A stretch of 64,000 bases of DNA from an uncultured Eubacteriales bacterium (GCA_905187695.1 CAJJIY010000005.1:8546-72545); one strand, 5' to 3'. Counted from the first letter of the stretch, positions 1 to 64,000 are shown. A program made the numbers and translations. Notes: generated from the letters alone by a model not told the origin.

Positions 1-1569
1 ACCATCGGCACGGTAGAAGGCACTCCTGCTCCCGTTTTCACTTCCGGAAATGTCATCTTCCGGATGGTCGATAACGATGTGCTGTCCCCTGTGACGATCA
101 ACGGCGGCGTTTTCAATGCCACCGGCAACGGAAAGATTTTCCTGATCGGCGCTTCTGCCATTAAACGCAATTTGGCCGGCGAGATGACGGATATTGAGGA
201 TGACGGCGCCAAGAAGGGCCGCGTAACCATCCAGGGCGGCACATTCTCTTCCGAATTTGGCGCGGCCATTGAATACACCACAATCTACAACTTGGCTCAG
301 GTAACCATTACGGCGGCCGGCGACTTTACTGCCTGCAAGGTTCCGCTCAAGATGTGCACCGACAGCCAGCTGACCGGCATCGAACTGCTGACGGCCGGTT
401 GCATCGCCACAAATACCTTCCATATGCTCACACCTGCGGCAGATGGTTCCTCCTCTTCTTCGGCGGCGGGCACCACCTGGTATAAGGATGTGGAAGCTCT
501 TTGGAATAACCTTGACAATAGCTATGAAGACGGCGAGATCACGCTGTTGGCAGATCAGAATTATGCCATTGACCTCACCGGCCACAACTTCTATGCGGTG
601 GTTCATGTGAACGGCAAGGCCATCAATCCCGAGCTGATCACCGGCGCCGTGCTGGGTGGCGCTCCTGAAGAGGGAACCGTTACCATGGATTGCTCCAAGA
701 CGGTCATCGCGTCCTCTCAGGTCACGCTTAAGGACAACATCGTGGTTTCGTTCAAGGGCGTTCGTCTGGCTCACGGTCAGACCAAGCTGGTCGTCACCAT
801 TGCCGGCAAGCGGTTTGAACTGAATGTGGCAGACGCGGTGCAGACCGAAGCAAATGCCTACAGAGCCTGGCACGAGAAATATCTGGATCCGAACGATCTT
901 GACGAAGATGGAAATCCCAAAGAAAAGAGCCGGTACAACTACCTGACGGAAGCTCTTCCCGAATACACCTTCACTTTCGAGGGTCTGGTTCCTCAGTGCT
1001 ACGACACCAATGTGACGATCACCGACGAGGCCGGTACCGGCACCGAAATCTTCAACCTGAAGGCATATTGCGAAACTGTCAAGGTTGATAAGCCCGAGTT
1101 CACCGCAGTGGCGGATGCGCTCCTCGTCTACGGCGAGGCTGCCCGCCAGTATGTGGAAAACGAAGTAGTGGCCGCTCCCGAAGGTTTCGAGGCTCCCACG
1201 CCCGGCGATGTCTCCAAGACTGAGATCACGGGTGTTGTCTTCCAGAGCGCTCGTCTGAACCTTGCCGACAAGGTTTCTCTGGTCTTCCGTGTGGAACTGA
1301 CCGGTAATCTTGCCGAATACACCGTCACGGTGGGCGGCAACCCTGTCACGCCCGTGCTGGTGGAAGGAACAACCTACGATATTACGGTGGATCTGGCTGC
1401 CAGCCAGCTGACGGACGGAATTACGCTGTCGGTGGTGAAGGGCGAAGAGACTGCTACGCTGACCTACGGCGTTGCGAACTACATCGTCAATATGCAGTCC
1501 GACACCGCAATTGCCAACTTCCTTAAGGCGATTTGGCTCTACGGCGTAGCCGCCGCTGCTACGGTTTAA
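1..1569 (+). CDS. GGxF-repeat (predicted parallel beta-helix) secreted protein, 5' end outside the window; paralog of 2106..7541 and 7880..10726
   Basis: The frame is open from base 1 (first ATG at 64) to the TAA at 1567-1569. The N-terminal part has PVTINGGVF and VTIQGGTF repeats that align with DGDCVSPVTVNGGVF and VLSGGEF of 2106..7541. The C-terminal ~300 aa align with the middle domain of that protein (ADALLVYGEAARQY vs VVDLLTYGAEAQKY). Confidence 0.75.
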   Translation, partial: TIGTVEGTPAPVFTSGNVIFRMVDNDVLSPVTINGGVFNATGNGKIFLIGASAIKRNLAGEMTDIEDDGAKKGRVTIQGGTFSSEFGAAIEYTTIYNLAQVTITAAGDFTACKVPLKMCTDSQLTGIELLTAGCIATNTFHMLTPAADGSSSSSAAGTTWYKDVEALWNNLDNSYEDGEITLLADQNYAIDLTGHNFYAVVHVNGKAINPELITGAVLGGAPEEGTVTMDCSKTVIASSQVTLKDNIVVSFKGVRLAHGQTKLVVTIAGKRFELNVADAVQTEANAYRAWHEKYLDPNDLDEDGNPKEKSRYNYLTEALPEYTFTFEGLVPQCYDTNVTITDEAGTGTEIFNLKAYCETVKVDKPEFTAVADALLVYGEAARQYVENEVVAAPEGFEAPTPGDVSKTEITGVVFQSARLNLADKVSLVFRVELTGNLAEYTVTVGGNPVTPVLVEGTTYDITVDLAASQLTDGITLSVVKGEETATLTYGVANYIVNMQSDTAIANFLKAIWLYGVAAAATV

Positions 1570-1597
1570 TCGCTTCGCGAAAGGAGAATGTAAGATC

Positions 1598-1717
1598 ATG
1601 AAAAAACTGAATTTTGTAACACCTGAAGCGGAAATCATTCTTTTCGCAAGTGCGGATGTCATTACGGCCAGCACGGACAGCACGGATCCGATCGACATGC
1701 CGAAAGATAATCTGTAA
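1598..1717 (+). CDS. 39-aa micro-ORF peptide MKKLNFVTPEAEIILFASADVITASTDSTDPIDMPKDNL, function unknown
   Basis: It is below the 60-aa cutoff of the ORF track. ATG 1598 lies 10 nt after AAAGGAGA (1580-1587) and 28 nt after the upstream stop. It shares a 17-residue core with micro-ORF 33115..33288. Confidence 0.45.
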   Translation: MKKLNFVTPEAEIILFASADVITASTDSTDPIDMPKDNL

Positions 1718-2105
1718 GGTTATTTGACAAATTCACATCGGGCGCCTTCGGGCGCCCGCCCCCTCGCCCAACACCTCAAAAGGGTGTTGGGCTATCGGGC
1801 TTTGCGGCCCATGCTCGAAATTCTTTGCTTTTTGTCGCAAAGTGTCCTTTCTCCACGGATACCGGCGACAGGAAAAAGAGACCGACCATCCGCCTTTTTC
1901 ATAGCAATGGACAACCATGGCTGACCCTGGACAGTCAATTTCGTTTTTACGCGTTTTTTTGGGTGGAACGCGGATCAACGCAATCGACAAACGGCCTTTC
2001 GGGATCGCAACCAGTGACACCAGTGAAACAGGGCGCGGTCAGACAAACCGCGCAAAACCGAGTCGTTACAATAAAAAGGAAAAAAGAAAGGAACAGGAAA
2101 AAGAA

Positions 2106-5100
2106 ATGAACATAAAAAAAACACTTCGTTTTTTCCTTCTTGCCTTTGCCGTTTCACTTCTTTTCACACTGACCGCGCTGGCCGCCTCGGCCGCCGATCA
2201 TTATGTGGTGCTGGATGAGAATGAAACCGAGGTCGGAAGGGCAGAAACATTGCAGTCGGCCTTTACGCTTTGTACGGCCGATGGCTATACAATCAGATTA
2301 CTGGACAATGTGACCGAACCGAACAATTCGGCAACGGTCAACGCATGGCCGACCACCGAACTGATTATTGACGGTGACGGCAACAATCTGACATTCAGCA
2401 GTTGGGGCGTTTTCCTCCAAAAGCCGATCCGCACGGTCTTTAAAAACCTGACCATCGGCTCCAACGCCTCGCTGGGTGAAAAGCTCTTTCATCTGGGCAA
2501 CAGTTCGGCCGGGGGCTTGCTCACATTTTCCAATGTGACCCTGTTCGGCAACATTCATGCGGCCGGCGCCGACATCCTTATTAAAAGCGGCAGCTATCAA
2601 AGCTCGCATGACTACGGCATTTTCGACATCAATGATAACGCCAAGTTTTCCAAAATCACCATTGAGGACGGCACCTTTGTCTATTCCGGCTCAAAATCCT
2701 GCCTAAAGGTCGCCACGCTGTCAAGCGGCACTTCCGCCGGAGCGGAAGCCGATGCCGACCGGGCCATCCTACGCATCTCGGGCGGCTCTTTTACCGGCGG
2801 CCCGCAAGGGGTGATTGATTTTGACGGTTATCCCGACCAGAACGGCCGTCTGACCAAATACAACATTGTCATCGAAGGCGGCACTTTTACCAACCTTGGC
2901 GAAGGCGGTAACGCCTGCATTTTCCGTATCCGCAACCGTTCTTTCGGCAGTAAAGTCATCATCCGGGACGGCAATTTTGTCCACGGACAGGGCGGCCGCG
3001 GCGTTTTCAACGCGGCCGGCGCCACGATTGAGGTTTCGGGCGGTGAATTTACTTCTGCGGTTGGTGTTTTCAACTGCACGGACGGAGACTGCGTTTCCCC
3101 CGTTACTGTGAACGGCGGCGTTTTCCGCGCCACCGGGACAGGCTCTGTTTTGCGCATGGTCGCGGCCAATAACGGCAGAGATGTCGAAAAGCAGGGGCAC
3201 ACCGTTCTTTCCGGCGGTGAATTTTACAGCGAAAACGGCCCGATCGTGCTGTATACCACGGCATATTCCGGCGCATCGCTTGGGATCACGGGCGGTACCT
3301 TCGCGCCCGGCGGCATTCAACCCGCCATTAGTAACACCGCCGCGGGCACATTCTCGCTGACCGGCGGCAAATTCCGCGGCATCATCGGTGCCGAGCCTGA
3401 TTCCGGGTACGGCGTGGCGAAAAACGGCGAAGAAGAGGAGATCGTATCCTTGGAAACATTGGGTTATTATCAGGTATTGGCCGCAAACGGCGAATCGTCC
3501 GGCTACTATAAAACACCGCAGCAGGCGTTGGCGGCCGTCACGGCCGGCGGCACGGTTCGGCTGCTTGCGGATGACACATTGAGCTCTTCGCTGGTGTTCA
3601 GCCGCGATTTTACCTATTTCTTTGACGGAAACGGTCACTCCCTGACCTTTGCCTCCGGCAAATATATTCAGATTGTCGGCACCGGCCGGATCACGCTCAG
3701 AAACCTTACGGTAGAGGTGGGTGCCGCTGACAGACTGAGCGCGCGCTGGCTCTTCCTTGACACGGCTTCTCAGGAAGCCAAGCTGACCATTGAAGGCGGC
3801 AACTATTACGGTTACTTCCTCGGCAACGGCGCCACGGTCCACATCAAGAGCGGAAATTTCTTCGGAAACAGCGAGCACGGTATCATTGATATCGGCAGTT
3901 CGCTTGCGGTCTCCCGTGTGGTAATCGACGGCGGCGTATTTACCTATACCGGCACCGAACAGCCGGGCGTCAGCAAGTCAATCATTTATGTGCGCAATAC
4001 CAGCGGCCGTTCTTATGACGCCGCGGCCGGCAGTGACGGGCATGAAATTCTCGTTATCAACGGCGGCACCTTTAAGGGTGGTATTGACGGCAAAATCGAG
4101 ATTTTCAGTTCCCGTTACACCGTCCGGATCAACGGCGGCGCTTTTAACAGCGTCGGCTCGGAAAAGACCCGTTGCGTCATCCGTCTGCGCAATGCGTCCA
4201 AGGGCGGCAAGCTTTACATCACGGGCGGCACTTTTACCCAGACTTATTATAAATCCGACCGGCGTGCCATCATCAACGCCGCGGGCAGCACCGTTTATAT
4301 TTCGGGCGGTACTTTTACCTCGGATTATTGCGCCATCGGCATGACCGACTATGAGTGCCTTTCGGATGTGTATGTGTCCGGCGGCACTTTCATCGGCGGA
4401 ACGCTGGATGAGGACGAAAATCTCATTCCCGGTTTTGCCGATTTCATGGATTCCAACGGCCGCGGTAAACTGGAAATCACCGGCGGCCGCTTCCCGCGCA
4501 GCGTACTGCGCTATATGCCGGTCGGCTACACCACCTTTACCGACGCCAAGGGATTTGTGTGCGTCAAGCCGGTAATGACCGGCATCCGGAGCGCTTCCAT
4601 CTCGCTCGGCTCCAGCATTCTGGTGCAGTATCATGTGGATCTCGCGCCGGAGGATTTCGGCGCCGTCATGTGCTTCAACATGGCAGGGAAAACGCTCACC
4701 GTGACGGGTATTCAGAGCGACCGGGAATGGATCTTTACCTTCCCGCTGGTCACGCCGCAGTGCATGACCGATACCATTACGGCCGTGCTTCAGAAAAACG
4801 GCGCGGCACTGGATACGGTTCCGGACTTTACGGTCCGCGGTTATTGCGACCAGTTGCTTGCCAAGACCGTGGCTGACGGGTATACCGGAAAACAGCTCAC
4901 GGCCATGAAGCGGCTGGTGGTCGATCTGCTCACCTATGGCGCCGAGGCGCAGAAATACGCCGGGCATCATGTGGAGACCCCTGCGGACGAAAATCTCGGG
5001 CTTTACGCTCCCACGCCTTACGAAAAGGCCACAGATGATTGCCGGAGCGTGTACAACACCGGCAAGGTGACATTCACCTCCGCCTTGTTGCGCCTTGACA

Positions 5101-7541
5101 GTCAGATTCAGGTCCGCTTCAACTTTACCGCCGCCAACACGACCGGTCTGGTGCTGAAGATCCGTATCGGCACGGGAGAAGAGCGTGTTCTTTCCTACAG
5201 CGCAACCGAAAACGGATATACCGCGCTGAGCGAGCCGCTCTCCATCGCGGATGTGAGTACGCTTCTCACGGTCACGGCCTATGAAAACGGCACGGCCGGC
5301 TCGACCGTCACCTACAGCGTCCGTTCTTACATCGCGGCCATGCAGGAAAGCAACGATCCCGCCACGGCGCTTATCCGCGATCTTTACACCTACAGCCTTT
5401 CCGCCACGGCCTATAATGCCGCCATGGGAACCTTTACACCGGTGCTCCGGATTGCCGTCACCAGTGATATTCATCTGTGCTATCCGGAGGCCGGCGTGCC
5501 GAACGCTGCCGGCTCGACCAACAGCTTTTCCGATGTGGCGTATGATCGTGTGGCCAAAATGATGGCCGCTATCAAGGCGCACGCCGACAGCACTTCTTAT
5601 ACGGGGCTGGATGCGCTTCTGGTGGCCGGAGATTTCTCGGACGATGGCAACTTCAACAATCAGTATAACGGTACCAGCCGTGAGGACCCCAATCAGATGC
5701 AGAGTGTTGTCAACCTGCTCAAGCGGGAACTGAACAGCAACGGACTCGATGCCGCCAAGCTGATGCTGGTCATGGGCAACCATGAATATTATCTGGGCGA
5801 AAAGCACAACCCCGGCAATCCGTCCGCCGCGCTGGCCGAGGCGCAAAGCAACTTTATGAGCATTGTCAATTCGCTCCTTGCTTCGGATGTCAGCAGCGCC
5901 TATAACAACATCGGCGATGTTCACTATAAGATCGGTTCCTATCATTTCATCGGTCTGTCTCCTGATATCAACCGTTGCAACCAATTCAGTCAGAGTAAGG
6001 CAGACTGGCTGGAAGCCGAACTGCTGAAAGTCAAGGCCGAGGCCGATTATGATCCGGAACGCCCGATTTTCGTTTTCCAGCACATCGGTATTGCGGGCAC
6101 CATGTACGGGTATGAGTCCGACACAACCTCCAATCTGTGCCTCAAGAAAGTGCTTGATCAATGGCCGCAGGTGGTGAATTTCTCAGGCCACACGCACGCC
6201 AATCTGGACGATCCCCGCGCCATTGATCAGTTCAACTTTACGGCGCTTGAGACCTGCACGCTCCGTTATTACGGCACCAGCGGCGGCTCGCCCACAAACA
6301 CGGTGGGCGGTCTCTTCGGCGGCGGTATGGACGGGATTACCGAGCAGGGCGAAATGAACGGTGCCATGTTCTACATTGTGGAGGTCGGCGCGCAGAATCA
6401 GATGCTGGTCCACCGCTATGATGTGCTGTCCGGCCAGTTTATCGGCGAACCGCTTCTTGTCGATTCGATCGGCCGCAAAGAGCTCTTTACTTTCAACGAC
6501 GACCGTTCTTACTTCTCCGGCGAGCTGGAATACAGCGCCGAGGATCAACTCTCGCCCCGCGTGATTTCGGCCAACTATGCGCTCTTTGATATCCCGAAGC
6601 CGGAAGGCGATGATTATCTCCAACGTTTCTGCTGCGATCTGTACGAGGGAAGCGGCAACAGCCTTTCCTATCGCTATCGCATCTGGCGTTTGGCCGGTAC
6701 CAACCGCTATGACCTTCCTTATGAGGTGACGCTGCCGCTTGGAAATCTGAAAGCCGGCACGACCTACACGGTCAAAGTGTATGCTTACACCTGCTGGGGC
6801 AGAGGCAGCCGTTCGCCGCTCGTTTATACCTTTACCACCGCGCCGGCTTCCGGCACGCTGACGCCGGACATTTTCAGTTTGTCTGTGAGCGGTTCGACCG
6901 TCAAGAACGCTGTCAATGGTGAAACGCTCCAAAAGTATGCCACGGCCACGGCCGGAAGTAGCAAACTGACCTTCACCGGTGCCGGCAACTATCAGTACAA
7001 TCTGAAAGACGAGTTTGAGTATCTCTACCGTTCCTACACGCTGGAAACCGTTTTCACTCTTTCCGAATTGCCCGCAAACGGCAAGACAGTCGTGCCGGTG
7101 GGCACTTACGAGACGGGTGGATTTGCGCTTCGGGTCATCGGAAACGGTTCCAACAGCGCCAATCTCCATTTTGCCATGATCAATTCCGACCGCTCGGTGT
7201 CCGAGGTGTCGGTGTCTTCTGCCATTAAAGCGGGAACAACCTATCATGTCACGGCCACCTATGACGGTGCGAACATGAAACTTTACCTCAATGGCACACT
7301 GGTGGATACGGTGGCCGAGACCCGTGTCATGATCCTGCCCAACATCTACGCATTCAACCTGACCATCGGTTCGGATGCCAACTGGGACAGACAGTACATG
7401 GAGACCGGTCTGCTTGAAAACGCGTACAAACGCGGCACCGGTGAATTGTACATGAAGGGGACTGTTTCGGTGGTGAACCTGTACAGCCGGGCGCTTACTC
7501 AAAGCGAAGTGACCAGTTCCTATCAGGCGCACAAAAATTAA
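2106..7541 (+). CDS. 1811-aa secreted multidomain protein: two GGxF-repeat beta-helix-like modules, a paralog-shared middle domain, a calcineurin-like metallophosphoesterase, and a LamG/concanavalin-like C-terminus
   Basis: The track frame is 1917..7541, but ATG 2106 is the better start. It is followed by the signal-peptide-like MNIKKTLRFFLLAFAVSLLFTLTALAASAAD and preceded by a purine-rich stretch. Metallophosphoesterase motifs are SDIHL (DIH at 5466-5474), GDFSDDGN, GNHEYY, FQHIG and GHTHAN (6186-6200). The LamG-like tail reads YHVTATYDGANMKLYLNGTLVD...VNLYSRALTQSEV. Confidence 0.85.
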   Translation: MNIKKTLRFFLLAFAVSLLFTLTALAASAADHYVVLDENETEVGRAETLQSAFTLCTADGYTIRLLDNVTEPNNSATVNAWPTTELIIDGDGNNLTFSSWGVFLQKPIRTVFKNLTIGSNASLGEKLFHLGNSSAGGLLTFSNVTLFGNIHAAGADILIKSGSYQSSHDYGIFDINDNAKFSKITIEDGTFVYSGSKSCLKVATLSSGTSAGAEADADRAILRISGGSFTGGPQGVIDFDGYPDQNGRLTKYNIVIEGGTFTNLGEGGNACIFRIRNRSFGSKVIIRDGNFVHGQGGRGVFNAAGATIEVSGGEFTSAVGVFNCTDGDCVSPVTVNGGVFRATGTGSVLRMVAANNGRDVEKQGHTVLSGGEFYSENGPIVLYTTAYSGASLGITGGTFAPGGIQPAISNTAAGTFSLTGGKFRGIIGAEPDSGYGVAKNGEEEEIVSLETLGYYQVLAANGESSGYYKTPQQALAAVTAGGTVRLLADDTLSSSLVFSRDFTYFFDGNGHSLTFASGKYIQIVGTGRITLRNLTVEVGAADRLSARWLFLDTASQEAKLTIEGGNYYGYFLGNGATVHIKSGNFFGNSEHGIIDIGSSLAVSRVVIDGGVFTYTGTEQPGVSKSIIYVRNTSGRSYDAAAGSDGHEILVINGGTFKGGIDGKIEIFSSRYTVRINGGAFNSVGSEKTRCVIRLRNASKGGKLYITGGTFTQTYYKSDRRAIINAAGSTVYISGGTFTSDYCAIGMTDYECLSDVYVSGGTFIGGTLDEDENLIPGFADFMDSNGRGKLEITGGRFPRSVLRYMPVGYTTFTDAKGFVCVKPVMTGIRSASISLGSSILVQYHVDLAPEDFGAVMCFNMAGKTLTVTGIQSDREWIFTFPLVTPQCMTDTITAVLQKNGAALDTVPDFTVRGYCDQLLAKTVADGYTGKQLTAMKRLVVDLLTYGAEAQKYAGHHVETPADENLGLYAPTPYEKATDDCRSVYNTGKVTFTSALLRLDSQIQVRFNFTAANTTGLVLKIRIGTGEERVLSYSATENGYTALSEPLSIADVSTLLTVTAYENGTAGSTVTYSVRSYIAAMQESNDPATALIRDLYTYSLSATAYNAAMGTFTPVLRIAVTSDIHLCYPEAGVPNAAGSTNSFSDVAYDRVAKMMAAIKAHADSTSYTGLDALLVAGDFSDDGNFNNQYNGTSREDPNQMQSVVNLLKRELNSNGLDAAKLMLVMGNHEYYLGEKHNPGNPSAALAEAQSNFMSIVNSLLASDVSSAYNNIGDVHYKIGSYHFIGLSPDINRCNQFSQSKADWLEAELLKVKAEADYDPERPIFVFQHIGIAGTMYGYESDTTSNLCLKKVLDQWPQVVNFSGHTHANLDDPRAIDQFNFTALETCTLRYYGTSGGSPTNTVGGLFGGGMDGITEQGEMNGAMFYIVEVGAQNQMLVHRYDVLSGQFIGEPLLVDSIGRKELFTFNDDRSYFSGELEYSAEDQLSPRVISANYALFDIPKPEGDDYLQRFCCDLYEGSGNSLSYRYRIWRLAGTNRYDLPYEVTLPLGNLKAGTTYTVKVYAYTCWGRGSRSPLVYTFTTAPASGTLTPDIFSLSVSGSTVKNAVNGETLQKYATATAGSSKLTFTGAGNYQYNLKDEFEYLYRSYTLETVFTLSELPANGKTVVPVGTYETGGFALRVIGNGSNSANLHFAMINSDRSVSEVSVSSAIKAGTTYHVTATYDGANMKLYLNGTLVDTVAETRVMILPNIYAFNLTIGSDANWDRQYMETGLLENAYKRGTGELYMKGTVSVVNLYSRALTQSEVTSSYQAHKN

Positions 7542-7553
7542 CTCCAATGCAGA

Positions 7554-7615
7554 AGAGAAGGCTTTCCGGCCTTCTCTTTGGAAAATCCGGGGCAGAAACG
7601 GCCCCGGATTTTTTG
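7554..7615 (+). terminator. Tandem hairpins ending the giant gene
   Basis: The first hairpin pairs AGAGAAGGC (7554-7562) with GCCTTCTCT (7569-7577). The second pairs ATCCGGGGC (7585-7593) with GCCCCGGAT (7601-7609) and is followed by a T-run. Confidence 0.7.
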
Positions 7616-7757
7616 CGTTGTCAAAGCGTAAAGTACATCATAGGATGAAAAGGGAATTCCGCGGACTGTACGCCGACCGTGAAATCGGAATTTTTAACAG
7701 AATCTTCTCATTTTTTTTGTGAAATACTGAGAATTTAAAAAAAGTGCTCGTAAAGAC

Positions 7758-7786
7758 TTGACTATTTGTTAAAAAAAATATACAAT
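7758..7786 (+). promoter_or_regulatory. Sigma-A-type promoter for 7880..10726
   Basis: TTGACT (7758-7763), a 17-nt spacer and TACAAT (7781-7786), set in an AT-rich tract. Confidence 0.6.
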
Positions 7787-7879
7787 AGAGTTGTGAAAAT
7801 GTAACGTCAGCAGTCTGCTGTTTTCCTGCCGGCGTTGCAACAACCCCGTGATATTTCTGTAACAAAAGGAGAAAAAATC

Positions 7880-10726
7880 ATGAAAAAGCATTTTCGCATT
7901 GCGCTGCTTGCGGTTTTGACTGTCCTCATGGTCGGCCTTCTGGCACTGGCGGTCTGCGCCGCGGAGCCCGCGGAGCCCGCAGATACCGATTTTTATGAGG
8001 TTCTGGATGCCGAAGGTACGCATATCGAGTACAAAGCAACCTTAAAAGATGCGGTTGCCGTGTGTGAGGCAAACGGAACTTACACGATTAAACTTTTAAA
8101 AGATGCAACCGAATCTTCGGTTGCAAACCTGAAAGTTGCGGGCGTTACCGTGACACTGGATGGTAATGGCCACACGATTCAGATGAATAAGAATTTTGCG
8201 GTCACCAAAGCTGTCAATCTGACCATCAAAAATGTCACGATTTCAGCGGCCGACGCGGGCGCAAAATGGTTGTATGTGACTCAGGGTGCGGTCGGCGCTA
8301 CGATTACAATCGAAAGCGGTACATACAGTGGCCTGCTTGACAATGTGAGCGCCTCAATGACGATCAAAGGCGGTTCTTTCTCTGCTTCGGATGTGTGGTT
8401 GGCCATCGGTGCAAAGGCGAACGCTGCCACTGTGACGATCGAAAACGGCGAGTTTAATGGAAAACTGACAAACGACAGCGCAACGCTTGTCATCAAGGGC
8501 GGCGTCTTCAGATCCAGCGGTACATGGAAGACCGTGGATGGGAGTGAGGCGCACAATCCGCTTCAGGAGCCGCTGTTCCAGCCGAATGGCACATGGCTGA
8601 GCATCAGCAAAGTGACTTTCGGTGTGAATGTTACGATTGAAAACGGTACTTTTTATGGCGAACTGAACAATGACGGTGCAGTGCTGGAGATTTCGGGCGG
8701 TACTTTTTATGCGCCCGGCTCGTGGGCTGATGTCGTTGACCCCGTTTTGAATGTAGTTACCGATCAGAGATATTCTACCACCGGCAACTGGCTTACCATT
8801 GGTATCGGTACTGTTGCTCCGAATCCCGAAGAAGGCCAAACGGCTTTGGAAGATGCTCTTTCGACAATTAAGAACGGTACTTTCTACGGTTGCGTTTGCG
8901 GCGGCGGCGGCCCCATTACCATCCTGGGCGGCACCTTTACGAGCAATTACGCCACTGTGCGTAATGCTGAAACAAAAGAGGCGGCGAGCAGTTCTTTTGT
9001 TCAGATTAAGGGCGGTACCTTCACAACGACCGGTGACGCCTGCATCCTGATCTTTAACGGTTCGTTCTCCAAGCAGGCCGACGCGCGTCCGGACAAAGCC
9101 TGTGTTGTGATCGATGGTGGCACATTCATCGGCGGAAGCGGCGGTGTGCTGGACATTCAGGGCACGCCCTATTTCACCCTCATGAGAGATGTGCTGAATG
9201 CCAAAGGCGACTACACCCTGGAAGAGGCGCGCACGCTGATCGAGGAAAAATGCCCGGGCCCGTTCTACAGTGTTGTGGTCAATGACGCCGAAATGATCAA
9301 TGAGACCAACGGCGGAAACTCAAACATTTTCTGGGTCCGTAATGATTCCTGGAACTGCACGCTGATCATCAACGACGGCACTTTCACGCACAGAAACGGT
9401 AGCCGTGGCGGCTTTAATGCGGCCGGTGCGAAAATCATTATCAACGGCGGCGAATTCTCCTCGGATGTGAAAATTGTTTCCGCACACGATGGTGACTGCT
9501 GCTCTCCCATTGAGATCAACGGTGGTACCTTTACGGCGCTCAAGTCGGCTTATGTGCTTTTGCTGACCAGCGGCATTCCGATCGACACGACCAAATATGC
9601 GCTTACCATGATTCTGCCCGAACTTCACGGCCAAGCGCTCATTACTGGCGGCACTTTCTACAGCGAAGCTAAATACTGCATTTCCTTTGGCGATCAGGCT
9701 TCCTTTAGTGACCGGACTTTGACTATTACTGGCGGTACGTTCTCTTCTGGCGGTGATGCGGTCATCCGCGTCCGCCCGAAGACGGAGGGTGATGTCCTGC
9801 CGATTCTGAATATCAAGGGCGGCGTTTTCAGACTCCTGAAGGGCGACAGCACCGATGCCGCGCTGATTTATGACAAAGATAACGCAGCTTTCAACCTTAT
9901 CATTGAGGGCGGTACCTTCATTGACGAGCGCAAGGGCAACAAGGCCATTATCAGCACGATCAGCTCCGGAACGACCTGCAATCTGACCGTTACAGGCGGT
10001 ATCTTCCTGGTGGAGGGCGAGGATCAGGATTACTTCTTCAACACCAAATCGATTAAATCCAACATGGATGCTGATTTTGCTCCGGTCTATCAGTATGAAG
10101 GCAAAGAATACTTCATGTTCTTTATCTTCCCGCTGAAAACCGACACAAAGGTCAGCCCCACGCAGACCGTTGTGGCCCGTGTGGATGCCGAAAATCCAGG
10201 TATCCGCTTTGAAACCACTTTCCCGAAGGCTCAACTGGACGCTCTGAAGGAGAAGTTCGGTGCGGATGCAGTGTTCTCCTACGGTACGATCGTTATGACG
10301 ATGAACACGCTCTTTGATGTCAAGGGAGCCACGCACGAAGCGCTCAAGGCCTATGCCGCAACGAAGGAAAAGACCGATTCGCAGATCTTTGTGGATATTC
10401 CCGCGGTAAAAGGCATTGTTCAGCAGGAAAACGGCGATGTGCTCATTCGTGCTTCGCTGGTCAAGATCAAAGATGCTCACACCACGCAGTTTGTAATTGG
10501 TCTTGCCTATATCAAGGTGACGGTCGGTGAAACGGTAACCTATGTGTATACGGATGCTTCTCCGTCCGGCAACTGCTCCACGATGAGAGGCGTTGCCAAC
10601 GCGGCACTCAACGATGTCAAAATGAAGGCCAATGACCGTTACAAGTTCGGTTCTGAGACCGGCAAGGGCTTCTCGCCTTACTCCAAGGCACAGCAGGAAG
10701 CGCTCAAGAAATTCCTTGGCGCCTGA
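7880..10726 (+). CDS. 948-aa secreted GGxF-repeat (predicted beta-helix) protein with a distinct C-terminal domain
   Basis: ATG 7880 follows AAAGGAGA, and the signal peptide reads MKKHFRIALLAVLTVLMVGLLALAVCAAEP. About 17 [IV]x[IV]xGGxF units are present (TIKGGSF, VIKGGVF, EISGGTF, ILGGTF, QIKGGTF, VIDGGTF, IINGGEF, EINGGTF and others). The N-terminal cap is homologous to that of 2106..7541. Confidence 0.85.
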   Translation: MKKHFRIALLAVLTVLMVGLLALAVCAAEPAEPADTDFYEVLDAEGTHIEYKATLKDAVAVCEANGTYTIKLLKDATESSVANLKVAGVTVTLDGNGHTIQMNKNFAVTKAVNLTIKNVTISAADAGAKWLYVTQGAVGATITIESGTYSGLLDNVSASMTIKGGSFSASDVWLAIGAKANAATVTIENGEFNGKLTNDSATLVIKGGVFRSSGTWKTVDGSEAHNPLQEPLFQPNGTWLSISKVTFGVNVTIENGTFYGELNNDGAVLEISGGTFYAPGSWADVVDPVLNVVTDQRYSTTGNWLTIGIGTVAPNPEEGQTALEDALSTIKNGTFYGCVCGGGGPITILGGTFTSNYATVRNAETKEAASSSFVQIKGGTFTTTGDACILIFNGSFSKQADARPDKACVVIDGGTFIGGSGGVLDIQGTPYFTLMRDVLNAKGDYTLEEARTLIEEKCPGPFYSVVVNDAEMINETNGGNSNIFWVRNDSWNCTLIINDGTFTHRNGSRGGFNAAGAKIIINGGEFSSDVKIVSAHDGDCCSPIEINGGTFTALKSAYVLLLTSGIPIDTTKYALTMILPELHGQALITGGTFYSEAKYCISFGDQASFSDRTLTITGGTFSSGGDAVIRVRPKTEGDVLPILNIKGGVFRLLKGDSTDAALIYDKDNAAFNLIIEGGTFIDERKGNKAIISTISSGTTCNLTVTGGIFLVEGEDQDYFFNTKSIKSNMDADFAPVYQYEGKEYFMFFIFPLKTDTKVSPTQTVVARVDAENPGIRFETTFPKAQLDALKEKFGADAVFSYGTIVMTMNTLFDVKGATHEALKAYAATKEKTDSQIFVDIPAVKGIVQQENGDVLIRASLVKIKDAHTTQFVIGLAYIKVTVGETVTYVYTDASPSGNCSTMRGVANAALNDVKMKANDRYKFGSETGKGFSPYSKAQQEALKKFLGA

Positions 10727-10743
10727 TTAAACATTTAACCCTG

Positions 10744-10778
10744 AAACGGGCTGTTGCAAACGCAACAGCCCGTTTTTT
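10744..10778 (+). terminator. Rho-independent terminator
   Basis: A 14-bp stem pairs AAACGGGCTGTTGC with GCAACAGCCCGTTT and is followed by a T-run. Confidence 0.85.
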
Positions 10779-10887
10779 CCTTACCTGAAAAATTCGGCAA
10801 GGTTCTCCTGAATTTTCCAATTTCTGAATAAGAGCGTCCTTTTTCGGTTATTCTTTCTGTATCCAAAAGATGATGGAGGAACTTGTC

Positions 10888-11499
10888 ATGCGCAAAACTT
10901 TAGGATTTCTGATGGCAATCATGCTTTTGCTTGCCGCCTTTTTGATTATACCGATTCACGGTGAAGCGGCTATTTATGACAGCGTCATACGGTTGCATAT
11001 TCTTGCAAATTCAGACAGTGAGGAAGATCAGGCGTTGAAACTGACAGTCCGGGATGCGCTGCTTGTTAAAATCAGCGCAATGCTTGAAAATACAAAAACG
11101 CGCGAAGAGGCCGCCGAGGTAATCGGCGCTTCACTGGAGGAATTGCGTGAAAACGCAAAAGAAACACTGAAAAAGGCGGAGTCCGATGCAGATGTAAGCG
11201 TCCGTCTTTGCTATGAAAAATATCCCACGCGCTATTACGAAACGCTGGCTTTTCCCGCCGGGGAATATCTTTCTCTTCAGGTCCGGATCGGAGAGGCCGC
11301 CGGGAAGAATTGGTGGTGCGTACTGTTTCCTCCGCTTTGCCTTTCGGCGGCAACTTCTGAAAACGAGACGGAAATGGCTTTCCTTTCTGCCGGATTGACC
11401 GAGGAACAATATAAGATCATTACGGACAGCGATTCGCCGCGTTATAAACTTCGTTTTAAAATTCTTGAAATTGCGGAAGAAGCATTGGACGGAAAGTAA
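10888..11499 (+). CDS. spoIIR: Stage II sporulation protein R
   Basis: SpoIIR hallmarks are present: IRLHILANSDSEEDQALKLTVRDALL and NWWCVLFPPLCL, plus an N-terminal signal/TM segment. ATG 10888 lies 6 nt after GGAGGAA; the track start at 10870 is less likely. Confidence 0.85.
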   Translation: MRKTLGFLMAIMLLLAAFLIIPIHGEAAIYDSVIRLHILANSDSEEDQALKLTVRDALLVKISAMLENTKTREEAAEVIGASLEELRENAKETLKKAESDADVSVRLCYEKYPTRYYETLAFPAGEYLSLQVRIGEAAGKNWWCVLFPPLCLSAATSENETEMAFLSAGLTEEQYKIITDSDSPRYKLRFKILEIAEEALDGK

Positions 11500-11629
11500 A
11501 CGGGTTCTTTTTCGTTCTTTCCTCTCGTAAAATAAAAGTGGGAGAGGAAGCACCATTTTAAAAACGATCATTTTATGGCATTCTCCCGAAAACGGCAGCT
11601 GTTATTGAACGGCACTTAAAGGGGGAAAA

Positions 11630-12616
11630 ATGAAGATTCGGATCGGTATTTTCGGATATGGAAATCTTGGACGCGCGGCGGCGTTTGCAGTACGCGCACA
11701 GGAGGATATGACGCTGGCGGGAGTTTTCAGCCGTCGCGATCCCGAAATGATTCCGGACAAAGTGCCGGATGTTCCTTTTTTTCCGGCAACGATGCTTTTT
11801 GGCGAAAATACGCCCACAAAAATGGATGTATTACTGCTTTGCGGCGGCAGCGCACAAGATTTGCCGGCGCAAACGCCGGTGCTGGCCAGGCGCTTTTGCG
11901 TCATTGACAGTTTTGATACACATGCGGCCGCCTTGGCGCATTTTTTGAGGGTTGAAGCGGCCGCACGCGCCGGCGATCGGCTTGCGTTTGTTTCGGTTGG
12001 CTGGGATCCGGGTCTCTTTTCGCTTTTCCGTGCCCTTTCACAGGCCGTACTGCCATCGGGAGAAAGCTATACTTTTTGGGGATACGGCGTCAGTCAGGGT
12101 CATTCGGAAGCGATCCGGCATTTGTCGGGAGTCAAAGCCGCGCGTGCTTATACAATTCCTTGCGAATCTATGCTTGCGCAGGTCTCGGCCGGAGAGAGAC
12201 CTGCACCGGCCCGGATGCTGCACCATCGGCTTTGTTTTGTGGTGGCTGAGGATGGCGCAAATCAAGCGGAGATTGTCCGGGAAATTCAGGCTATCCCGCA
12301 TTATTTCAAGGATGATGAGACCGAGGTGCGTTTTGTCACTCCGGAAACATTTCTTCGTGAACACAGCGCGCTGCCACACGCAGGCCATGTCATCCGGAAC
12401 GGTGTCTGTGCGCAGGAAGCGGCGAGTGCTCAAATGCGATTCGATCTTGCGCTGGCTTCCAACCCTGCCTTTACCGGTTCGATCTTGGTGGCCTATGCGC
12501 GTGCACTTTTCCGCCTTTATCAACGCGGGGAGCGTGGCTGTCGTACAGTACTGGATGTTCCGCCGGCGCTTCTTTTACCTATGAGCGCAGATGACGCACG
12601 CAAAAAATTTTTATAA
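11630..12616 (+). CDS. ddh: meso-Diaminopimelate D-dehydrogenase
   Basis: It aligns along its length with the Corynebacterium Ddh sequence as I recall it: IGIFGYGNLGR, SVGWDPGLFS, FWGYGVSQGHSEAIR, MPHAGHVI. Confidence 0.9.
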   Translation: MKIRIGIFGYGNLGRAAAFAVRAQEDMTLAGVFSRRDPEMIPDKVPDVPFFPATMLFGENTPTKMDVLLLCGGSAQDLPAQTPVLARRFCVIDSFDTHAAALAHFLRVEAAARAGDRLAFVSVGWDPGLFSLFRALSQAVLPSGESYTFWGYGVSQGHSEAIRHLSGVKAARAYTIPCESMLAQVSAGERPAPARMLHHRLCFVVAEDGANQAEIVREIQAIPHYFKDDETEVRFVTPETFLREHSALPHAGHVIRNGVCAQEAASAQMRFDLALASNPAFTGSILVAYARALFRLYQRGERGCRTVLDVPPALLLPMSADDARKKFL

Positions 12617-12623
12617 ATGAAAC

Positions 12624-12656
12624 AGACGGCATCTCCCTTTGCGGGTGATGCCGTCT
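12624..12656. terminator. Bidirectional hairpin between convergent ddh and 12675..14567
   Basis: AGACGGCATC pairs with GATGCCGTCT around an inner CCC/GGG pair. The flank on the minus-strand side is U-rich. Confidence 0.6.
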
Positions 12657-12674
12657 TGATCTTTATGTGGTTTT

Positions 12675-14567
12675 TTATTTCTTTTTGCACCGATACATCA
12701 AAAGCTGCATGAAGAGCCCTCCCTGCACCGAACGATGCTGAAAGCTGACTTCGCGGGCCGAAACCGTGTCAAACCAGTCGGTCAGCGGCACGCGCGATTC
12801 CGAATCGTTGTAAGCTTGCCAGAGCGGCGCAATAAAACTTTCAAAATCTGCTTTGTTTTCGGTCATAGCGGCCACCCAGATCCACCAGTCGGATTTGGTA
12901 TAATCGGCACGGCTGTCCAGCGGTAATCCATAGGCGTTGAAATGTTTCCGGTTGTTTTGAAGTTCCGCTTTCCTGAATTCGTCCGGAAAAAGCCCGGTGT
13001 TCCACAATTTGTCCCAGACCATATTATATTTCATGGCAAAAGTTCCGGGGCGGTCAAAAGCAAGGCGGGATTCGCCGGTTTCATCCAAAGCGTTTTCCAT
13101 CCAGTGAGCGGCCATTTCTTTGGCTTTCTGATGATAGTCTATGGCCGCCTTTTCGTCATTGTTCATCCGGCAAAGAACCGACATTCCCATAATTCCCATG
13201 ATGGCCTTGAGCGACAGATTACAGTTGTGCGCCAGGTGGCCCGCAAAGTCATCCGTGCAAAGCTGGTTTTCGGGGTCTGCGCCGTATTTCAGAAGATAAC
13301 CGCACCACTTTTTCAGCGTGTCTATGTGCGAGCGCGCAAAATCGATCGAGCCGGTGGTAATTGCTACGGCCGCTTCCATGATTAGCATGTTACCGCACTC
13401 TTCCACGGGCATTTGCATTTCCGGCGCGTTGTTTCCGTAGACCTGCCCGTTCAGCAGCGGATACTGACCGACATCGTGCGGTGCAAACGAAAATTGCCAT
13501 GCGTCGGAGAGCGCATAACGATAGATCGGGCGCAACATTCCCTTGATCAGTTCCGGGTCATAGAGCAGAAACATCGGGCAGGAAGGATAGCTGATATCCA
13601 CGGTCGCGGCGCATCCGTTGCTGAAACATTCCTTGGAGATGAAAAGAATTTCGCCGTTTTCATCCAGAACCAGTTTGTGTGCGGCAATGACCTGACGGCA
13701 AGCAAGCGCGAGCAGTTCGGCATATTTGGAGCCGCCCGCGGCTTTGGCGTCCCGGCAGAGTTTCTGGGAAAAACGGTCGCACAGAGCCTTCACTTTTTCA
13801 TATTCTCCGGCGGCCTCGGCAATGGCGGCCTCAATGCTCATGCCGTCTTTGCGCCAAAAAGAACGAAGCGGCTTTCCAAAGTATTCTATACTTTCAATAT
13901 CGTCATAGGCAAAAAGAAACAGCACCTTTGTGTCGGGATCAGCTGCAGTTTCGGCCTCAATATTCCGGCCGTGATAGGATTTTTCCCTCAATGCAGGATT
14001 TGGCGCGGCCACGGCTAAGTAAAAATAGCCCCAGTCAATGCGCACATCGTCTCCGCTCTGATGGAGCGGCTTTTGCACACTGTTACCCATCCGGATGGCG
14101 CGGATATCCGGCGCAATCTGTACTTCGTCAACGGTGACGGGGCTTTGCCCCGCGTGATTCAGGCAAAGCGTTTCTCTGGCGAGGATATTAAAACGGACCT
14201 TGTGCGCTTTTCCGTCCTTCACCGAATAAGAGAGACAGAGATAAGAGACCGGGCGGGTGAGCCGGTGATAATCTTTCGGCAGCAAGGGTGTGGTAAATGC
14301 GGCGCGAAGCACAATTTCATCATTTTCCAGAACCACGGTTGTTGTCAGTGCGTCAATATCAAGAGAGATCTGTCGCATTTTGTGAAGATCGCGGTGATAA
14401 CCGAAGAAAGAATAGGGCTTTCCGTCGACCGTTACAATACCCAGTAACTGATTGGGTTTGCCCGTCCAGTGAATAGTTGGAGCGGTGTTCAGCGTTGTAG
14501 TGGGCGACCAGACCGAAAAATAGGGGTCTACTGTGATGAGCGGAATGGCAGGTGCGCGCAGCTTCAT
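12675..14567 (-). CDS. GtaA-like glutaminase family protein (DUF4965/DUF1793-type six-hairpin fold), cytoplasmic
   Basis: This is a long conserved-looking ORF. The N-terminus LRAPAIPLITVDPYFSVWS is typical of this family as I recall it. The track start at 14576 is TTG; ATG 14567 sits 9 nt after GAGG. Confidence 0.7.
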   Translation of the reverse strand: MKLRAPAIPLITVDPYFSVWSPTTTLNTAPTIHWTGKPNQLLGIVTVDGKPYSFFGYHRDLHKMRQISLDIDALTTTVVLENDEIVLRAAFTTPLLPKDYHRLTRPVSYLCLSYSVKDGKAHKVRFNILARETLCLNHAGQSPVTVDEVQIAPDIRAIRMGNSVQKPLHQSGDDVRIDWGYFYLAVAAPNPALREKSYHGRNIEAETAADPDTKVLFLFAYDDIESIEYFGKPLRSFWRKDGMSIEAAIAEAAGEYEKVKALCDRFSQKLCRDAKAAGGSKYAELLALACRQVIAAHKLVLDENGEILFISKECFSNGCAATVDISYPSCPMFLLYDPELIKGMLRPIYRYALSDAWQFSFAPHDVGQYPLLNGQVYGNNAPEMQMPVEECGNMLIMEAAVAITTGSIDFARSHIDTLKKWCGYLLKYGADPENQLCTDDFAGHLAHNCNLSLKAIMGIMGMSVLCRMNNDEKAAIDYHQKAKEMAAHWMENALDETGESRLAFDRPGTFAMKYNMVWDKLWNTGLFPDEFRKAELQNNRKHFNAYGLPLDSRADYTKSDWWIWVAAMTENKADFESFIAPLWQAYNDSESRVPLTDWFDTVSAREVSFQHRSVQGGLFMQLLMYRCKKK

Positions 14568-14815
14568 TTCATTCAACCTCGTTCATAAAGAATTATATCC
14601 GGCAACGATACAAATTTATTATATCGAAAATACGGCGGTTGTCAATAGCGAATGGTGAGCATGATTCTGTTTTTGAAAAGTCGGAAATGGTCGGGGAATT
14701 AGTGAAAATAAAAAATATAAAAGAAGAAAAAACAAATTTAATATTGGAAAATAATATATAAAAAATAGAATTTTTAAAAAATTGTCAGTTTTTGCGGAAA
14801 TTTTGCTTTTTAGAA

Positions 14816-14844
14816 TTGACAAAGAGCCCCCCGAGTGCTATAGT
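14816..14844 (+). promoter_or_regulatory. Sigma-A-type promoter for mscL
   Basis: TTGACA (14816-14821), a 17-nt spacer and TATAGT (14839-14844), downstream of a long A/T-rich tract. Confidence 0.65.
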
Positions 14845-14888
14845 AATGATAAGAGTGCTTAATATCAGAAAGGAAAGGACGAAAGACA

Positions 14889-15509
14889 ATGGGAAAAGAA
14901 GACATGGCGGTGTTGGAAGAACGGATCAAAAACGGCGAACGCGCCGAAAAAGAAAGAAAGGCAAAGGAAATGAAGAAAAAAATCAAAAAGAAGGGCGATG
15001 GATTTTTTAAGGATTTCCGGAAATTTATCACAAAGGGCAATGTGTTGGATCTGGCGGTTGCCGTGGTCATCGGCAATGCTTTCAACGCGATCGTCAACGG
15101 GCTTGTAAAGTTCATTATCAACCCGGTCATTTCGGTTCTGACCGGCGGCGTAAGTCTGGATGGCTGGAAAACCGTGCTGGTGGAAGAAACCGAAACCAAA
15201 GCTGAGGTGGCCATTTTCTGGGGTGAGTGGATCATGACGATCTTCAATTTCCTTATTATCGCGTTGTGCATTTTCACAGCGGTCCGCATGATTAATAAGG
15301 CCACCAATGTGTTGCGCTACAAGGAACTGGAAGAAGAAAAAGCTGCAGCCGAGAAGAAAAAGGCCGAGGAAGAAGCGAAGAAATTGGCAGAAGAGGCCGC
15401 GGCCAAAGCGGCGGCTGAAGAAGCGGCGCGCAAGGAAGCGGCGCTGGAGCAGTTTTACCGCAATGTCGAGCGGCAAACCGCCCTGCTGGAAGAGATTTCA
15501 AAGAAATAA
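14889..15509 (+). CDS. mscL: Large-conductance mechanosensitive channel with a long Lys/Glu/Ala-rich C-terminal extension
   Basis: The MscL core reads FKDFRKFITKGNVLDLAVAVVIGNAFNAIVNGLVKFIINP. An alternative start is ATG 14970 (MKKKIKKKGDGFF). Confidence 0.85.
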   Translation: MGKEDMAVLEERIKNGERAEKERKAKEMKKKIKKKGDGFFKDFRKFITKGNVLDLAVAVVIGNAFNAIVNGLVKFIINPVISVLTGGVSLDGWKTVLVEETETKAEVAIFWGEWIMTIFNFLIIALCIFTAVRMINKATNVLRYKELEEEKAAAEKKKAEEEAKKLAEEAAAKAAAEEAARKEAALEQFYRNVERQTALLEEISKK

Positions 15510-15522
15510 TAAAATAATTTTC

Positions 15523-15564
15523 AAAATGCCGGTCGTCTTTTGCGATGATCGGCATTTTCTTTTG
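15523..15564 (+). terminator. Terminator after mscL
   Basis: AAAATGCCGGTC pairs with GATCGGCATTTT (one mismatch), followed by CTTTTG. Confidence 0.6.
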
Positions 15565-15698
15565 TATATGCGTCATGCGTCAGTGGAAAAGAGGAATTTC
15601 CGGTGTTCTCATGGGCGGGACCGGTCGCATTTTGCCTTTTTGCGGCATATTCTGTCAATGCGGGGAATCTCCGCAATAAGCATAAAGGAAGGCATTTG

Positions 15699-16523
15699 AT
15701 GATGGCTACCATTACCAATCAGGGCACTCTGTTGTATACGCCTGCGGGCGGCACACAGGTTTCTCTGAATTCCAATACCACCAGCACGGAACTGGATATC
15801 ACCTACGGATTGGATGTTCAGCACGGCGTCACCCCCAGCACCTATACACCGGGCGATACGGTGCTTTATACCGTGCTTCTCAAAAATACCGGCACCGGAA
15901 CGCTTTACGCGCCGCAGATCAGCGTGGATCTTGCAGGCGGTGCGCTTTCTTACACGGAAGGCAGTGCGGTGGCTTTCCAGTCGGGCACGAACGATGTGGT
16001 CCCAATTCCGGTTACGGTCACGCCGAACGGTTCCGGGGTGATATTCGGATTCAACACCACCCTGCCTGAAGGCGGTCTGATTTATCTCAACTACAACGCA
16101 ACGGTCGCGGCCGGCAGCACCGGAAACCTGGTTTCTACCGCAACCGGTACGGCCAACGAAGGCTCCGTGACCGGCACGGCCACGAGCGACAGCGACACGG
16201 CCACGATCACACTGACGCTTCTTTCGTTGACCAAAACCGCGCCGGCGAGCGCCAATGTCGGCGATACGATCTCCTATGTTTTCACCATGCGCAATAACTC
16301 TACCGGCGCGATCGCGATGGATCGCCTGAGTGATCAGTTGCCCGCCAATTTCACTTTCGGCAGTGTCACGCTGACTGTGGGCGGAACGCCGGTTGCACTG
16401 ACGGAGGGCACCGATTATTCCGTGACCACCGGCAATCTCTTCACGCTTTCTCCTGCGGCGGCTGTCAGCATTCCCGCCGGCGGGAATGCGATCCTGACCG
16501 TGACCGGTACAATCACGGCCTGA
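15699..16523 (+). CDS. DUF11 (conserved repeat domain) protein, two repeats, no signal peptide
   Basis: ATGATG at 15699 lies 6 nt after AAAGGAAGG. Two repeat units are visible: TPGDTVLYTVLLKNTGTGTLYAP and NVGDTISYVFTMRNNSTGAIAMD. The N-terminus MMATITNQGTLLY is typical of DUF11 proteins. Confidence 0.7.
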   Translation: MMATITNQGTLLYTPAGGTQVSLNSNTTSTELDITYGLDVQHGVTPSTYTPGDTVLYTVLLKNTGTGTLYAPQISVDLAGGALSYTEGSAVAFQSGTNDVVPIPVTVTPNGSGVIFGFNTTLPEGGLIYLNYNATVAAGSTGNLVSTATGTANEGSVTGTATSDSDTATITLTLLSLTKTAPASANVGDTISYVFTMRNNSTGAIAMDRLSDQLPANFTFGSVTLTVGGTPVALTEGTDYSVTTGNLFTLSPAAAVSIPAGGNAILTVTGTITA

Positions 16524-16530
16524 TTTTCCG

Positions 16531-16558
16531 GCTCCGGGGCGTTTGCCCCGGAGCTTTT
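16531..16558 (+). terminator. Rho-independent terminator
   Basis: GCTCCGGGGC pairs with GCCCCGGAGC around a GTTT loop, followed by TTTT. Confidence 0.8.
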
Positions 16559-16560
16559 CC

Positions 16561-16589
16561 TTGACAGCGCCCGGAATATATGATATGAT
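16561..16589 (+). promoter_or_regulatory. Sigma-A-type promoter for the yegP-like gene
   Basis: TTGACA (16561-16566), a 17-nt spacer and TATGAT (16584-16589). Confidence 0.65.
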
Positions 16590-16637
16590 GAAAAAGCAAT
16601 GAGATAAACCGCTCAGTGGAAAGAAGGAGGCCGGAAA

Positions 16638-17381
16638 ATGGGGCGTTTTGTGTTGACGGTCAGAGCGCAGGGGGTGTCTTTCCTGCTTGCCGACAATGAG
16701 GGGAAAATATTGATGAACTCGGCGCTTTACGCCGGCGTGGATACCGCCAAAAAGGGGATCCGTTCGCTTGCAGCCGTTGCGCCGGAAGCACCGGTGATCG
16801 ATAAAAGCATCGGCGAGCACGGCCCGAACCCGAAATTTGAGCTGTCGGGTGGAGAAGACGGCTTCTTCTTCCTTTTGCGTTCGGCCAACGGAAAGCCAAT
16901 CTTCCGTTCTCCCGATTACGCGGATCGGGAAAAGTGTCTGCTGGCCATAGAGGCTCTCCGGAAGGGTGTCCGGGACGCCACCGAGACCGTTTACGAGCGG
17001 GAAGCGGGGTATTCCCCGGTGCGGACGCGCCGCTCCTGCGGCAAACAATGCGACAAACAAAAAGAAGGGAAAGAAGAAACGGCCGGGGTATCACCGGTTG
17101 TCCCCAGTGCAACCGGGGAAAGCGTACCGGACCTGCCCCGCGCACTTTTTTCGAATCCCGAATCCGAAGAATCGGCCTTTGAAATGCCGCAAACCGGAGA
17201 GGACTTTCCGCCGCCCGAATCCTCCTTGGAGCAGACCTCTTCTGCGGACGAGCCGCTTCTGGTCATCCGGCTTTCGCCGAGCCGGATGCGGAAAAAAGCC
17301 GAGGCGCCCGCTTCCGATCCCCGTAAAAAAAGCCGGATCTCCCGCTTTTTTGAAGTCCTGAGGGGCGAAAAAAAGAAATAA
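16638..17381 (+). CDS. YegP/DUF1508 tandem-domain protein with a long disordered C-terminal tail
   Basis: The RBS AAGGAGG precedes the start. Two DUF1508-like halves are present (FLLADNEGKILMNSALYAGVDTAKKGIRSL and FFLLRSANGKPIFRSPDYADREKCLLAIEAL). About 130 aa of a P/S/E/K-rich tail follow. Confidence 0.75.
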   Translation: MGRFVLTVRAQGVSFLLADNEGKILMNSALYAGVDTAKKGIRSLAAVAPEAPVIDKSIGEHGPNPKFELSGGEDGFFFLLRSANGKPIFRSPDYADREKCLLAIEALRKGVRDATETVYEREAGYSPVRTRRSCGKQCDKQKEGKEETAGVSPVVPSATGESVPDLPRALFSNPESEESAFEMPQTGEDFPPPESSLEQTSSADEPLLVIRLSPSRMRKKAEAPASDPRKKSRISRFFEVLRGEKKK

Positions 17382-17415
17382 TCGTAAATTTCATGCGGTT
17401 TTTCGCGCGGAACTC

Positions 17416-17444
17416 TTGATAACTTTCATTAAATATGGTAAAAT
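17416..17444 (+). promoter_or_regulatory. Extended -10 sigma-A-type promoter for pgk-tpiA
   Basis: TTGATA (17416-17421), a 17-nt spacer and TAAAAT (17439-17444), with TG at 17436-17437. Confidence 0.65.
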
Positions 17445-17501
17445 AATCATGTTTGAAAAAATTCTGCCGCTTGTGCGGCAAACGGAAAGGCGGATCTTTT
17501 T

Positions 17502-18797
17502 ATGACTTACAATAAGAAGACGATCGAAGACATTGATGTAAAAGGCAAAAAAATTATTGCCCGTTGCGACTTCAATGTGCCGATGAAAGACGGCGAAATC
17601 ACCGACACCAAGCGAATCGTCGGCGCACTGCCCACCATTCAGTATCTGCTGAAACAGGGCGCGGCCGTGATCCTGTGCTCTCACCTGGGACGCCCGCACA
17701 ATGTTTTCAATGAAAAACTGAAACTGGATAAAAAGGAAAAGAAAAAGATCGAGGCTCTGCCCGAGTCCGAGCGCGCCGCGGCCACAGCCGCCGCATTGGA
17801 AAAGGCCAAGGGCGATGTGAAAAAGCTGTCGCTGGCTCCCATTGCCGCCAAGCTGTCCGAGTTATTGGGCGTGAAAGTCGAGATGGCCAAAGATGTCATC
17901 GGTCCCGACGCCAAGGCCAAGGCCGCCGCGTTGAAGCCCGGTGAAGTGATGATGCTGGAAAATGTCCGCTTCCATGAAGAGGAAGAGGCCAACGATCCCG
18001 CTTTTGCCAAAGAACTGGCTTCCATGGCGGATATTTATGTCAACGATGCTTTCGGCACGGCTCACCGTGCACACGCCACCACAGCCGGTCTGGCCGACTA
18101 TCTGCCCGCCGTGTGCGGATACCTCATTCAAAAAGAGATCACCGTCATGGGCAAGGCGCTTTCCGATCCGAAGCGTCCCTTTGTGGCCATCCTGGGCGGC
18201 GCCAAGGTTTCGGATAAGATCGGCGTGATCAACAACCTTATCGACAAAGTGGACACGCTCATCATCGGCGGCGGCATGGCCTATACTTTCTTCCGCGCCA
18301 TGGGCAATCCCATCGGCACTTCCATCTGCGAGGCCGACAAGCTGGATTTAGCCCGCGAACTGGTGGAAAAGGCACATGCCAAGGGGGTCAACTTCCTTTT
18401 GCCCGTGGACAATGTCATCGGCACGCAGTATGATGAGAACACCACTTTCATGACCATCTATTCCGACTCGATTCCGGACGGTTGGATGGGTCTTGACATC
18501 GGCCACAAAACGCAGGAACTCTTTTCCAAGACGCTCATGGGCGCCGGCACGGTGGTCTGGAACGGCCCGATGGGTGTTTCGGAATGGAAGAATTTTGCCG
18601 CCGGCACCGAAACGGTTGCCCGCGCGGTGGCCGAATCCGGCGCCATCTCCATCATCGGTGGCGGCGATTCCGCGGCGGCCGTGGAAAAACTCGGCTTTGC
18701 CGATAAGATGACCCATGTTTCGACGGGTGGTGGCGCTTCGCTGGAATTCCTTGAAGGCAAGGAACTGCCCGGCATTGCCTGCCTGCTTGATAAGTAA
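17502..18797 (+). CDS. pgk: Phosphoglycerate kinase (with a ~35-40-aa lineage-specific insertion)
   Basis: Conserved PGK blocks are present: [61 protein letters not shown]. Confidence 0.95.
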
Positions 18798-18824
18798 TAA
18801 AGGAAACGAAAGAAGGATAAAAGC

Positions 18825-19592
18825 ATGAATCCCGCAAAAAGAAGAACCGTCATTGCCGGCAACTGGAAAATGAATTTTACTCCCGATGAGGCGCGCGCTT
18901 TCATCGAGGAGATCAAGCCGCTGGTGAAGGGAAAAGATAATTGCGACATCATTTTCTGCGCGCCTTATGTGACGATTGCCGCCGCAATGGAGGCCGCCAA
19001 AGGTTCCGCTATTAAGATCGGCGCGGAGAATGTGCATTTTGCACCCAAGGGTGCCTATACCGGCGAAGTTTCGGCCGAGATGCTGAAGGCGATCGGCGTG
19101 GACACCGTCATCATCGGTCACTCGGAGCGCCGCCAATATTTCGGCGAGACCGATGAGACCGTCAATCTGCGCACCAAAGCGGCACTGGCCGCCGGAATGC
19201 GCGTGATCCTGTGCATGGGCGAAGTCAAGGAACAGCGGCTTGCCGGTATTACCGATGAAGTGTGCGCCATGCAGATCAAACTGGATCTTGCGGGCGTCAG
19301 CGCCGAGGAGATGAAGCGCGTCATCATTGCCTATGAACCCGTCTGGGCCATCGGCACAGGCCTTACCGCCACTCCGGATCAGGCAGAGGAGACCTGCCAT
19401 GTGATCCGCCGGACGCTTGCTGCCCTTTACGGCGAAGAAGTGGCCGAGGCAACGACCATTCAGTACGGCGGCTCGATGAATGAGAAAAACGCGGCCGAAC
19501 TGCTGAAAAAGCCGGATGTGGACGGCGGTCTCATCGGCGGCGCTTCGTTGGTTGCCGCGAAATTCAACGCGATTGTAGACGCCGCGCAGTAA
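18825..19592 (+). CDS. tpiA: Triosephosphate isomerase
   Basis: TIM blocks are present: VIAGNWKMN, IIGHSERR, IAYEPVWAIGTG, YGGS. Confidence 0.95.
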   Translation: MNPAKRRTVIAGNWKMNFTPDEARAFIEEIKPLVKGKDNCDIIFCAPYVTIAAAMEAAKGSAIKIGAENVHFAPKGAYTGEVSAEMLKAIGVDTVIIGHSERRQYFGETDETVNLRTKAALAAGMRVILCMGEVKEQRLAGITDEVCAMQIKLDLAGVSAEEMKRVIIAYEPVWAIGTGLTATPDQAEETCHVIRRTLAALYGEEVAEATTIQYGGSMNEKNAAELLKKPDVDGGLIGGASLVAAKFNAIVDAAQ

Positions 19593-19620
19593 GCGCGGGC
19601 AGGCATTGTTTGCCTGCGAT

Positions 19621-19650
19621 AAAGGGGCTGTCGCAAGGCAGCCCCTTTTT
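19621..19650 (+). terminator. Rho-independent terminator after tpiA
   Basis: AAAGGGGCTG pairs with CAGCCCCTTT and is followed by a T-run. Confidence 0.8.
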
Positions 19651-19668
19651 AAGAAAGGAGGGCCGCAT

Positions 19669-20049
19669 ATGGCCAATTACCGTCGGGGACGGATCAATGA
19701 CGAGATGCAAAAGGTCGTGGCTGAGATCCTGCGTGAACTCAAAGACCCCCGCGTGAGCGATGCGTTTCTCAGCGTCACGGGGGCGGAAGTAACGCCCGAT
19801 CTCAAATATGCCAAAATTTATTACTCTGCGCTCCGGGGCGAGCCCAAAGAAATCAAAAAAGGGTTGGTTTCCTCGGCCGGATTTATCCGCAAGAAGGTGG
19901 CCGAGCGCATGAATCTGCGCATCACGCCGGAATTTACTTTTGTGGCGGATGATTCCATCAGGCACGGCGCGCACATTTCCGAATTGTTGAACTCGCTCAC
20001 TTACAGTGAGGAATCACCCGAAAAGGACGGAAAAGGCGATGGCGTTTAA
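19669..20049 (+). CDS. rbfA: Ribosome-binding factor A
   Basis: ATG 19669 follows AAGGAGGG. MANYRRGRINDEMQKVVAEILRELKDPRV is a typical RbfA N-terminus. Confidence 0.9.
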   Translation: MANYRRGRINDEMQKVVAEILRELKDPRVSDAFLSVTGAEVTPDLKYAKIYYSALRGEPKEIKKGLVSSAGFIRKKVAERMNLRITPEFTFVADDSIRHGAHISELLNSLTYSEESPEKDGKGDGV

Positions 20050-21022
20050 GGAAATGAGCGAGGCCGAGGTGCTTTTGCTTCTCCAAAAGAGAGAACCCAC
20101 TCTCATTTTGTCCCATGTCAATCCGGATGCCGACGCTGTCGGTTCGGCACTGGCACTTTCCATGCTTCTTTCGGCCTTTGGCGTGCCCGCGCTTTGCCTT
20201 TTCGGCAGTGAAGTGCCCAAACGGCTTTCTTTCCTCACAAAGGCGGGCGGAGAACCGGGCGATCCTGCGGCATTGCCTCAGGAATTTGAGAATGCCAGAG
20301 CCGTGGCAGTGGACGCGGCTTCTCCCGCTCAACTGGGGGAACTTTTCGGTCTTTTCGGCGACCGGATCGTGCTTTCGTTGGATCACCATGGGATGAATAC
20401 GCCCTATGCGCCCGGCATCTGCCGTCCTGCGGCGGCCGCCACCGGAGAAATTATTTATGATCTGGCGGCCGCGTCCGGCGCGGAATTGCCGCCTGCCGCC
20501 GCGCTTTGCCTTTATGCCGCCATTTGCGGCGATACCGGGAGTTTTAAATATTCCAACACCACGCCGCAGACGCTGCTTCGCGCCGCCGCGCTCATGGAAA
20601 TCGGCCATTTTGATGTAGCGGAGCTGACCGGTCGTCTTTTCGGCGGTAAAACGCGGTTACAGTTCCGTGCCGAGCAGGCCGCCGGTGACCGCGTGCATTT
20701 CTTTGCGGACGGAAAGGTGGCCATCACCACATTCACTTATGAACTTAAAAAAGAACTCGGCGTCACCGAGGGTGAATTGGGCACGCTGGTGGACATTGCC
20801 CGCCCGATCGAGGGCGTGTCGGTCTCGGCCGCTCTTCGTCAGCCTGAGGAGGCTCCGGTCTTCCGTGCTTCGCTTCGGGCCAACGACGATGTGGATGTGG
20901 CGGCTGTCTGCGCAACTTTCGGCGGGGGCGGTCATCGCCGCGCCGCCGGTGCGACGATTGAAGCGCCCGATATAGATACGGCCGAAAAAATGCTGCTGGA
21001 CGCTATTTTGAAAGCGCTTTAA
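20039..21022 (+). CDS. nrnA: DHH-family phosphoesterase (NrnA-like oligoribonuclease / pAp phosphatase)
   Basis: ATG 20039 overlaps the rbfA 3' end. DHH/DHHA1 motifs are present: SHVNPDADAVGS, DHHG and GGGHRRAAG. Confidence 0.85.
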   Translation: MAFKEMSEAEVLLLLQKREPTLILSHVNPDADAVGSALALSMLLSAFGVPALCLFGSEVPKRLSFLTKAGGEPGDPAALPQEFENARAVAVDAASPAQLGELFGLFGDRIVLSLDHHGMNTPYAPGICRPAAAATGEIIYDLAAASGAELPPAAALCLYAAICGDTGSFKYSNTTPQTLLRAAALMEIGHFDVAELTGRLFGGKTRLQFRAEQAAGDRVHFFADGKVAITTFTYELKKELGVTEGELGTLVDIARPIEGVSVSAALRQPEEAPVFRASLRANDDVDVAAVCATFGGGGHRRAAGATIEAPDIDTAEKMLLDAILKAL

Positions 21023-21053
21023 AAATCAGACCCGGTCAGGGTCTGATTTTTTT
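21023..21053 (+). terminator. Rho-independent terminator
   Basis: ATCAGACCC pairs with GGGTCTGAT, followed by T7. Confidence 0.85.
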
Positions 21054-21153
21054 GTGAATTTTATGCGCTTTTCCGGTAATACTTCAAGAGAACTTGAAAA
21101 GCGGAAAATTTTGTGATATAATGAAAAAAATTAAAAACGGAGGAGGGTACTGT

Positions 21154-22959
21154 ATGCGGCGCGTTTTGATAGGCTTGGTTGTCTTTTTGCTTCTGGTCTG
21201 CTCGCTTCTTCCGGCCGTGGCCGAGGCGGTGCCGTCTTCCGAATGTGTTCGGCTGACGCAGGAGGCTGTCGGCGAATCGCTGGGTAAGGATACGCCCGGT
21301 GCGGCATTGACTGTTTTTGAAAACGGGACCCGATTGGTTTTCGAGGGGTTCGGCTATGCGGATATAAAGAGCCGTGCGCTTATTACACCGGACACGGTGT
21401 TCCCCATCGGAGAACTTTCCGGGGTGTTCGTGCCGCTTGTGGCAATGACCCTGTCCGAAGAGGGAACCGTTCAGTTGGATGCGGACATTGCCACGGTTCT
21501 TCCTGCGGATTTTTCCAAAAAACTCTCGCTCACCTATCCGGTCACTTTGCGCCAGTTGCTTCTCGGTCGCGCGGGTTTCGGGGGGCGCACTTTCGATGTT
21601 CAATACAAAAAGGCCGCATACGGGTACGATTCTCTTTCCGATACGCTTCTTTCGGATGTCCCCGCACAGATCCTGCCGCCCGATACGGTGTCCATGCCAT
21701 CGCTTTTCGGGACGGCACTGGCCGCCTATGTACTGGAGTGTGCCACTGGAGAGCGCTATGAAGATCTTCTAAATACCCGCGTGCTCGGGCCGCTTTCCAT
21801 GACGAAAACCGGATTTGAAGAGCCAACGGATGAAGCCATGACAGTCACCGGTTACACCGCCGCCGACAAGGGGCAGTTTTCGGGCGTTGAAAAGACTTTT
21901 CCGGCCCTTTACCCCGCAAACGGGATGTATTCCAACCTTGCCGATCTTTCACAACTGCTTTCTTATTTCCTTGCGGGACACGGTGCACCGCTCTGCTCGG
22001 ATACCGCATTTGCCGCATTTATGGAAGTGACGCGGTGCGGTGTTTTCAGAGAGGGAAATATGGTATTTCGCGCGGGTGAGCTTTCATTTTTTGCAGGCGG
22101 AACCGCTTCCGGGAGCGGGGTATCGTTCACTTTTTCGCCGTCCACCGGCCGTGGTGCATTGGTGCTTACCAATGCGGCCGGAAGCGCGCTTCTCTCATTG
22201 GGGGAAACGCTTTGCGGCGGTCGTGCGCGTGTATTTGCCACCTCGGCAGAAGAACTTTACGACCTGAAACTTTTTAAAGGGGTCTACGGGTTGGGCTCCG
22301 GAGAGATCCGAACTTTTGTCGGTCGGCTTGAAACCATTAAAAACAGTCAAAAAATCAGTGTGGGTGATGACGCCTGCCTTCATTTTGGCGGCAAACGGCT
22401 TCGGCAGATTGCACCCGGCGTTTTCGCGGACGCAGATGCGCCGGATGGCGGAAACGTGGCGGTTTTGCAGTTCCTCTTTGACGGAGAAGGGAAACCTGTG
22501 GCGGCCGTGACTGCTGAGGGACAGTGCTTTGTGCCGCTGAAATTTTATTACGAACATCTGCCGGGCACGATTCTTTTCGGAACGCTGGTGGTGCTGGCCG
22601 TCTTTTTCCTTCTTTCTGGTGCGGCGGCCGTTTTTCGCCGGCGGATGCTGCGAAGGGACGGTGAGCCGGGTGAAGACCTTCGGTTTCTCCTGCCCGGCGT
22701 GCTTTCCATGGTTCTTTCGGTGTTTGTTCTCATTGAGGCCGCCGTGGGGTGGTATGTGGGCGCGGGCGTGCTTTCCTCTTTTTACTATGCTTTCGCGGTG
22801 CTGACGCTGCTTCTTGGGACGGCCGCCACTGTGGCCTATCTGATTGCATTTGTCTCTACGATCCTGGATCGGAAATTGCACAGCCGTCTGGCCGGAACCG
22901 CTTTCCTTTTTGTCGCTTTTGTGCTGTTGGTGTATTTCTTCGGCCTTTCGGCCTACTGA
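21154..22959 (+). CDS. Beta-lactamase-fold (serine hydrolase family) protein with signal peptide and C-terminal multi-TM anchor; catalytic motifs degenerate
   Basis: ATG 21154 follows GGAGGAGGG, and the signal peptide reads MRRVLIGLVVFLLLVCSLLPAVAEA. The fold is family-like, but SGVF replaces SxxK (Ser codon at 21418-21420) and PSLFG replaces YSNxG. Four hydrophobic segments close the protein. Confidence 0.75.
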   Translation: MRRVLIGLVVFLLLVCSLLPAVAEAVPSSECVRLTQEAVGESLGKDTPGAALTVFENGTRLVFEGFGYADIKSRALITPDTVFPIGELSGVFVPLVAMTLSEEGTVQLDADIATVLPADFSKKLSLTYPVTLRQLLLGRAGFGGRTFDVQYKKAAYGYDSLSDTLLSDVPAQILPPDTVSMPSLFGTALAAYVLECATGERYEDLLNTRVLGPLSMTKTGFEEPTDEAMTVTGYTAADKGQFSGVEKTFPALYPANGMYSNLADLSQLLSYFLAGHGAPLCSDTAFAAFMEVTRCGVFREGNMVFRAGELSFFAGGTASGSGVSFTFSPSTGRGALVLTNAAGSALLSLGETLCGGRARVFATSAEELYDLKLFKGVYGLGSGEIRTFVGRLETIKNSQKISVGDDACLHFGGKRLRQIAPGVFADADAPDGGNVAVLQFLFDGEGKPVAAVTAEGQCFVPLKFYYEHLPGTILFGTLVVLAVFFLLSGAAAVFRRRMLRRDGEPGEDLRFLLPGVLSMVLSVFVLIEAAVGWYVGAGVLSSFYYAFAVLTLLLGTAATVAYLIAFVSTILDRKLHSRLAGTAFLFVAFVLLVYFFGLSAY

Positions 22960-23146
22960 GCCGGTTGTCCGTAAGGGAAAAAGAAAAAGTTACGGTTAAA
23001 AGCATTGGCAACTTCCCATCTGCCCCTGGGCGCGTTTGTGATCGCGGTACTGCTTTTCACCGTGCTTTGCGCCGGAATATTCCGCTTTTTTGCGGGTGGC
23101 GGACGGCAAAGTGACGCACTGTGTCTTTTTTTGCTTTTCGGACTAT

Positions 23147-23178
23147 AAAAGAGGAAGCCCCGCGGGGCTTCCTCTTTT
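23147..23178. terminator. Bidirectional palindromic terminator
   Basis: AAAAGAGGAAGCCCCGCGGGGCTTCCTCTTTT is a perfect palindrome with A/T runs on both sides. Confidence 0.8.
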
Positions 23179-23212
23179 AAATATACAGGATTCAGAGAAA
23201 CGGGACCGGTTT

Positions 23213-23461
23213 TCAGAGCCGGTCCTGTTTCTTTTGCAGGCAGCGAAGCAGTGCCATCAGCACTTCTTTTGCCTCGGGTTCAAGGTCGGAAATGTCCAAT
23301 GTAAGATTGGACTGGGTACCAAGCAGATAGTCCGCGCTTACACGGAAAGCGCGGCAAAGCCCCGCTATGCTTGAAATGGATGGGTCGGACAGAGACATTT
23401 CCCAGGCGTTGACGGCGCTTCTGGAAATCCCCAGTTTTTTAGCCAGTTCAGCCTGTGTCAT
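23213..23461 (-). CDS. XRE-family HTH protein, apparently 5'-truncated (starts in helix 2 of the HTH_3 domain)
   Basis: It begins MTQAELAKKLGISRSAVNAWE...ADYLLG and lacks the usual LKxLRxxxG helix 1. The in-frame sequence upstream of the ATG is AT-rich non-HTH sequence belonging to the island. Confidence 0.6.
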   Translation of the reverse strand: MTQAELAKKLGISRSAVNAWEMSLSDPSISSIAGLCRAFRVSADYLLGTQSNLTLDISDLEPEAKEVLMALLRCLQKKQDRL

Positions 23462-23529
23462 GTGGTTTTCAACAAAATGTGTGTAATGGGAATATAAGAT
23501 TACTACAAACAGCCTTTGATATAAAAATT

Positions 23530-23569
23530 TAGACGGATAAATCGCTAAAATTTATCCGTCTATTTTTTT
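23530..23569. terminator. Strong hairpin terminator at the 3' end of the island operon (functional in both orientations)
   Basis: A 13-bp stem pairs TAGACGGATAAAT (23530-23542) with ATTTATCCGTCTA (23550-23562). T7 follows on the plus strand and AAUUUUUAU on the minus strand. Confidence 0.8.
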
Positions 23570-23710
23570 GCCTTATTTACGCTTTAATTTTATCTTCAAA
23601 CTCGCAAGGATTTTGCGACAATTGCGATTAGGCGTGTCTTGTCTTGATACAAGTAATGGAACCATTTTGGAAACGTAACGAATTCATAATTTGCAACAAG
23701 TATCGCAAGC

Positions 23711-24259
23711 TTATTCAAAATCAATTAACCCAACTTTCGCTTTATACGCTCGCAAATCATTTTGATATAATCCAATTACTCGAATTATCATTTTATTGAT
23801 CTCTGAGGCCTTATTGGTCATGGGAATCAATTTTTCTTTGATATAACTATTTACTGTTTTTGAATCGCTCAAATTCCCAGAAATAACATTGTTCTGAAAA
23901 ATCTTATGCACAATCAGTATTCTATAATCGTTTATTTCCTTAATCAAATCCGTCGCATTGTTCGGAAGTGAAGTGATTTCTTTCAGTTTGTCTTTTAATC
24001 TGCCCAATGTCCACTTTTCATCGTAGGTTTGAAAATAGTATTCATCATACTTTTGGCATATTTTTGAGACATTGTCTTTAGTCAAGCCTTCTTTTTCTAT
24101 CTCTTTTACGGACAATTCATAGCATATGAGTTTTCTTAAATTAAACTCAAGCATTTGTGCGACTTCTATGAAAAAGCCAATATTAGTGTAAAATGCGATT
24201 CGAACTTCCGTATTATCTTTTGAGATATTAGAATTAAACTGTATTTGAATGTCTTTCAT
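23711..24259 (-). CDS. 182-aa hypothetical protein, predicted all-helical, with an Rx4H motif (possible HEPN-like)
   Basis: It starts 24 nt downstream of the HTH gene with RBS GGTGAGAA. The codon usage is AT-rich. The motif YRILIVHKIF has R113 and H118, encoded at 23906-23923. Confidence 0.75.
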   Translation of the reverse strand: MKDIQIQFNSNISKDNTEVRIAFYTNIGFFIEVAQMLEFNLRKLICYELSVKEIEKEGLTKDNVSKICQKYDEYYFQTYDEKWTLGRLKDKLKEITSLPNNATDLIKEINDYRILIVHKIFQNNVISGNLSDSKTVNSYIKEKLIPMTNKASEINKMIIRVIGLYQNDLRAYKAKVGLIDFE

Positions 24260-24283
24260 ATATTGTTATTCTCACCAACGGTT

Positions 24284-25468
24284 TTATATAACGTTTATAT
24301 GTCCAAACTCCGGTTGCACGGGTTTCTTAATTGAAAATTCGATATAATCGGTCTCCAATAACAATTGATTATTTTTATCGGATTGTTTGAGAATGAAAGC
24401 ATATTTTCCATAAGCAAGACCGTTTATAGATTTGTAAAAATCTTCGACTGGAACATCACACTTTTTTATAATAGACCAACTCGATGGTTTTTGCACCGGA
24501 CCATAAGGACCTCCAACGGTTACATAGTCTTTCGGTACAAAAAGTTTGATTTCGGTGTGGTCATATTCATCGCAACAAGGCTGAAAATAAATATTAACCA
24601 AATCGGATCCGGTAGATACCTTTATTTCAGCGGTTGCTAACAAATTGTCTTTCTTTGCTTGCTCCAACTTTGCATAGTATTGTTCTTTGTCGGCTTCGGT
24701 ATAAGTAACATTAAGAATATAATCGGCGGCGATTTCGTTGATGAAAGAAAATTTGATCGCATCTATACGGTCGTTAAAATCGACAATAATTTTATACTGG
24801 TTGTCGGAAAAAGGGATTTTTATCCATTTGTTGTTTCTGCGAACGGAAATAACATCAAACGGAGGAATTCCTACATACTTCATATCGATAATTAAAGCGT
24901 ATTGCGTTTTTGTTATATCTTCATCTTGCGTTATGTTAAATGAGTCCGCCGATTCATCAAATGTGACGCAAGTATCCGAATGAACCGCATTTTCGGCACC
25001 GATTGGATAGCAGCGAGAAAAAACAAAAATCTTTAAAATCGCAAGATTGATAGCATCTAACATTTTGAATCTGGTTATAAATTTAGCGTCAATTTCGCAG
25101 AGCTTTTTGAACACATTAAAACTTTTGTAGCGCAAAATATAATCAACAATATTTTTGCCATTTTCATCTTTAGGAAGATCCTTTACTTCCTTTGCCAAAA
25201 CAACATCATCATTTTTGGCGCACAATTCTGCTTTGGATATAGTACCCACTTCTTTTTCCGTTATTTTCCCGGTCATAAGGTAATCTATTGAGACCTTGAA
25301 CAGAGTTGCCAGCACCGGCAATTGAGATATTTCAGGAAATCCCGCTTCGCTTTCCCACTTACTTATAGTTTTGTCGCTGACATTAAGTTTTTCAGCAAGT
25401 TCTACTTGTGTCCAACCTTTTGATTTGCGCAAAGTTGCTATTGTTTTACCAATACTATGTTCACACAT
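24284..25468 (-). CDS. 394-aa protein: N-terminal XRE-type HTH fused to a ~320-aa domain of unknown function
   Basis: The RBS GGAGG lies 7 nt upstream of the start. The HTH_3 region reads IGKTIATLRKSKGWTQVELAEKLNVSDKTISKWESEAGFPEISQLPVLATLFKVSIDYLMTG. I recognise no motif in the rest of the protein. Confidence 0.8.
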   Translation of the reverse strand: MCEHSIGKTIATLRKSKGWTQVELAEKLNVSDKTISKWESEAGFPEISQLPVLATLFKVSIDYLMTGKITEKEVGTISKAELCAKNDDVVLAKEVKDLPKDENGKNIVDYILRYKSFNVFKKLCEIDAKFITRFKMLDAINLAILKIFVFSRCYPIGAENAVHSDTCVTFDESADSFNITQDEDITKTQYALIIDMKYVGIPPFDVISVRRNNKWIKIPFSDNQYKIIVDFNDRIDAIKFSFINEIAADYILNVTYTEADKEQYYAKLEQAKKDNLLATAEIKVSTGSDLVNIYFQPCCDEYDHTEIKLFVPKDYVTVGGPYGPVQKPSSWSIIKKCDVPVEDFYKSINGLAYGKYAFILKQSDKNNQLLLETDYIEFSIKKPVQPEFGHINVI

Positions 25469-25498
25469 AATTAAACCTCCTTGTTTTTTTCTAACAAT

Positions 25499-25527
25499 GT
25501 TTTACCAAAACCATTCAGAAAAGTCAA
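25499..25527 (-). promoter_or_regulatory. Candidate extended -10 promoter of the island operon
   Basis: Read on the minus strand: TTGACT (25527-25522), a 17-nt spacer and TAAAAC (25504-25499), with TG two nt upstream of the -10. Confidence 0.45.
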
Positions 25528-25663
25528 CCTACTTGTAATATACACGAAAAGTGGGGAAGTGATTTGCAAAATTAAAAACTCTACGCTCAGTAGAATCATA
25601 CGGCATTTCTCATTAAAAGTCAATACAAACATGATGTTATAGGATTTCATCCTTTTCTCTACC

Positions 25664-25906
25664 ATGCGTGGTTTCCTGTTCTATCCCGAATTTATGCCGT
25701 TTGCATTTTCGGAACGGTCGGGATTGCTTGCGTTGTCTTTCGGGCATTTGCAACGGAAGTATTATTACGCTTCCTCTCTTTGCTATCTGGACGGTTCGCT
25801 GTATTTCCTCAACGGCTATTACTTCGGCGGCATCACCAATGTACTTGGCGACGCGCACACCTATCGTCTCGACCTTTCTACCGGCACGCTTACAAAGCTG
25901 GACTAA
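25664..25906 (+). pseudogene. Probable C-terminal remnant of a beta-propeller (DUF5050-like) protein
   Basis: The 80-aa ORF contains YYYASSLCYLDGSLYFLNGYYFGG...YRLDLSTGTLTKL, a blade-like repeat. It keeps its own terminator, but its 5' part is replaced by the AT-rich island. Confidence 0.35.
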
Positions 25907-25912
25907 AATCCG

Positions 25913-25950
25913 GAAGGAAACCGACATTTGTCGGTTTCCTTCTCTTTTTT
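25913..25950 (+). terminator. Rho-independent terminator
   Basis: GAAGGAAACCGA (25913-25924) pairs with TCGGTTTCCTTC (25931-25942), followed by TCTTTTTT. Confidence 0.8.
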
Positions 25951-25961
25951 GGCTTTTCCAC

Positions 25962-25990
25962 TTGTAAAACGGGACAAAATGTGCTATGAT
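25962..25990 (+). promoter_or_regulatory. Extended -10 sigma-A-type promoter
   Basis: TTGTAA (25962-25967), a 17-nt spacer and TATGAT (25985-25990), preceded by TGC. Confidence 0.6.
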
Positions 25991-26042
25991 ATAAGACAAA
26001 TATGGATCGTAAAGACAATGCGGTCAGAAAGGGGGGAGCGCC

Positions 26043-26876
26043 ATGTCGCTTCGGGTGTCTCGGGCAGAGCGTCGCGTTTTCCGGGGGGCGGCAAAAGAGC
26101 TCTTCTGTAAAGCACAACAGGTGCTTGGCCGTCCGGGCGTGCTCACGCGGATGTTGCTTTCTTTTCTCCTTGTGCTTGCGGCGGGCGGCGTCTTTCTCCT
26201 TTTCTCCGCCTTGTTCGGGGCCTTTTTCGGTGCGCTTCCGGGAATTTCTCCGGGTGCGCAAAAAATACTTTCTTACCTTTCGAACGGCATTTTCCTGGCG
26301 CTTTGCTTCTTCCTTTTGCTGCCGCTTTTCTGGGGGCGAATGCGCATGGCGGCGCAGTGCCTTCTGGGTGAACTGCCACCTGTGACTTCGGTTTTTTATG
26401 CCTTTACCTCCGGTCGGCGCTATCTTCGTGCATTGCAGGCCTCGGTTTGCGCGCTTCTTTTCCTTGGCGTACCGGTGGGCATCACTGCGGCGCTCTTGTT
26501 TGTCCCGCCGCGCGTTTTTGCGGCTCTCTCCGCTTCTATGTCGATGGGCGTTTCGGTTGCGATTACGGTGTTTTCATGGGTGCTTGTGGTGCTGATCGGC
26601 CTGACGCTTTTGTTGCTTTCTTTTTTGCTCCTGCCGTTTTTACCGTGGCTCTTTGCCTATGAAAGGCGGCCGGTCCGGTTGCTTTTTGCCGACTACCTGA
26701 AACGCGTGTCCCCCCTTTCGGTTGGGATTTTTTATCACGCAGAGGGGCTTTTGTGGCGCGTGCTTTTGTCGCTTTTAGGCGTCGGTGTGCCGGGGCTTCT
26801 TTACTTTTTCCACCTCAATCTTTTGTCTTTTCTGTGCCTTTCGTTGGCACTTACCCCGAAGGAGGATCTCACATGA
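26043..26876 (+). CDS. Polytopic membrane protein of unknown function, translationally coupled to metG
   Basis: The RBS AAAGGGGGGAG precedes the start. Several long hydrophobic segments are present. The stop overlaps the metG start in ATGA at 26873-26876. Confidence 0.65.
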   Translation: MSLRVSRAERRVFRGAAKELFCKAQQVLGRPGVLTRMLLSFLLVLAAGGVFLLFSALFGAFFGALPGISPGAQKILSYLSNGIFLALCFFLLLPLFWGRMRMAAQCLLGELPPVTSVFYAFTSGRRYLRALQASVCALLFLGVPVGITAALLFVPPRVFAALSASMSMGVSVAITVFSWVLVVLIGLTLLLLSFLLLPFLPWLFAYERRPVRLLFADYLKRVSPLSVGIFYHAEGLLWRVLLSLLGVGVPGLLYFFHLNLLSFLCLSLALTPKEDLT

Positions 26877-28855
26877 AAGAAAAATATTACCTGACAACAG
26901 CCATTGCTTACGCCTCCCGCAAACCGCATTTCGGCAACACCTACGAGATCATTATGTCGGACGCGGTGGCCCGTTACAAGCGGATGCGCGGCTATGATGT
27001 CTATTTCTGCACCGGCACGGACGAGCACGGTCAGAAAATCGAGGCGCTGGCCAAGGAAGCCGGCGTGACGCCCAAGGCCTATGTGGACGGGGTGGCCGGT
27101 GAGATTCGCGCCATCTGGGACAAGATGAATGCCAGCTATGACTATTTTATCCGTACCACCGACGAAAATCATGTGACCGCCGTGCAGAAGATTTTCCGCA
27201 AATTTTATGAAAAAGGCGATATTTACAAGGGCCAGTATGAGGGCTGGTACTGCACCCCTTGCGAGTCCTTTTTTACCGCTTCTCAGGCGGTGGACGGCAA
27301 GTGCCCGGATTGCGGCCGGCCGCTTGCGAAAGCCAAGGAAGAGGCCTATTTCTTCCGGATGAGCCGCTACGCCGGGGAACTGACCGGATATATTGAAAGC
27401 CATCCCGATTTCATTAAGCCGGAATCCCGCAAACGCGAAATGCTCAATAACTTTCTGAAGACCGAGGGCGGTCTCCAGGATCTTTGCGTGTCCCGCACTT
27501 CTTTTTCGTGGGGCATCCCGGTGGATTTTGACCCCAAACATGTGGTCTATGTGTGGTTGGATGCGCTGGTGAACTATATCACGGCGCTCGGCTACGATCC
27601 GGACAAGTCCTTTGAGGAGCAGTCGGAACACTTTAAAAAATACTGGCCCTGCGATGTGCATATCATCGGCAAGGATATTCTGCGTTTCCACACCATCTAC
27701 TGGCCGATTTTCCTCACCGCGCTGGGGCTTCCGCTTCCGCGTCTGGTTTTCGGTCACCCGTGGTTCAACGCCGCCGAGGAAAAGAAAAACGGCGACGGCG
27801 CGGAGGTGAAAATGTCCAAGTCCCGTGGCAATGTCATTTATGCCGATGAACTGGCCCAGACTTTCGGCGTGGACGGCGTCCGTTATTTTGCCCTTTCCGA
27901 AATGCCTTACGATAGCGACGGCCGTATTTGCTATACCAATGTGCTCACACGCTATAATACCGATCTGGCCAATAATCTCGGAAACCTTGTCAGCCGTACC
28001 CATGCCATGACGGTAAAATATTTCGGCGGCGTTGTTCCGGTTCCCGCGGCCGAGGAAGGGCCGGATGGGGAACTGAAGGCGGCCGTGCGCAACTGTGTAG
28101 AGAAATATACCGCGCTGATGGACGGGTTCCGCCTGGCCGATGCGGCAGACGAGATCTTTTCTCTTTTGCGCCGCGCCAACAAATATATTGACGAAACGAT
28201 GCCCTGGGCGCTGGCCAAGGACGAAAGCCGGCGCGAACGGCTCGGCAGTGTGCTCTACAATCTGCTGGAAACCATCCGCACAGCGGCCGTTTTGCTGACG
28301 CCGTTTATTCCCGAAACGGCCGGAAAAATCTTTGCTCAGTTGAATACCGACCTGTCCGCTTTTGAAACGGTTTCGGCTTTCGGCGCCTACCGTCCCGGTA
28401 CGGTGTTGGGTGCGGCCGCGCCGCTCTTTGCCCGTGTGGACGAAAAGGTGGTGGCCGAAATTATCAAGGCGCGGGAAGAAGCCGCCGCCAAGGCCGAAAA
28501 GGCCGCGGCCATACCGGAAAAACCGGAGGGCTGTGCGGTGATTGGCATAGATGATTTTATGAAGGTGGAACTGCGCAGCGCCAAGGTGCTTGCCTGCGAG
28601 AAGGTGCCGAAAGCCAAAAAACTCTTAAAGCTGCAACTGGATCTCGGTTATGAACAGCGGCAGGTCGTTTCGGGCATTGCCGGATTTTACGAACCGGAGG
28701 CGCTTATCGGAAAGAAGGTCATTGTGGTGGCCAATCTGGCGCCTGCCACGCTGTGCGGCATCGAGTCAAACGGCATGATTCTGGCGGCCGGCGAGAAGCA
28801 GATCCGCGTGGTCTTTCTGGATCCGGAAACGCCGCTGGGCGAGCGTATCCGCTGA
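26873..28855 (+). CDS. metG: Methionine--tRNA ligase with a C-terminal tRNA-binding (Trbp111/EMAP-like) domain
   Basis: ATG 26873 follows GGAGGA. MetRS blocks are present: TGTDEHGQKIE, the CPDCG zinc knuckle and KMSKSRGN. The C-terminus reads VELRSAKVLACEKVPKAKKLLKLQLDLG...SNGMILAA. Confidence 0.95.
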   Translation: MKEKYYLTTAIAYASRKPHFGNTYEIIMSDAVARYKRMRGYDVYFCTGTDEHGQKIEALAKEAGVTPKAYVDGVAGEIRAIWDKMNASYDYFIRTTDENHVTAVQKIFRKFYEKGDIYKGQYEGWYCTPCESFFTASQAVDGKCPDCGRPLAKAKEEAYFFRMSRYAGELTGYIESHPDFIKPESRKREMLNNFLKTEGGLQDLCVSRTSFSWGIPVDFDPKHVVYVWLDALVNYITALGYDPDKSFEEQSEHFKKYWPCDVHIIGKDILRFHTIYWPIFLTALGLPLPRLVFGHPWFNAAEEKKNGDGAEVKMSKSRGNVIYADELAQTFGVDGVRYFALSEMPYDSDGRICYTNVLTRYNTDLANNLGNLVSRTHAMTVKYFGGVVPVPAAEEGPDGELKAAVRNCVEKYTALMDGFRLADAADEIFSLLRRANKYIDETMPWALAKDESRRERLGSVLYNLLETIRTAAVLLTPFIPETAGKIFAQLNTDLSAFETVSAFGAYRPGTVLGAAAPLFARVDEKVVAEIIKAREEAAAKAEKAAAIPEKPEGCAVIGIDDFMKVELRSAKVLACEKVPKAKKLLKLQLDLGYEQRQVVSGIAGFYEPEALIGKKVIVVANLAPATLCGIESNGMILAAGEKQIRVVFLDPETPLGERIR

Positions 28856-28863
28856 TTTTACCG

Positions 28864-28896
28864 GGGTTGCCGCGTGTCCGCGTGGCAACCCTTTTA
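28864..28896 (+). terminator. Terminator after metG
   Basis: GGGTTGCCGCG pairs with CGCG(TG)GCAACCC (a bulged stem), followed by TTTTAT. Confidence 0.7.
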
Positions 28897-28917
28897 TCCA
28901 AAAAACAAGGAGAAAGC

Positions 28918-29901
28918 ATGAAAATCACAGTCATCGGGTGCGGCCGGTGGGGGTCGCTCATTACATGGTATCTGGCCGGAAAGGGGCATGAGGTCACACT
29001 GTACGGCCGGGAGACCTCGGCGCATATGCAACAGTTTCTTGCCACCCGGCAAAACGATCTGCTCACCCTGCCGGACTCTGTGTGCCTTTCGACCGATCTC
29101 ACAAAAGCTTTGGAAGGCGCCAAAACCGTTATTTTGTCCGTGCCTTCCCAAAGCCTTCGCGCCCTTTTGAAAGAAGCCCCGCTTCGTGCGCTGAAAAACC
29201 CTTCCTTTGTTCTTTGTATGAAAGGGCTGGAGATCGAGAGCGGCAAGCGTCTTTCCGAGGTGGTGCACGAAGAACTGCCCGAAGGCCGCGTGGCGGTCTG
29301 GCTGGGGCCGGGTCATGTGCAGGAATTTTATGCAGGCATTCCGAACTGCATGGTGATTGACAGTGCCGACAAAGCCTTTCAGCGGGAGCTGATTTCGGCT
29401 TTTTCCGGCGATCTCATCCGTTTTTACTACGGGCAGGACCTGCTTGGCAATGAGATCGGCGCGGCGCTCAAAAATGTCATCGGGATTGCCGCCGGTTTTC
29501 TGGATGGGCTGTCACTGACCACGCTGAAAGGCCCGCTGATGAGCCGGGGGACCGCAGAGGTGGCGCGTCTGATCAAAGCCATGGGCGGCGATCCGCTCTC
29601 TGCCTATGGCCTTTGCCATCTGGGGGACTATGAAGCTACCGTTTTTTCGCCCTATTCGCACAACCGTACTTTCGGCGAAAACTACATAAAGGGCATCCCC
29701 TATACCGCGCTGGCAGAAGGATATTACACCGTCAGAGCCCTGCGCGTGCTGGAAATTCAATATCATATGGAGATGCCGATTTGCGATTCGGTTTACCGGG
29801 TACTTTATGAAAACGCCGTGCCGCGGGAGGAGATCGATCGGCTGTTCGGCCGTTCGCTCAAGCCGGAGTTTTACGACCGCATCCGGGAGGAAAAGGCATG
29901 A
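28918..29901 (+). CDS. gpsA: NAD(P)H-dependent glycerol-3-phosphate dehydrogenase
   Basis: ATG 28918 follows AAGGAGAAA. The Rossmann start MKITVIGCGRWGS is present, and the family-like sequence runs to the C-terminus. Confidence 0.85.
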   Translation: MKITVIGCGRWGSLITWYLAGKGHEVTLYGRETSAHMQQFLATRQNDLLTLPDSVCLSTDLTKALEGAKTVILSVPSQSLRALLKEAPLRALKNPSFVLCMKGLEIESGKRLSEVVHEELPEGRVAVWLGPGHVQEFYAGIPNCMVIDSADKAFQRELISAFSGDLIRFYYGQDLLGNEIGAALKNVIGIAAGFLDGLSLTTLKGPLMSRGTAEVARLIKAMGGDPLSAYGLCHLGDYEATVFSPYSHNRTFGENYIKGIPYTALAEGYYTVRALRVLEIQYHMEMPICDSVYRVLYENAVPREEIDRLFGRSLKPEFYDRIREEKA

Positions 29902-30701
29902 CGGGCATTTTCGATTCGCACGCGCATTACTATGACGCGCGTTTTGAGGAATTGCCGGGCGGCGCAGACGCGCTTCTTGCCGGATTGCCGGGGGAGGGCG
30001 TTTCCCGGATCTTAAATGTCGCCACCTCGCCCGAAAACACAGCGGCGGTACTTGCGCAGGCCGCGCGTTGGCCGTTTCTGTATGCCGCCGTCGGCATTCA
30101 TCCGACGGATGGTCAGGCGCTTGCCGACCCCGCCGCGGCCATCGGGGGACTGGACGCGCTTTTAAGGGACAAAAAGGGCAGGCAGGAACAAAAAATCGTG
30201 GCGCTGGGCGAAATCGGTCTGGACTATCACTATCCCGATACCGACCGTGAAAAGCAGGCTCTTTTTTTTGAGGCGCAACTGGCCCTTGCCGGGGAACTGG
30301 CCCTGCCGGTGATCATTCATGACCGGGAAGCGCACGGCGATACCTTTGCGGCTGTGTGCCGCCATCCCGGCGTACAGGGCGTTTTCCACAGCTACAGCGG
30401 CAGTGCCGAGATGGCGCGGGATCTGATTCGCCGTGGCTGGTATCTTTCTTTTTCCGGGGTCGTTACCTATAAAAACGCGCGCCATGTGCGCGAAGCGGCC
30501 GCTCTTACCCCGCCCGACCGCATCCTGGTGGAAACGGATTGTCCCTATCTTCCGCCGGTGCCGCACCGCGGGGAGATCAATCATTCGGGCTATCTGTCCT
30601 GTACGCTCGCCGTACTTGCCGAAGTTTGCGGATGCACGACGGAAGAGATGGCGCGGCGCACCGCTCAAAACGCTTCCCGCCTTTTCGGGGTCGCACTCTG
30701 A
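29898..30701 (+). CDS. tatD: TatD-family metal-dependent hydrolase (DNase)
   Basis: The start overlaps gpsA in ATGA. TatD motifs are present: FDSHAHY, GEIGLDYHY, IIHDREAH, VFHSYSG and ETDCPYL. Confidence 0.9.
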   Translation: MTGIFDSHAHYYDARFEELPGGADALLAGLPGEGVSRILNVATSPENTAAVLAQAARWPFLYAAVGIHPTDGQALADPAAAIGGLDALLRDKKGRQEQKIVALGEIGLDYHYPDTDREKQALFFEAQLALAGELALPVIIHDREAHGDTFAAVCRHPGVQGVFHSYSGSAEMARDLIRRGWYLSFSGVVTYKNARHVREAAALTPPDRILVETDCPYLPPVPHRGEINHSGYLSCTLAVLAEVCGCTTEEMARRTAQNASRLFGVAL

Positions 30702-30733
30702 ACGGAGAATTGCTCTCTTTCGGGGCGCGTGTC

Positions 30734-30777
30734 AATTGCCTGTCCGGCACTTTTGAGGTGCCAGGCAGGCAATTTTT
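30734..30777 (+). terminator. Long imperfect hairpin terminator
   Basis: AATTGCCTG (30734-30742) pairs with CAGGCAATT (30766-30774), with an inner GGCAC/GTGCC pair, followed by T5. Confidence 0.75.
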
Positions 30778-30844
30778 GTGCAATTTATCCAAAAGTAACC
30801 GGGTTGTTTCTCCGTTTTGCCGTTCAGAATTTCCAATAATCATC

Positions 30845-30873
30845 TTGAAAAGTGAACAAACATAGGATATAAT
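30845..30873 (+). promoter_or_regulatory. Sigma-A-type promoter for the EF-G paralog
   Basis: TTGAAA (30845-30850), a 17-nt spacer and TATAAT (30868-30873). Confidence 0.65.
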
Positions 30874-30966
30874 AAAAACAGGATGCCGAAAGCCCGCGGG
30901 TCTGCCCGCCTGGATGCTGGCAGGCAAACCGTTTAACACGCCAAGGGCGACAAAGGAGGAAATTCT

Positions 30967-33009
30967 ATGGCTGCATTCGACACAAAAGCAATTCGGAACC
31001 TGGCATTGCTGGGACACGGCTCTTGCGGGAAGACCTCGCTGACCGAAGCAATGCTTTACCTGAGCGGACGAACCGACCGCGTGGGAAAGATCGCGGACGG
31101 AAACACGGTTTGCGATTTTGACCCGGAAGAACAGAAGCGCGGCTTTTCTATTTCCGCCTCGCTGGCTTCGCTTGTTTATAAAGATATTAAAATCAACATT
31201 CTGGATACGCCGGGTTATCCCGATTTTGAGGGCGAGGTCCGTCAGGCGCTCCGTGTGGCGGGCAGTGCCGTCATTGTGGTGGACGGTAAGAGCGGCATTG
31301 AGGTCGGCACGGAACTGGCTTTTGACGCCGCCACAGAGGCCGGCGTACCGAAAGTATTTTTTATCAATAAGTGCGACGATCCAGACTATGATTTTACCAA
31401 GTCTTTTGCCGAGCTGCGCGAGCGTTTCGGCAACGATATCTGCCCGGTTTTCATTCCGTATCGGAAAGGGAACGACACCGCCATGATCGACCTGGTGGAT
31501 ATGAAGGCGTATTCCTATGCGCAAAACGGCCGACGCAGCGAGATTCCCATGGACGCGGAGATGAGTGCGCTGGCGGCACACTATAAGGATAATTTCAATG
31601 AGGCCATTGCCACCACGGATGAGGCGCTCATGGAAAAATATTTTGCCGGCGAAGAGATCACCCGCGAGGAAGCGGCGCTGGCATTGCATGAGGGTATTAT
31701 TGCCGGCAGTATCAAGCCGGTCTACTGTGGCTCTGCCGTCAAAATGTGGGGCGTAATCGCCATGCTGGACGCAGTGGCCGAATCCTTCCCGCGCTTTACC
31801 GCCAAGAAAGAAGAAACGCTGGAAGACGGCGGAAAAATCAAAATCGATCCGGCCGGCGAAACCGCGCTCTTCATTTTCAAGACCGTGGCCGACCCGTTTG
31901 TGGGTCAGATGTCCTATTTCAAGGTCATGAGCGGTACTTTGCGTCGGGATATGACGCTGAAGAACAGCCGCGGCGGTAGTGAAAAAATGGCGCATTTTTA
32001 CACTATGGTGGGCAAAAAACAGGAAGAGGCCGAAGAATTTGCCTGCGGCGACATCGGCATGATCGCCAAACTTTCCGCCGCCAAAACCAATGATACGCTC
32101 TCGGAATCCGGCACACTCACTTACCGGAAGATCCGTTATCCCGTGCCCTATATGACACAGGTCATTCTGCCGCAGAGCGCGGCGGACGAAAGCAAGATGT
32201 CTCAGAGTATTTCCCGGATGCTGGATGAGGATCTGACGCTCCGCTATGAAAATGACGCGGAAACTTCTCAGATGCTCATTTCGGGTCTGGGCGATACGCA
32301 CCTGTCCGTGCTGGCCGCGCGCCTCAAGACCCGTTTCGGCGTCAATATCAAACTGGCCGTACCGCGCATTGCCTATCGGGAGCGCATTACCAAACGGGTG
32401 GATGTGCAGGGCAAACACAAAAAGCAAAACGGCGGTTCGGGACAGTACGGAGATGTGCGCATCCGGTTTGCGCCCGGCACCGAGGAAGGGCTGACTTTCA
32501 AGGTTTCCGTGGTCGGCGGCACAGTTCCCAAGGAATATTTCCCGGCTGTGGAAGAAGGCCTTCGCAAAGCCATGACCAAGGGCAAGTACGGATACCCCAT
32601 GGTACAGCTGGAAGCGGATCTTTACGATGGTTCTTACCATGATGTGGATTCGGACAGCCGCTCCTTTGAGACGGCGGCGCAACTGGCCTACAAACTTTGT
32701 CTGGAGCAGGCCGCGCCGGTGTTGCTGGAGCCGGTCGGAGAACTGAACATCACGGTTCCGGAAAGTCTGGTGGGCACCGTCATGGGCGATCTTAACAAAC
32801 GACGGGGGAGCGTGATGGGTATGGATTCCGCCGCGCGCAAGGGTTATACCACCGTACACGCCATGGCGCCCAAGGCCGAACTGCTGGATTATCCCATTGT
32901 TCTGCGCGCGATGACCAAAGGGCTGGGCGTTTTCGATTTCAGCGTGACCGGTTACGAAGTTGTACCCGCCAATTTGGTCCCGAAAATCACAAGTGAGCAA
33001 AAAAATTAA
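30967..33009 (+). CDS. Elongation factor G family GTPase (EF-G paralog)
   Basis: The RBS AAAGGAGGAA precedes the start. G motifs are present (GHGSCGKTS, DTPGYPDF, NKCD), and EF-G domains II-V are recognisable (GDIGMIAKL, HKKQNGGSGQYGDV, DGSYHDVDS). Confidence 0.9.
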   Translation: MAAFDTKAIRNLALLGHGSCGKTSLTEAMLYLSGRTDRVGKIADGNTVCDFDPEEQKRGFSISASLASLVYKDIKINILDTPGYPDFEGEVRQALRVAGSAVIVVDGKSGIEVGTELAFDAATEAGVPKVFFINKCDDPDYDFTKSFAELRERFGNDICPVFIPYRKGNDTAMIDLVDMKAYSYAQNGRRSEIPMDAEMSALAAHYKDNFNEAIATTDEALMEKYFAGEEITREEAALALHEGIIAGSIKPVYCGSAVKMWGVIAMLDAVAESFPRFTAKKEETLEDGGKIKIDPAGETALFIFKTVADPFVGQMSYFKVMSGTLRRDMTLKNSRGGSEKMAHFYTMVGKKQEEAEEFACGDIGMIAKLSAAKTNDTLSESGTLTYRKIRYPVPYMTQVILPQSAADESKMSQSISRMLDEDLTLRYENDAETSQMLISGLGDTHLSVLAARLKTRFGVNIKLAVPRIAYRERITKRVDVQGKHKKQNGGSGQYGDVRIRFAPGTEEGLTFKVSVVGGTVPKEYFPAVEEGLRKAMTKGKYGYPMVQLEADLYDGSYHDVDSDSRSFETAAQLAYKLCLEQAAPVLLEPVGELNITVPESLVGTVMGDLNKRRGSVMGMDSAARKGYTTVHAMAPKAELLDYPIVLRAMTKGLGVFDFSVTGYEVVPANLVPKITSEQKN

Positions 33010-33038
33010 AAAAATTTTAAGAAAATGTGATTTTGGCG

Positions 33039-33067
33039 TTGACAAATTCACAGATTTGTATTATAAT
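33039..33067 (+). promoter_or_regulatory. Consensus sigma-A promoter for micro-ORF 33115..33288
   Basis: TTGACA (33039-33044), a 17-nt spacer and TATAAT (33062-33067); both hexamers are perfect. Confidence 0.7.
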
Positions 33068-33114
33068 CTATACGAACGGAAAACTAATTCCTGCATTTAA
33101 GGAGGCAACAAAAG

Positions 33115-33288
33115 ATGAAACATATTTATCTCGAGCCCCGTGCCAGTGTCCGTATGCTGTTGGCCATGGATATCATTGCCGCTTCCGGTGAGCCGACTCC
33201 CGGTGGCAATAAGCCGGATGATCCGGGCAAGGATCTGACACCCGAACCGCTGCCCGAAGACGACACTGCCGACGATACGCTGGACTGA
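33115..33288 (+). CDS. 57-aa micro-ORF peptide MKHIYLEPRASVRMLLAMDIIAASGEPTPGGNKPDDPGKDLTPEPLPEDDTADDTLD, function unknown
   Basis: It is below the track cutoff. AAGGAGG (33099-33105) lies 9 nt before ATG 33115. It has its own promoter and a downstream hairpin, and shares its core with micro-ORF 1598..1717. Confidence 0.55.
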   Translation: MKHIYLEPRASVRMLLAMDIIAASGEPTPGGNKPDDPGKDLTPEPLPEDDTADDTLD

Positions 33289-33300
33289 TTGGGGTAATTT

Positions 33301-33342
33301 CCGAGCCGCCGCTTGCGACGGCTCGGTCTCGCCTTATTTTTT
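33301..33342 (+). terminator. Hairpin plus distal T-run after the micro-ORF
   Basis: CCGAGCCG (33301-33308) pairs with CGGCTCGG (33319-33326). T6 lies about 10 nt downstream, which is not canonical spacing. Confidence 0.5.
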
Positions 33343-33421
33343 GGCCGGATTGCTTCCGGCTTTATTTTGTTTACAATTGCTTAAAAAGGCCGAAAAATTC
33401 CGGTTTTTTCTTTTTTGGCTC

Positions 33422-33450
33422 TTGACAACGATATTTTTTTGTGCTACCAT
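33422..33450 (+). promoter_or_regulatory. Extended -10 promoter for the ABC operon
   Basis: TTGACA (33422-33427), a 17-nt spacer and TACCAT (33445-33450), with TG at 33442-33443. Confidence 0.6.
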
Positions 33451-33491
33451 GTGCCTGTAAGGTGTTGACATTTTGTCAGCAATCCAAGGCG

Positions 33492-33514
33492 AACTGTCGG
33501 GCGGCAGTTTTTTT
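33492..33514 (+). promoter_or_regulatory. Terminator-like hairpin with T7 inside the ABC leader (possible attenuator)
   Basis: AACTGTC pairs with GGCAGTT in a 7-bp stem (one G-U pair) with a GGGC loop. It runs into TTTTTTT, 57 nt before ATG 33571. Confidence 0.4.
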
Positions 33515-33570
33515 AAAGGTCATGAGTTAGCATTGGCTAACTTTGAAGAGAAAAGAAAAGAGGAAGAAAA

Positions 33571-34272
33571 ATGGCGATTGTGGAATTTTCGGATGTTTCA
33601 CGGGTCTACCAAAGCGGTGATCATGAACAAAAAGCACTGGATCATGTAAATCTGACTCTCCCAAAGGGAAAATTCATTGTGATTCTCGGCCCCAGCGGAG
33701 CAGGGAAAAGTACGCTCCTGAATTTGCTGGGCGGCCTGGACTGTCCCACTTCCGGCCGTATTCTGGTAGACGGACAGGATATTTCCACGCTGGATTGTGA
33801 TGCCTTGGCCGCATACCGCGCGCAGAAAGTGGGCTTTGTGTTTCAGTTTTACAATCTCATTCCCACGCTGACGGTGCACGAAAATGTCGCGCTGGTGAAA
33901 GAGATTGCGCCCAATGCCCTGTCGGCCACCCGGATGCTCGAAGAGGTGGGCCTTTCGGATCATCTGCGTAATTTCCCGGCCGAACTTTCCGGGGGTGAAC
34001 AGCAGCGGGTTTCCATCGCGCGGGCACTGGCCAAAAATCCGGAAATCCTGCTTTGCGATGAACCGACGGGTGCGCTGGATTCCGAAACCGGCGTTACCGT
34101 GCTGAAACTGCTGCTCCGCATGGCGCGGGAATACGGCAAGACTATTGTGATTGTCACACACAACCAGAATATTGCCCGGATGGCCGACCTGGTGGTCCGC
34201 GTCAAAAACGGTCATATTGAAACGGTCGAGGAACAAAGCGCTCCGGCCTCTGCGGATGAGATTGACTGGTAA
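33571..34272 (+). CDS. ABC transporter ATP-binding protein (MacB/LolD/FtsE-like)
   Basis: Walker [10 protein letters not shown], signature LSGGEQQR, Walker [12 protein letters not shown] and the H-loop VTHN are present. Confidence 0.9.
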
Positions 34273-34284
34273 GAGGTACTTTGT

Positions 34285-36567
34285 ATGCTGAAGAAAAAAT
34301 TATTCAGAACCATCGGCGCTTATAAGGCACAGTTCATTTCTATGATTATTATGATCACGCTGGGCGTCGGCATGTTTGTCGGATTCAACATGGAATGGGT
34401 CAGCATCCAGTACAATATGAACGATTTTTTTGAAAAGACCGGATATGCTGATTATTTTCTCGTTTCCGAGCAAGGATTTTCCGCAAAGGAAGCCGGCGAA
34501 ATCGGTCAGATCGAGGGTGTGCGGGCCATTTCCCGTTTCCTGTCGGTCAATGCCGATGTGAAGGAACAAAGCGGCGATACGGTGGCGCTGTCGGTCAGCG
34601 AAAATGCCGAAGTATCCGGGTTTATGCTGATGTCAGGCACCCCTTACGATGCCAACGATCAAAAGGGCATTTGGCTTTCTGATCGCTACGCAAAAGAAAA
34701 CGGGATAGAAATCGGCGATACATTGACCTTCCTTTACGGCGGTATGACGCTGGACGGGCAGGTTCGGGGACTCATTAAATCGGGCGAACAAATGATTTGC
34801 GTGCGGGACAGCACGCAACTGATGCCGGATTTTTCCACGCATGGATTTGCCTACATTTCTCCGGCCTTTTACGCGCGTGCGACCGGTCTTGATTACTATC
34901 CGCAACTTCATGTCCTGTGCAATCTTGAAAAAGAAGCGTTTGGCGAAAAAGCGGATGCGGTGTTGGGACGGACCACTCTGTTGATGGAAAAATCCGAAAC
35001 CCCCTCGTATTCGGCCGCTGAAGGCGAGGCGGATGAAGGGAAGACCATGGGGGCGATTCTTCCCACGCTCTTCCTGCTGATCGGTGTGCTGACCATGACC
35101 ACCACCATGCACCGCCTGACGGCCAAAGAAAAGGTGCAGATCGGCACATTGAAAGCGCTTGGCTTTTCGGATCGGCGGATTTTGCGGCATTATACGGCCT
35201 ATGCTTTCATGGTCGGCATTTTAGGCATTGGCTTTGGCGTCGGCCTTGGATATGCCGTGGCTTATCTCATCATGAATCCGAACGGAATGATGGGCACCTA
35301 TCTTGATCTTCCCCGGTGGCGGCTGTGCTTCCCGTGGTTCTGCTATCTTGTGCTTCTGGGCATTCTTTCGCTGCTCACGCTGATCGGTTATCTGTCTGTA
35401 AGAAAGATGTTGCAGGGCACGGCCGCAGACGCGCTTCGGCCCTATACGCCCAAAAAAATGCGGCCGCTGCTGATTGAAAAAAGCCGGATCTTTCACAAGC
35501 TTTCTTTCGGCGTCCGTTGGAATCTGCGGGATATTGCCCGGCAAAAATCCCGTACAGCCATGAGTCTGCTGGGGATCATCGGTTGTACCATTCTGGTGGT
35601 TGGCTCCATGGGAATGCGGGATACCATGAACGCTTTCCTCAAAATGTATTATGAAGAAGGGCAGAACTACGCCGCCCGAATTTATCTTTCGGCCGATGCA
35701 AACGAGGCGCAAAGAACCGCCGTTTGGGAAAAATACAAGGGAGACCGCAGTGCCACTGTCAGTGTAAAGGCCAAAGAAAAAACCGTATCGCTGGATATTT
35801 ATGACCTTGCCCGGAATCATGTGCGGATTGCGGGAAAGGACGGCAACCCCATCCGCCCGCTTCCGGATGAAGGCGCCTATCTTTGCCTGCGATTGTCGGA
35901 GGAATTCGGATTGTCAGAAGGTGATACCTTTGAGATCAGCTCCTATGGCAGCGACCAAATCTATACGCTCCGGGTGGCCGGTGTTTACCGCAGCGTCTCT
36001 GAAAGCATTGCCGTAAGCGCTTCTTACGCAGAATCACTGAATCTGCCTTTCGCCTTTGATTCAGTATATACCGACACGCCCAAAGAGGAGATTGTTGCGG
36101 ATGCCGCCATTAAAACCGTACAGTCCAAACAGATGATCATGGATTCTTTTGAAACCTTTACGGATCTGATGGACACCATGATTTATCTGCTGGTATTCGG
36201 CGCGTTGCTCCTGGGGGTGATCGTTCTGTACAATCTGGGTGTGATGAGCTATACCGAACGCTATCGGGAGATGGCCACGCTGAAAGTGGTGGGCTTCCCG
36301 GACCGGAAGATCGGCAGATTGCTGGTAGAGCAGAATCTGTGGCTTTCGGTGTTGGGCGTTCTGTGCGGCATCCCGCTGGGCGCGGCGGTGCTGAGCGTAT
36401 TGCTGAAGGCGCTGGCCGGGGAATATGAAATGAAAATGAAGCTGACATTCGGCACCTGCCTCATTGCAACCCTGCTTACGGTCGCCATGTCACTGTCTGT
36501 CAGTTTCTTCATTTCCTGCAAGAACCGAAAAATCGATATGGTGGAGGCATTGAAAGGAGTGGATTGA
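34285..36567 (+). CDS. FtsX/MacB-type ABC permease with two FtsX domains (760 aa)
   Basis: Two permease halves are visible, each with an extracytoplasmic domain followed by a TKALGF / LKVVGF motif and a TM bundle. It lies adjacent to the ATPase. Confidence 0.85.
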   Translation: MLKKKLFRTIGAYKAQFISMIIMITLGVGMFVGFNMEWVSIQYNMNDFFEKTGYADYFLVSEQGFSAKEAGEIGQIEGVRAISRFLSVNADVKEQSGDTVALSVSENAEVSGFMLMSGTPYDANDQKGIWLSDRYAKENGIEIGDTLTFLYGGMTLDGQVRGLIKSGEQMICVRDSTQLMPDFSTHGFAYISPAFYARATGLDYYPQLHVLCNLEKEAFGEKADAVLGRTTLLMEKSETPSYSAAEGEADEGKTMGAILPTLFLLIGVLTMTTTMHRLTAKEKVQIGTLKALGFSDRRILRHYTAYAFMVGILGIGFGVGLGYAVAYLIMNPNGMMGTYLDLPRWRLCFPWFCYLVLLGILSLLTLIGYLSVRKMLQGTAADALRPYTPKKMRPLLIEKSRIFHKLSFGVRWNLRDIARQKSRTAMSLLGIIGCTILVVGSMGMRDTMNAFLKMYYEEGQNYAARIYLSADANEAQRTAVWEKYKGDRSATVSVKAKEKTVSLDIYDLARNHVRIAGKDGNPIRPLPDEGAYLCLRLSEEFGLSEGDTFEISSYGSDQIYTLRVAGVYRSVSESIAVSASYAESLNLPFAFDSVYTDTPKEEIVADAAIKTVQSKQMIMDSFETFTDLMDTMIYLLVFGALLLGVIVLYNLGVMSYTERYREMATLKVVGFPDRKIGRLLVEQNLWLSVLGVLCGIPLGAAVLSVLLKALAGEYEMKMKLTFGTCLIATLLTVAMSLSVSFFISCKNRKIDMVEALKGVD

Positions 36568-36678
36568 AAATGGCTTATCTGTTGCTGTTCCTGCTGTCAG
36601 GCGGCGTGTTTGCGCTGATCGCATTTGCGTAGCCGTACCTGATGAAAAAAGCCATTTTGATAAGGAGGAAAGAGAATC

Positions 36679-36938
36679 ATGGAAAAACTTACGCTGAAAG
36701 TTGACGGGATGCGTTGCGGCATGTGCGAGGCGCATCTCAATGATGCCGTCCGGAATGCGTTCCGGGTGAAAAAAGTCAGCTCCTCGCATCAACGGGGAAG
36801 ATGATCGTTATTGCCAAGGAAGCACCTACAGAAGCAGAGATTGCCCGTGTGATTGCGGGCAGCGGCTATACGCTGCTTTCTTATAAAGCAGAGCCTTTTG
36901 AAGAAAAATCATTCTGGCAGCGGATCTTTGGGAAATGA
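36679..36938 (+). pseudogene. Heavy-metal-associated (CopZ-like) domain gene interrupted by a 1-nt frameshift in a G-run
   Basis: The RBS AAGGAGG (36662-36668) precedes ATG 36679. The first frame reads MEKLTLKVDGMRCGMCEAHLNDAVRNAFRVKKVSSSHQRGR and stops at 36802-36804. The rest of the domain (MIVIAKEAPTEAEIARVIAGSGYTLLSYK...) continues in the -1 frame to 36938. One extra G in GGGG (36794-36797) would restore QRGKMIV. Confidence 0.7.
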
Positions 36939-36971
36939 GACGGCATGCTTCGGCATGCGGCCAAGTCCCGG

Positions 36972-37010
36972 AAAAGAAAGGCGCAGGCAAAATGCCTGCG
37001 CCTTTCTTTT
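36972..37010. terminator. Bidirectional terminator between the HMA gene and brnQ
   Basis: A 17-bp stem pairs AAAAGAAAGGCGCAGGC with GCCTGCGCCTTTCTTTT around an AAAAT loop. Confidence 0.85.
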
Positions 37011-38386
37011 TATACGGTTTCGGTTTTGTTTCTGGTGGCAAACATCACAACCAGACCGATGACAAATCCAACGGCGGCGGGAAGGAGCCAGCCAAGGCCC
37101 AGTTCAAAGAGCGGTACATATTGCTTCATAAAGTCCAGTACCGGGTGAAGTTTCAGCGCTGACAGCGCGGTGGCGGGGAGTGCCGCCAGAAAATCAAAAA
37201 CGGCGGCGATCAGGGTGAAGGCTGTTGTGCACACATACACGCAGCGCCGGTTTTTAAAAGCCGCGCCGCAGAGCCCCAGCAGAATCAGCGTGATGGCCAG
37301 CGGATATAAGAACATCAGCACAGGGATGGAATAATTGATAATGGAATTCAGGCCGAGATTGGCAACAAGGAAGGATACGATGGAGAAAAGAACCGCCCAC
37401 GCCCGGTAGGGCAGAGCCCTCGGAAACAGTTTTTCAAAGGTTTCGGCGGCGCTGGTGACCAGCCCCACGGCTGTTTTCAGGCAGGCAAAGGTCACGATCA
37501 CGGCTAAAATCCAGTTGCCGGCATTTCCGAAATAGTGGCGGCTGACCTTGACAAAGACTTCGCCGCCATTGGCACTGCTTGGGAAAATGGCGGCGCTTTG
37601 TGCGCCGATTAGGGCGACCGCCAGATAAATGAGCGCCATGAAAAGGCAGCTGAAAGCGCCTGCCTTAACGGTGTTTCTGGCAATGGCGCCGGGCTTGGTC
37701 ACTCCCTCCCCGCGGATGACATTGATCACCACAATGCCGAAGGCCAGACTGGCCAGCGCGTCCATGGTGTTGTAACCGTCTAGAAAACCGGTTGTAAACG
37801 CCCGCACGGCATAATTTCCCTGGGCGGGGACGGCAGAAATCCTGCCCATCGGATGAAGGAAGGCGGCAACCACCAGCACGCCAAGGAAGATCAGAAAAAG
37901 CGGAGTCAGAATTTTGCCGACAAAAGTCAAAATCTTTCCCGGAAAGAGCGAAAACGCCAACACGGCCAGAAAGAAAACGGCCGAAAAAATGGCCAGAAGG
38001 GCGCTCAGATTGGCATCGCCTCCTGTCAGCGGTTCAATGGCCACGGTAAACGGCACTGTAGCACACCGGGGAATGGCGAAAAAGGGGCCGATGGTCAGAT
38101 ACAGCGCACAGGTGAAAAACACACTGTAGCCTTTGCCGACCTTGCCGGAAAGATCGATGAGTCCGTCGCTTTTGCTCACACCGATGGCGGCCACTCCAAG
38201 CAGCGGCAGCCCAACGCCGGTAATCAGAAAGCCCAGCAATGCCACAAGCGTTTTGCTTCCCGCCAGACTTCCCATCTGAATCGGGAAGATGAGATTTCCC
38301 GCGCCGAAAAACAGACCGAAAAGCAGACTGGATATCAGAATGGTTTGTTTGAAATTCAAGTTTTGGCGGGCTTTAGTATTTGTCAT
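37010..38386 (-). CDS. brnQ: Branched-chain amino acid transport system II carrier (LIVCS family)
   Basis: FGLFFGAGNLIFPIQMG and the ~12-TM pattern are typical of BrnQ. ATG 38386 lies 6 nt after GGGAGAG; the track start at 38401 is TTG. Confidence 0.9.
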   Translation of the reverse strand: MTNTKARQNLNFKQTILISSLLFGLFFGAGNLIFPIQMGSLAGSKTLVALLGFLITGVGLPLLGVAAIGVSKSDGLIDLSGKVGKGYSVFFTCALYLTIGPFFAIPRCATVPFTVAIEPLTGGDANLSALLAIFSAVFFLAVLAFSLFPGKILTFVGKILTPLFLIFLGVLVVAAFLHPMGRISAVPAQGNYAVRAFTTGFLDGYNTMDALASLAFGIVVINVIRGEGVTKPGAIARNTVKAGAFSCLFMALIYLAVALIGAQSAAIFPSSANGGEVFVKVSRHYFGNAGNWILAVIVTFACLKTAVGLVTSAAETFEKLFPRALPYRAWAVLFSIVSFLVANLGLNSIINYSIPVLMFLYPLAITLILLGLCGAAFKNRRCVYVCTTAFTLIAAVFDFLAALPATALSALKLHPVLDFMKQYVPLFELGLGWLLPAAVGFVIGLVVMFATRNKTETV

Positions 38387-38457
38387 GATATGCTCTCCCA
38401 AAATGGATGTACTTTTTTAAAGGTGCGGATTTGAACACAAATAAAATATTAAATAAC

Positions 38458-38486
38458 AGTATAACACAATCTTGGTTTTTTTGCAA
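38458..38486 (-). promoter_or_regulatory. Extended -10 promoter for brnQ
   Basis: Read on the minus strand: TTGCAA (38486-38481), a 17-nt spacer and TATACT (38463-38458), with a TG at the extended -10 position. Confidence 0.6.
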
Positions 38487-38686
38487 GACTCTTTTGCCGA
38501 AAACCGAGCGTAAAAATGCTTTTTGCATCACCGGACTTCCGGGGGCGGGAAGCGTTTTGTTTTTCGGCGACAGAAAGCGACGGCTTTTTGCGGCGCGCGG
38601 TGTTATAATGGCCGGGCAGTTGAGCGGACGACATGCCCTTTGCGTGCGGTCCTCTCAAGGAAGCGAACCGAAAAGGAAGTGAAACG

Positions 38687-39028
38687 ATGATTAAAACACC
38701 CTATCATTATGAAGTGAAGGGCCGGGAAGGGCTTTTGATGATTCGTCTTTCCGGTGAAGTGGATCATCACAGTGCGCGCCCGCTCCGGGAAGAACTGGAC
38801 AGGCTGATCCTGCAAAAACAGCCCCGCCGGTTGGTACTTGACTTGTCGGCCATTGAATTTATGGACAGTTCCGGTCTGGGGCTTCTCATGGGGCGCTTGC
38901 GGCTCATGCAGGAGCTTCGCGGCGTAATGGTTCTGGAAAATCCGAATCCGCGTATCCGGAAAATTTTGCGGCTGGCCGGAATGGAGCGTTTTTTTGAGAT
39001 TGACGGGGTGAAAGGAGAAAGAAGATGA
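38687..39028 (+). CDS. spoIIAA: Anti-sigma-F factor antagonist (STAS domain)
   Basis: ATG 38687 follows AAGGAAG. STAS features are present (LSGEVDHHSA, FMDSSGLG), and it is first in the spoIIA-type operon. Confidence 0.9.
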   Translation: MIKTPYHYEVKGREGLLMIRLSGEVDHHSARPLREELDRLILQKQPRRLVLDLSAIEFMDSSGLGLLMGRLRLMQELRGVMVLENPNPRIRKILRLAGMERFFEIDGVKGERR

Positions 39029-39561
39029 GAGGAAGAATGAAGGGCGAGGTCAATCGCCTTCAGTTGCGCTTGCCGGCACTGTCGGTCAACGAGGGCATGT
39101 GTCGGGCGGCCGTGGGCGCTTTCTGCGCCCAGTTGGGCCCCACAGCTTCACAACTGGCGGATATTCAGTGCGCAGTCTCGGAGGCCGTGACCAATTCGGT
39201 GGTTCACGCCTACCGGAGTTTTCCGGGAGACTGTTACATAACCGCCATCCTTTTCTCGGACCGTCGGGTGCGGATCAGCGTTCGCGATACCGGTTGCGGC
39301 ATTCCGGATATCAAAAAAGCCCGGGAGCCGCTTTTTACCACCGACGCGGCCGGAGAACGCTCCGGGATGGGTTTTACCGTGATGGAGGCCTTTATGGACA
39401 GCGTGCGCGTTTATTCCCGGCCCGGGAAGGGCACGCTGGTCGTACTGGATAAAAAAGTGGGACAAGGGGAGAACCCCGGGAAAAAGGAGGAGCAGAGTGG
39501 AGGAGACAAGCCGGCAGGCGCGTCATTATGCGCTGATTCGGGCGGCACAGAGCACGACTGA
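39025..39561 (+). CDS. spoIIAB: Anti-sigma-F factor / serine kinase
   Basis: The start overlaps spoIIAA in ATGA. Kinase motifs are present: SEAVTNSVVHAY, DTGCGI, PLFTT and ERSGMGFTVME. The C-terminal tail runs 65 nt into sigF. Confidence 0.9.
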   Translation: MRGRMKGEVNRLQLRLPALSVNEGMCRAAVGAFCAQLGPTASQLADIQCAVSEAVTNSVVHAYRSFPGDCYITAILFSDRRVRISVRDTGCGIPDIKKAREPLFTTDAAGERSGMGFTVMEAFMDSVRVYSRPGKGTLVVLDKKVGQGENPGKKEEQSGGDKPAGASLCADSGGTEHD

Positions 39562-40243
39562 AGAAGCCGCCGGAGCCACGGACACGCTGGTAAAGGAAAA
39601 TATGGGGCTTGTCTACAATGCCGTTGCCCGTTTCCGGGACCGGGGGATCGAGTATGAGGATCTGGTCCAGATCGGGATTCTCGGGATGTTACGGGCCATC
39701 CGCACTTTCGATCTGTCCCGGGGAACGGCCTTTTCAACTTTTGCCGTGCCGCTCATTGTGGGCGAGATCCGCAGAAATCTTCGGGATGACGGGATCCTTC
39801 ATGTCAGCCGGACTTATAAACAGCTGGGCGCGCGGCTGGCGCGTGCCCGGCATGAGATTAGCGAACGGGAGGGCAGAGAAGCGACCCTTGCGGAAATGGC
39901 CGACGCGTGCGGCGTCGGGCTCGAAGAAGCGGCGGTGGCACTTTCGGCTTTACTGCCGGTCGAGTCGCTGTCCGGCGAACTGTATGAGGAGCAGGGAGAA
40001 ACGCTTTCGGACCGTCTGACCGATGACGAGAGCGCAAACGAGCCCGAAATATTGAACGACCGATTGGCGCTCTCGGCTGCCATCGGAAAAATGCCGCCGC
40101 TCTGGCGCCGGATTTTGCTGTTGCGCTATTTCAAAGACCGCACACAACAGGAAACTGCCAATCTGCTGGGGCTTTCACAGGTAAAGATCTCACGGGAAGA
40201 GAAAAAAATTCTCTCTTTCCTGCGCGGGGAAATGACGGTGTGA
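39497..40243 (+). CDS. sigF: Sporulation sigma factor F
   Basis: GTG 39497 lies 6 nt after AAGGAGG. Regions 2-4 are present: DLVQIGILGMLRAIRTFD, FSTFAVPLIVGEIRRNLRDDG and QQETANLLGLSQVKISREEKK. Confidence 0.9.
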   Translation: MEETSRQARHYALIRAAQSTTEEAAGATDTLVKENMGLVYNAVARFRDRGIEYEDLVQIGILGMLRAIRTFDLSRGTAFSTFAVPLIVGEIRRNLRDDGILHVSRTYKQLGARLARARHEISEREGREATLAEMADACGVGLEEAAVALSALLPVESLSGELYEEQGETLSDRLTDDESANEPEILNDRLALSAAIGKMPPLWRRILLLRYFKDRTQQETANLLGLSQVKISREEKKILSFLRGEMTV

Positions 40244-40274
40244 AGATTATGCGACGGTCAGTCTGTACAAAAAG

Positions 40275-40296
40275 GCCACCGCATTGCGGTGGCTTT
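40275..40296. terminator. Hairpin between convergent sigF and the PPIase gene
   Basis: GCCACCGC pairs with GCGGTGGC. The U-run is better on the minus-strand side (CCUUUUUG). Confidence 0.55.
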
Positions 40297-40315
40297 GCCA
40301 ATTGCTTTGAGTTGT

Positions 40316-41050
40316 TCAGCGCGCGGCGTCGTTCGAACCGGAGTTCCCGGAACTGCCGCCTTCGGGAATGGTGACAAAATAGACGCTTTCAATAATGATT
40401 TCGGTTTTGGGCAGGGAATTTTCTTTGTTGACGCCCTTTTGCGTGGTGACGGGTACGCGGCCGATGGCTTCTACTGTTTCCATTCCGTAGATCACGCGGG
40501 CAAAGGCGGCATATTTGCCGTCCCGCGTCTTGGAATCGGTCAGCATAATGAAAAACTCGGTGTCCGCTCCGTTTTTATCATCGTCACCGTGATAAAGAGA
40601 CATGGTGCCTTTGGTATGCGTCAGAAGATTCCCTTCGTAGCCGTTGGCCGAAAATTCGCCTTCCACCCCCGTTTTATCGGCGCTTTCCTTTTTGGCGTCC
40701 GCCCCCCCGTAAATGCAGTAATTTTCCTGCACGCGGTGGAAAGTGGAGCCGTCATAGGCGTGCGCCGCTACCAGCTCTTTGAAATGCGCCACGGTCTTGG
40801 GCGCATATGTAGAATACAGCGCAATCACAAAGGTGGCCCCGCCTGACAGCGTGAACTGTACATAGTCAGTCGGCGCGTCGCTGGCCGGGAAAGTGTTTTC
40901 GTAATAGGATGTCAGTACAGAAGAACTGTTGTAGTTGCCGCTCACATCCGCGCTGCCGGAATCGTCAGGGCGGCAAAATGGCGTGTTATCACAGGAAAAA
41001 AGGGTAAAAACCAGAATCGCCAAAAGGCAAATCGAAAAAAAGCGTTTCAC
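40316..41050 (-). CDS. ppiB: Cyclophilin-type peptidyl-prolyl isomerase lipoprotein
   Basis: The GTG start lies 6 nt after GGAGG. The lipobox-like segment is LFSC. The cyclophilin core reads FHRVQENYCIYGG...TMSLYH...EFFIML...KYAAFARVIYGMETV. Confidence 0.85.
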   Translation of the reverse strand: MKRFFSICLLAILVFTLFSCDNTPFCRPDDSGSADVSGNYNSSSVLTSYYENTFPASDAPTDYVQFTLSGGATFVIALYSTYAPKTVAHFKELVAAHAYDGSTFHRVQENYCIYGGADAKKESADKTGVEGEFSANGYEGNLLTHTKGTMSLYHGDDDKNGADTEFFIMLTDSKTRDGKYAAFARVIYGMETVEAIGRVPVTTQKGVNKENSLPKTEIIIESVYFVTIPEGGSSGNSGSNDAAR

Positions 41051-41176
41051 TCGGAACCTCCGTTTGAATTTATATACACGGAAGAATCAATTCAAGACAT
41101 GATTTCATCATTATTTTAGAGTGCAGGACACTCTTAAAACACATTATACCGCAAAAAAGAAAATTTGTCAACCCCC

Positions 41177-41206
41177 GTATGTTCTGCCCGGCTTCCCGCA
41201 TACTAA
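41177..41206 (+). promoter_or_regulatory. Possible mother-cell (sigma-E-like) promoter for ytvI
   Basis: CATACTAA (41199-41206) resembles the sigma-E -10 CATACAnT, and GTATGTT lies 15 nt upstream. This is a weak consensus-only call. Confidence 0.25.
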
Positions 41207-41221
41207 AAATAAAGAGGGGGG

Positions 41222-42328
41222 ATGAGCATGAAGACCGAAAAATGGGTGAAATACGCGGCCGTCACGATCTGCGCGGCCGGTGTTTTTCTGGTTCTTTTTT
41301 TGTTTGGAAAATATCTCCTTCCCGCGCTTCTTCCGTTTGCGTTTGCTTTTCTGACGGCGGTGTTGCTTCGCCCGGCGGTTCTTTTTTTGGAGAAAAAGGC
41401 GCACTGGCCGTTTTCTTATTGCTCGGTCTTTGTCACCACGGTCTTTTTGCTCCTGTTTGCCGGGCTTTGCTTTTTTCTTTGTTCCCGGCTTTTTGAGGAA
41501 GCGCAGAATCTTTTTTCGTTTCTGCTTTCCGATCTTTCAAACGAAAACGGCATGATCTCTTCTTTTTTGGCTTTCTGGAAAGATCTCGGTCGTCGGCTCA
41601 ATTTTCATCTTTCGGAGCGCTTTCCTGCCATTCGGGATTTGATCGGGGACCCGTCCGCTTTTATTTCGGAGACATTGCGCGGATTGCTTTCGGGGATCAC
41701 GGCCGCGCTTCCGCCGTTTTTGCTGTCATTGCTCCGTTCGTTGCCGTCTTTCCTTTTCTCTTTTCTCATTTATCTGATTGCCACTTATTATTTTTCCCTT
41801 GATTTTTCTTTGGTCAGAGAAACGCTTTTACAGTGTCTGCCGAGCGCCCTTCGTCAAAAATGGCCCGGCATGAGAGAGCGTGTTTTCGGGGTCTGCCGAC
41901 GGTATCTGCGCGCTTATTTCTTTATTTTTCTTCTGACCTTTGGCGAGTTGTTGCTCGGATTTTTGTCGCTGCGGTTAAACTATGCTTTTTTGCTGGCGTT
42001 GGTGACGGCGCTTCTGGATATCCTGCCGGTGCTGGGGGTGGGGCTGGTGTTGTTGCCTTTCGGCATTTTCGAGCTTTGCACCGGGCAGGTTCTTCGCGGG
42101 GTCGGATTACTTTTGCTTTATGCGGTCATCACGGTGGTCCGGCAGGTGGTCGAGCCGCGTTGGGTTGGCAAAAGTCTGGGCGTGCACCCGCTTTTGCTGC
42201 TGTTCGGTATTTATGCGGGTCTGCGGATTTTCGGCGTGGCAGGTCTGCTGGTGGGGCCGCTCGCGGCGCTGTTGATGCGGGCGCTGTTCCTTCTCCGGCG
42301 AAAAAAAGAAAACCGCGCACAGGATTGA
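41222..42328 (+). CDS. ytvI: Sporulation integral membrane protein YtvI (AI-2E/PerM family)
   Basis: It shows the 8-TM AI-2E family pattern. The N-terminus KYLLPALLPFAFAFLTAVLLRP and the C-terminal GVAGLLVGP are family-typical. Confidence 0.8.
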   Translation: MSMKTEKWVKYAAVTICAAGVFLVLFLFGKYLLPALLPFAFAFLTAVLLRPAVLFLEKKAHWPFSYCSVFVTTVFLLLFAGLCFFLCSRLFEEAQNLFSFLLSDLSNENGMISSFLAFWKDLGRRLNFHLSERFPAIRDLIGDPSAFISETLRGLLSGITAALPPFLLSLLRSLPSFLFSFLIYLIATYYFSLDFSLVRETLLQCLPSALRQKWPGMRERVFGVCRRYLRAYFFIFLLTFGELLLGFLSLRLNYAFLLALVTALLDILPVLGVGLVLLPFGIFELCTGQVLRGVGLLLLYAVITVVRQVVEPRWVGKSLGVHPLLLLFGIYAGLRIFGVAGLLVGPLAALLMRALFLLRRKKENRAQD

Positions 42329-42354
42329 CCTGCGTGCGGTTTTCTTTTTTGAGA

Positions 42355-43122
42355 TCAGCGAAGCGGGAAAAGCATAAAAAGGCCTTCCATTTCACTTCCG
42401 ATCAGAGCCGAAAACAAGATCTGAAGCACGATTCCCGCCACCGATGCGACAATGGCGATAATGCCCACGATCCGGGCGGTTTTGGCAGCGGCCGGTTCAT
42501 AACCGAGTTGCTGAGTGACGCTCTTGGATTTTGAGAGTGCCAGAATGCCCAGCACAATGCCGGCCAGCGAACAGCAGATAAAGCCCACAATCAGGCCGAT
42601 GATGCTCATGGTCTGCGCACTGTTGGCGTCGGCGTTCAGTTTGGCAATCCGGTTTTGCTCGGCGGTGTCGTTCGGGGTGGGCGGTGCGTAAGGGTTGTTC
42701 TGGAATCCATAGGTGCCGCCTTGATTCTGCGTGTACGGGTTTTGTCCAAACCCGTTGGGATTCTGTCCGAACCCATTCGGATTCTGCCCGAATCCATTTG
42801 GATTCTGCTCAAACCCGTTGGAGTTCTGCCCAAACCCGTTGGGATTCTGCCCAAACCCGTTGGGATTCTGCCCGAATCCATTTGGATTCTGCTCAAACCC
42901 GTTGGGATTCTGCCCGAATCCATTTGGATTCTGCCCAAACCCGTTGGAGTTCTGCCCGAACCTGTTGGGGTTCTGCTCAGCCCCGTTTTGATTTTGCGTA
43001 TGGTTTTGTTCCGTTCCGTTTGTGCCAAAATTGTTTTGGCTTTGCTGGTTTTGCCCGGAATCTGCCGGGTTCTGACCGAACCCGTTCGCGTTGGGTTCAA
43101 ATCCGTTCTGATCGCCGTTCAT
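42355..43122 (-). CDS. Membrane protein with an N-terminal Q/N/G/F-rich heptad-repeat region and a C-terminal DUF4190-like two-TM domain
   Basis: The RBS GGAGGG lies 4 nt before the ATG. About 11 NPNGFGQ-type heptads are present. The C-terminus reads MSIIGLIVGFICCSLAGIVLGILAL...IVGIIAIVASVAGIVLQILF. Confidence 0.8.
   Translation of the reverse strand: MNGDQNGFEPNANGFGQNPADSGQNQQSQNNFGTNGTEQNHTQNQNGAEQNPNRFGQNSNGFGQNPNGFGQNPNGFEQNPNGFGQNPNGFGQNPNGFGQNSNGFEQNPNGFGQNPNGFGQNPNGFGQNPYTQNQGGTYGFQNNPYAPPTPNDTAEQNRIAKLNADANSAQTMSIIGLIVGFICCSLAGIVLGILALSKSKSVTQQLGYEPAAAKTARIVGIIAIVASVAGIVLQILFSALIGSEMEGLFMLFPLR
42742..42972 (-). repeat. In-frame 21-bp tandem repeat, 11 copies (NPNGFGQ / NSNGFEQ variants)
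   Basis: Read directly, the plus strand shows AACCCGTTGGGATTCTGCCC(A/G) and AATCCATTTGGATTCTGC(C/T)C(A/G) units in succession. Blocks of several units recur, giving a higher-order structure. Confidence 0.9.
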
Positions 43123-43272
43123 GTTGCCCTCCTGAAACAGAATTTTAGTTTACTATGTTATAGGATAACAGATTTATAACAAAAATGCAAGACTTTTTTC
43201 AAAACTCTTTCATGCTTCTTGCACTCTTTCCCGTTCTGTGTTATACTGAAAAAAACAGCAAGGAGGGAGAAA

Positions 43273-43872
43273 ATGCGGCCCGCTTTTAAAAAATATCTGT
43301 TTTTCCATTTGGCGCTTGTGGCTTTTGCCGTTGGGTTTTACTTTTATGGCACGCTCATGAGCCGCCTTTTTCCATCCGGCTTTTATCATTGCCCCCTGCA
43401 CGATGTATTGGGGCTTTATTGCCCTTTTTGCGGCGGCACGCGCGCCTTTTTCTTTTTGCTGAAGGGAGATTTCCGCTCCGCTTTTGCCGCCAATGCCTTT
43501 TTGCTTTGCTTTTCGGCCTTTTGGGGAGTGTTGGATCTGATCGTGTTTATTTTTCTTCTTCAGGGAAGGGAAGTGGCGGGCATTTTTCGCCCTTGTTTTT
43601 GCTTTTCGCTGTTTTCGTGGTTGCTTTTTGCCGCGGTGCGCAATGCGGCCATGCTCTGCGGTTATGATCCTGTCGGCGATCTGGCGCCGCTTTGGGCCGG
43701 CCGGTTGCCTTTGCCGGCGATTTGGGCGGCCTGCACGCTGATTTTTGCTTTTGCGGGCGCGCTCTTTTTCTATCTTTGGCGTCCCCGCCGGTTGCGGCGG
43801 CTCCTGTCGGTCATGGGGCTTTCGCTCGCACTTGTCGGATTGCTTGTTTTTTACCGACTTGGCGGGTGCTGA
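43273..43872 (+). CDS. DUF2752 domain membrane protein
   Basis: ATG 43273 follows AAGGAGGGAG. The signature is CPLHDVLGLYCPFCGGTRAF. Confidence 0.8.
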   Translation: MRPAFKKYLFFHLALVAFAVGFYFYGTLMSRLFPSGFYHCPLHDVLGLYCPFCGGTRAFFFLLKGDFRSAFAANAFLLCFSAFWGVLDLIVFIFLLQGREVAGIFRPCFCFSLFSWLLFAAVRNAAMLCGYDPVGDLAPLWAGRLPLPAIWAACTLIFAFAGALFFYLWRPRRLRRLLSVMGLSLALVGLLVFYRLGGC

Positions 43873-43881
43873 AAGCAAAAT

Positions 43882-43911
43882 AAAAATGCCCCGGATTTCC
43901 GGGGCATTTTT
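43882..43911. terminator. Bidirectional terminator (DUF2752 gene / rpsT)
   Basis: AAAAATGCCCCGG pairs with CCGGGGCATTTTT in a 13-bp stem with an ATTT loop. Confidence 0.85.
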
Positions 43912-43916
43912 GGTGC

Positions 43917-44180
43917 TTACGCCATAGCGTTGAGTTTTTTGGTAAACTGGCTCTTCTTGTGCGCGGCGGCGTTCTTGTGAATAATCCCGCGGTTCGCTGC
44001 GGCATCGATCTTTTTGACGGCGGCCTTATAGGTCTCCTGTGCCAGCGCGGCATCGCCCGCATTCACAGCGGCCTCGTACTTTTTCATAGCGGTCTTGAGC
44101 TGCGTGCGGAACATTTTGTTCTGCAGGGTCTTGACCTGCGTCACTTTCACGCGCTTTTTGGCACTCTTGATGTTCGGCAA
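43917..44180 (-). CDS. rpsT: 30S ribosomal protein S20
   Basis: The TTG start at 44180 lies 6 nt after AGGAGGAG. PNIKSAKKRVKVTQVKTLQNKMFRTQLKT is a typical S20 N-terminus. The longer track ORF has no RBS. Confidence 0.9.
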   Translation of the reverse strand: MPNIKSAKKRVKVTQVKTLQNKMFRTQLKTAMKKYEAAVNAGDAALAQETYKAAVKKIDAAANRGIIHKNAAAHKKSQFTKKLNAMA

Positions 44181-44364
44181 ATCGGTCTCCTCCTTTTTGT
44201 GATATTCGGTTTGCACGACGGCGCCTGAGAGGGTGCGCTGTCGCAACGATCCATACGAGAACTTATCATAGCACATTCTGTGCCGAATTGCAAGGGCTTT
44301 TTTTGAAAAAAACAAAAAAATCTCAGAATTTTTTCGAATATTGAAAAAAACTGGGAAAATCTAC

Positions 44365-44393
44365 TTGACAAACGGAAAAAGCTTTGCTATAAT
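44365..44393 (+). promoter_or_regulatory. Consensus sigma-A promoter for rpoB-rpoC
   Basis: TTGACA (44365-44370), a 17-nt spacer and TATAAT (44388-44393), followed by a ~150-nt leader. Confidence 0.7.
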
Positions 44394-44544
44394 TATAAAC
44401 TGCATTATAATTGCCGGGTGTTTCCTTTTCTCTGCAATCCGGCAAGGTTTTTACCAAACTATTTTTAAATAAAAATAGGGCGGCGATCCGGTCTTTCCGC
44501 TTGGAGGCGGAAGGGTACATCAACGAATGGAGTGATAGAATTAC

Positions 44545-47500
44545 ATGGTCAATGTCAAAGAAGAAAGACTCGGTCAGACCAAACGGATGAGCTTTTCAAA
44601 GTCTCGTTTCAATCTGGAACTTCCCAATCTTCTGGAGGTTCAGACAAAGTCCTTCAAGTGGTTCCTGGAGGAAGGACTGGGCGAGGTTCTCCGTGATGTT
44701 TCGCCCATCACGGACTTTTCCGGCAATCTGAAAATCGAGTTTCTGTCCTATTCCATCGATCAGAAGCCCAAATATACCGTGGAGGAATGCAAGGAGCGTG
44801 ATGTCAACTATGCCGCGCCGCTCCGCGTCACCGTCCGGCTGACCAACAAGCAGACCGGCGAAGTGCAGAATTCCGACATTTTCATGGGCGAGATTCCGTT
44901 GATGACCGAGACCGGCACATTTGTCATTAACGGCGCGGAGCGCGTAATTGTTTCGCAGATCATCCGCTCTCCCGGTATGTACTACGCCAATGAGATCGAC
45001 AAAATGGGCAAGCGCAATTACAGCGCGCAGATCATTCCGTACCGCGGCGCATGGCTGGAGTACGAGACCGATAACAGCGGCGTGCTCTATGTCCGGATCG
45101 ATAAAAACCGCAAGGTACCGATCACCATGTTCATCCGCGCACTCGGTGCGTTGGGGGACAAGCCGGAGATCGAAACCCGCGAGGATGTGTGCGCCATCTT
45201 CGGTGAAGAAGAGCGTTTGCGCGCCACCTTTGACAAGGACGAATCCGAGGAGATTGCCGCCCGCAACCGCACTTCCGTCGGTCAGGAAGCCCTCAAGGAA
45301 ATTTATAAAAAGCTCCGTCCCGGCGAACCCGCCGTGGTGGATGCCGCGCAGAAGCTCATGTGCGACACGCTGTTTGACAACCGTCGTTATGACATTGCCG
45401 CAGTCGGCCGCTATAAGTTTGACAAGAAAATGGCGCTGTCCGGCCGTGTGGTCGGCCGCACGCTGGCCGAACCCGCTATCAGCCCTTTGACCGGCGAAAT
45501 GGTCTTTGAAGCAGGCCGTGTGCTCACCCGTGAGGACGCGCTGGCGCTGGAGAATGCCGCTGTCAACGAAGTGGTGCTCTCTCTGGAAGATGGTAGCACC
45601 GTCAAGGTGTTTTCCAACAACACGGTCGAGCCGGCCGCCATTCTCGGCTACGATCTGAAGGATTGCGGCATCAGCGGAAAGGTTCACACGCCGGTGCTAC
45701 TGTCGCTGATCGAGGAGGCCGCGGGTGACGAGGACAAACTGAAAGATCTGGTTCGTCTCCATTTGGCCGAACTTGCGCCCAAGCACATCACCAAAGACGA
45801 TATTTTTGCCAGCATCAACTATCAGTTGGGTCTGATGCATGACCTTGCGCTCGGCCAGTATGACGATATCGACCACCTGGGCAACCGCCGTATCCGTTCG
45901 GTGGGCGAGCAGCTTCAGAATCAGCTCCGCATCGGATTTACCCGGATGAACAAGACCATTACCGACCGGATGGCCACGCAGGATTCCGACAAGGTTTCCC
46001 CGCAGATGCTGATCAACACCCGGCCGATTGCCACCGGCATCCGCGAATTTTTCGGTTCTTCTCAGCTTTCACAGTTCATGGATCAGAACAACCCGCTGGC
46101 CGAACTGACGCACAAGCGCCGTCTCTCGGCGCTGGGCCCCGGCGGTATCTCGCGTGACCGCGCTTCCTTTGATGTCCGAGATGTGCACTATACGCATTAT
46201 GGCCGTATGTGCCCGATTGAGACTCCTGAAGGCCCGAATATCGGTCTGATTTCCTACCTCACCACCTACGCCCGGATCAGCGAGTACGGCTTTATCGAAG
46301 CGCCTTATCGCAAATATGACAAGGAAAAAGGCGTGGTGACGGACGAGGTCGAATACATGACGGCCGATGTCGAAGATCACTATATCATCGCGCAGGCCAA
46401 CGAACCGTTGGATGCGGAGGGTCATTTCGTCAATAAGATCGTCAACGCCCGTGATAAGAACGAGATCCGCGAAGTCGAGGCTTCGCAGGTAGACTACATG
46501 GATGTTTCGCCGAAGATGGTGGTTTCCGTGGCCACGGCTATGATCCCGTTCCTTGAAAACGACGATAACTCCCGTGCACTGATGGGCTCCAACATGCAGA
46601 AGCAGGCCGTGCCGCTGATGGTGACGGAATCTCCGATCGTCGGTACCGGTATGGAGTACAAGGCCGGTCTTGATTCGGGCGTTGCCATCCGCGCCAAGCG
46701 CGCCGGTACGGTGGAATATGTGGATGCCGACCAGATCATTGTCGTGGCGGATAACGGCGAGCGCGATTGCTATCAGCTTATCAAGTTCAAGCGCACCAAC
46801 CAGGGCACCTGCTATAATCAGCGCCCCGTGGTCAGCCGCGGCGATTACATCGAAGAAGGCCGCGTGATTGCCGATGGTCCCGCTACCTGCAACGGCGAAA
46901 TTTCGCTGGGTAAAAACGCGCTCATCGGCTTTATGACCTGGGAAGGTTATAACTATGAGGACGCCGTGCTTCTGAACGAGCGTCTGGCCAGAGAAGATGT
47001 CTATACCTCTTTGCACATTGAGGAATATACGCACGATGCCAGAGATACCAAACTGGGGCCGGAAGAGATCACCCGCGAAATTCCTAATGTGGGCGATGAT
47101 GCGCTCAAAGACCTCAATGCAGACGGCATTGTAAAGAAGGGAACCGAGGTCCGGGCCGGCGATATCCTGGTGGGTAAAATCACTCCCAAGGGCGAGACCG
47201 AACTGACGGCCGAGGAAAGACTGCTTCGCGCCATCTTCGGTGAAAAAGCGCGCGAAGTGCGCGATACTTCGCTCCGTCTGCCGCACGGCGAATCCGGTAT
47301 CGTGGTAGATGTCAAGGTCTTCTCGCATGAAAACGGCGATGAACTGCCCACCGGCGTCAACAAGCAGGTGCGCGTGTATATCGCGCAGAAGCGTAAGATC
47401 TCTGTCGGCGATAAAATGGCGGGTCGTCACGGTAACAAAGGCGTTGTGTCCCGCATTCTTCCGCCGGAAGATATGCCGTTCCTGCCGGACGGTACGCCGC

Positions 47501-48480
47501 TGGATATCGTGCTGAACCCGTTGGGCGTGCCTTCGCGTATGAACATCGGTCAGGTGCTGGAAGTGCACCTTGGCATTGCCGCCAGAAAACTCGGCTGGAA
47601 GATCATGACCCCGGTGTTCGATGGCGCCAACGAAAAGGAGATTATGGAATGTATGCGGATGGCCGGCATGGCACGCGACATTCGCCCCAATGAAAATGTG
47701 GACGGCAAGGATCTCTTCTATGAAAATGTGGATGAAAAGGGTGAAAAGACCTATGTCCATGTAGAGGAAGAGGTGCTGGCCGATCAGGAGAGGCTGAATA
47801 CCCTTATTAAAGAAGGTAAGGTAAAGGTCATCGACGGCAAGACCACGCTGTATGACGGCCGCACCGGCGATCCTTTTGATAACCCGGTCACGGTCGGAAT
47901 CATGTACTATCTCAAGCTCCATCACCTGGTCGATGATAAGATTCATGCCCGTGCCAACGGCCCGTATTCTCTTATCACGCAGCAGCCGCTCGGCGGTAAA
48001 GCCCAGTTCGGCGGTCAGCGTTTTGGCGAAATGGAAGTGTGGGCGCTGGAGGCTTACGGTGCGGCTTACACCCTGCAGGAGATCCTCACGGTGAAGTCGG
48101 ACGATATCAACGGCCGCCGCCGTGCTTATGAGGCCATCATCAAGGGTCAGAATATTCCCACGCCGGGCGTGCCGGAGTCCTTCAAGGTGCTTGTCAAAGA
48201 ACTGCAGGCACTGGCGCTGGATGTGCGGGTGCTGGATAAGGACGGAGAGGAAATTCAGCTTTCCACCCTTTGCAACGATGATACGCCTTCGCCCTACGGC
48301 AACAAAGCGGATTTGGCCGCCATTGAAGAAGAATTGGGTCGTCACGGCCTTGACGGCGATGACCTTTCCAATCTGACGGTTGAAAACGAGGACGGAGAAG
48401 CTGAGGAAGACGAGGATGAGGATTCGCTCTTTGCCCCGCCGGAAGAAAGCGATGATACAGATTTTGATGATGAAAACTGA
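44545..48480 (+). CDS. rpoB: DNA-directed RNA polymerase subunit beta
   Basis: The RpoB sequence is unmistakable: [39 protein letters not shown] and [18 protein letters not shown]. An acidic C-terminal tail follows. Confidence 0.98.
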
Positions 48481-48500
48481 TAAAAGGAGAGAAAAGACAC

Positions 48501-52115
<3,615 letters not shown>

Positions 52116-52127
52116 GGATTCCTTTCA

Positions 52128-52160
52128 GATGCCGCGCAATTGCGCGGCATCTTTTTTATT
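52128..52160 (+). terminator. Rho-independent terminator after rpoC
   Basis: GATGCCGCGC pairs with GCGCGGCATC around an AATT loop, followed by T6. Confidence 0.9.
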
Positions 52161-52281
52161 TTGCCTGCCCGGTTTGTGCCGGTTGGAAACGGAAAGAGAA
52201 TTTTTTGCAGATAATAAGCACTGCCTTTATGCGACATACTTCACACCCAGTCCGGCGGTATAATAGGGCCGGGGTGAGAAA

Positions 52282-53133
52282 ATGGAAAGAGAAGTATACG
52301 GAGATCTGCTGTTCTTTATCAATTTCTGCATGGATTTTCAATGCCTTTTCCTAAGCGCACGGTGTTTGCGTCGGCCGTTTTCACTGTGGCGCGGTGCTCT
52401 TTTCGCGGCTCTGGGAGCACTGTATGCAGTGGCGGCACTCTTTCTCCCGATTCATGGAGTCATGGCCTTTTTATTGGATCTGGGCGTTTGCCTTTTGATG
52501 TGCATCGGTACTTTCGCTGGAAAATCCGTGCGCCCACGCCAGATACTTTGGATCTTTCTGGTCTATTTTGGCGTTTCATTTGCCGTTGGCGGCGTCATGA
52601 GCGGCATGGCCGGCCTTCTTTCACATATAGAGGCACCGTTGGGGCAAAGCAAACTTCAGATCGGAAACGGCCTTTTTTATCTTCTCGCGGCACTGGCCGG
52701 ACTGTCTACTTATTTTTGGGGCAGATATTGTAAGAAAAAAGGGCGTGAGACGCACGGTGAGTTGCGATTGGTTCTTCGGGGACGGGAAGTTTGCGCAGAT
52801 TGTCTGTTTGACAGCGCCAATTTCTTAAAGGATCCTATTGGCGGGCGCCCGGTGGCTTTGCTTTCCGATCAGAAAGCAAAAGAAATTTTTCCGGCTTCCT
52901 TTCTGGAAGCGGCCAGGAACAGCGATCTGTCTGCTTTGCCACGCGAATTTTTAAATCGTGTAAGACCGGTGCCGAGCATCAGTGCCACCGGTGAAAAATT
53001 GCTCTTTGCCATTGCCCCGGACGCTGCCTATTTAAATGTCGGTCATGGCGAAAACCCCACCGATCTTCTGATTGCGCCCGCTTTTTCGGGGTTCGGTGAG
53101 TACGAAGTTCTACTTCCGGCGGCTGTAATGTAG
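52282..53133 (+). CDS. spoIIGA: Sigma-E processing peptidase (pro-sigma-E protease)
   Basis: The membrane N-terminus reads VYGDLLFFINFCMDFQCLFL. The aspartyl-protease region FDSANFLKDPIGGRPV compares with the DSGN/DTGN motif. It lies immediately upstream of sigE. Confidence 0.85.
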   Translation: MEREVYGDLLFFINFCMDFQCLFLSARCLRRPFSLWRGALFAALGALYAVAALFLPIHGVMAFLLDLGVCLLMCIGTFAGKSVRPRQILWIFLVYFGVSFAVGGVMSGMAGLLSHIEAPLGQSKLQIGNGLFYLLAALAGLSTYFWGRYCKKKGRETHGELRLVLRGREVCADCLFDSANFLKDPIGGRPVALLSDQKAKEIFPASFLEAARNSDLSALPREFLNRVRPVPSISATGEKLLFAIAPDAAYLNVGHGENPTDLLIAPAFSGFGEYEVLLPAAVM

Positions 53134-53180
53134 AAAAAACGAAAATAAAAATGGAATATATTTGAGAAAAGGAGGAAAAT

Positions 53181-53873
53181 ATGTTTAAAAAACTGAAAAA
53201 CTTTCTCCGCAGGCTTTTTCGGGCAAAAGGAGTCTATTATGTTAACGGTCCGGACCTCCTGCCACCGCCGCTTACACATGAGGATGAAGCAAAAGCCATT
53301 GCCGCCCTGCCGGAAGATGAAAAGGCCCGTGCCCGGTTGATTGAACATAATCTTCGCCTGGTGGTCTACATTGCGCGGCGCTTTGAAAGTACCGGCGTTG
53401 GGCTGGAGGATCTGGTTTCTATTGGAACGGTGGGCCTTATCAAGGCCATCAATACTTTTTCTCCCGAAAAGAATATCAAACTGGCTACCTATGCCTCCCG
53501 TTGCATCGAGAATGAGATCTTAATGTATATCCGAAAGAAAAACGCCCGGCGCGGCGAGGTCTCCATTGATGAACCGCTTCATGTGGACTGGGACGGCAAC
53601 GAATTGCTCCTTTCGGATGTGTTGGGGAGCGAAGAGGACGGGGTGGGATTTGAACTGGAAAAAAAGGAAGAGCGCCGCGTCATCAACGAAGCGCTCCTGA
53701 CGCTTTCTCCCCGGGAACGGCTAATTGTAGAGTTGCGTTTCGGATTTGCCGGGAAGAGGGAATTGACCCAAAAAGAAGTGGCGGATTCTCTTGGAATTTC
53801 TCAGTCGTATATCTCACGGCTTGAAAAGAAAATCATTGCGGAACTGAAAGAAAAAATTGCCGGGAAAATTTAA
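53181..53873 (+). CDS. sigE: Sporulation sigma factor E (pro-sigma-E)
   Basis: The RBS AAGGAGGAAAA precedes the start. The pro-sequence is followed by [13 protein letters not shown]. The core reads [41 protein letters not shown] and [20 protein letters not shown]. Confidence 0.92.
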
Positions 53874-54105
53874 GCGGGATATTTGTGGGCATGACCGTTT
53901 CCGGCCGCCGAAGATTCAAATGATAAAACACATACATTTAAGGTAGAAAAAATGTACGGCAAGGAATTTTTCATGCGCGGTCTGCCTGCTAAAGAGCAGC
54001 GGTATTAAGGACTTGATTTGCGTGGAGCGCCGCCGGTTTTTCCTTGCGCGCGGTCGCCTTTCGTGGTCGCGTGCCATGGCGAGGGGTGAAGATTACATTG
54101 AATAT

Positions 54106-54131
54106 AAAAGGCCGCCGTACGGCGGCCTTTT
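54106..54131. terminator. Orphan bidirectional hairpin in the sigE / ABC intergenic region
   Basis: AAAAGGCCGCC pairs with GGCGGCCTTTT around a GTAC loop. Confidence 0.6.
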
Positions 54132-54315
54132 GAATTATTCATTTTTGAATGAATATATGCAGATGTAAACGGAGGCTTTTTGAGGGCGAGCAGAGGGATA
54201 GGAAGCGGATTTGACATAATAAGCCCAAAATAATGTGCAAAATTAACAAAAATACGTCCAATTTTGTGTTAAAACATACCGAATGCACAAAATGAAAGTT
54301 TTTTCAAAAAACCGC

Positions 54316-54344
54316 TTGACAAGTGAATATTTATGCGCTATAAT
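54316..54344 (+). promoter_or_regulatory. Consensus sigma-A promoter for the amino-acid ABC operon
   Basis: TTGACA (54316-54321), a 17-nt spacer and TATAAT (54339-54344). Confidence 0.7.
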
Positions 54345-54390
54345 GGGCACATCAAAAACATTCACCCCCTCAACAGAAAGGAAAACGAAC

Positions 54391-55308
54391 ATGAAAAAAC
54401 TTCTTGCTTTTACGCTGGCCGCACTGATGGCGGTCGGTTGCATCTTCACTCTGGCATCCTGTAAAAAGAACAGCAGCGAACTGAAAGTAGTTGACATTCC
54501 CCTGACCGAAGAAAAATATGCTTTTGCTGTCCAGAAGGGCGACAGCGAAATGCTCGGAAAACTGAATGACTTTCTGGCCAAGATCCAGAGCAACGGCACT
54601 TTCAATGAGATCATGAATAAATATTTCGGCGACGGAAAGCCCGCGCCGGTTGCTTCCGCTGCCACGATGAAGACCGACGGCAGTCAGTTGATCGTGGCCA
54701 CCAATGCCACCTTCGAGCCTTTCGAGTATCTGGAGGGCGCAAATTACTATGGCATTGACATGGAGATCATGAGTCTGTTTGCCGCGGAGCTCGGCAAGGA
54801 GCTTTACATTAACAACATGGATTTTGACGCGGTTTGCCTTTCGGTCTCGGCCGCCGGCGGTACTTATGAAGATGAAAACGGTCAGGTAAAAACGGTCAGC
54901 GGCGGCACTTGCGACGTGGCGGCGGCCGGTCTCACCGTGACCGAAACCCGGAAAGAATCGCTGGATTTCTCTTCCACTTATTACAGTGCTTCTCAAATGA
55001 TCATTGTGGCCAAGGATGATACCACCTTTGATAACTGCAAGACCAAAGAAGATGTCGAGGCGATTCTCAACGGCTATGACAAGTCCGTCAAGGTCGGTGT
55101 GCAGAACGGCACGACCGGAAAGACCTACTGCGTGGGCGATGCCGGTGTGGAGGGCGGCTTTGGCTTTGCCGGATTCAAGTTTGAAACAGTCGGCTATACC
55201 AGTGGCGCGGTGGCCGCTCAGAATATCAAGACCGGCAATATCAAAATGGTCGTGATCGACGAGGGACCGGCCAAGGCAATTGTTGCAAAAATCAATGCCG
55301 CGGGCTGA
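54391..55308 (+). CDS. Polar amino acid ABC transporter substrate-binding lipoprotein (family 3 SBP)
   Basis: ATG 54391 follows AAAGGAAAA. The signal peptide ends in the lipobox LASC. SBP_bac_3-like blocks are present: LIVATNATFEPFEY, GIDMEI and GVQNGTTG. Confidence 0.85.
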   Translation: MKKLLAFTLAALMAVGCIFTLASCKKNSSELKVVDIPLTEEKYAFAVQKGDSEMLGKLNDFLAKIQSNGTFNEIMNKYFGDGKPAPVASAATMKTDGSQLIVATNATFEPFEYLEGANYYGIDMEIMSLFAAELGKELYINNMDFDAVCLSVSAAGGTYEDENGQVKTVSGGTCDVAAAGLTVTETRKESLDFSSTYYSASQMIIVAKDDTTFDNCKTKEDVEAILNGYDKSVKVGVQNGTTGKTYCVGDAGVEGGFGFAGFKFETVGYTSGAVAAQNIKTGNIKMVVIDEGPAKAIVAKINAAG

Positions 55309-55390
55309 CCGCAGATGCAAAAAAGACGCGCAAGGCGGGAAATACCGCCTTGCGCCCTGTTGCTTTAAACTTCACGGATAAGGAACGAAC

Positions 55391-56191
55391 ATGAAAAAAT
55401 TTTTCAAAAGACACCGGATCGATATGCTGACGCTCGGCGGCGTGCTGGCATTGATCGTTCTTTTGTGTGTGACGATTGCCAGACAATTCAACTTCGGCAA
55501 GAAGTGGGGCATTTTCTACAAATATTTTATTACCAACCGGGGGTACACCTTCCTTTTGCAGGGAATGAAAAACACCGCCATTATCGCGGTGCTCGGCCTT
55601 TCGATCGGAATCGTCATCGGCACGCTGATTGCCGTGGTCAAGGTGATCCCGCCTTATAAGCGTCTTACGCGCTATGCGCAACGCGTCTGCGGCGTCTACG
55701 TGGCCTTTTTCCGTGGCACGCCAATCGTGGTACAATTATTGGTCGGCTATTACATTCTTTTGCCGTTGCTTTCCCTTAAGCTTTCGCCGGTGGCCTCCTG
55801 CGTCATCATTTTCGGTCTCAACAGCGGCGCGTATATTTCCGAGATTATGCGCGGCGGTATTCATTCGGTCGATCCCGGTCAGCTGGAGGCGGCGCGCGCC
55901 GTCGGATTGCCCTTTCCGGTGGCCATGATGAAGGTGGTTGTTCCGCAGGCCGTAAAAAACATTCTGCCAACGCTGGGCAACGAGTTTATCGCACTTATTA
56001 AAGAGACCGCCGTGGTCGGTTATGTGGGCGCGGTGGATATCACAAAGGCCTTTCAGGATCTCGGCTCCAACTCTTACGAATTTATGATTCCGTATCTGGT
56101 GATGGCGTTCCTTTATATCGTCATTGTGGCCACCATTGCCTTCTTTATCAAACTGACCGAAAGGAGACTGGCCAGAAATGAAAGAAACTGA
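55391..56191 (+). CDS. Amino acid ABC transporter permease (His/Glu/Gln/Arg/opine family)
   Basis: The family signature is [11 protein letters not shown]...EAARAVGL, and it lies in an operon with the SBP and the ATPase. Confidence 0.9.
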
Positions 56192-57020
56192 GGCGCTCAT
56201 CAAGGTCAGGGGACTGACAAAAAAATTCGGCACGCTCACGGTGCTCTCGGGCATTGACGAGGATATTTACGATGGCGAAAAAATTGCCATTATCGGTCCT
56301 TCCGGCAGTGGGAAATCCACATTTCTCCGTTGCCTTAACTGCATGGAAGATCCCAGCGGCGGTTCGATTTTCTTTGAGGGGGTCGATCTGGCCGATATGC
56401 GTGTGAATATCAACACGCACCGTGAACATATCGGCATGGTTTTTCAGCAGTTCAATCTTTTCAATAACAAGACCGTTCTGGAAAATATTATGCTGGCTCC
56501 GGTTTATGTGGGCAAACGGGATCGAAAACATACCCGTCGCCTGATTTTCCGGACGAAAGTGGCCAACCTTTTCAGAAAAGAAAAGAAGCCCCTGCCGCCC
56601 GCACCGCAGACCCTTTCCGAAATCAAAGAAAAAGCCGAAAAGAAAGCAAAAGAACTTCTTGCCCGCATCGGCCTTCTTGAAAAAGCGGATGTTTATCCAA
56701 GCACGCTGTCCGGCGGACAAAAACAACGGATTGCCATTGCCCGCGCACTGGCCATGAATCCGAAAGTGATGCTTTTTGACGAGCCTACCTCGGCGCTTGA
56801 CCCGGAAATGGTGGGTGAAGTGCTGGATCTGATGAAGCAACTGGCCGGTACCGGCATGACCATGGTGATCGTCACGCACGAGATGGGTTTTGCCCGAGAA
56901 GTGGCCGACCGTGTGCTTTTTATGGCCGATGGGGTCATTGCCGAAGAGGGCACGCCGGAAGAAATTTTCGGTGCGCCAAAGAGCGAACGGCTGAAAACTT
57001 TTCTTTCCAAAGTGCTTTGA
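56178..57020 (+). CDS. Amino acid ABC transporter ATP-binding protein (GlnQ-like) with a ~34-aa basic insertion
   Basis: Walker [10 protein letters not shown], the Q-loop MVFQQFNLF, signature LSGGQKQR, Walker [12 protein letters not shown] and the H-loop VTHEM are present. Confidence 0.9.
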
Positions 57021-57027
57021 CGGCGGC

Positions 57028-57064
57028 AAAATTCCGCCGGGAAAATTTTCCGGCGGAATTTTTT
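57028..57064 (+). terminator. Rho-independent terminator after the ABC operon
   Basis: AAAATTCCGCCGG pairs with CCGGCGGAATTTT in a 13-bp stem, followed by a T-run. Confidence 0.85.
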
Positions 57065-57072
57065 GAAAACCC

Positions 57073-57101
57073 TTGACAAAGTGTGGGAAGGCGACTATAA
57101 T
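57073..57101 (+). promoter_or_regulatory. Consensus sigma-A promoter of the T-box leader
   Basis: TTGACA (57073-57078), a 17-nt spacer and TATAAT (57096-57101). Confidence 0.7.
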
Positions 57102-57104
57102 ATC

Positions 57105-57346
57105 ACTAAACTGATGACACAGAAAAAAGACGGTTTCCTTTGTGAAAGCGAGCGGGGGAGGGTGAAAGCCCCGTGCAAAGCGCCGTGTAATATGGGCTGT
57201 GGAGGGCGGTGTGAAATGCGCCGACGCTGTGCTCGTTACGCACAGGGATATGACAGTATCCCCAAAGGGCCGAAAGGCTGAAACAAGGTGGCACCGCGAA
57301 GATTTTCTTCGCCCTTGAACGAATTTTGCGTTCGGGGGCGTTTTTT
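57105..57346 (+). ncRNA. T-box riboswitch leader, Trp (UGG) specifier
   Basis: The K-turn is CTGATGA (57111-57117). The lower Stem I pairs CACAG (57118-57122) with CTGTG (57197-57201). The AG bulge is AGCGAG and the distal loop is GAGGGTGAAAG. The specifier loop GTAATATGGG carries UGG at 57193-57195 followed by a purine. The T-box sequence is AAACAAGGTGGCACCGCGAA (57281-57300). The terminator is a 12-bp stem (57310-57321 / 57329-57340) plus T6. Confidence 0.85.
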
Positions 57347-57370
57347 GTTTCCCCCGGAAAGGAGAAAAGT

Positions 57371-58747
57371 ATGAACATTCCCTACAAAATCTACCTGAAC
57401 GAATCCGAAATGCCCACCGCATGGTATAATCTTCGCGCGGATATGAAGAAAAAGCCCGCGCCGCTCCTGAATCCCGCCACCGGCGAACCGATGACGCTGG
57501 ATGAACTTTCTCATGTTTTCTGCCGGGAGTTGGCCGCACAGGAGTTGAACGATACCGACCGGTTCATTCCGATTCCGGATGAAATCCGGGATTTTTACCG
57601 GATGTATCGTCCCTCTCCCCTGATCCGTGCGTATTGTCTTGAAAAAAAGATGGGTACGCCCGCTAAAATCTACTATAAATTTGAGGGCAACAACACCAGC
57701 GGTTCACACAAACTCAATTCGGCCATCGCGCAGGCCTACTATGCCAAAAAGCAGGGGCTTCGCGGGGTCACCACCGAAACCGGCGCAGGGCAGTGGGGTA
57801 CGGCGCTGTCCATGGCCTGCTCCTATTTCGGGCTGGACTGTCATGTTTTCATGGTGAAGTGTTCCTATGAACAAAAACCTTTCCGCCGGGAAGTGATGCG
57901 CACCTATGGCGCGGATGTCACGCCGTCCCCGTCCGATAAAACCGAAGTCGGTCGTCGGATTCTTGCCGAGTTTCCCGGAACGACCGGCAGTCTCGGTTGC
58001 GCCATTTCGGAGGCGGTGGAGGCCGCCACCACGCGCGAAGGTTACCGTTATGTGCTGGGCAGTGTGCTTTCACAGGTGCTTCTTCACCAGAGCGTGATCG
58101 GACTTGAAAGCAAAACCGCGCTTGATAAATACGGCGTCAAACCGGATATCATCATCGGCTGTGCGGGCGGCGGTTCCAATCTGGGCGGTCTTATTGCCCC
58201 CTTTATGGGCGAAAAACTGCGCGGGGAGGCCGATTATCGGTTCATTGCGGTCGAGCCCGCCAGTTGCCCCAGTCTCACGCGCGGTTCGTATGTTTATGAT
58301 TTCTGCGATACCGGAAAGGTCTGCCCCCTGGCAAAAATGTACACACTGGGCAGCGGTTTCATCCCCGCACCCAATCACGCGGGCGGACTTCGCTATCACG
58401 GTATGAGTTCGGTGGTTTCCGAACTGTATGACGAGGGGCTTATGGAAGCCCGGAGCGTGAAGCAGACCGATGTATTTGCCGCCGCCGAGTATTTTGCCCG
58501 AATCGAGGGAATCCTCCCCGCGCCCGAAAGTGCGCATGCCATCCGGGTCGCCATGGACGAAGCGGAAAAATGTAAGGAAACGGGTGAAGAAAAGACCATT
58601 TTGTTCGGTCTCACCGGCACCGGATATTTCGACATGTATGCCTATGAAAAATTCCACGACGGCAAAATGAGCGACTATATCCCCACCGATGCCGACATTG
58701 CCAAAAGTCTCTCGGATATTCCGGTTTTACCCGCAAAAAACTCTTGA
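57371..58747 (+). CDS. TrpB-like PLP-dependent enzyme (TrpB2-type tryptophan synthase beta)
   Basis: ATG 57371 follows GGAAAGGAGAA. At ~458 aa it has TrpB2 features: YKFEGNNTSGSHKLNSA (PLP lysine), TETGAGQWG and GCAGGGSN. Confidence 0.85.
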   Translation: MNIPYKIYLNESEMPTAWYNLRADMKKKPAPLLNPATGEPMTLDELSHVFCRELAAQELNDTDRFIPIPDEIRDFYRMYRPSPLIRAYCLEKKMGTPAKIYYKFEGNNTSGSHKLNSAIAQAYYAKKQGLRGVTTETGAGQWGTALSMACSYFGLDCHVFMVKCSYEQKPFRREVMRTYGADVTPSPSDKTEVGRRILAEFPGTTGSLGCAISEAVEAATTREGYRYVLGSVLSQVLLHQSVIGLESKTALDKYGVKPDIIIGCAGGGSNLGGLIAPFMGEKLRGEADYRFIAVEPASCPSLTRGSYVYDFCDTGKVCPLAKMYTLGSGFIPAPNHAGGLRYHGMSSVVSELYDEGLMEARSVKQTDVFAAAEYFARIEGILPAPESAHAIRVAMDEAEKCKETGEEKTILFGLTGTGYFDMYAYEKFHDGKMSDYIPTDADIAKSLSDIPVLPAKNS

Positions 58748-58772
58748 CATCCGGGCACAAAAGGGCTATACT
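58744..58772 (+). promoter_or_regulatory. Sigma-A-type promoter for galE
   Basis: TTGACA (58744-58749, overlapping the upstream stop codon), a 17-nt spacer and TATACT (58767-58772). Confidence 0.6.
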
Positions 58773-58817
58773 TTTTTTAGATGAACAGCGGATATGCTCC
58801 GCGGAAAGAGGCAGACA

Positions 58818-59828
58818 ATGCGGGTATTGTTAACAGGCGGTGCCGGATATATCGGCACGCATACAGTGGTTGAAATGGAAAATGCCGGGCACGAGGCGGT
58901 GGTGGTTGATAATTATGTCAACAGTTCGCCGAAAGCCATGGAACGGGTGGAGAAAATTCTGGGGAAGAAGGTGCCCGTTTACGAGGCGGATGTCGCGGAC
59001 GAAGCGGCGCTTGACCGGATTTTCGCGGCCGAAAAGATTGACGCGGTTGTGCACTTTGCGGGTCTTAAGGCCGTGGGCGAATCGGTCCGGAAACCCTTGG
59101 AATATTATAAAAACAATCTGGATTCCACCTTTTCGCTTTTGCGCTCGATGGAAAAAGCGGGTGTGCACAAGCTGATTTTTTCCTCCTCTGCCACAGTTTA
59201 CGGCACCCCGGAAAAATGCCCCATTACCGAGGATATGCACACGGGCGATTGTTCCAACCCTTACGGATGGACCAAATTCATGATCGAGCAGATTTTAAAG
59301 GATTATTGCCATGCGCATCCGGAGATGCAGGTCATTCTGCTTCGGTATTTCAATCCCGTTGGGGCACATAAGAGCGGCCTGATCGGGGAATCACCCAACG
59401 GAATCCCCAATAATCTCATGCCCTATATCACTCAGGTGGCGGTCGGAAAACTGAAAGAACTTTCGGTGTTCGGCAATGATTATCCCACGCCGGACGGCAC
59501 GGGCGTGCGGGATTATATCCATGTGGTCGATCTGGCGCGGGGACATGTGGCGGCGCTGGGTTACAACAAACCCGGTGTGGGTGTTTTCAATCTCGGCACG
59601 GGTATCGGATACAGCGTGCTGGATATGGTCAATACCTTCAGCCGCGTCAATGGCGTACCGGTGCCGTATCGTATTGCGCCCCGCCGTCCGGGCGACATTG
59701 CCGCATGTTATGCCGATTCTTCGCTGGCCGGGAAAGAGCTGGGCTGGAAAGCCGAGCTGACGCTTTCGGATATGGTACGGGATTCCTGGAACTTCCAGTT
59801 GAAGAACCCGAACGGATACGAAGACTGA
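58818..59828 (+). CDS. galE: UDP-glucose 4-epimerase
   Basis: GalE blocks are present: MRVLLTGGAGYIGTH, SSSATVYG, the YGWTK catalytic YxxxK and RDYIHVVDLA. Confidence 0.93.
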   Translation: MRVLLTGGAGYIGTHTVVEMENAGHEAVVVDNYVNSSPKAMERVEKILGKKVPVYEADVADEAALDRIFAAEKIDAVVHFAGLKAVGESVRKPLEYYKNNLDSTFSLLRSMEKAGVHKLIFSSSATVYGTPEKCPITEDMHTGDCSNPYGWTKFMIEQILKDYCHAHPEMQVILLRYFNPVGAHKSGLIGESPNGIPNNLMPYITQVAVGKLKELSVFGNDYPTPDGTGVRDYIHVVDLARGHVAALGYNKPGVGVFNLGTGIGYSVLDMVNTFSRVNGVPVPYRIAPRRPGDIAACYADSSLAGKELGWKAELTLSDMVRDSWNFQLKNPNGYED

Positions 59829-59861
59829 AAAAAGCGGTTCCTTTGGCGGATGACCCTTTTT

Positions 59862-59900
59862 AAAACGCCTCCCTTGCATTTTTTCGCAGGGAGGCGTTTT
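59862..59900 (+). terminator. Rho-independent terminator after galE
   Basis: AAAACGCCTCCCT pairs with AGGGAGGCGTTTT. Confidence 0.85.
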
Positions 59901-59955
59901 GGCGCTTCGTGCATTCTGCCCCCGGAAGGCGGCGTTTTTTTATTAAAATTGCCTC

Positions 59956-59984
59956 TTGCATTTTCTACATAAATATGATAAAAT
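59956..59984 (+). promoter_or_regulatory. Extended -10 promoter for the CarD-like gene
   Basis: TTGCAT (59956-59961), a 17-nt spacer and TAAAAT (59979-59984), preceded by TGA. Confidence 0.6.
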
Positions 59985-60041
59985 ATATATAAACAATATT
60001 TGATTATTATATGTAGAAATTTAACACAAAGGGGGCGCGCC

Positions 60042-60548
60042 ATGTTTGCAGTCGGTGAATATATTGTGTACGGGACAAATGGTATCTGCCGGGTGGAAGG
60101 GATCGGCCCCGCTCCTTACGATAAGAGTGATACGCGTGTTTTTTATCTGCTTGTTCCGGTGAATAATCCGCTTTCCTCCACCATTTATACGCCGGTGGAT
60201 AACCGGCGCGTTCCCATGCGCCGCCTGATGACGCCAACGGAAATTGAGGCGCTTATTGCCGAAATGCCGCAAATTGAGACTCTGACGGTTCCCGTGGAAA
60301 AGCAAAGAAGAGATATTTACCGCGGCACGCTGATGGAACTGCGCCCCAGGGGTTATGTGCAGATCATCAAGACCGTGCACCGCCGCCGCGCCGAACTGAC
60401 TGCGGCACACAAACATTTTCCGGTGACGGATCTTGAATACGGTCGCCTGGCCAAACATCTGCTTTTCAGCGAGTGCGCCCATGTATTGGGGTTGAGTGAA
60501 GACGCCATAGAACAGTATATTGAAGATCGTCTGCCACAGGCAAAATAA
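60042..60548 (+). CDS. CarD/CdnL-family transcriptional regulator
   Basis: ATG 60042 follows AAAGGGGG. The N-terminal Tudor-like segment FAVGEYIVYGTNGICRVEGI...VFYLLVPV is typical of the CarD_CdnL_TRCF domain. Confidence 0.75.
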   Translation: MFAVGEYIVYGTNGICRVEGIGPAPYDKSDTRVFYLLVPVNNPLSSTIYTPVDNRRVPMRRLMTPTEIEALIAEMPQIETLTVPVEKQRRDIYRGTLMELRPRGYVQIIKTVHRRRAELTAAHKHFPVTDLEYGRLAKHLLFSECAHVLGLSEDAIEQYIEDRLPQAK

Positions 60549-60551
60549 AAG

Positions 60552-60578
60552 TCCGCGCGAAATCCGCGCGGATTTTTT
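60552..60578 (+). terminator. Rho-independent terminator
   Basis: TCCGCGCG pairs with CGCGCGGA, followed by T6. Confidence 0.8.
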
Positions 60579-60647
60579 CTTTCCTTTGTTGACAAACCTG
60601 TCGGAAAAGGGTAAAATAAAAAAGAATTGAAAAAAGGGGGGAAGAAT

Positions 60648-61646
60648 ATGCTGACTCAGGCACAAAGCGAATATAAGCGTCTGACTTTGCGGCTCGGTTT
60701 TACCATGCTTTTGTTTGTCGGCCTCTTTTTCGGATACAGCATGCTGATGCCGGCATTGCAGTTGCTTTTTACCCTGACCTTAAAAAATGCCGTTCTTTCG
60801 GATATCCTGTATGAGATTGTTTACGGGCTTCTCTATGCCGCTTGTTTTGCGTTGCCGGTTTACTTTTTCCGCCTGATTTCACCGGAGAACCGTTCTTTCC
60901 ATGTCAGGACCGAATGGAAACTGCCGTCCTTTGCGCCGCTTTATATTTTTGCGGGAATTGCCGTTATTATGGTGGCGGCTTACCTGAACGCCTATTTGCT
61001 GGAGATCTTTCATTACAATGATTTCATCGGCGAGCTGACGGACGAATCGTACACGCAGAATTATCAGCTTATTTTGGCCTTTTTCACCACTGCTGTGGTG
61101 CCCGGCTTTGTGGAGGAGTTCCTTTTCCGGGGACTGATTCTGGAAAAACTGCTTCCGTATGGCCGCGAAACGGCCGTCATCTTCAGTGCGCTTTTGTTCG
61201 GTCTTATGCATCAGAACGCAGGGCAGTTCCTGTATGCTACGGTTGCAGGGCTGGTGCTCGGCTACCTTTATGTCATCACACGCAGTATCTGGTGCGGCGT
61301 GCTGCTGCATTTTTCAAACAATTTCTTTTCGGTGCTGATGGGAGCGCTTTCCGAGCGTTTATCCGGAGCGACCGGAAATGCGGTGACCTATCTGATTGAT
61401 TTTGCGGTGATGGCCGTTGGGTTTACGGCGGCCGTTTTCCTCCTTTTCCGGGTAAAGGACAACCGTCTTGAGGCCCAGCGGAGCGGTTGTTTCGGGCGTT
61501 CTCTGCCGCTTCATCCGGATGCGGGCACGGTCGAACTCCCCTGGCGCGACCGTGTGCGGCTCTTCTTCCCCTATTCAATGATCATATTCACCGTGATCGC
61601 CTGCCTTGAAATGGGCGGTTATCTTCTTATGGCTGTTTTAAGGTAA
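60648..61646 (+). CDS. CPBP-family intramembrane glutamic endopeptidase (CAAX protease / Abi family)
   Basis: The motifs EEFLFRG, FGLMH and HFSNN occur in the expected order within TM segments. ATG 60648 follows GGGGGGAAG. Confidence 0.85.
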   Translation: MLTQAQSEYKRLTLRLGFTMLLFVGLFFGYSMLMPALQLLFTLTLKNAVLSDILYEIVYGLLYAACFALPVYFFRLISPENRSFHVRTEWKLPSFAPLYIFAGIAVIMVAAYLNAYLLEIFHYNDFIGELTDESYTQNYQLILAFFTTAVVPGFVEEFLFRGLILEKLLPYGRETAVIFSALLFGLMHQNAGQFLYATVAGLVLGYLYVITRSIWCGVLLHFSNNFFSVLMGALSERLSGATGNAVTYLIDFAVMAVGFTAAVFLLFRVKDNRLEAQRSGCFGRSLPLHPDAGTVELPWRDRVRLFFPYSMIIFTVIACLEMGGYLLMAVLR

Positions 61647-61655
61647 GGACGCGCC

Positions 61656-62198
61656 GTGTGTAAAAAATTTGAAGAAACCGATTTGTTTTATATGAATCTG
61701 GCTCTTTGCGAAGCAAGACAGGCCGCCAAAGAGGGTGAAACGCCGGTGGGTGCGCTGGTGGTGCGGGAAGGACGCGTGCTTGCCGCCGCCCATAACCGGC
61801 GGGAAGCCCTGCGGGATATCGGCGCCCATGCCGAAATGCTGGCGCTCTCAGCTGCCGCGAAAGAAACGGGCGACTGGCGGCTTTCCGGCTGTACGCTTTA
61901 TGTTACGATGGAACCCTGTCCGATGTGCGCCGGGGCGCTACTGGCCGCCCGCGTTTCCCGGGTGGTGTACGGCGCGCCAGACGCCGTGGCGGGCGCCATG
62001 GGAAGCGTGGTCAACCTGCCGCGGTTTCCGCTGGGTGCGCACCCCGTTGTGGAGGGCGGATTGCTGGCAGAGGCGAGCCGGGCGCTCCTTCGGGATTTTT
62101 TTGTCCGGAAAAGGGAAGAAAAGAAAAACAGACCGGAAAAATGCGAATGCCTGACCGATCTGCAAACTACAAAAAAGGATAATAAACAAGAAAAATGA
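61656..62198 (+). CDS. tadA: tRNA adenosine(34) deaminase
   Basis: The GTG start follows AAGGTAAGGA. The CDA zinc motifs HAEMLAL and MEPCPMCAGA are present. Confidence 0.9.
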   Translation: MCKKFEETDLFYMNLALCEARQAAKEGETPVGALVVREGRVLAAAHNRREALRDIGAHAEMLALSAAAKETGDWRLSGCTLYVTMEPCPMCAGALLAARVSRVVYGAPDAVAGAMGSVVNLPRFPLGAHPVVEGGLLAEASRALLRDFFVRKREEKKNRPEKCECLTDLQTTKKDNKQEK

Positions 62199-63466
62199 TA
62201 CCTGCGCTTATTCTCTTCGCGGTTACTTATGTGCTCATGCTGATATTCGGCAAATACCGCCCCTGCATTGCGCTGACTTCAGGGCTGGTATTTATCTGCA
62301 CCGGAATGTTGCCGCTTGAAAAAATTCTTCCGTCCATTGATTTCAATGTTCTGCTCATGATCATCGGGACCATGGGACTGGTGGCGCTTTTTACCGAGAG
62401 CCGGATGCCGATGCTCCTTTCCGACCTGATTATGGAGCGTGTGCCCAATGTCAAATGGGCGGCCGTGGCGCTTTCGCTTTTTGCCGGCGTCATTTCGGCT
62501 TTTGTGGATAATGTGGCCACAGTGCTGATGATTGCCCCCATTGGCCTTTCCATCTGCCGGAAGCTGAAGGCCAATCCCGTTCCGTTCATCATTTCCATCG
62601 CGGTTTCTTCCAACCTGCAGGGCGCGGCCACGCTGGTGGGGGATACCACCGCCATTATGCTCGGTTCTTCGTTGCAGATGAGTTTTGCGGACTTTTTCTG
62701 GTATCACGGCCGGCCGGGGATGTTTTTTATGGTGGAACTGGGGGCTTTGCTCTCGGCACTCATCCTTTTGTTCATTTTCCGGCGCGAGAACGCCCCGGTG
62801 GAGCGGCAAGGCGAACGCACGAAAGTGACCGATCCCGTGCCCACCGTTCTGCTTTCGCTTTCGCTTGTCTGCCTGATTGCGGTTTCCTTTATTCCGGAAA
62901 AACCGTCTGTTACCAATGGAGCCATCTGCTGTGCGCTTTTTGCGGTCGGTCTTGTGTATAAACTCCTTCGGACCCGCCGCTTGCCCTCGCTGTTGCCCAC
63001 ACTGAAAGAAATTGATTTTATCACCATCGGCATGTTGGTCGGGCTCTTTCTCATGATCGGCGGCATTGCCGAACAGGGCGTGATTGATGCGGCGGCTTCT
63101 CTCCTTTCCCGCGTGGGCGGCGGAAACGCGTTTGTCCTTTATACGCTCATTGTCTGGGGTTCGGTGGTCATTTCGGCTTTCATTGACAACATTCCCTATG
63201 TGGCCACCATGCTCCCGGTGGTGGCGGGGCTTTCCCCGGTGCTGGGGATGGACCCCACGCCGCTTTATTTCGGGCTTCTTTCGGGGGCCACGCTGGGCGG
63301 GAACTGCACGCCCATGGGTGCTTCCGCCAATATTACCGGCATCGGCATTCTTCGCCGGGAAGGTTATGAGGTTAAAAACCGTGATTTCTTCCGCATCGGC
63401 ATCCCGTTCACGCTGGCGGCCGTCATCCCGGTCTATATTTTGATTTGGATCTGTTTCGGAATATAA
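62195..63466 (+). CDS. ArsB/NhaD-superfamily anion permease (CitMHS-like)
   Basis: The start overlaps tadA in ATGA. It has ~10-12 TM segments with the family-like blocks FVDNVATVLMIAP and FIDNIPYVATMLP, a duplicated half-transporter motif. Confidence 0.75.
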   Translation: MIPALILFAVTYVLMLIFGKYRPCIALTSGLVFICTGMLPLEKILPSIDFNVLLMIIGTMGLVALFTESRMPMLLSDLIMERVPNVKWAAVALSLFAGVISAFVDNVATVLMIAPIGLSICRKLKANPVPFIISIAVSSNLQGAATLVGDTTAIMLGSSLQMSFADFFWYHGRPGMFFMVELGALLSALILLFIFRRENAPVERQGERTKVTDPVPTVLLSLSLVCLIAVSFIPEKPSVTNGAICCALFAVGLVYKLLRTRRLPSLLPTLKEIDFITIGMLVGLFLMIGGIAEQGVIDAAASLLSRVGGGNAFVLYTLIVWGSVVISAFIDNIPYVATMLPVVAGLSPVLGMDPTPLYFGLLSGATLGGNCTPMGASANITGIGILRREGYEVKNRDFFRIGIPFTLAAVIPVYILIWICFGI

Positions 63467-63482
63467 TTTTTGCAAGTTTCTC

Positions 63483-63511
63483 TTGACAAACTTGCAAAAA
63501 AGTGCTACAAT
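63483..63511 (+). promoter_or_regulatory. Sigma-A-type promoter
   Basis: TTGACA (63483-63488), a 17-nt spacer and TACAAT (63506-63511). Confidence 0.65.
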
Positions 63512-63593
63512 ACCCTATACACGAAGGGGCAACGGCGTCCGCGTGCATTTTTTGCACGCAGGAGCCGCCTTTCTTTTTTGGGAGGAATCGGTT

Positions 63594-64000
63594 ATGAAAC
63601 GAGAAGGCGAAGTCCGGATTCCGGCCGGATGTGCCATTGCCGGAGTTTTTTCCCGTTCGGGGGAGCGGATACCGGGCGATCTGGTGGTCCGGGCTATGCG
63701 CGTCATGCACGAGCGCTCCAACGGTCTTGGCGGCGGGTTTGCCGGATACGGGATTTATCCGGAATATAAAGATTTTTACGCTTTTCATGTTTTTTATGAT
63801 GACAGGGAAGCACGCGCGGAATGTGAAAAATATCTGGATGAAAAATTTGAGATCATCAATCTTTCCAAAATCCCGGTGCGCAAAAGCCCGAAAATCAAAG
63901 ACGAGCCGCTCATCTGGCGCTACTTTCTCACACCCAATCACAATCTTCTGCGGGACAGCCACCTTCACGAGCGGGAATATGTGGCGCGCAGTGTGATCTA
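63594..64000 (+). CDS. Class-II (Ntn) glutamine amidotransferase domain protein, glutamate-synthase-associated type; 3' end outside the window
   Basis: It is absent from the ORF track because the frame runs off the window. GGGAGGAA lies 6 nt before ATG 63594. The translation reads MKREGEVRIPAGCAIAGVFSRSGERIPGDLVVRAMRVMHERSNGLGGGFAGYGIYPEYKDFYAFHVFYDD, with the Ntn-type Cys after a short propeptide. Confidence 0.7.
   Translation, partial: MKREGEVRIPAGCAIAGVFSRSGERIPGDLVVRAMRVMHERSNGLGGGFAGYGIYPEYKDFYAFHVFYDDREARAECEKYLDEKFEIINLSKIPVRKSPKIKDEPLIWRYFLTPNHNLLRDSHLHEREYVARSVI

Follow-up and report, generated by a model that had tools for sequence, protein, structure and literature searches.

HEPN RNases recur as effectors in bacterial immunity and toxin-antitoxin (TA) systems, and HEPN domains also occur in non-toxic RNA-processing proteins. 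The HEPN superfamily includes the RiboL-PSP-HEPN proteins (PF18735), DUF4145 and the abortive-infection (Abi) proteins of the AbiV, AbiU2 and AbiJ type (Anantharaman et al. 2013, PMC3710099). Its RNase site is defined by an Rx4-6H motif with a polar residue (N, D or H) after the arginine, together with an upstream Ex3[KR] in an earlier helix, and a fully conserved catalytic Rx4H motif predicts an active RNase (PMC3710099). Typical of the superfamily are an up-down bundle of four helices and RNase activity that does not depend on metal. The term HTH-HEPN is in use for effectors of the Csx1/Csm6 type (PMC11317161, PMC9704534).

Here, we analysed a 64-kb window, by which we mean the whole stretch of DNA under study, from an uncultured human-gut Eubacteriales/Clostridia bacterium. 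We conclude with moderate confidence that an AT-rich insert in this window is probably the decayed remnant of a previously undescribed, HEPN-based conflict cassette, whose function we infer. The cassette comprises three genes: g1, encoding an XRE-type helix-turn-helix (HTH) protein that ends in a putative HEPN domain, g2, encoding a tandem beta-sandwich protein, and g3, encoding a small helical protein. In the window they are reduced to two open reading frames, ORF A and ORF B (g3).

A low-GC fragment replaced host DNA

The features of the locus, in window coordinates, are as follows.

23213..23461, minus strand: remnant of a resident XRE-family regulator gene, an 82-aa ORF from an internal Met, with promoter, RBS and first 17 codons gone
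23467..23468, no strand: scar of a 127-bp deletion (L051 215-341 missing), two filler bases left
23469..23496, minus strand: 28 nt of surviving XRE upstream DNA (L051 187-214 against window 23496-23469, 93%)
23497..25760, no strand: foreign insert of 2,264 bp, against 3,784 bp in the intact alleles
23530..23562, no strand: bidirectional intrinsic-terminator hairpin, 13-14 bp stem, T7 run on the plus strand and AAATTTTTAT on the operon strand
23594..23653, minus strand: structured boundary element of 60-63 nt; L006/L001 homology ends exactly at its start
23711..24259, minus strand: g3, the second ORF of the earlier reading, 182 aa, intact here, predicted five-helix bundle
24284..25033, minus strand: C-terminal part of ORF A, g2 from codon 20 to stop (residues 146-394, 98% identity to P0001 20-268)
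25034..25468, minus strand: N-terminal part of ORF A, g1 codons 1-145, XRE HTH and helical linker (99% identity to P0045 1-145)
25476..25480, minus strand: GGAGG RBS of ORF A
25499..25527, minus strand: promoter candidate P2 (the one proposed earlier), TTGACT-17-TAAAAC with TG; TTTACT-17-TAAAAT in other hosts
25579..25594, minus strand: operator-like palindrome TCTACTGAGCGTAGAG (CTAC-N7-GTAG), immediately following the P1 -10 box
25595..25623, minus strand: promoter candidate P1, TTGACT-17-TATGAT (10/12); perfect TTGACT-17-TATAAT in L006
25681..25758, minus strand: last ~25 codons (FRCKCPKDNASNPDRSENANGINSG and stop) of a homologue of a 62-aa gene; L001 1534-1619 is ~80% identical to L002 4824-4909
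25763..25906, plus strand: last 47 codons and stop of a host gene with DUF5050 (beta-propeller) and MBG repeats, the rest of the gene (at least 2.5 kb) being replaced
25912..25943, plus strand: terminator of the lost propeller gene, 14-bp stem with T-run

G+C content drops from ~0.55 to 0.30-0.38 across ~23400 to ~25700, and at 1-kb resolution this island is the sole stretch below 42% GC in the window. The AT-rich, foreign-looking composition described in an initial sequence-only reading was thus borne out by computation (34.5% GC over 23497-25760, against 55.1% and 54.9% in the flanks), with the bounds given there, 23462-25663, moved to ~23497-25760. The compositional contrast, together with the existence of insert-free strains, supports the foreign origin that had been proposed: in L012-L017, an intact large gene adjoins an identical 277-aa neighbour gene and the insert is absent. 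The low-GC fragment replaced host DNA by illegitimate recombination, and the stretch that it replaced begins in the XRE upstream region and takes in the large DUF5050/MBG surface-protein gene except for its last 47 codons.

At the right edge, host homology stops at 25761. The intact host gene encodes at least 894 aa with DUF5050 and MBG domains (Pfam DUF5050, 1.7e-29); the 80-aa propeller C-terminal fragment reported earlier is a real remnant of it, but only the last 47 codons are host sequence and the first ~32 are read from foreign DNA. In L002, a 62-aa gene stands before the cassette, and the fragment of its homologue inside the right edge of the insert is donor-context DNA brought in with the cassette. 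At the left edge, the insert adjoins the 28-nt remnant of XRE upstream DNA, with a short TATAT(T)TCC similarity common to host and donor-like (L002) sequences. The XRE gene is truncated as claimed, covering only positions 10-55 of the 55 in Pfam HTH_3, and an intact 99-aa allele (P0241, 99% identical to the remnant) lies on L051, positions 342-612 of which align to window 23466-23196. The cut is not the island edge, but a separate 127-bp deletion that, from comparison of L051 with the window, took the operator-like palindrome of the XRE gene, its promoter, RBS and codons 1-17. Both neighbours were therefore rightly read as damaged genes, since the 99-aa XRE allele and the DUF5050/MBG gene of at least 894 aa exist intact elsewhere. 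The empty site was recovered in part: the intact large gene (L012-L017) and the intact XRE gene (L051) were both found, but never joined on one contig, as L051 is 612 bp only, L012-L017 end within the repeat-rich large gene and the left half of the empty site was not recovered.

Integration through an integrase at a tRNA or att site was considered and rejected. There is no recombinase ORF in the island and no tRNA in the 64-kb window, in agreement with the initial reading, and junction similarity is limited to 0-9 nt with host DNA deleted; the hallmarks of a site-specific island (recombinase, tRNA/att target, flanking direct repeats or target-site duplication) are absent from the locus. An RNA gene or riboswitch in the island was also rejected, as no Rfam match in the window reached its gathering score and only sub-threshold noise was seen, at the terminator.

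The two-gene unit is a very young deletion product

The two minus-strand ORFs described at the outset, 24 nt apart and preceded by a GGAGG RBS, are both present: ORF A (24284..25468, minus strand, 394 aa) and ORF B (23711..24259, minus strand, 182 aa). They do not constitute the complete, self-contained two-gene unit that they were taken for. ORF A is an in-frame fusion of g1 codon 145 to g2 codon 20, produced by a 1,520-bp deletion in the three-gene cassette; DNA comparison with intact alleles places the junction at 25034, with 1 nt of microhomology. Lost in the fusion are the g1 middle region, the g1 HEPN domain and the conserved N-terminal helix of g2 (MDKYQKYIL). Intact genes of 632, 264 and 182 aa occupy the same site in L001, L018, L021 and L022, and one of these, L021, shows no difference from the window in g3 or in the part of g2 that was kept. 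Exactly the same 394-aa fusion is present on contigs of at least three further samples. The deletion is very recent, and hence too young to tell whether the remaining genes are under selection. With the g1 HEPN domain lost, the window copy is most likely disabled as a system, leaving an HTH-g2 fusion (repressor-like) and an intact g3. The annotation of an apparently neat two-gene operon is thereby corrected to an evolutionarily very young deletion product, and cloning of the ORF A chimera would test an artefact of decay. The locus also provides a natural allelic series, all at a single site within one species, with empty, intact and mosaic forms and three kinds of deletion, which would allow the cost and turnover of cassettes of this type in the human gut to be examined.

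The regulatory region accords in part with what had been proposed. The TTGACT-17-TAAAAC promoter is present at 25499-25527 and conserved across hosts, but P1 at 25595-25623 is the better match. The operator-like palindrome beside P1 is conserved in a five-locus alignment; L002 has another copy between P1 and P2, which in the window (25540-25554) is degenerate. These CTAC-N7-GTAG palindromes are candidate binding sites for the g1 HTH. The 13-bp-stem terminator is likewise present as a hairpin of 13-14 pairs, but the T7 run lies on the plus strand and the operon-strand tail reads AAATTTTTAT, which makes the terminator bidirectional. The structured boundary element flanks the cassette on both sides only in L002-type loci.

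The three proteins of the cassette

The g1 protein, of ~630 aa (632 in the intact alleles), consists of an XRE HTH, a helical linker, a long middle region (~430 aa) and a C-terminal HEPN-like domain. Its N-terminal Cro/C1-type HTH matches XRE-type regulators at E 1e-7 to 1e-14, over ~70 aa only and with no curated cut-off reached. Profile searches of the PDB with alignments of g1, of its C-terminus, of g3 and of a broadened g3 set returned only HTH proteins or noise. The C-terminal assignment draws on motifs and family matches. LRxxRNxIVH is invariant in all intact g1 members aligned; among 11 divergent C-termini, RNx3H (R122, N123, H127) is invariant, and it is visible in 13 of the 13 sequences printed. 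An upstream [ED]Ax[LF][KR] is conserved as RMEAVLK, RLEAILR or LFDAILK. HEPN_RiboL-PSP was matched by 10 of the 11 domains, at best with 4.1e-7 and mostly just below the gathering threshold (for P0045, 27.4 bits against a cut-off of 28.4), and the other recurrent matches (DUF4145, Cthe2314 and Apea) are families of the HEPN clan. The g1 C-terminus is thus a well-supported candidate for a HEPN RNase domain, and the most securely assigned effector candidate of the cassette. Independent disruptions of g1 are numerous, comprising a nonsense mutation at codon 146 (L005), a frameshift (L045), an N-terminal truncation (L047), internal deletions (L032, L039-44) and fusions (the window, P0024, P0035, P0037 and P0189).

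The g2 protein (~264 aa) is modelled as two FN3/Ig-like beta-sandwiches (AF2 pLDDT 86.5), and its residues Y8 and Q9 are invariant in the alignment. The Foldseek matches of this model were limited to generic FN3/cytokine-receptor-like tandem beta-sandwiches and had low TM-scores, so function cannot be read from the fold, and g2 had no PADLOC matches; a binding or sensor subunit is our guess.

The g3 model is all-alpha (AF2 pLDDT 93.3), and the family has a mean column identity of 61%. E38-x3-R42 (E38-F-N-L-R42) and R113-x4-H118 are invariant, R113 and H118 being so in 42 close and 28 distant sequences. R113 is followed across the family by I, V, S, N or D (usually a hydrophobic residue, and I in the window), so that g3 departs from the polar residue of canonical HEPN sites, whereas its remote relatives (profile matches at E 1e-11 to 1e-4) have N at this position and carry RNxxVH. 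HepT-like was matched by 8 of 28 remote relatives, P0402 scoring above the cut-off (25.1 against 23.5 bits), and remote relatives also match DUF4145 and RiboL-PSP-HEPN. For g3 itself there was no direct Pfam or PDB profile match, and Foldseek with its model found nothing at E<0.1 in the PDB or BFVD, with HepT chains appearing only at E~1-2; helical bundles are hard cases for Foldseek. We regard g3 as a probable divergent member of the HEPN superfamily, linked to it only through these remote relatives. We do not claim g3 as a paralogue of the g1 HEPN domain, as hhalign gave 0.5-2.5% probability and aligned the motif alone.

Distribution and genomic context

Of 12 species-representative genomes, 6 preserve the order g1-g2-g3 although their g1 is only 25-45% identical, and this retention of order despite such divergence indicates that the three-gene unit is real. 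The same order recurs in three further host contexts, with the genes 3-24 nt apart. Hosts so far are uncultured gut Firmicutes, including divergent gut Clostridia, and the cassette is strain-variable and occupies several unrelated chromosomal sites across them. Partial loci also occur: L020 has neither g2 nor g3, L052 and L053 lack g3, and L037 and L038 have g3 homologues without g1 and g2. As loci were mostly retrieved via g3, a pattern in which g1 decays and g3 persists is biased by ascertainment.

The island had been likened to phage-defence or TA-like cargo, but a defence-island location does not hold: the window locus lies among genes for MetRS, GPDH, TatD, EF-G, PGK, TIM and RbfA, and most relatives' loci have housekeeping neighbours too. 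The single exception is L038, where the g3 homologue lies directly behind the PADLOC candidate system PDC-M11 (PDC-M11A/B) and an HNH gene. L002-type loci have a resolvase and a small gene upstream of the cassette, and a distant g1-g2 pair is found beside tandem serine recombinases on IMG/VR contigs. We rejected a phage or plasmid origin, given that 50,697 GenBank phage genomes (INPHARED) yielded nothing related to g3, to g2 or to g1 outside its HTH and that PLSDB plasmids held no g3; IMG/VR held none of g3 either. PADLOC-DB v2.0.0 gave matches to the HTH region only (RmrA N-terminus, HTH_VI, CapH), and Pfam, NCBIfam, PHROGs and PADLOC returned nothing beyond the HTH for the ORF A C-terminus and ORF B. 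The suggestion that the island proteins are of an undescribed kind therefore stands, with no defence or TA family matched beyond the generic HTH.

A putative conflict module and its alternatives

We propose that the intact cassette is probably a conflict module built on a HEPN RNase, of the TA or abortive-infection kind. The g1 HTH would repress the operon at CTAC-N7-GTAG palindromes overlapping the promoters, its HEPN domain would be the RNA-cleaving effector, g2 could act as the binding or sensor subunit, and g3, as a HEPN-like partner, would modulate or complement g1. Domain content, mobility and the way in which it decays make a defence or TA function plausible for the parent cassette. A more specific version is possible though doubtful: that the cassette is an anti-phage (abortive-infection) system of gut Clostridia, in which a self-repressing XRE-HTH-HEPN RNase would be checked or triggered by g2, as a tandem beta-sandwich sensor, and by g3, as a small divergent HEPN partner, and the recurrent truncations just past the HTH module, that of the window among them, would be selected, disarmed forms that keep repression and immunity.

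Alternatively, the cassette might consist of an XRE-type transcription factor and two accessory proteins with an ordinary role such as RNA processing or stress response. Housekeeping neighbours in most genomes would suit such a role, as would the lack of PADLOC matches and of phage or plasmid copies and the strong conservation of g3. We consider it unlikely in view of presence that varies between strains of one species, foreign composition with different chromosomal sites per host, frequent and independent inactivation of g1, a distant branch adjoining serine recombinases on predicted mobile or viral contigs, and the fully conserved Rx4H, which predicts an active RNase (PMC3710099).

Less probable still is a degraded fragment of a prophage or integrative element, made up of an immunity repressor with superinfection-exclusion or moron genes that stayed when the element itself was lost. 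The HTH has its best PDB match in an ICEBs1 ImmR-type regulator and weakly matches Pfam Phage_CI_repr, L002-type loci have the upstream resolvase and the small gene, part of which was carried into the window, and the distant g1-g2 pairs adjoin serine recombinases. Against this, no other phage or ICE genes flank the cassette in the window, L006, L039-44 or L045-50, the three genes move together and bring their own promoter and terminator, and the 50,697 phage genomes gave zero matches. This alternative overlaps with the conflict-module reading, because morons are often defence or TA modules.

We think it very improbable that the HTH protein and the 182-aa protein form a complete, functional two-gene defence or TA system. 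In its favour, each ORF is intact, promoter, RBS and terminator are conserved, several metagenomes contain this two-gene allele, and g3 may act alone given its homologues in L037 and L038. Yet ORF A joins two different proteins across a mapped 1,520-bp deletion, intact three-gene alleles occupy the same site (one exact across g3 and the retained g2), the fusion lacks the g1 HEPN domain and the g2 N-terminal helix, and other fusions (P0024, P0035, P0037, P0189) are rare, sporadic and of different architecture. The least probable reading is that selection favoured the truncated form as an anti-addiction or immunity remnant, in which the HTH repressor and an antidote-like g3 remain, the g1 HEPN effector is deleted and the host is protected should the intact cassette invade again: g1 breaks do cluster just past the N-terminal domain (twice independently at codon 146, and at ~160, ~105, ~85 and ~112), most disruptions keep the HTH region and g3 is intact in nearly all loci examined, but retrieval via g3 and N-terminal matches inflates this pattern, the window deletion is too young to show selection, and L047 lost the HTH instead and L020 lost g2 and g3.

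Comparison with known systems

Among described systems, the HEPN Abi and toxin RNases resemble g1 in its RNx3H and Ex3[KR] motifs and in the HEPN_RiboL-PSP match of 10 of 11 divergent members; g1 differs from them in its N-terminal XRE HTH and ~430-aa region and in its obligate beta-sandwich and small-helical partners. The cassette has no RiboL-PSP domain, and the g1 scores fall mostly just below the gathering threshold. HepT-MntA (HEPN-MNT) offers a parallel for g3, which is small and stand-alone with an Rx4H motif and has remote relatives that match HepT-like, one above threshold; in L037, the g3 homologue lies near a gene with a nucleotidyltransferase domain (NTP_transf_2-like). In contrast to HepT-MntA, g1, g2 and g3 are all without an NTase domain and there is no MNT partner, and g3 differs from HepT in the usually hydrophobic residue after the motif arginine and in having no sequence or Foldseek match to it.

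With HipB, PezA, the spr1629 family, CapH and the RmrA N-terminus, g1 shares a Cro/C1-type HTH, palindromes overlapping promoters and a compact operon. The likeness to these Xre-family TA and defence regulators is confined to the ~70-aa HTH, which in g1 is fused to a putative toxin rather than forming a small antitoxin. A type II TA module is an autoregulated bicistron whose antitoxin neutralises an adjacent toxin, and of this the cassette sequence shows the operator-like palindromes and the gene order. CARF-HTH-HEPN effectors of type III CRISPR (Csx1/Csm6) likewise combine an HTH and a C-terminal HEPN domain in one polypeptide, but g1 has neither a CARF domain nor neighbouring CRISPR-Cas genes, and sequence similarity to these effectors was not detected. 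Like conflict-system toxins in general, g1 is mobile, strain-variable and often inactivated. The architecture of an XRE HTH, a ~430-aa region and a HEPN domain with beta-sandwich and helical partners was absent from the libraries and literature searched. At the family level, our analysis defines a compact three-gene cassette that has no counterpart in PADLOC v2.0.0, in PHROGs (beyond the HTH), in GenBank phages or, for g3, in PLSDB, and an HTH-fused, three-component version of a HEPN system would add a new regulatory layout.

Base composition and features of the insert

In a 300-nt sliding window, GC content falls from 0.51-0.58 to 0.30-0.38 at ~23400-25700 and then returns to ~0.55, and at 1-kb resolution this is the sole part of the 64-kb window below 42% GC (next lowest, 44.4% and 46.1%), so that both profiles bear out the abrupt AT-rich island described in the sequence-only reading. 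The insert (23497-25760) has 34.5% GC between flanks of 55.1% and 54.9%, and its foreign nature proved genuine.

Features of the insert and its right edge (window coordinates)
23530-23562, both strands: terminator-like hairpin
23711..24259, minus strand: 182-aa ORF (g3), from the ORF scan, 24 nt from ORF A
24284..25468, minus strand: ORF A, 394 aa, from the ORF scan
25476-25480, minus strand: ribosome-binding site GGAGG
25499-25527, minus strand: candidate promoter P2, TTGACT-17-TAAAAC with TG, conserved across other hosts
25579-25594: CTAC-N7-GTAG palindrome, directly after the P1 -10 box
25595-25623, minus strand: candidate promoter P1, TTGACT-17-TATGAT, upstream of P2
25763-25906: last 47 codons of a DUF5050/MBG gene, within an 80-aa ORF, by homology to the intact gene

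The promoter proposed earlier is P2, which is present and kept in other hosts; P1 is the better candidate, and its version in L006, a locus from another genome, is a perfect TTGACT-17-TATAAT. A second CTAC-N7-GTAG palindrome lies between P1 and P2 in the comparison locus L002. The hairpin claimed as the operon terminator also stands, but its T7 run is on the plus strand, and the operon-strand tail reads AAATTTTTAT.

Downstream of g3 lies a conserved element of ~60-63 nt (23594-23653, minus strand) with two small hairpins, CTTGT-ATCAAG-ACAAG and TCGCAA-N5-TTGCGA. L002-type loci have one copy on each side of the cassette (L002 5026-5088 and 8606-8668), the homology between L006 and L001 ends exactly at this element, and in the L033 copy (7145-7170) the second stem reads TCAAG/CTTGA, a variant that may be compensatory. 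The element had no match in Rfam, no family of which reached gathering score within the 64-kb window; its role may be that of a recombination boundary or of a 3'-UTR/terminator module. Elsewhere, where AT skew is strongly negative, a 255-aa ORF at 42355-43122 (minus strand) encodes a low-complexity membrane protein with ~15 tandem NPNGFGQ repeats and, C-terminal to them, hydrophobic segments.

ORF A and the three-gene allele

The operon had been taken for a complete, self-contained two-gene unit, a claim that fails on ORF A. Its database matches form two disjoint classes, ~264-aa proteins without a Pfam domain (covering 63% of it) and ~630-aa HTH proteins (covering 37%). Pairwise alignments divide ORF A after residue 145: up to there it is 99% identical to P0045 (632 aa) over residues 1-145 of both, whereas its residues 146-394 align at 98% identity with residues 20-268 of P0001 (268 aa). 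L001, a contig of another sample, shares the flanking genes of the window and encodes three genes of 632, 264, and 182 aa (g1, g2, and g3) between them, and the window DNA equals L001 minus 1,520 bp (L001 2231-3750), a deletion with microhomology of a single base at its junction that joins g1 codon 145 in frame to g2 codon 20. The "394-aa protein" is a chimera of g1 and g2. As the exact fusion was found in contigs of several independent metagenome assemblies, it is a genuine allele rather than an artifact of assembly. Over the complete g3 and the part of g2 that remains, the window matches the intact allele L021 without a difference, and in the g1 N-terminus the two differ at 2 of 435 nt; the fusion allele is very young.

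The host, an uncultured inhabitant of the human gut, carries the label Eubacteriales/Clostridia in NCBI (MetRS MDD7701023.1), and its insert site is polymorphic within the species.

Allele forms seen at the insert site
No insert: L012-L017
Intact 632/264/182
Mosaic 627/264/182, with a strongly different g1: L023/L024
394/182 deletion: the window form
263-aa truncation running into the XRE remnant: L020

The mosaic (L023/L024 1229-3112) occupies the same chromosomal site as L018 4474-6372. Its g2 and g3 are ~98% identical to those of other alleles, and in g1 the N-terminus has 97 differences in 435 nt and the middle just ~75% identity, which points to recombination between diverged cassette copies.

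Flanks and arrival of the insert

Six contigs, including L012 (GCA_037250655.1), encode a 277-aa neighbor identical to the window's and, upstream of it, an undamaged large gene (at least 894 aa) that encodes a DUF5050 beta-propeller domain (E=1.7e-29) as well as MBG repeats; the relatives without the insert (L012-L017), in which this large gene is intact, supply, for the right side, the empty-site comparison that had been called for. Homology of the window to the contigs with the intact gene stops at 25761, so the propeller remnant proposed on this side is real, but only the last 47 codons of the 80-aa ORF, not the whole of it, derive from the large gene. The ~130 bp at 25630-25760 (45% GC) are foreign too, and hold the final ~25 codons of a gene homologous to the 62-aa one directly upstream of the cassette in the L002 host.

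On the left, the XRE gene is indeed damaged, as a 99-aa allele exists (P0241, 99% identical), but the island edge did not cut it. In L051, the 612-bp contig of that allele, positions 342-612 correspond to window 23466-23196 and positions 187-214 to window 23496-23469; the gap between the two matches marks a separate 127-bp deletion, which took a palindromic operator-like sequence, the promoter, the ribosome-binding site, and 17 codons of the gene, and 28 nt of the old XRE upstream region still stand between the remnant and the insert. The segment absent from the window between 23466 and 23469 (L051 215-341) holds an inverted repeat, ATTGTCAAG...TTTGACAAT, in the XRE promoter region, and the deletion took this repeat along with the XRE start. 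Together with the start of a divergent gene (GGAGG-N5-ATG) where the L051 contig ends, the repeat suggests that XRE regulated the neighboring large DUF5050/MBG gene.

The insert has neither an integrase nor a tRNA, in agreement with the sequence-only reading, and the 64-kb window as a whole is free of tRNA genes. Target-site duplications are absent as well, and similarity at the junctions is ~9 nt at most. The insert is a replacement by illegitimate recombination with a fragment from an L002-like donor arrangement.

Distribution of the cassette

The block common to other hosts at ~79% DNA identity is the AT-rich core (window 23474-25629), and tightly spaced g1-g2-g3 occur at unrelated chromosomal sites.

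Chromosomal sites of the cassette
L002-L005 (sporulating Firmicute): addB/resolvase on one side, polyprenyl synthase gene on the other
L006: beside GH38 and SIS-regulator genes
L039-L044: P-II/DUF1538 on one side, ABC transporter genes on the other
L045-L050: rpsD on one side, pseudouridine synthase gene on the other

Among GTDB species representatives, 12 genomes have a g3 homologue, including Christensenellaceae, Candidatus Scatosoma, several Clostridia MAGs, and Eubacterium sp. CAG:841. The g1-g2-g3 order is kept in 6/12 despite g1 identity of only 25-45%, the remainder being visibly decayed (2/12), g3 alone (2/12), or uninformative (2/12). Judged by this synteny, the parent cassette is a conserved three-gene unit. 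On two IMG/VR contigs (L052 86-8627 and L053 455-6888), distant g1-like (729 aa, HTH...RNxxxH) and g2-like genes form a pair adjoining two tandem large serine recombinases, with no detectable g3; the g1-g2 pair may be the older core, which this branch would carry on integrative elements. A search of 50,697 phage genomes gave no relatives of g3, of g2, or of g1 outside its HTH, and a search of 72,556 plasmids gave none of g3. In L003, otherwise collinear with L002, an IS200/IS605-type Y1 transposase gene (10134-10673) lies ~1.5 kb downstream of the cassette.

The g1, g2, and g3 proteins

The g1 N-terminus is a Cro/C1-type HTH (HTH_3, E~1e-10) whose closest PDB relative is the ICEBs1 ImmR-type regulator, and the ~350-aa middle region has no match. 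At the C-terminus, LRxxRNxIVH is invariant in all intact members aligned, with [ED]Ax[LF][KR] upstream; exactly these two motifs (Rx4-6H type plus upstream acidic Ex3[KR]) form the HEPN RNase active site (Anantharaman et al. 2013, PMC3710099). Isolated C-terminal domains matched Pfam HEPN_RiboL-PSP in 10 of 11 cases (best E=4e-7), most slightly below the gathering cut-off, and the other recurrent matches (DUF4145, Cthe2314, Apea) are HEPN-clan families. Because of those scores, we place g1 in the HEPN superfamily and not in the RiboL-PSP family.

g1 has been disrupted independently, many times, although most loci were found through g3, which biases any contrast of a fragile g1 with a stable g3.

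Disruptions of g1
TCA to TGA at codon 146: L005
1-nt frameshift near codon 160: L045
N-terminus lost: L047
In-frame internal deletions: L032; also 352-362-aa forms without residues ~105-370
C-terminal truncation: L020
Fusions to g2 or g3: window, P0024, P0035, P0037, P0189

The codon 146 nonsense mutation, in a different host (L005 5279-5716), falls at the codon where the window's 1,520-bp deletion begins, and further disruptions just past the N-terminal module lie at ~85, ~105, ~112, and ~160; chance, selection at a domain boundary, or biased ascertainment could each account for this. The 352-362-aa form (L039-L044 7085-8173), which lacks long-form residues ~105-370 and keeps HTH and HEPN in frame, is widespread, in dozens of contigs up to ~1 Mb, and may be a functional short architecture rather than decay.

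The confident g2 model (pLDDT 86.5) has a short conserved N-terminal helix and two beta-sandwich domains linked by a helix, for which Foldseek returned generic FN3/cytokine-receptor-type tandems only. The g3 family is small (62 representatives among 1.84 billion proteins) and without a direct Pfam or PDB-sequence match; its model, a five-helix bundle (pLDDT 93.3), had no significant structural neighbor in PDB or BFVD. Its invariant residues (E32, Q35, E38, N40, R42, R113, H118) include Ex3R and Rx4H motifs, and a deep search gave remote relatives (E 1e-11 to 1e-4) whose RNxxVH is in register with g3 YRILIVH. Of these relatives, 8/28 match HepT-like, one above threshold, and the group also matches DUF4145, RiboL-PSP-HEPN, and Apea. 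g3 is probably a divergent HEPN-superfamily protein, an assignment that structure comparison did not confirm and for which hhalign gave no link to the g1 HEPN domain.

Two loci have g3 without its partners. In L038 (6428-11923; Eubacterium sp. CAG:841), without g1 or g2, g3 ends a set comprising an HTH gene, PDC-M11A (ASCH-containing, PADLOC 1e-153), PDC-M11B (1e-39), and an HNH_5 protein, and the set adjoins a large serine recombinase; PDC-M11 is a PADLOC candidate defense system, to which g3 may be accessory. In L037 (7893-10534), g3 follows a 391-aa P-loop and NTP_transf_2-like protein (the latter match E=6e-4, slightly under threshold) and a PHP-domain protein, a layout reminiscent of HEPN-nucleotidyltransferase pairs.

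Proposed function and relation to known systems

These comparisons document the gene content, gene order, motif conservation, mobility, and decay of the cassette, which is most likely an autoregulated HEPN-RNase conflict module of the toxin-antitoxin (TA) or abortive-infection kind. In such a module, the conserved CTAC-N7-GTAG palindromes would be operators bound by the g1 HTH, and the HEPN domain of g1 would act as effector, g2 as a sensor or adaptor that binds proteins, and g3 as a HEPN-like partner or antidote. This reading draws on strain-variable presence, several unrelated chromosomal sites, a relative adjoining recombinases on mobile/viral contigs, the L038 g3 homologue directly behind PDC-M11 with an HNH gene and serine recombinase, and the repeated independent disruption of g1; against it, most cassette neighborhoods are housekeeping genes.

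The window copy has lost the g1 middle region and HEPN domain and the conserved g2 N-terminal helix (Y8 and Q9 invariant). Still present are the predicted promoter/operator region, both beta-sandwich domains of g2, to which the HTH-linker module is now fused, and g3, which is intact and has every invariant residue. The simplest reading of this copy is a disabled remnant, whose deletion is too young for sequence to tell whether the remaining genes are under selection; the earlier interpretation took a decay product for a complete system.

The suggestion of an undescribed family was justified, as none of the family libraries and papers searched contains an HTH-fused HEPN protein combined with a tandem beta-sandwich protein and a small HEPN-like one, and PADLOC models matched nothing beyond the HTH in g1, g2, and g3. 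When tested for membership, the cassette fell outside the HEPN-MNT system and every PADLOC system, and the island outside integrase-borne islands. Among known kinds, the cassette comes closest to HEPN-based Abi/TA toxins and Xre-autoregulated TA modules.
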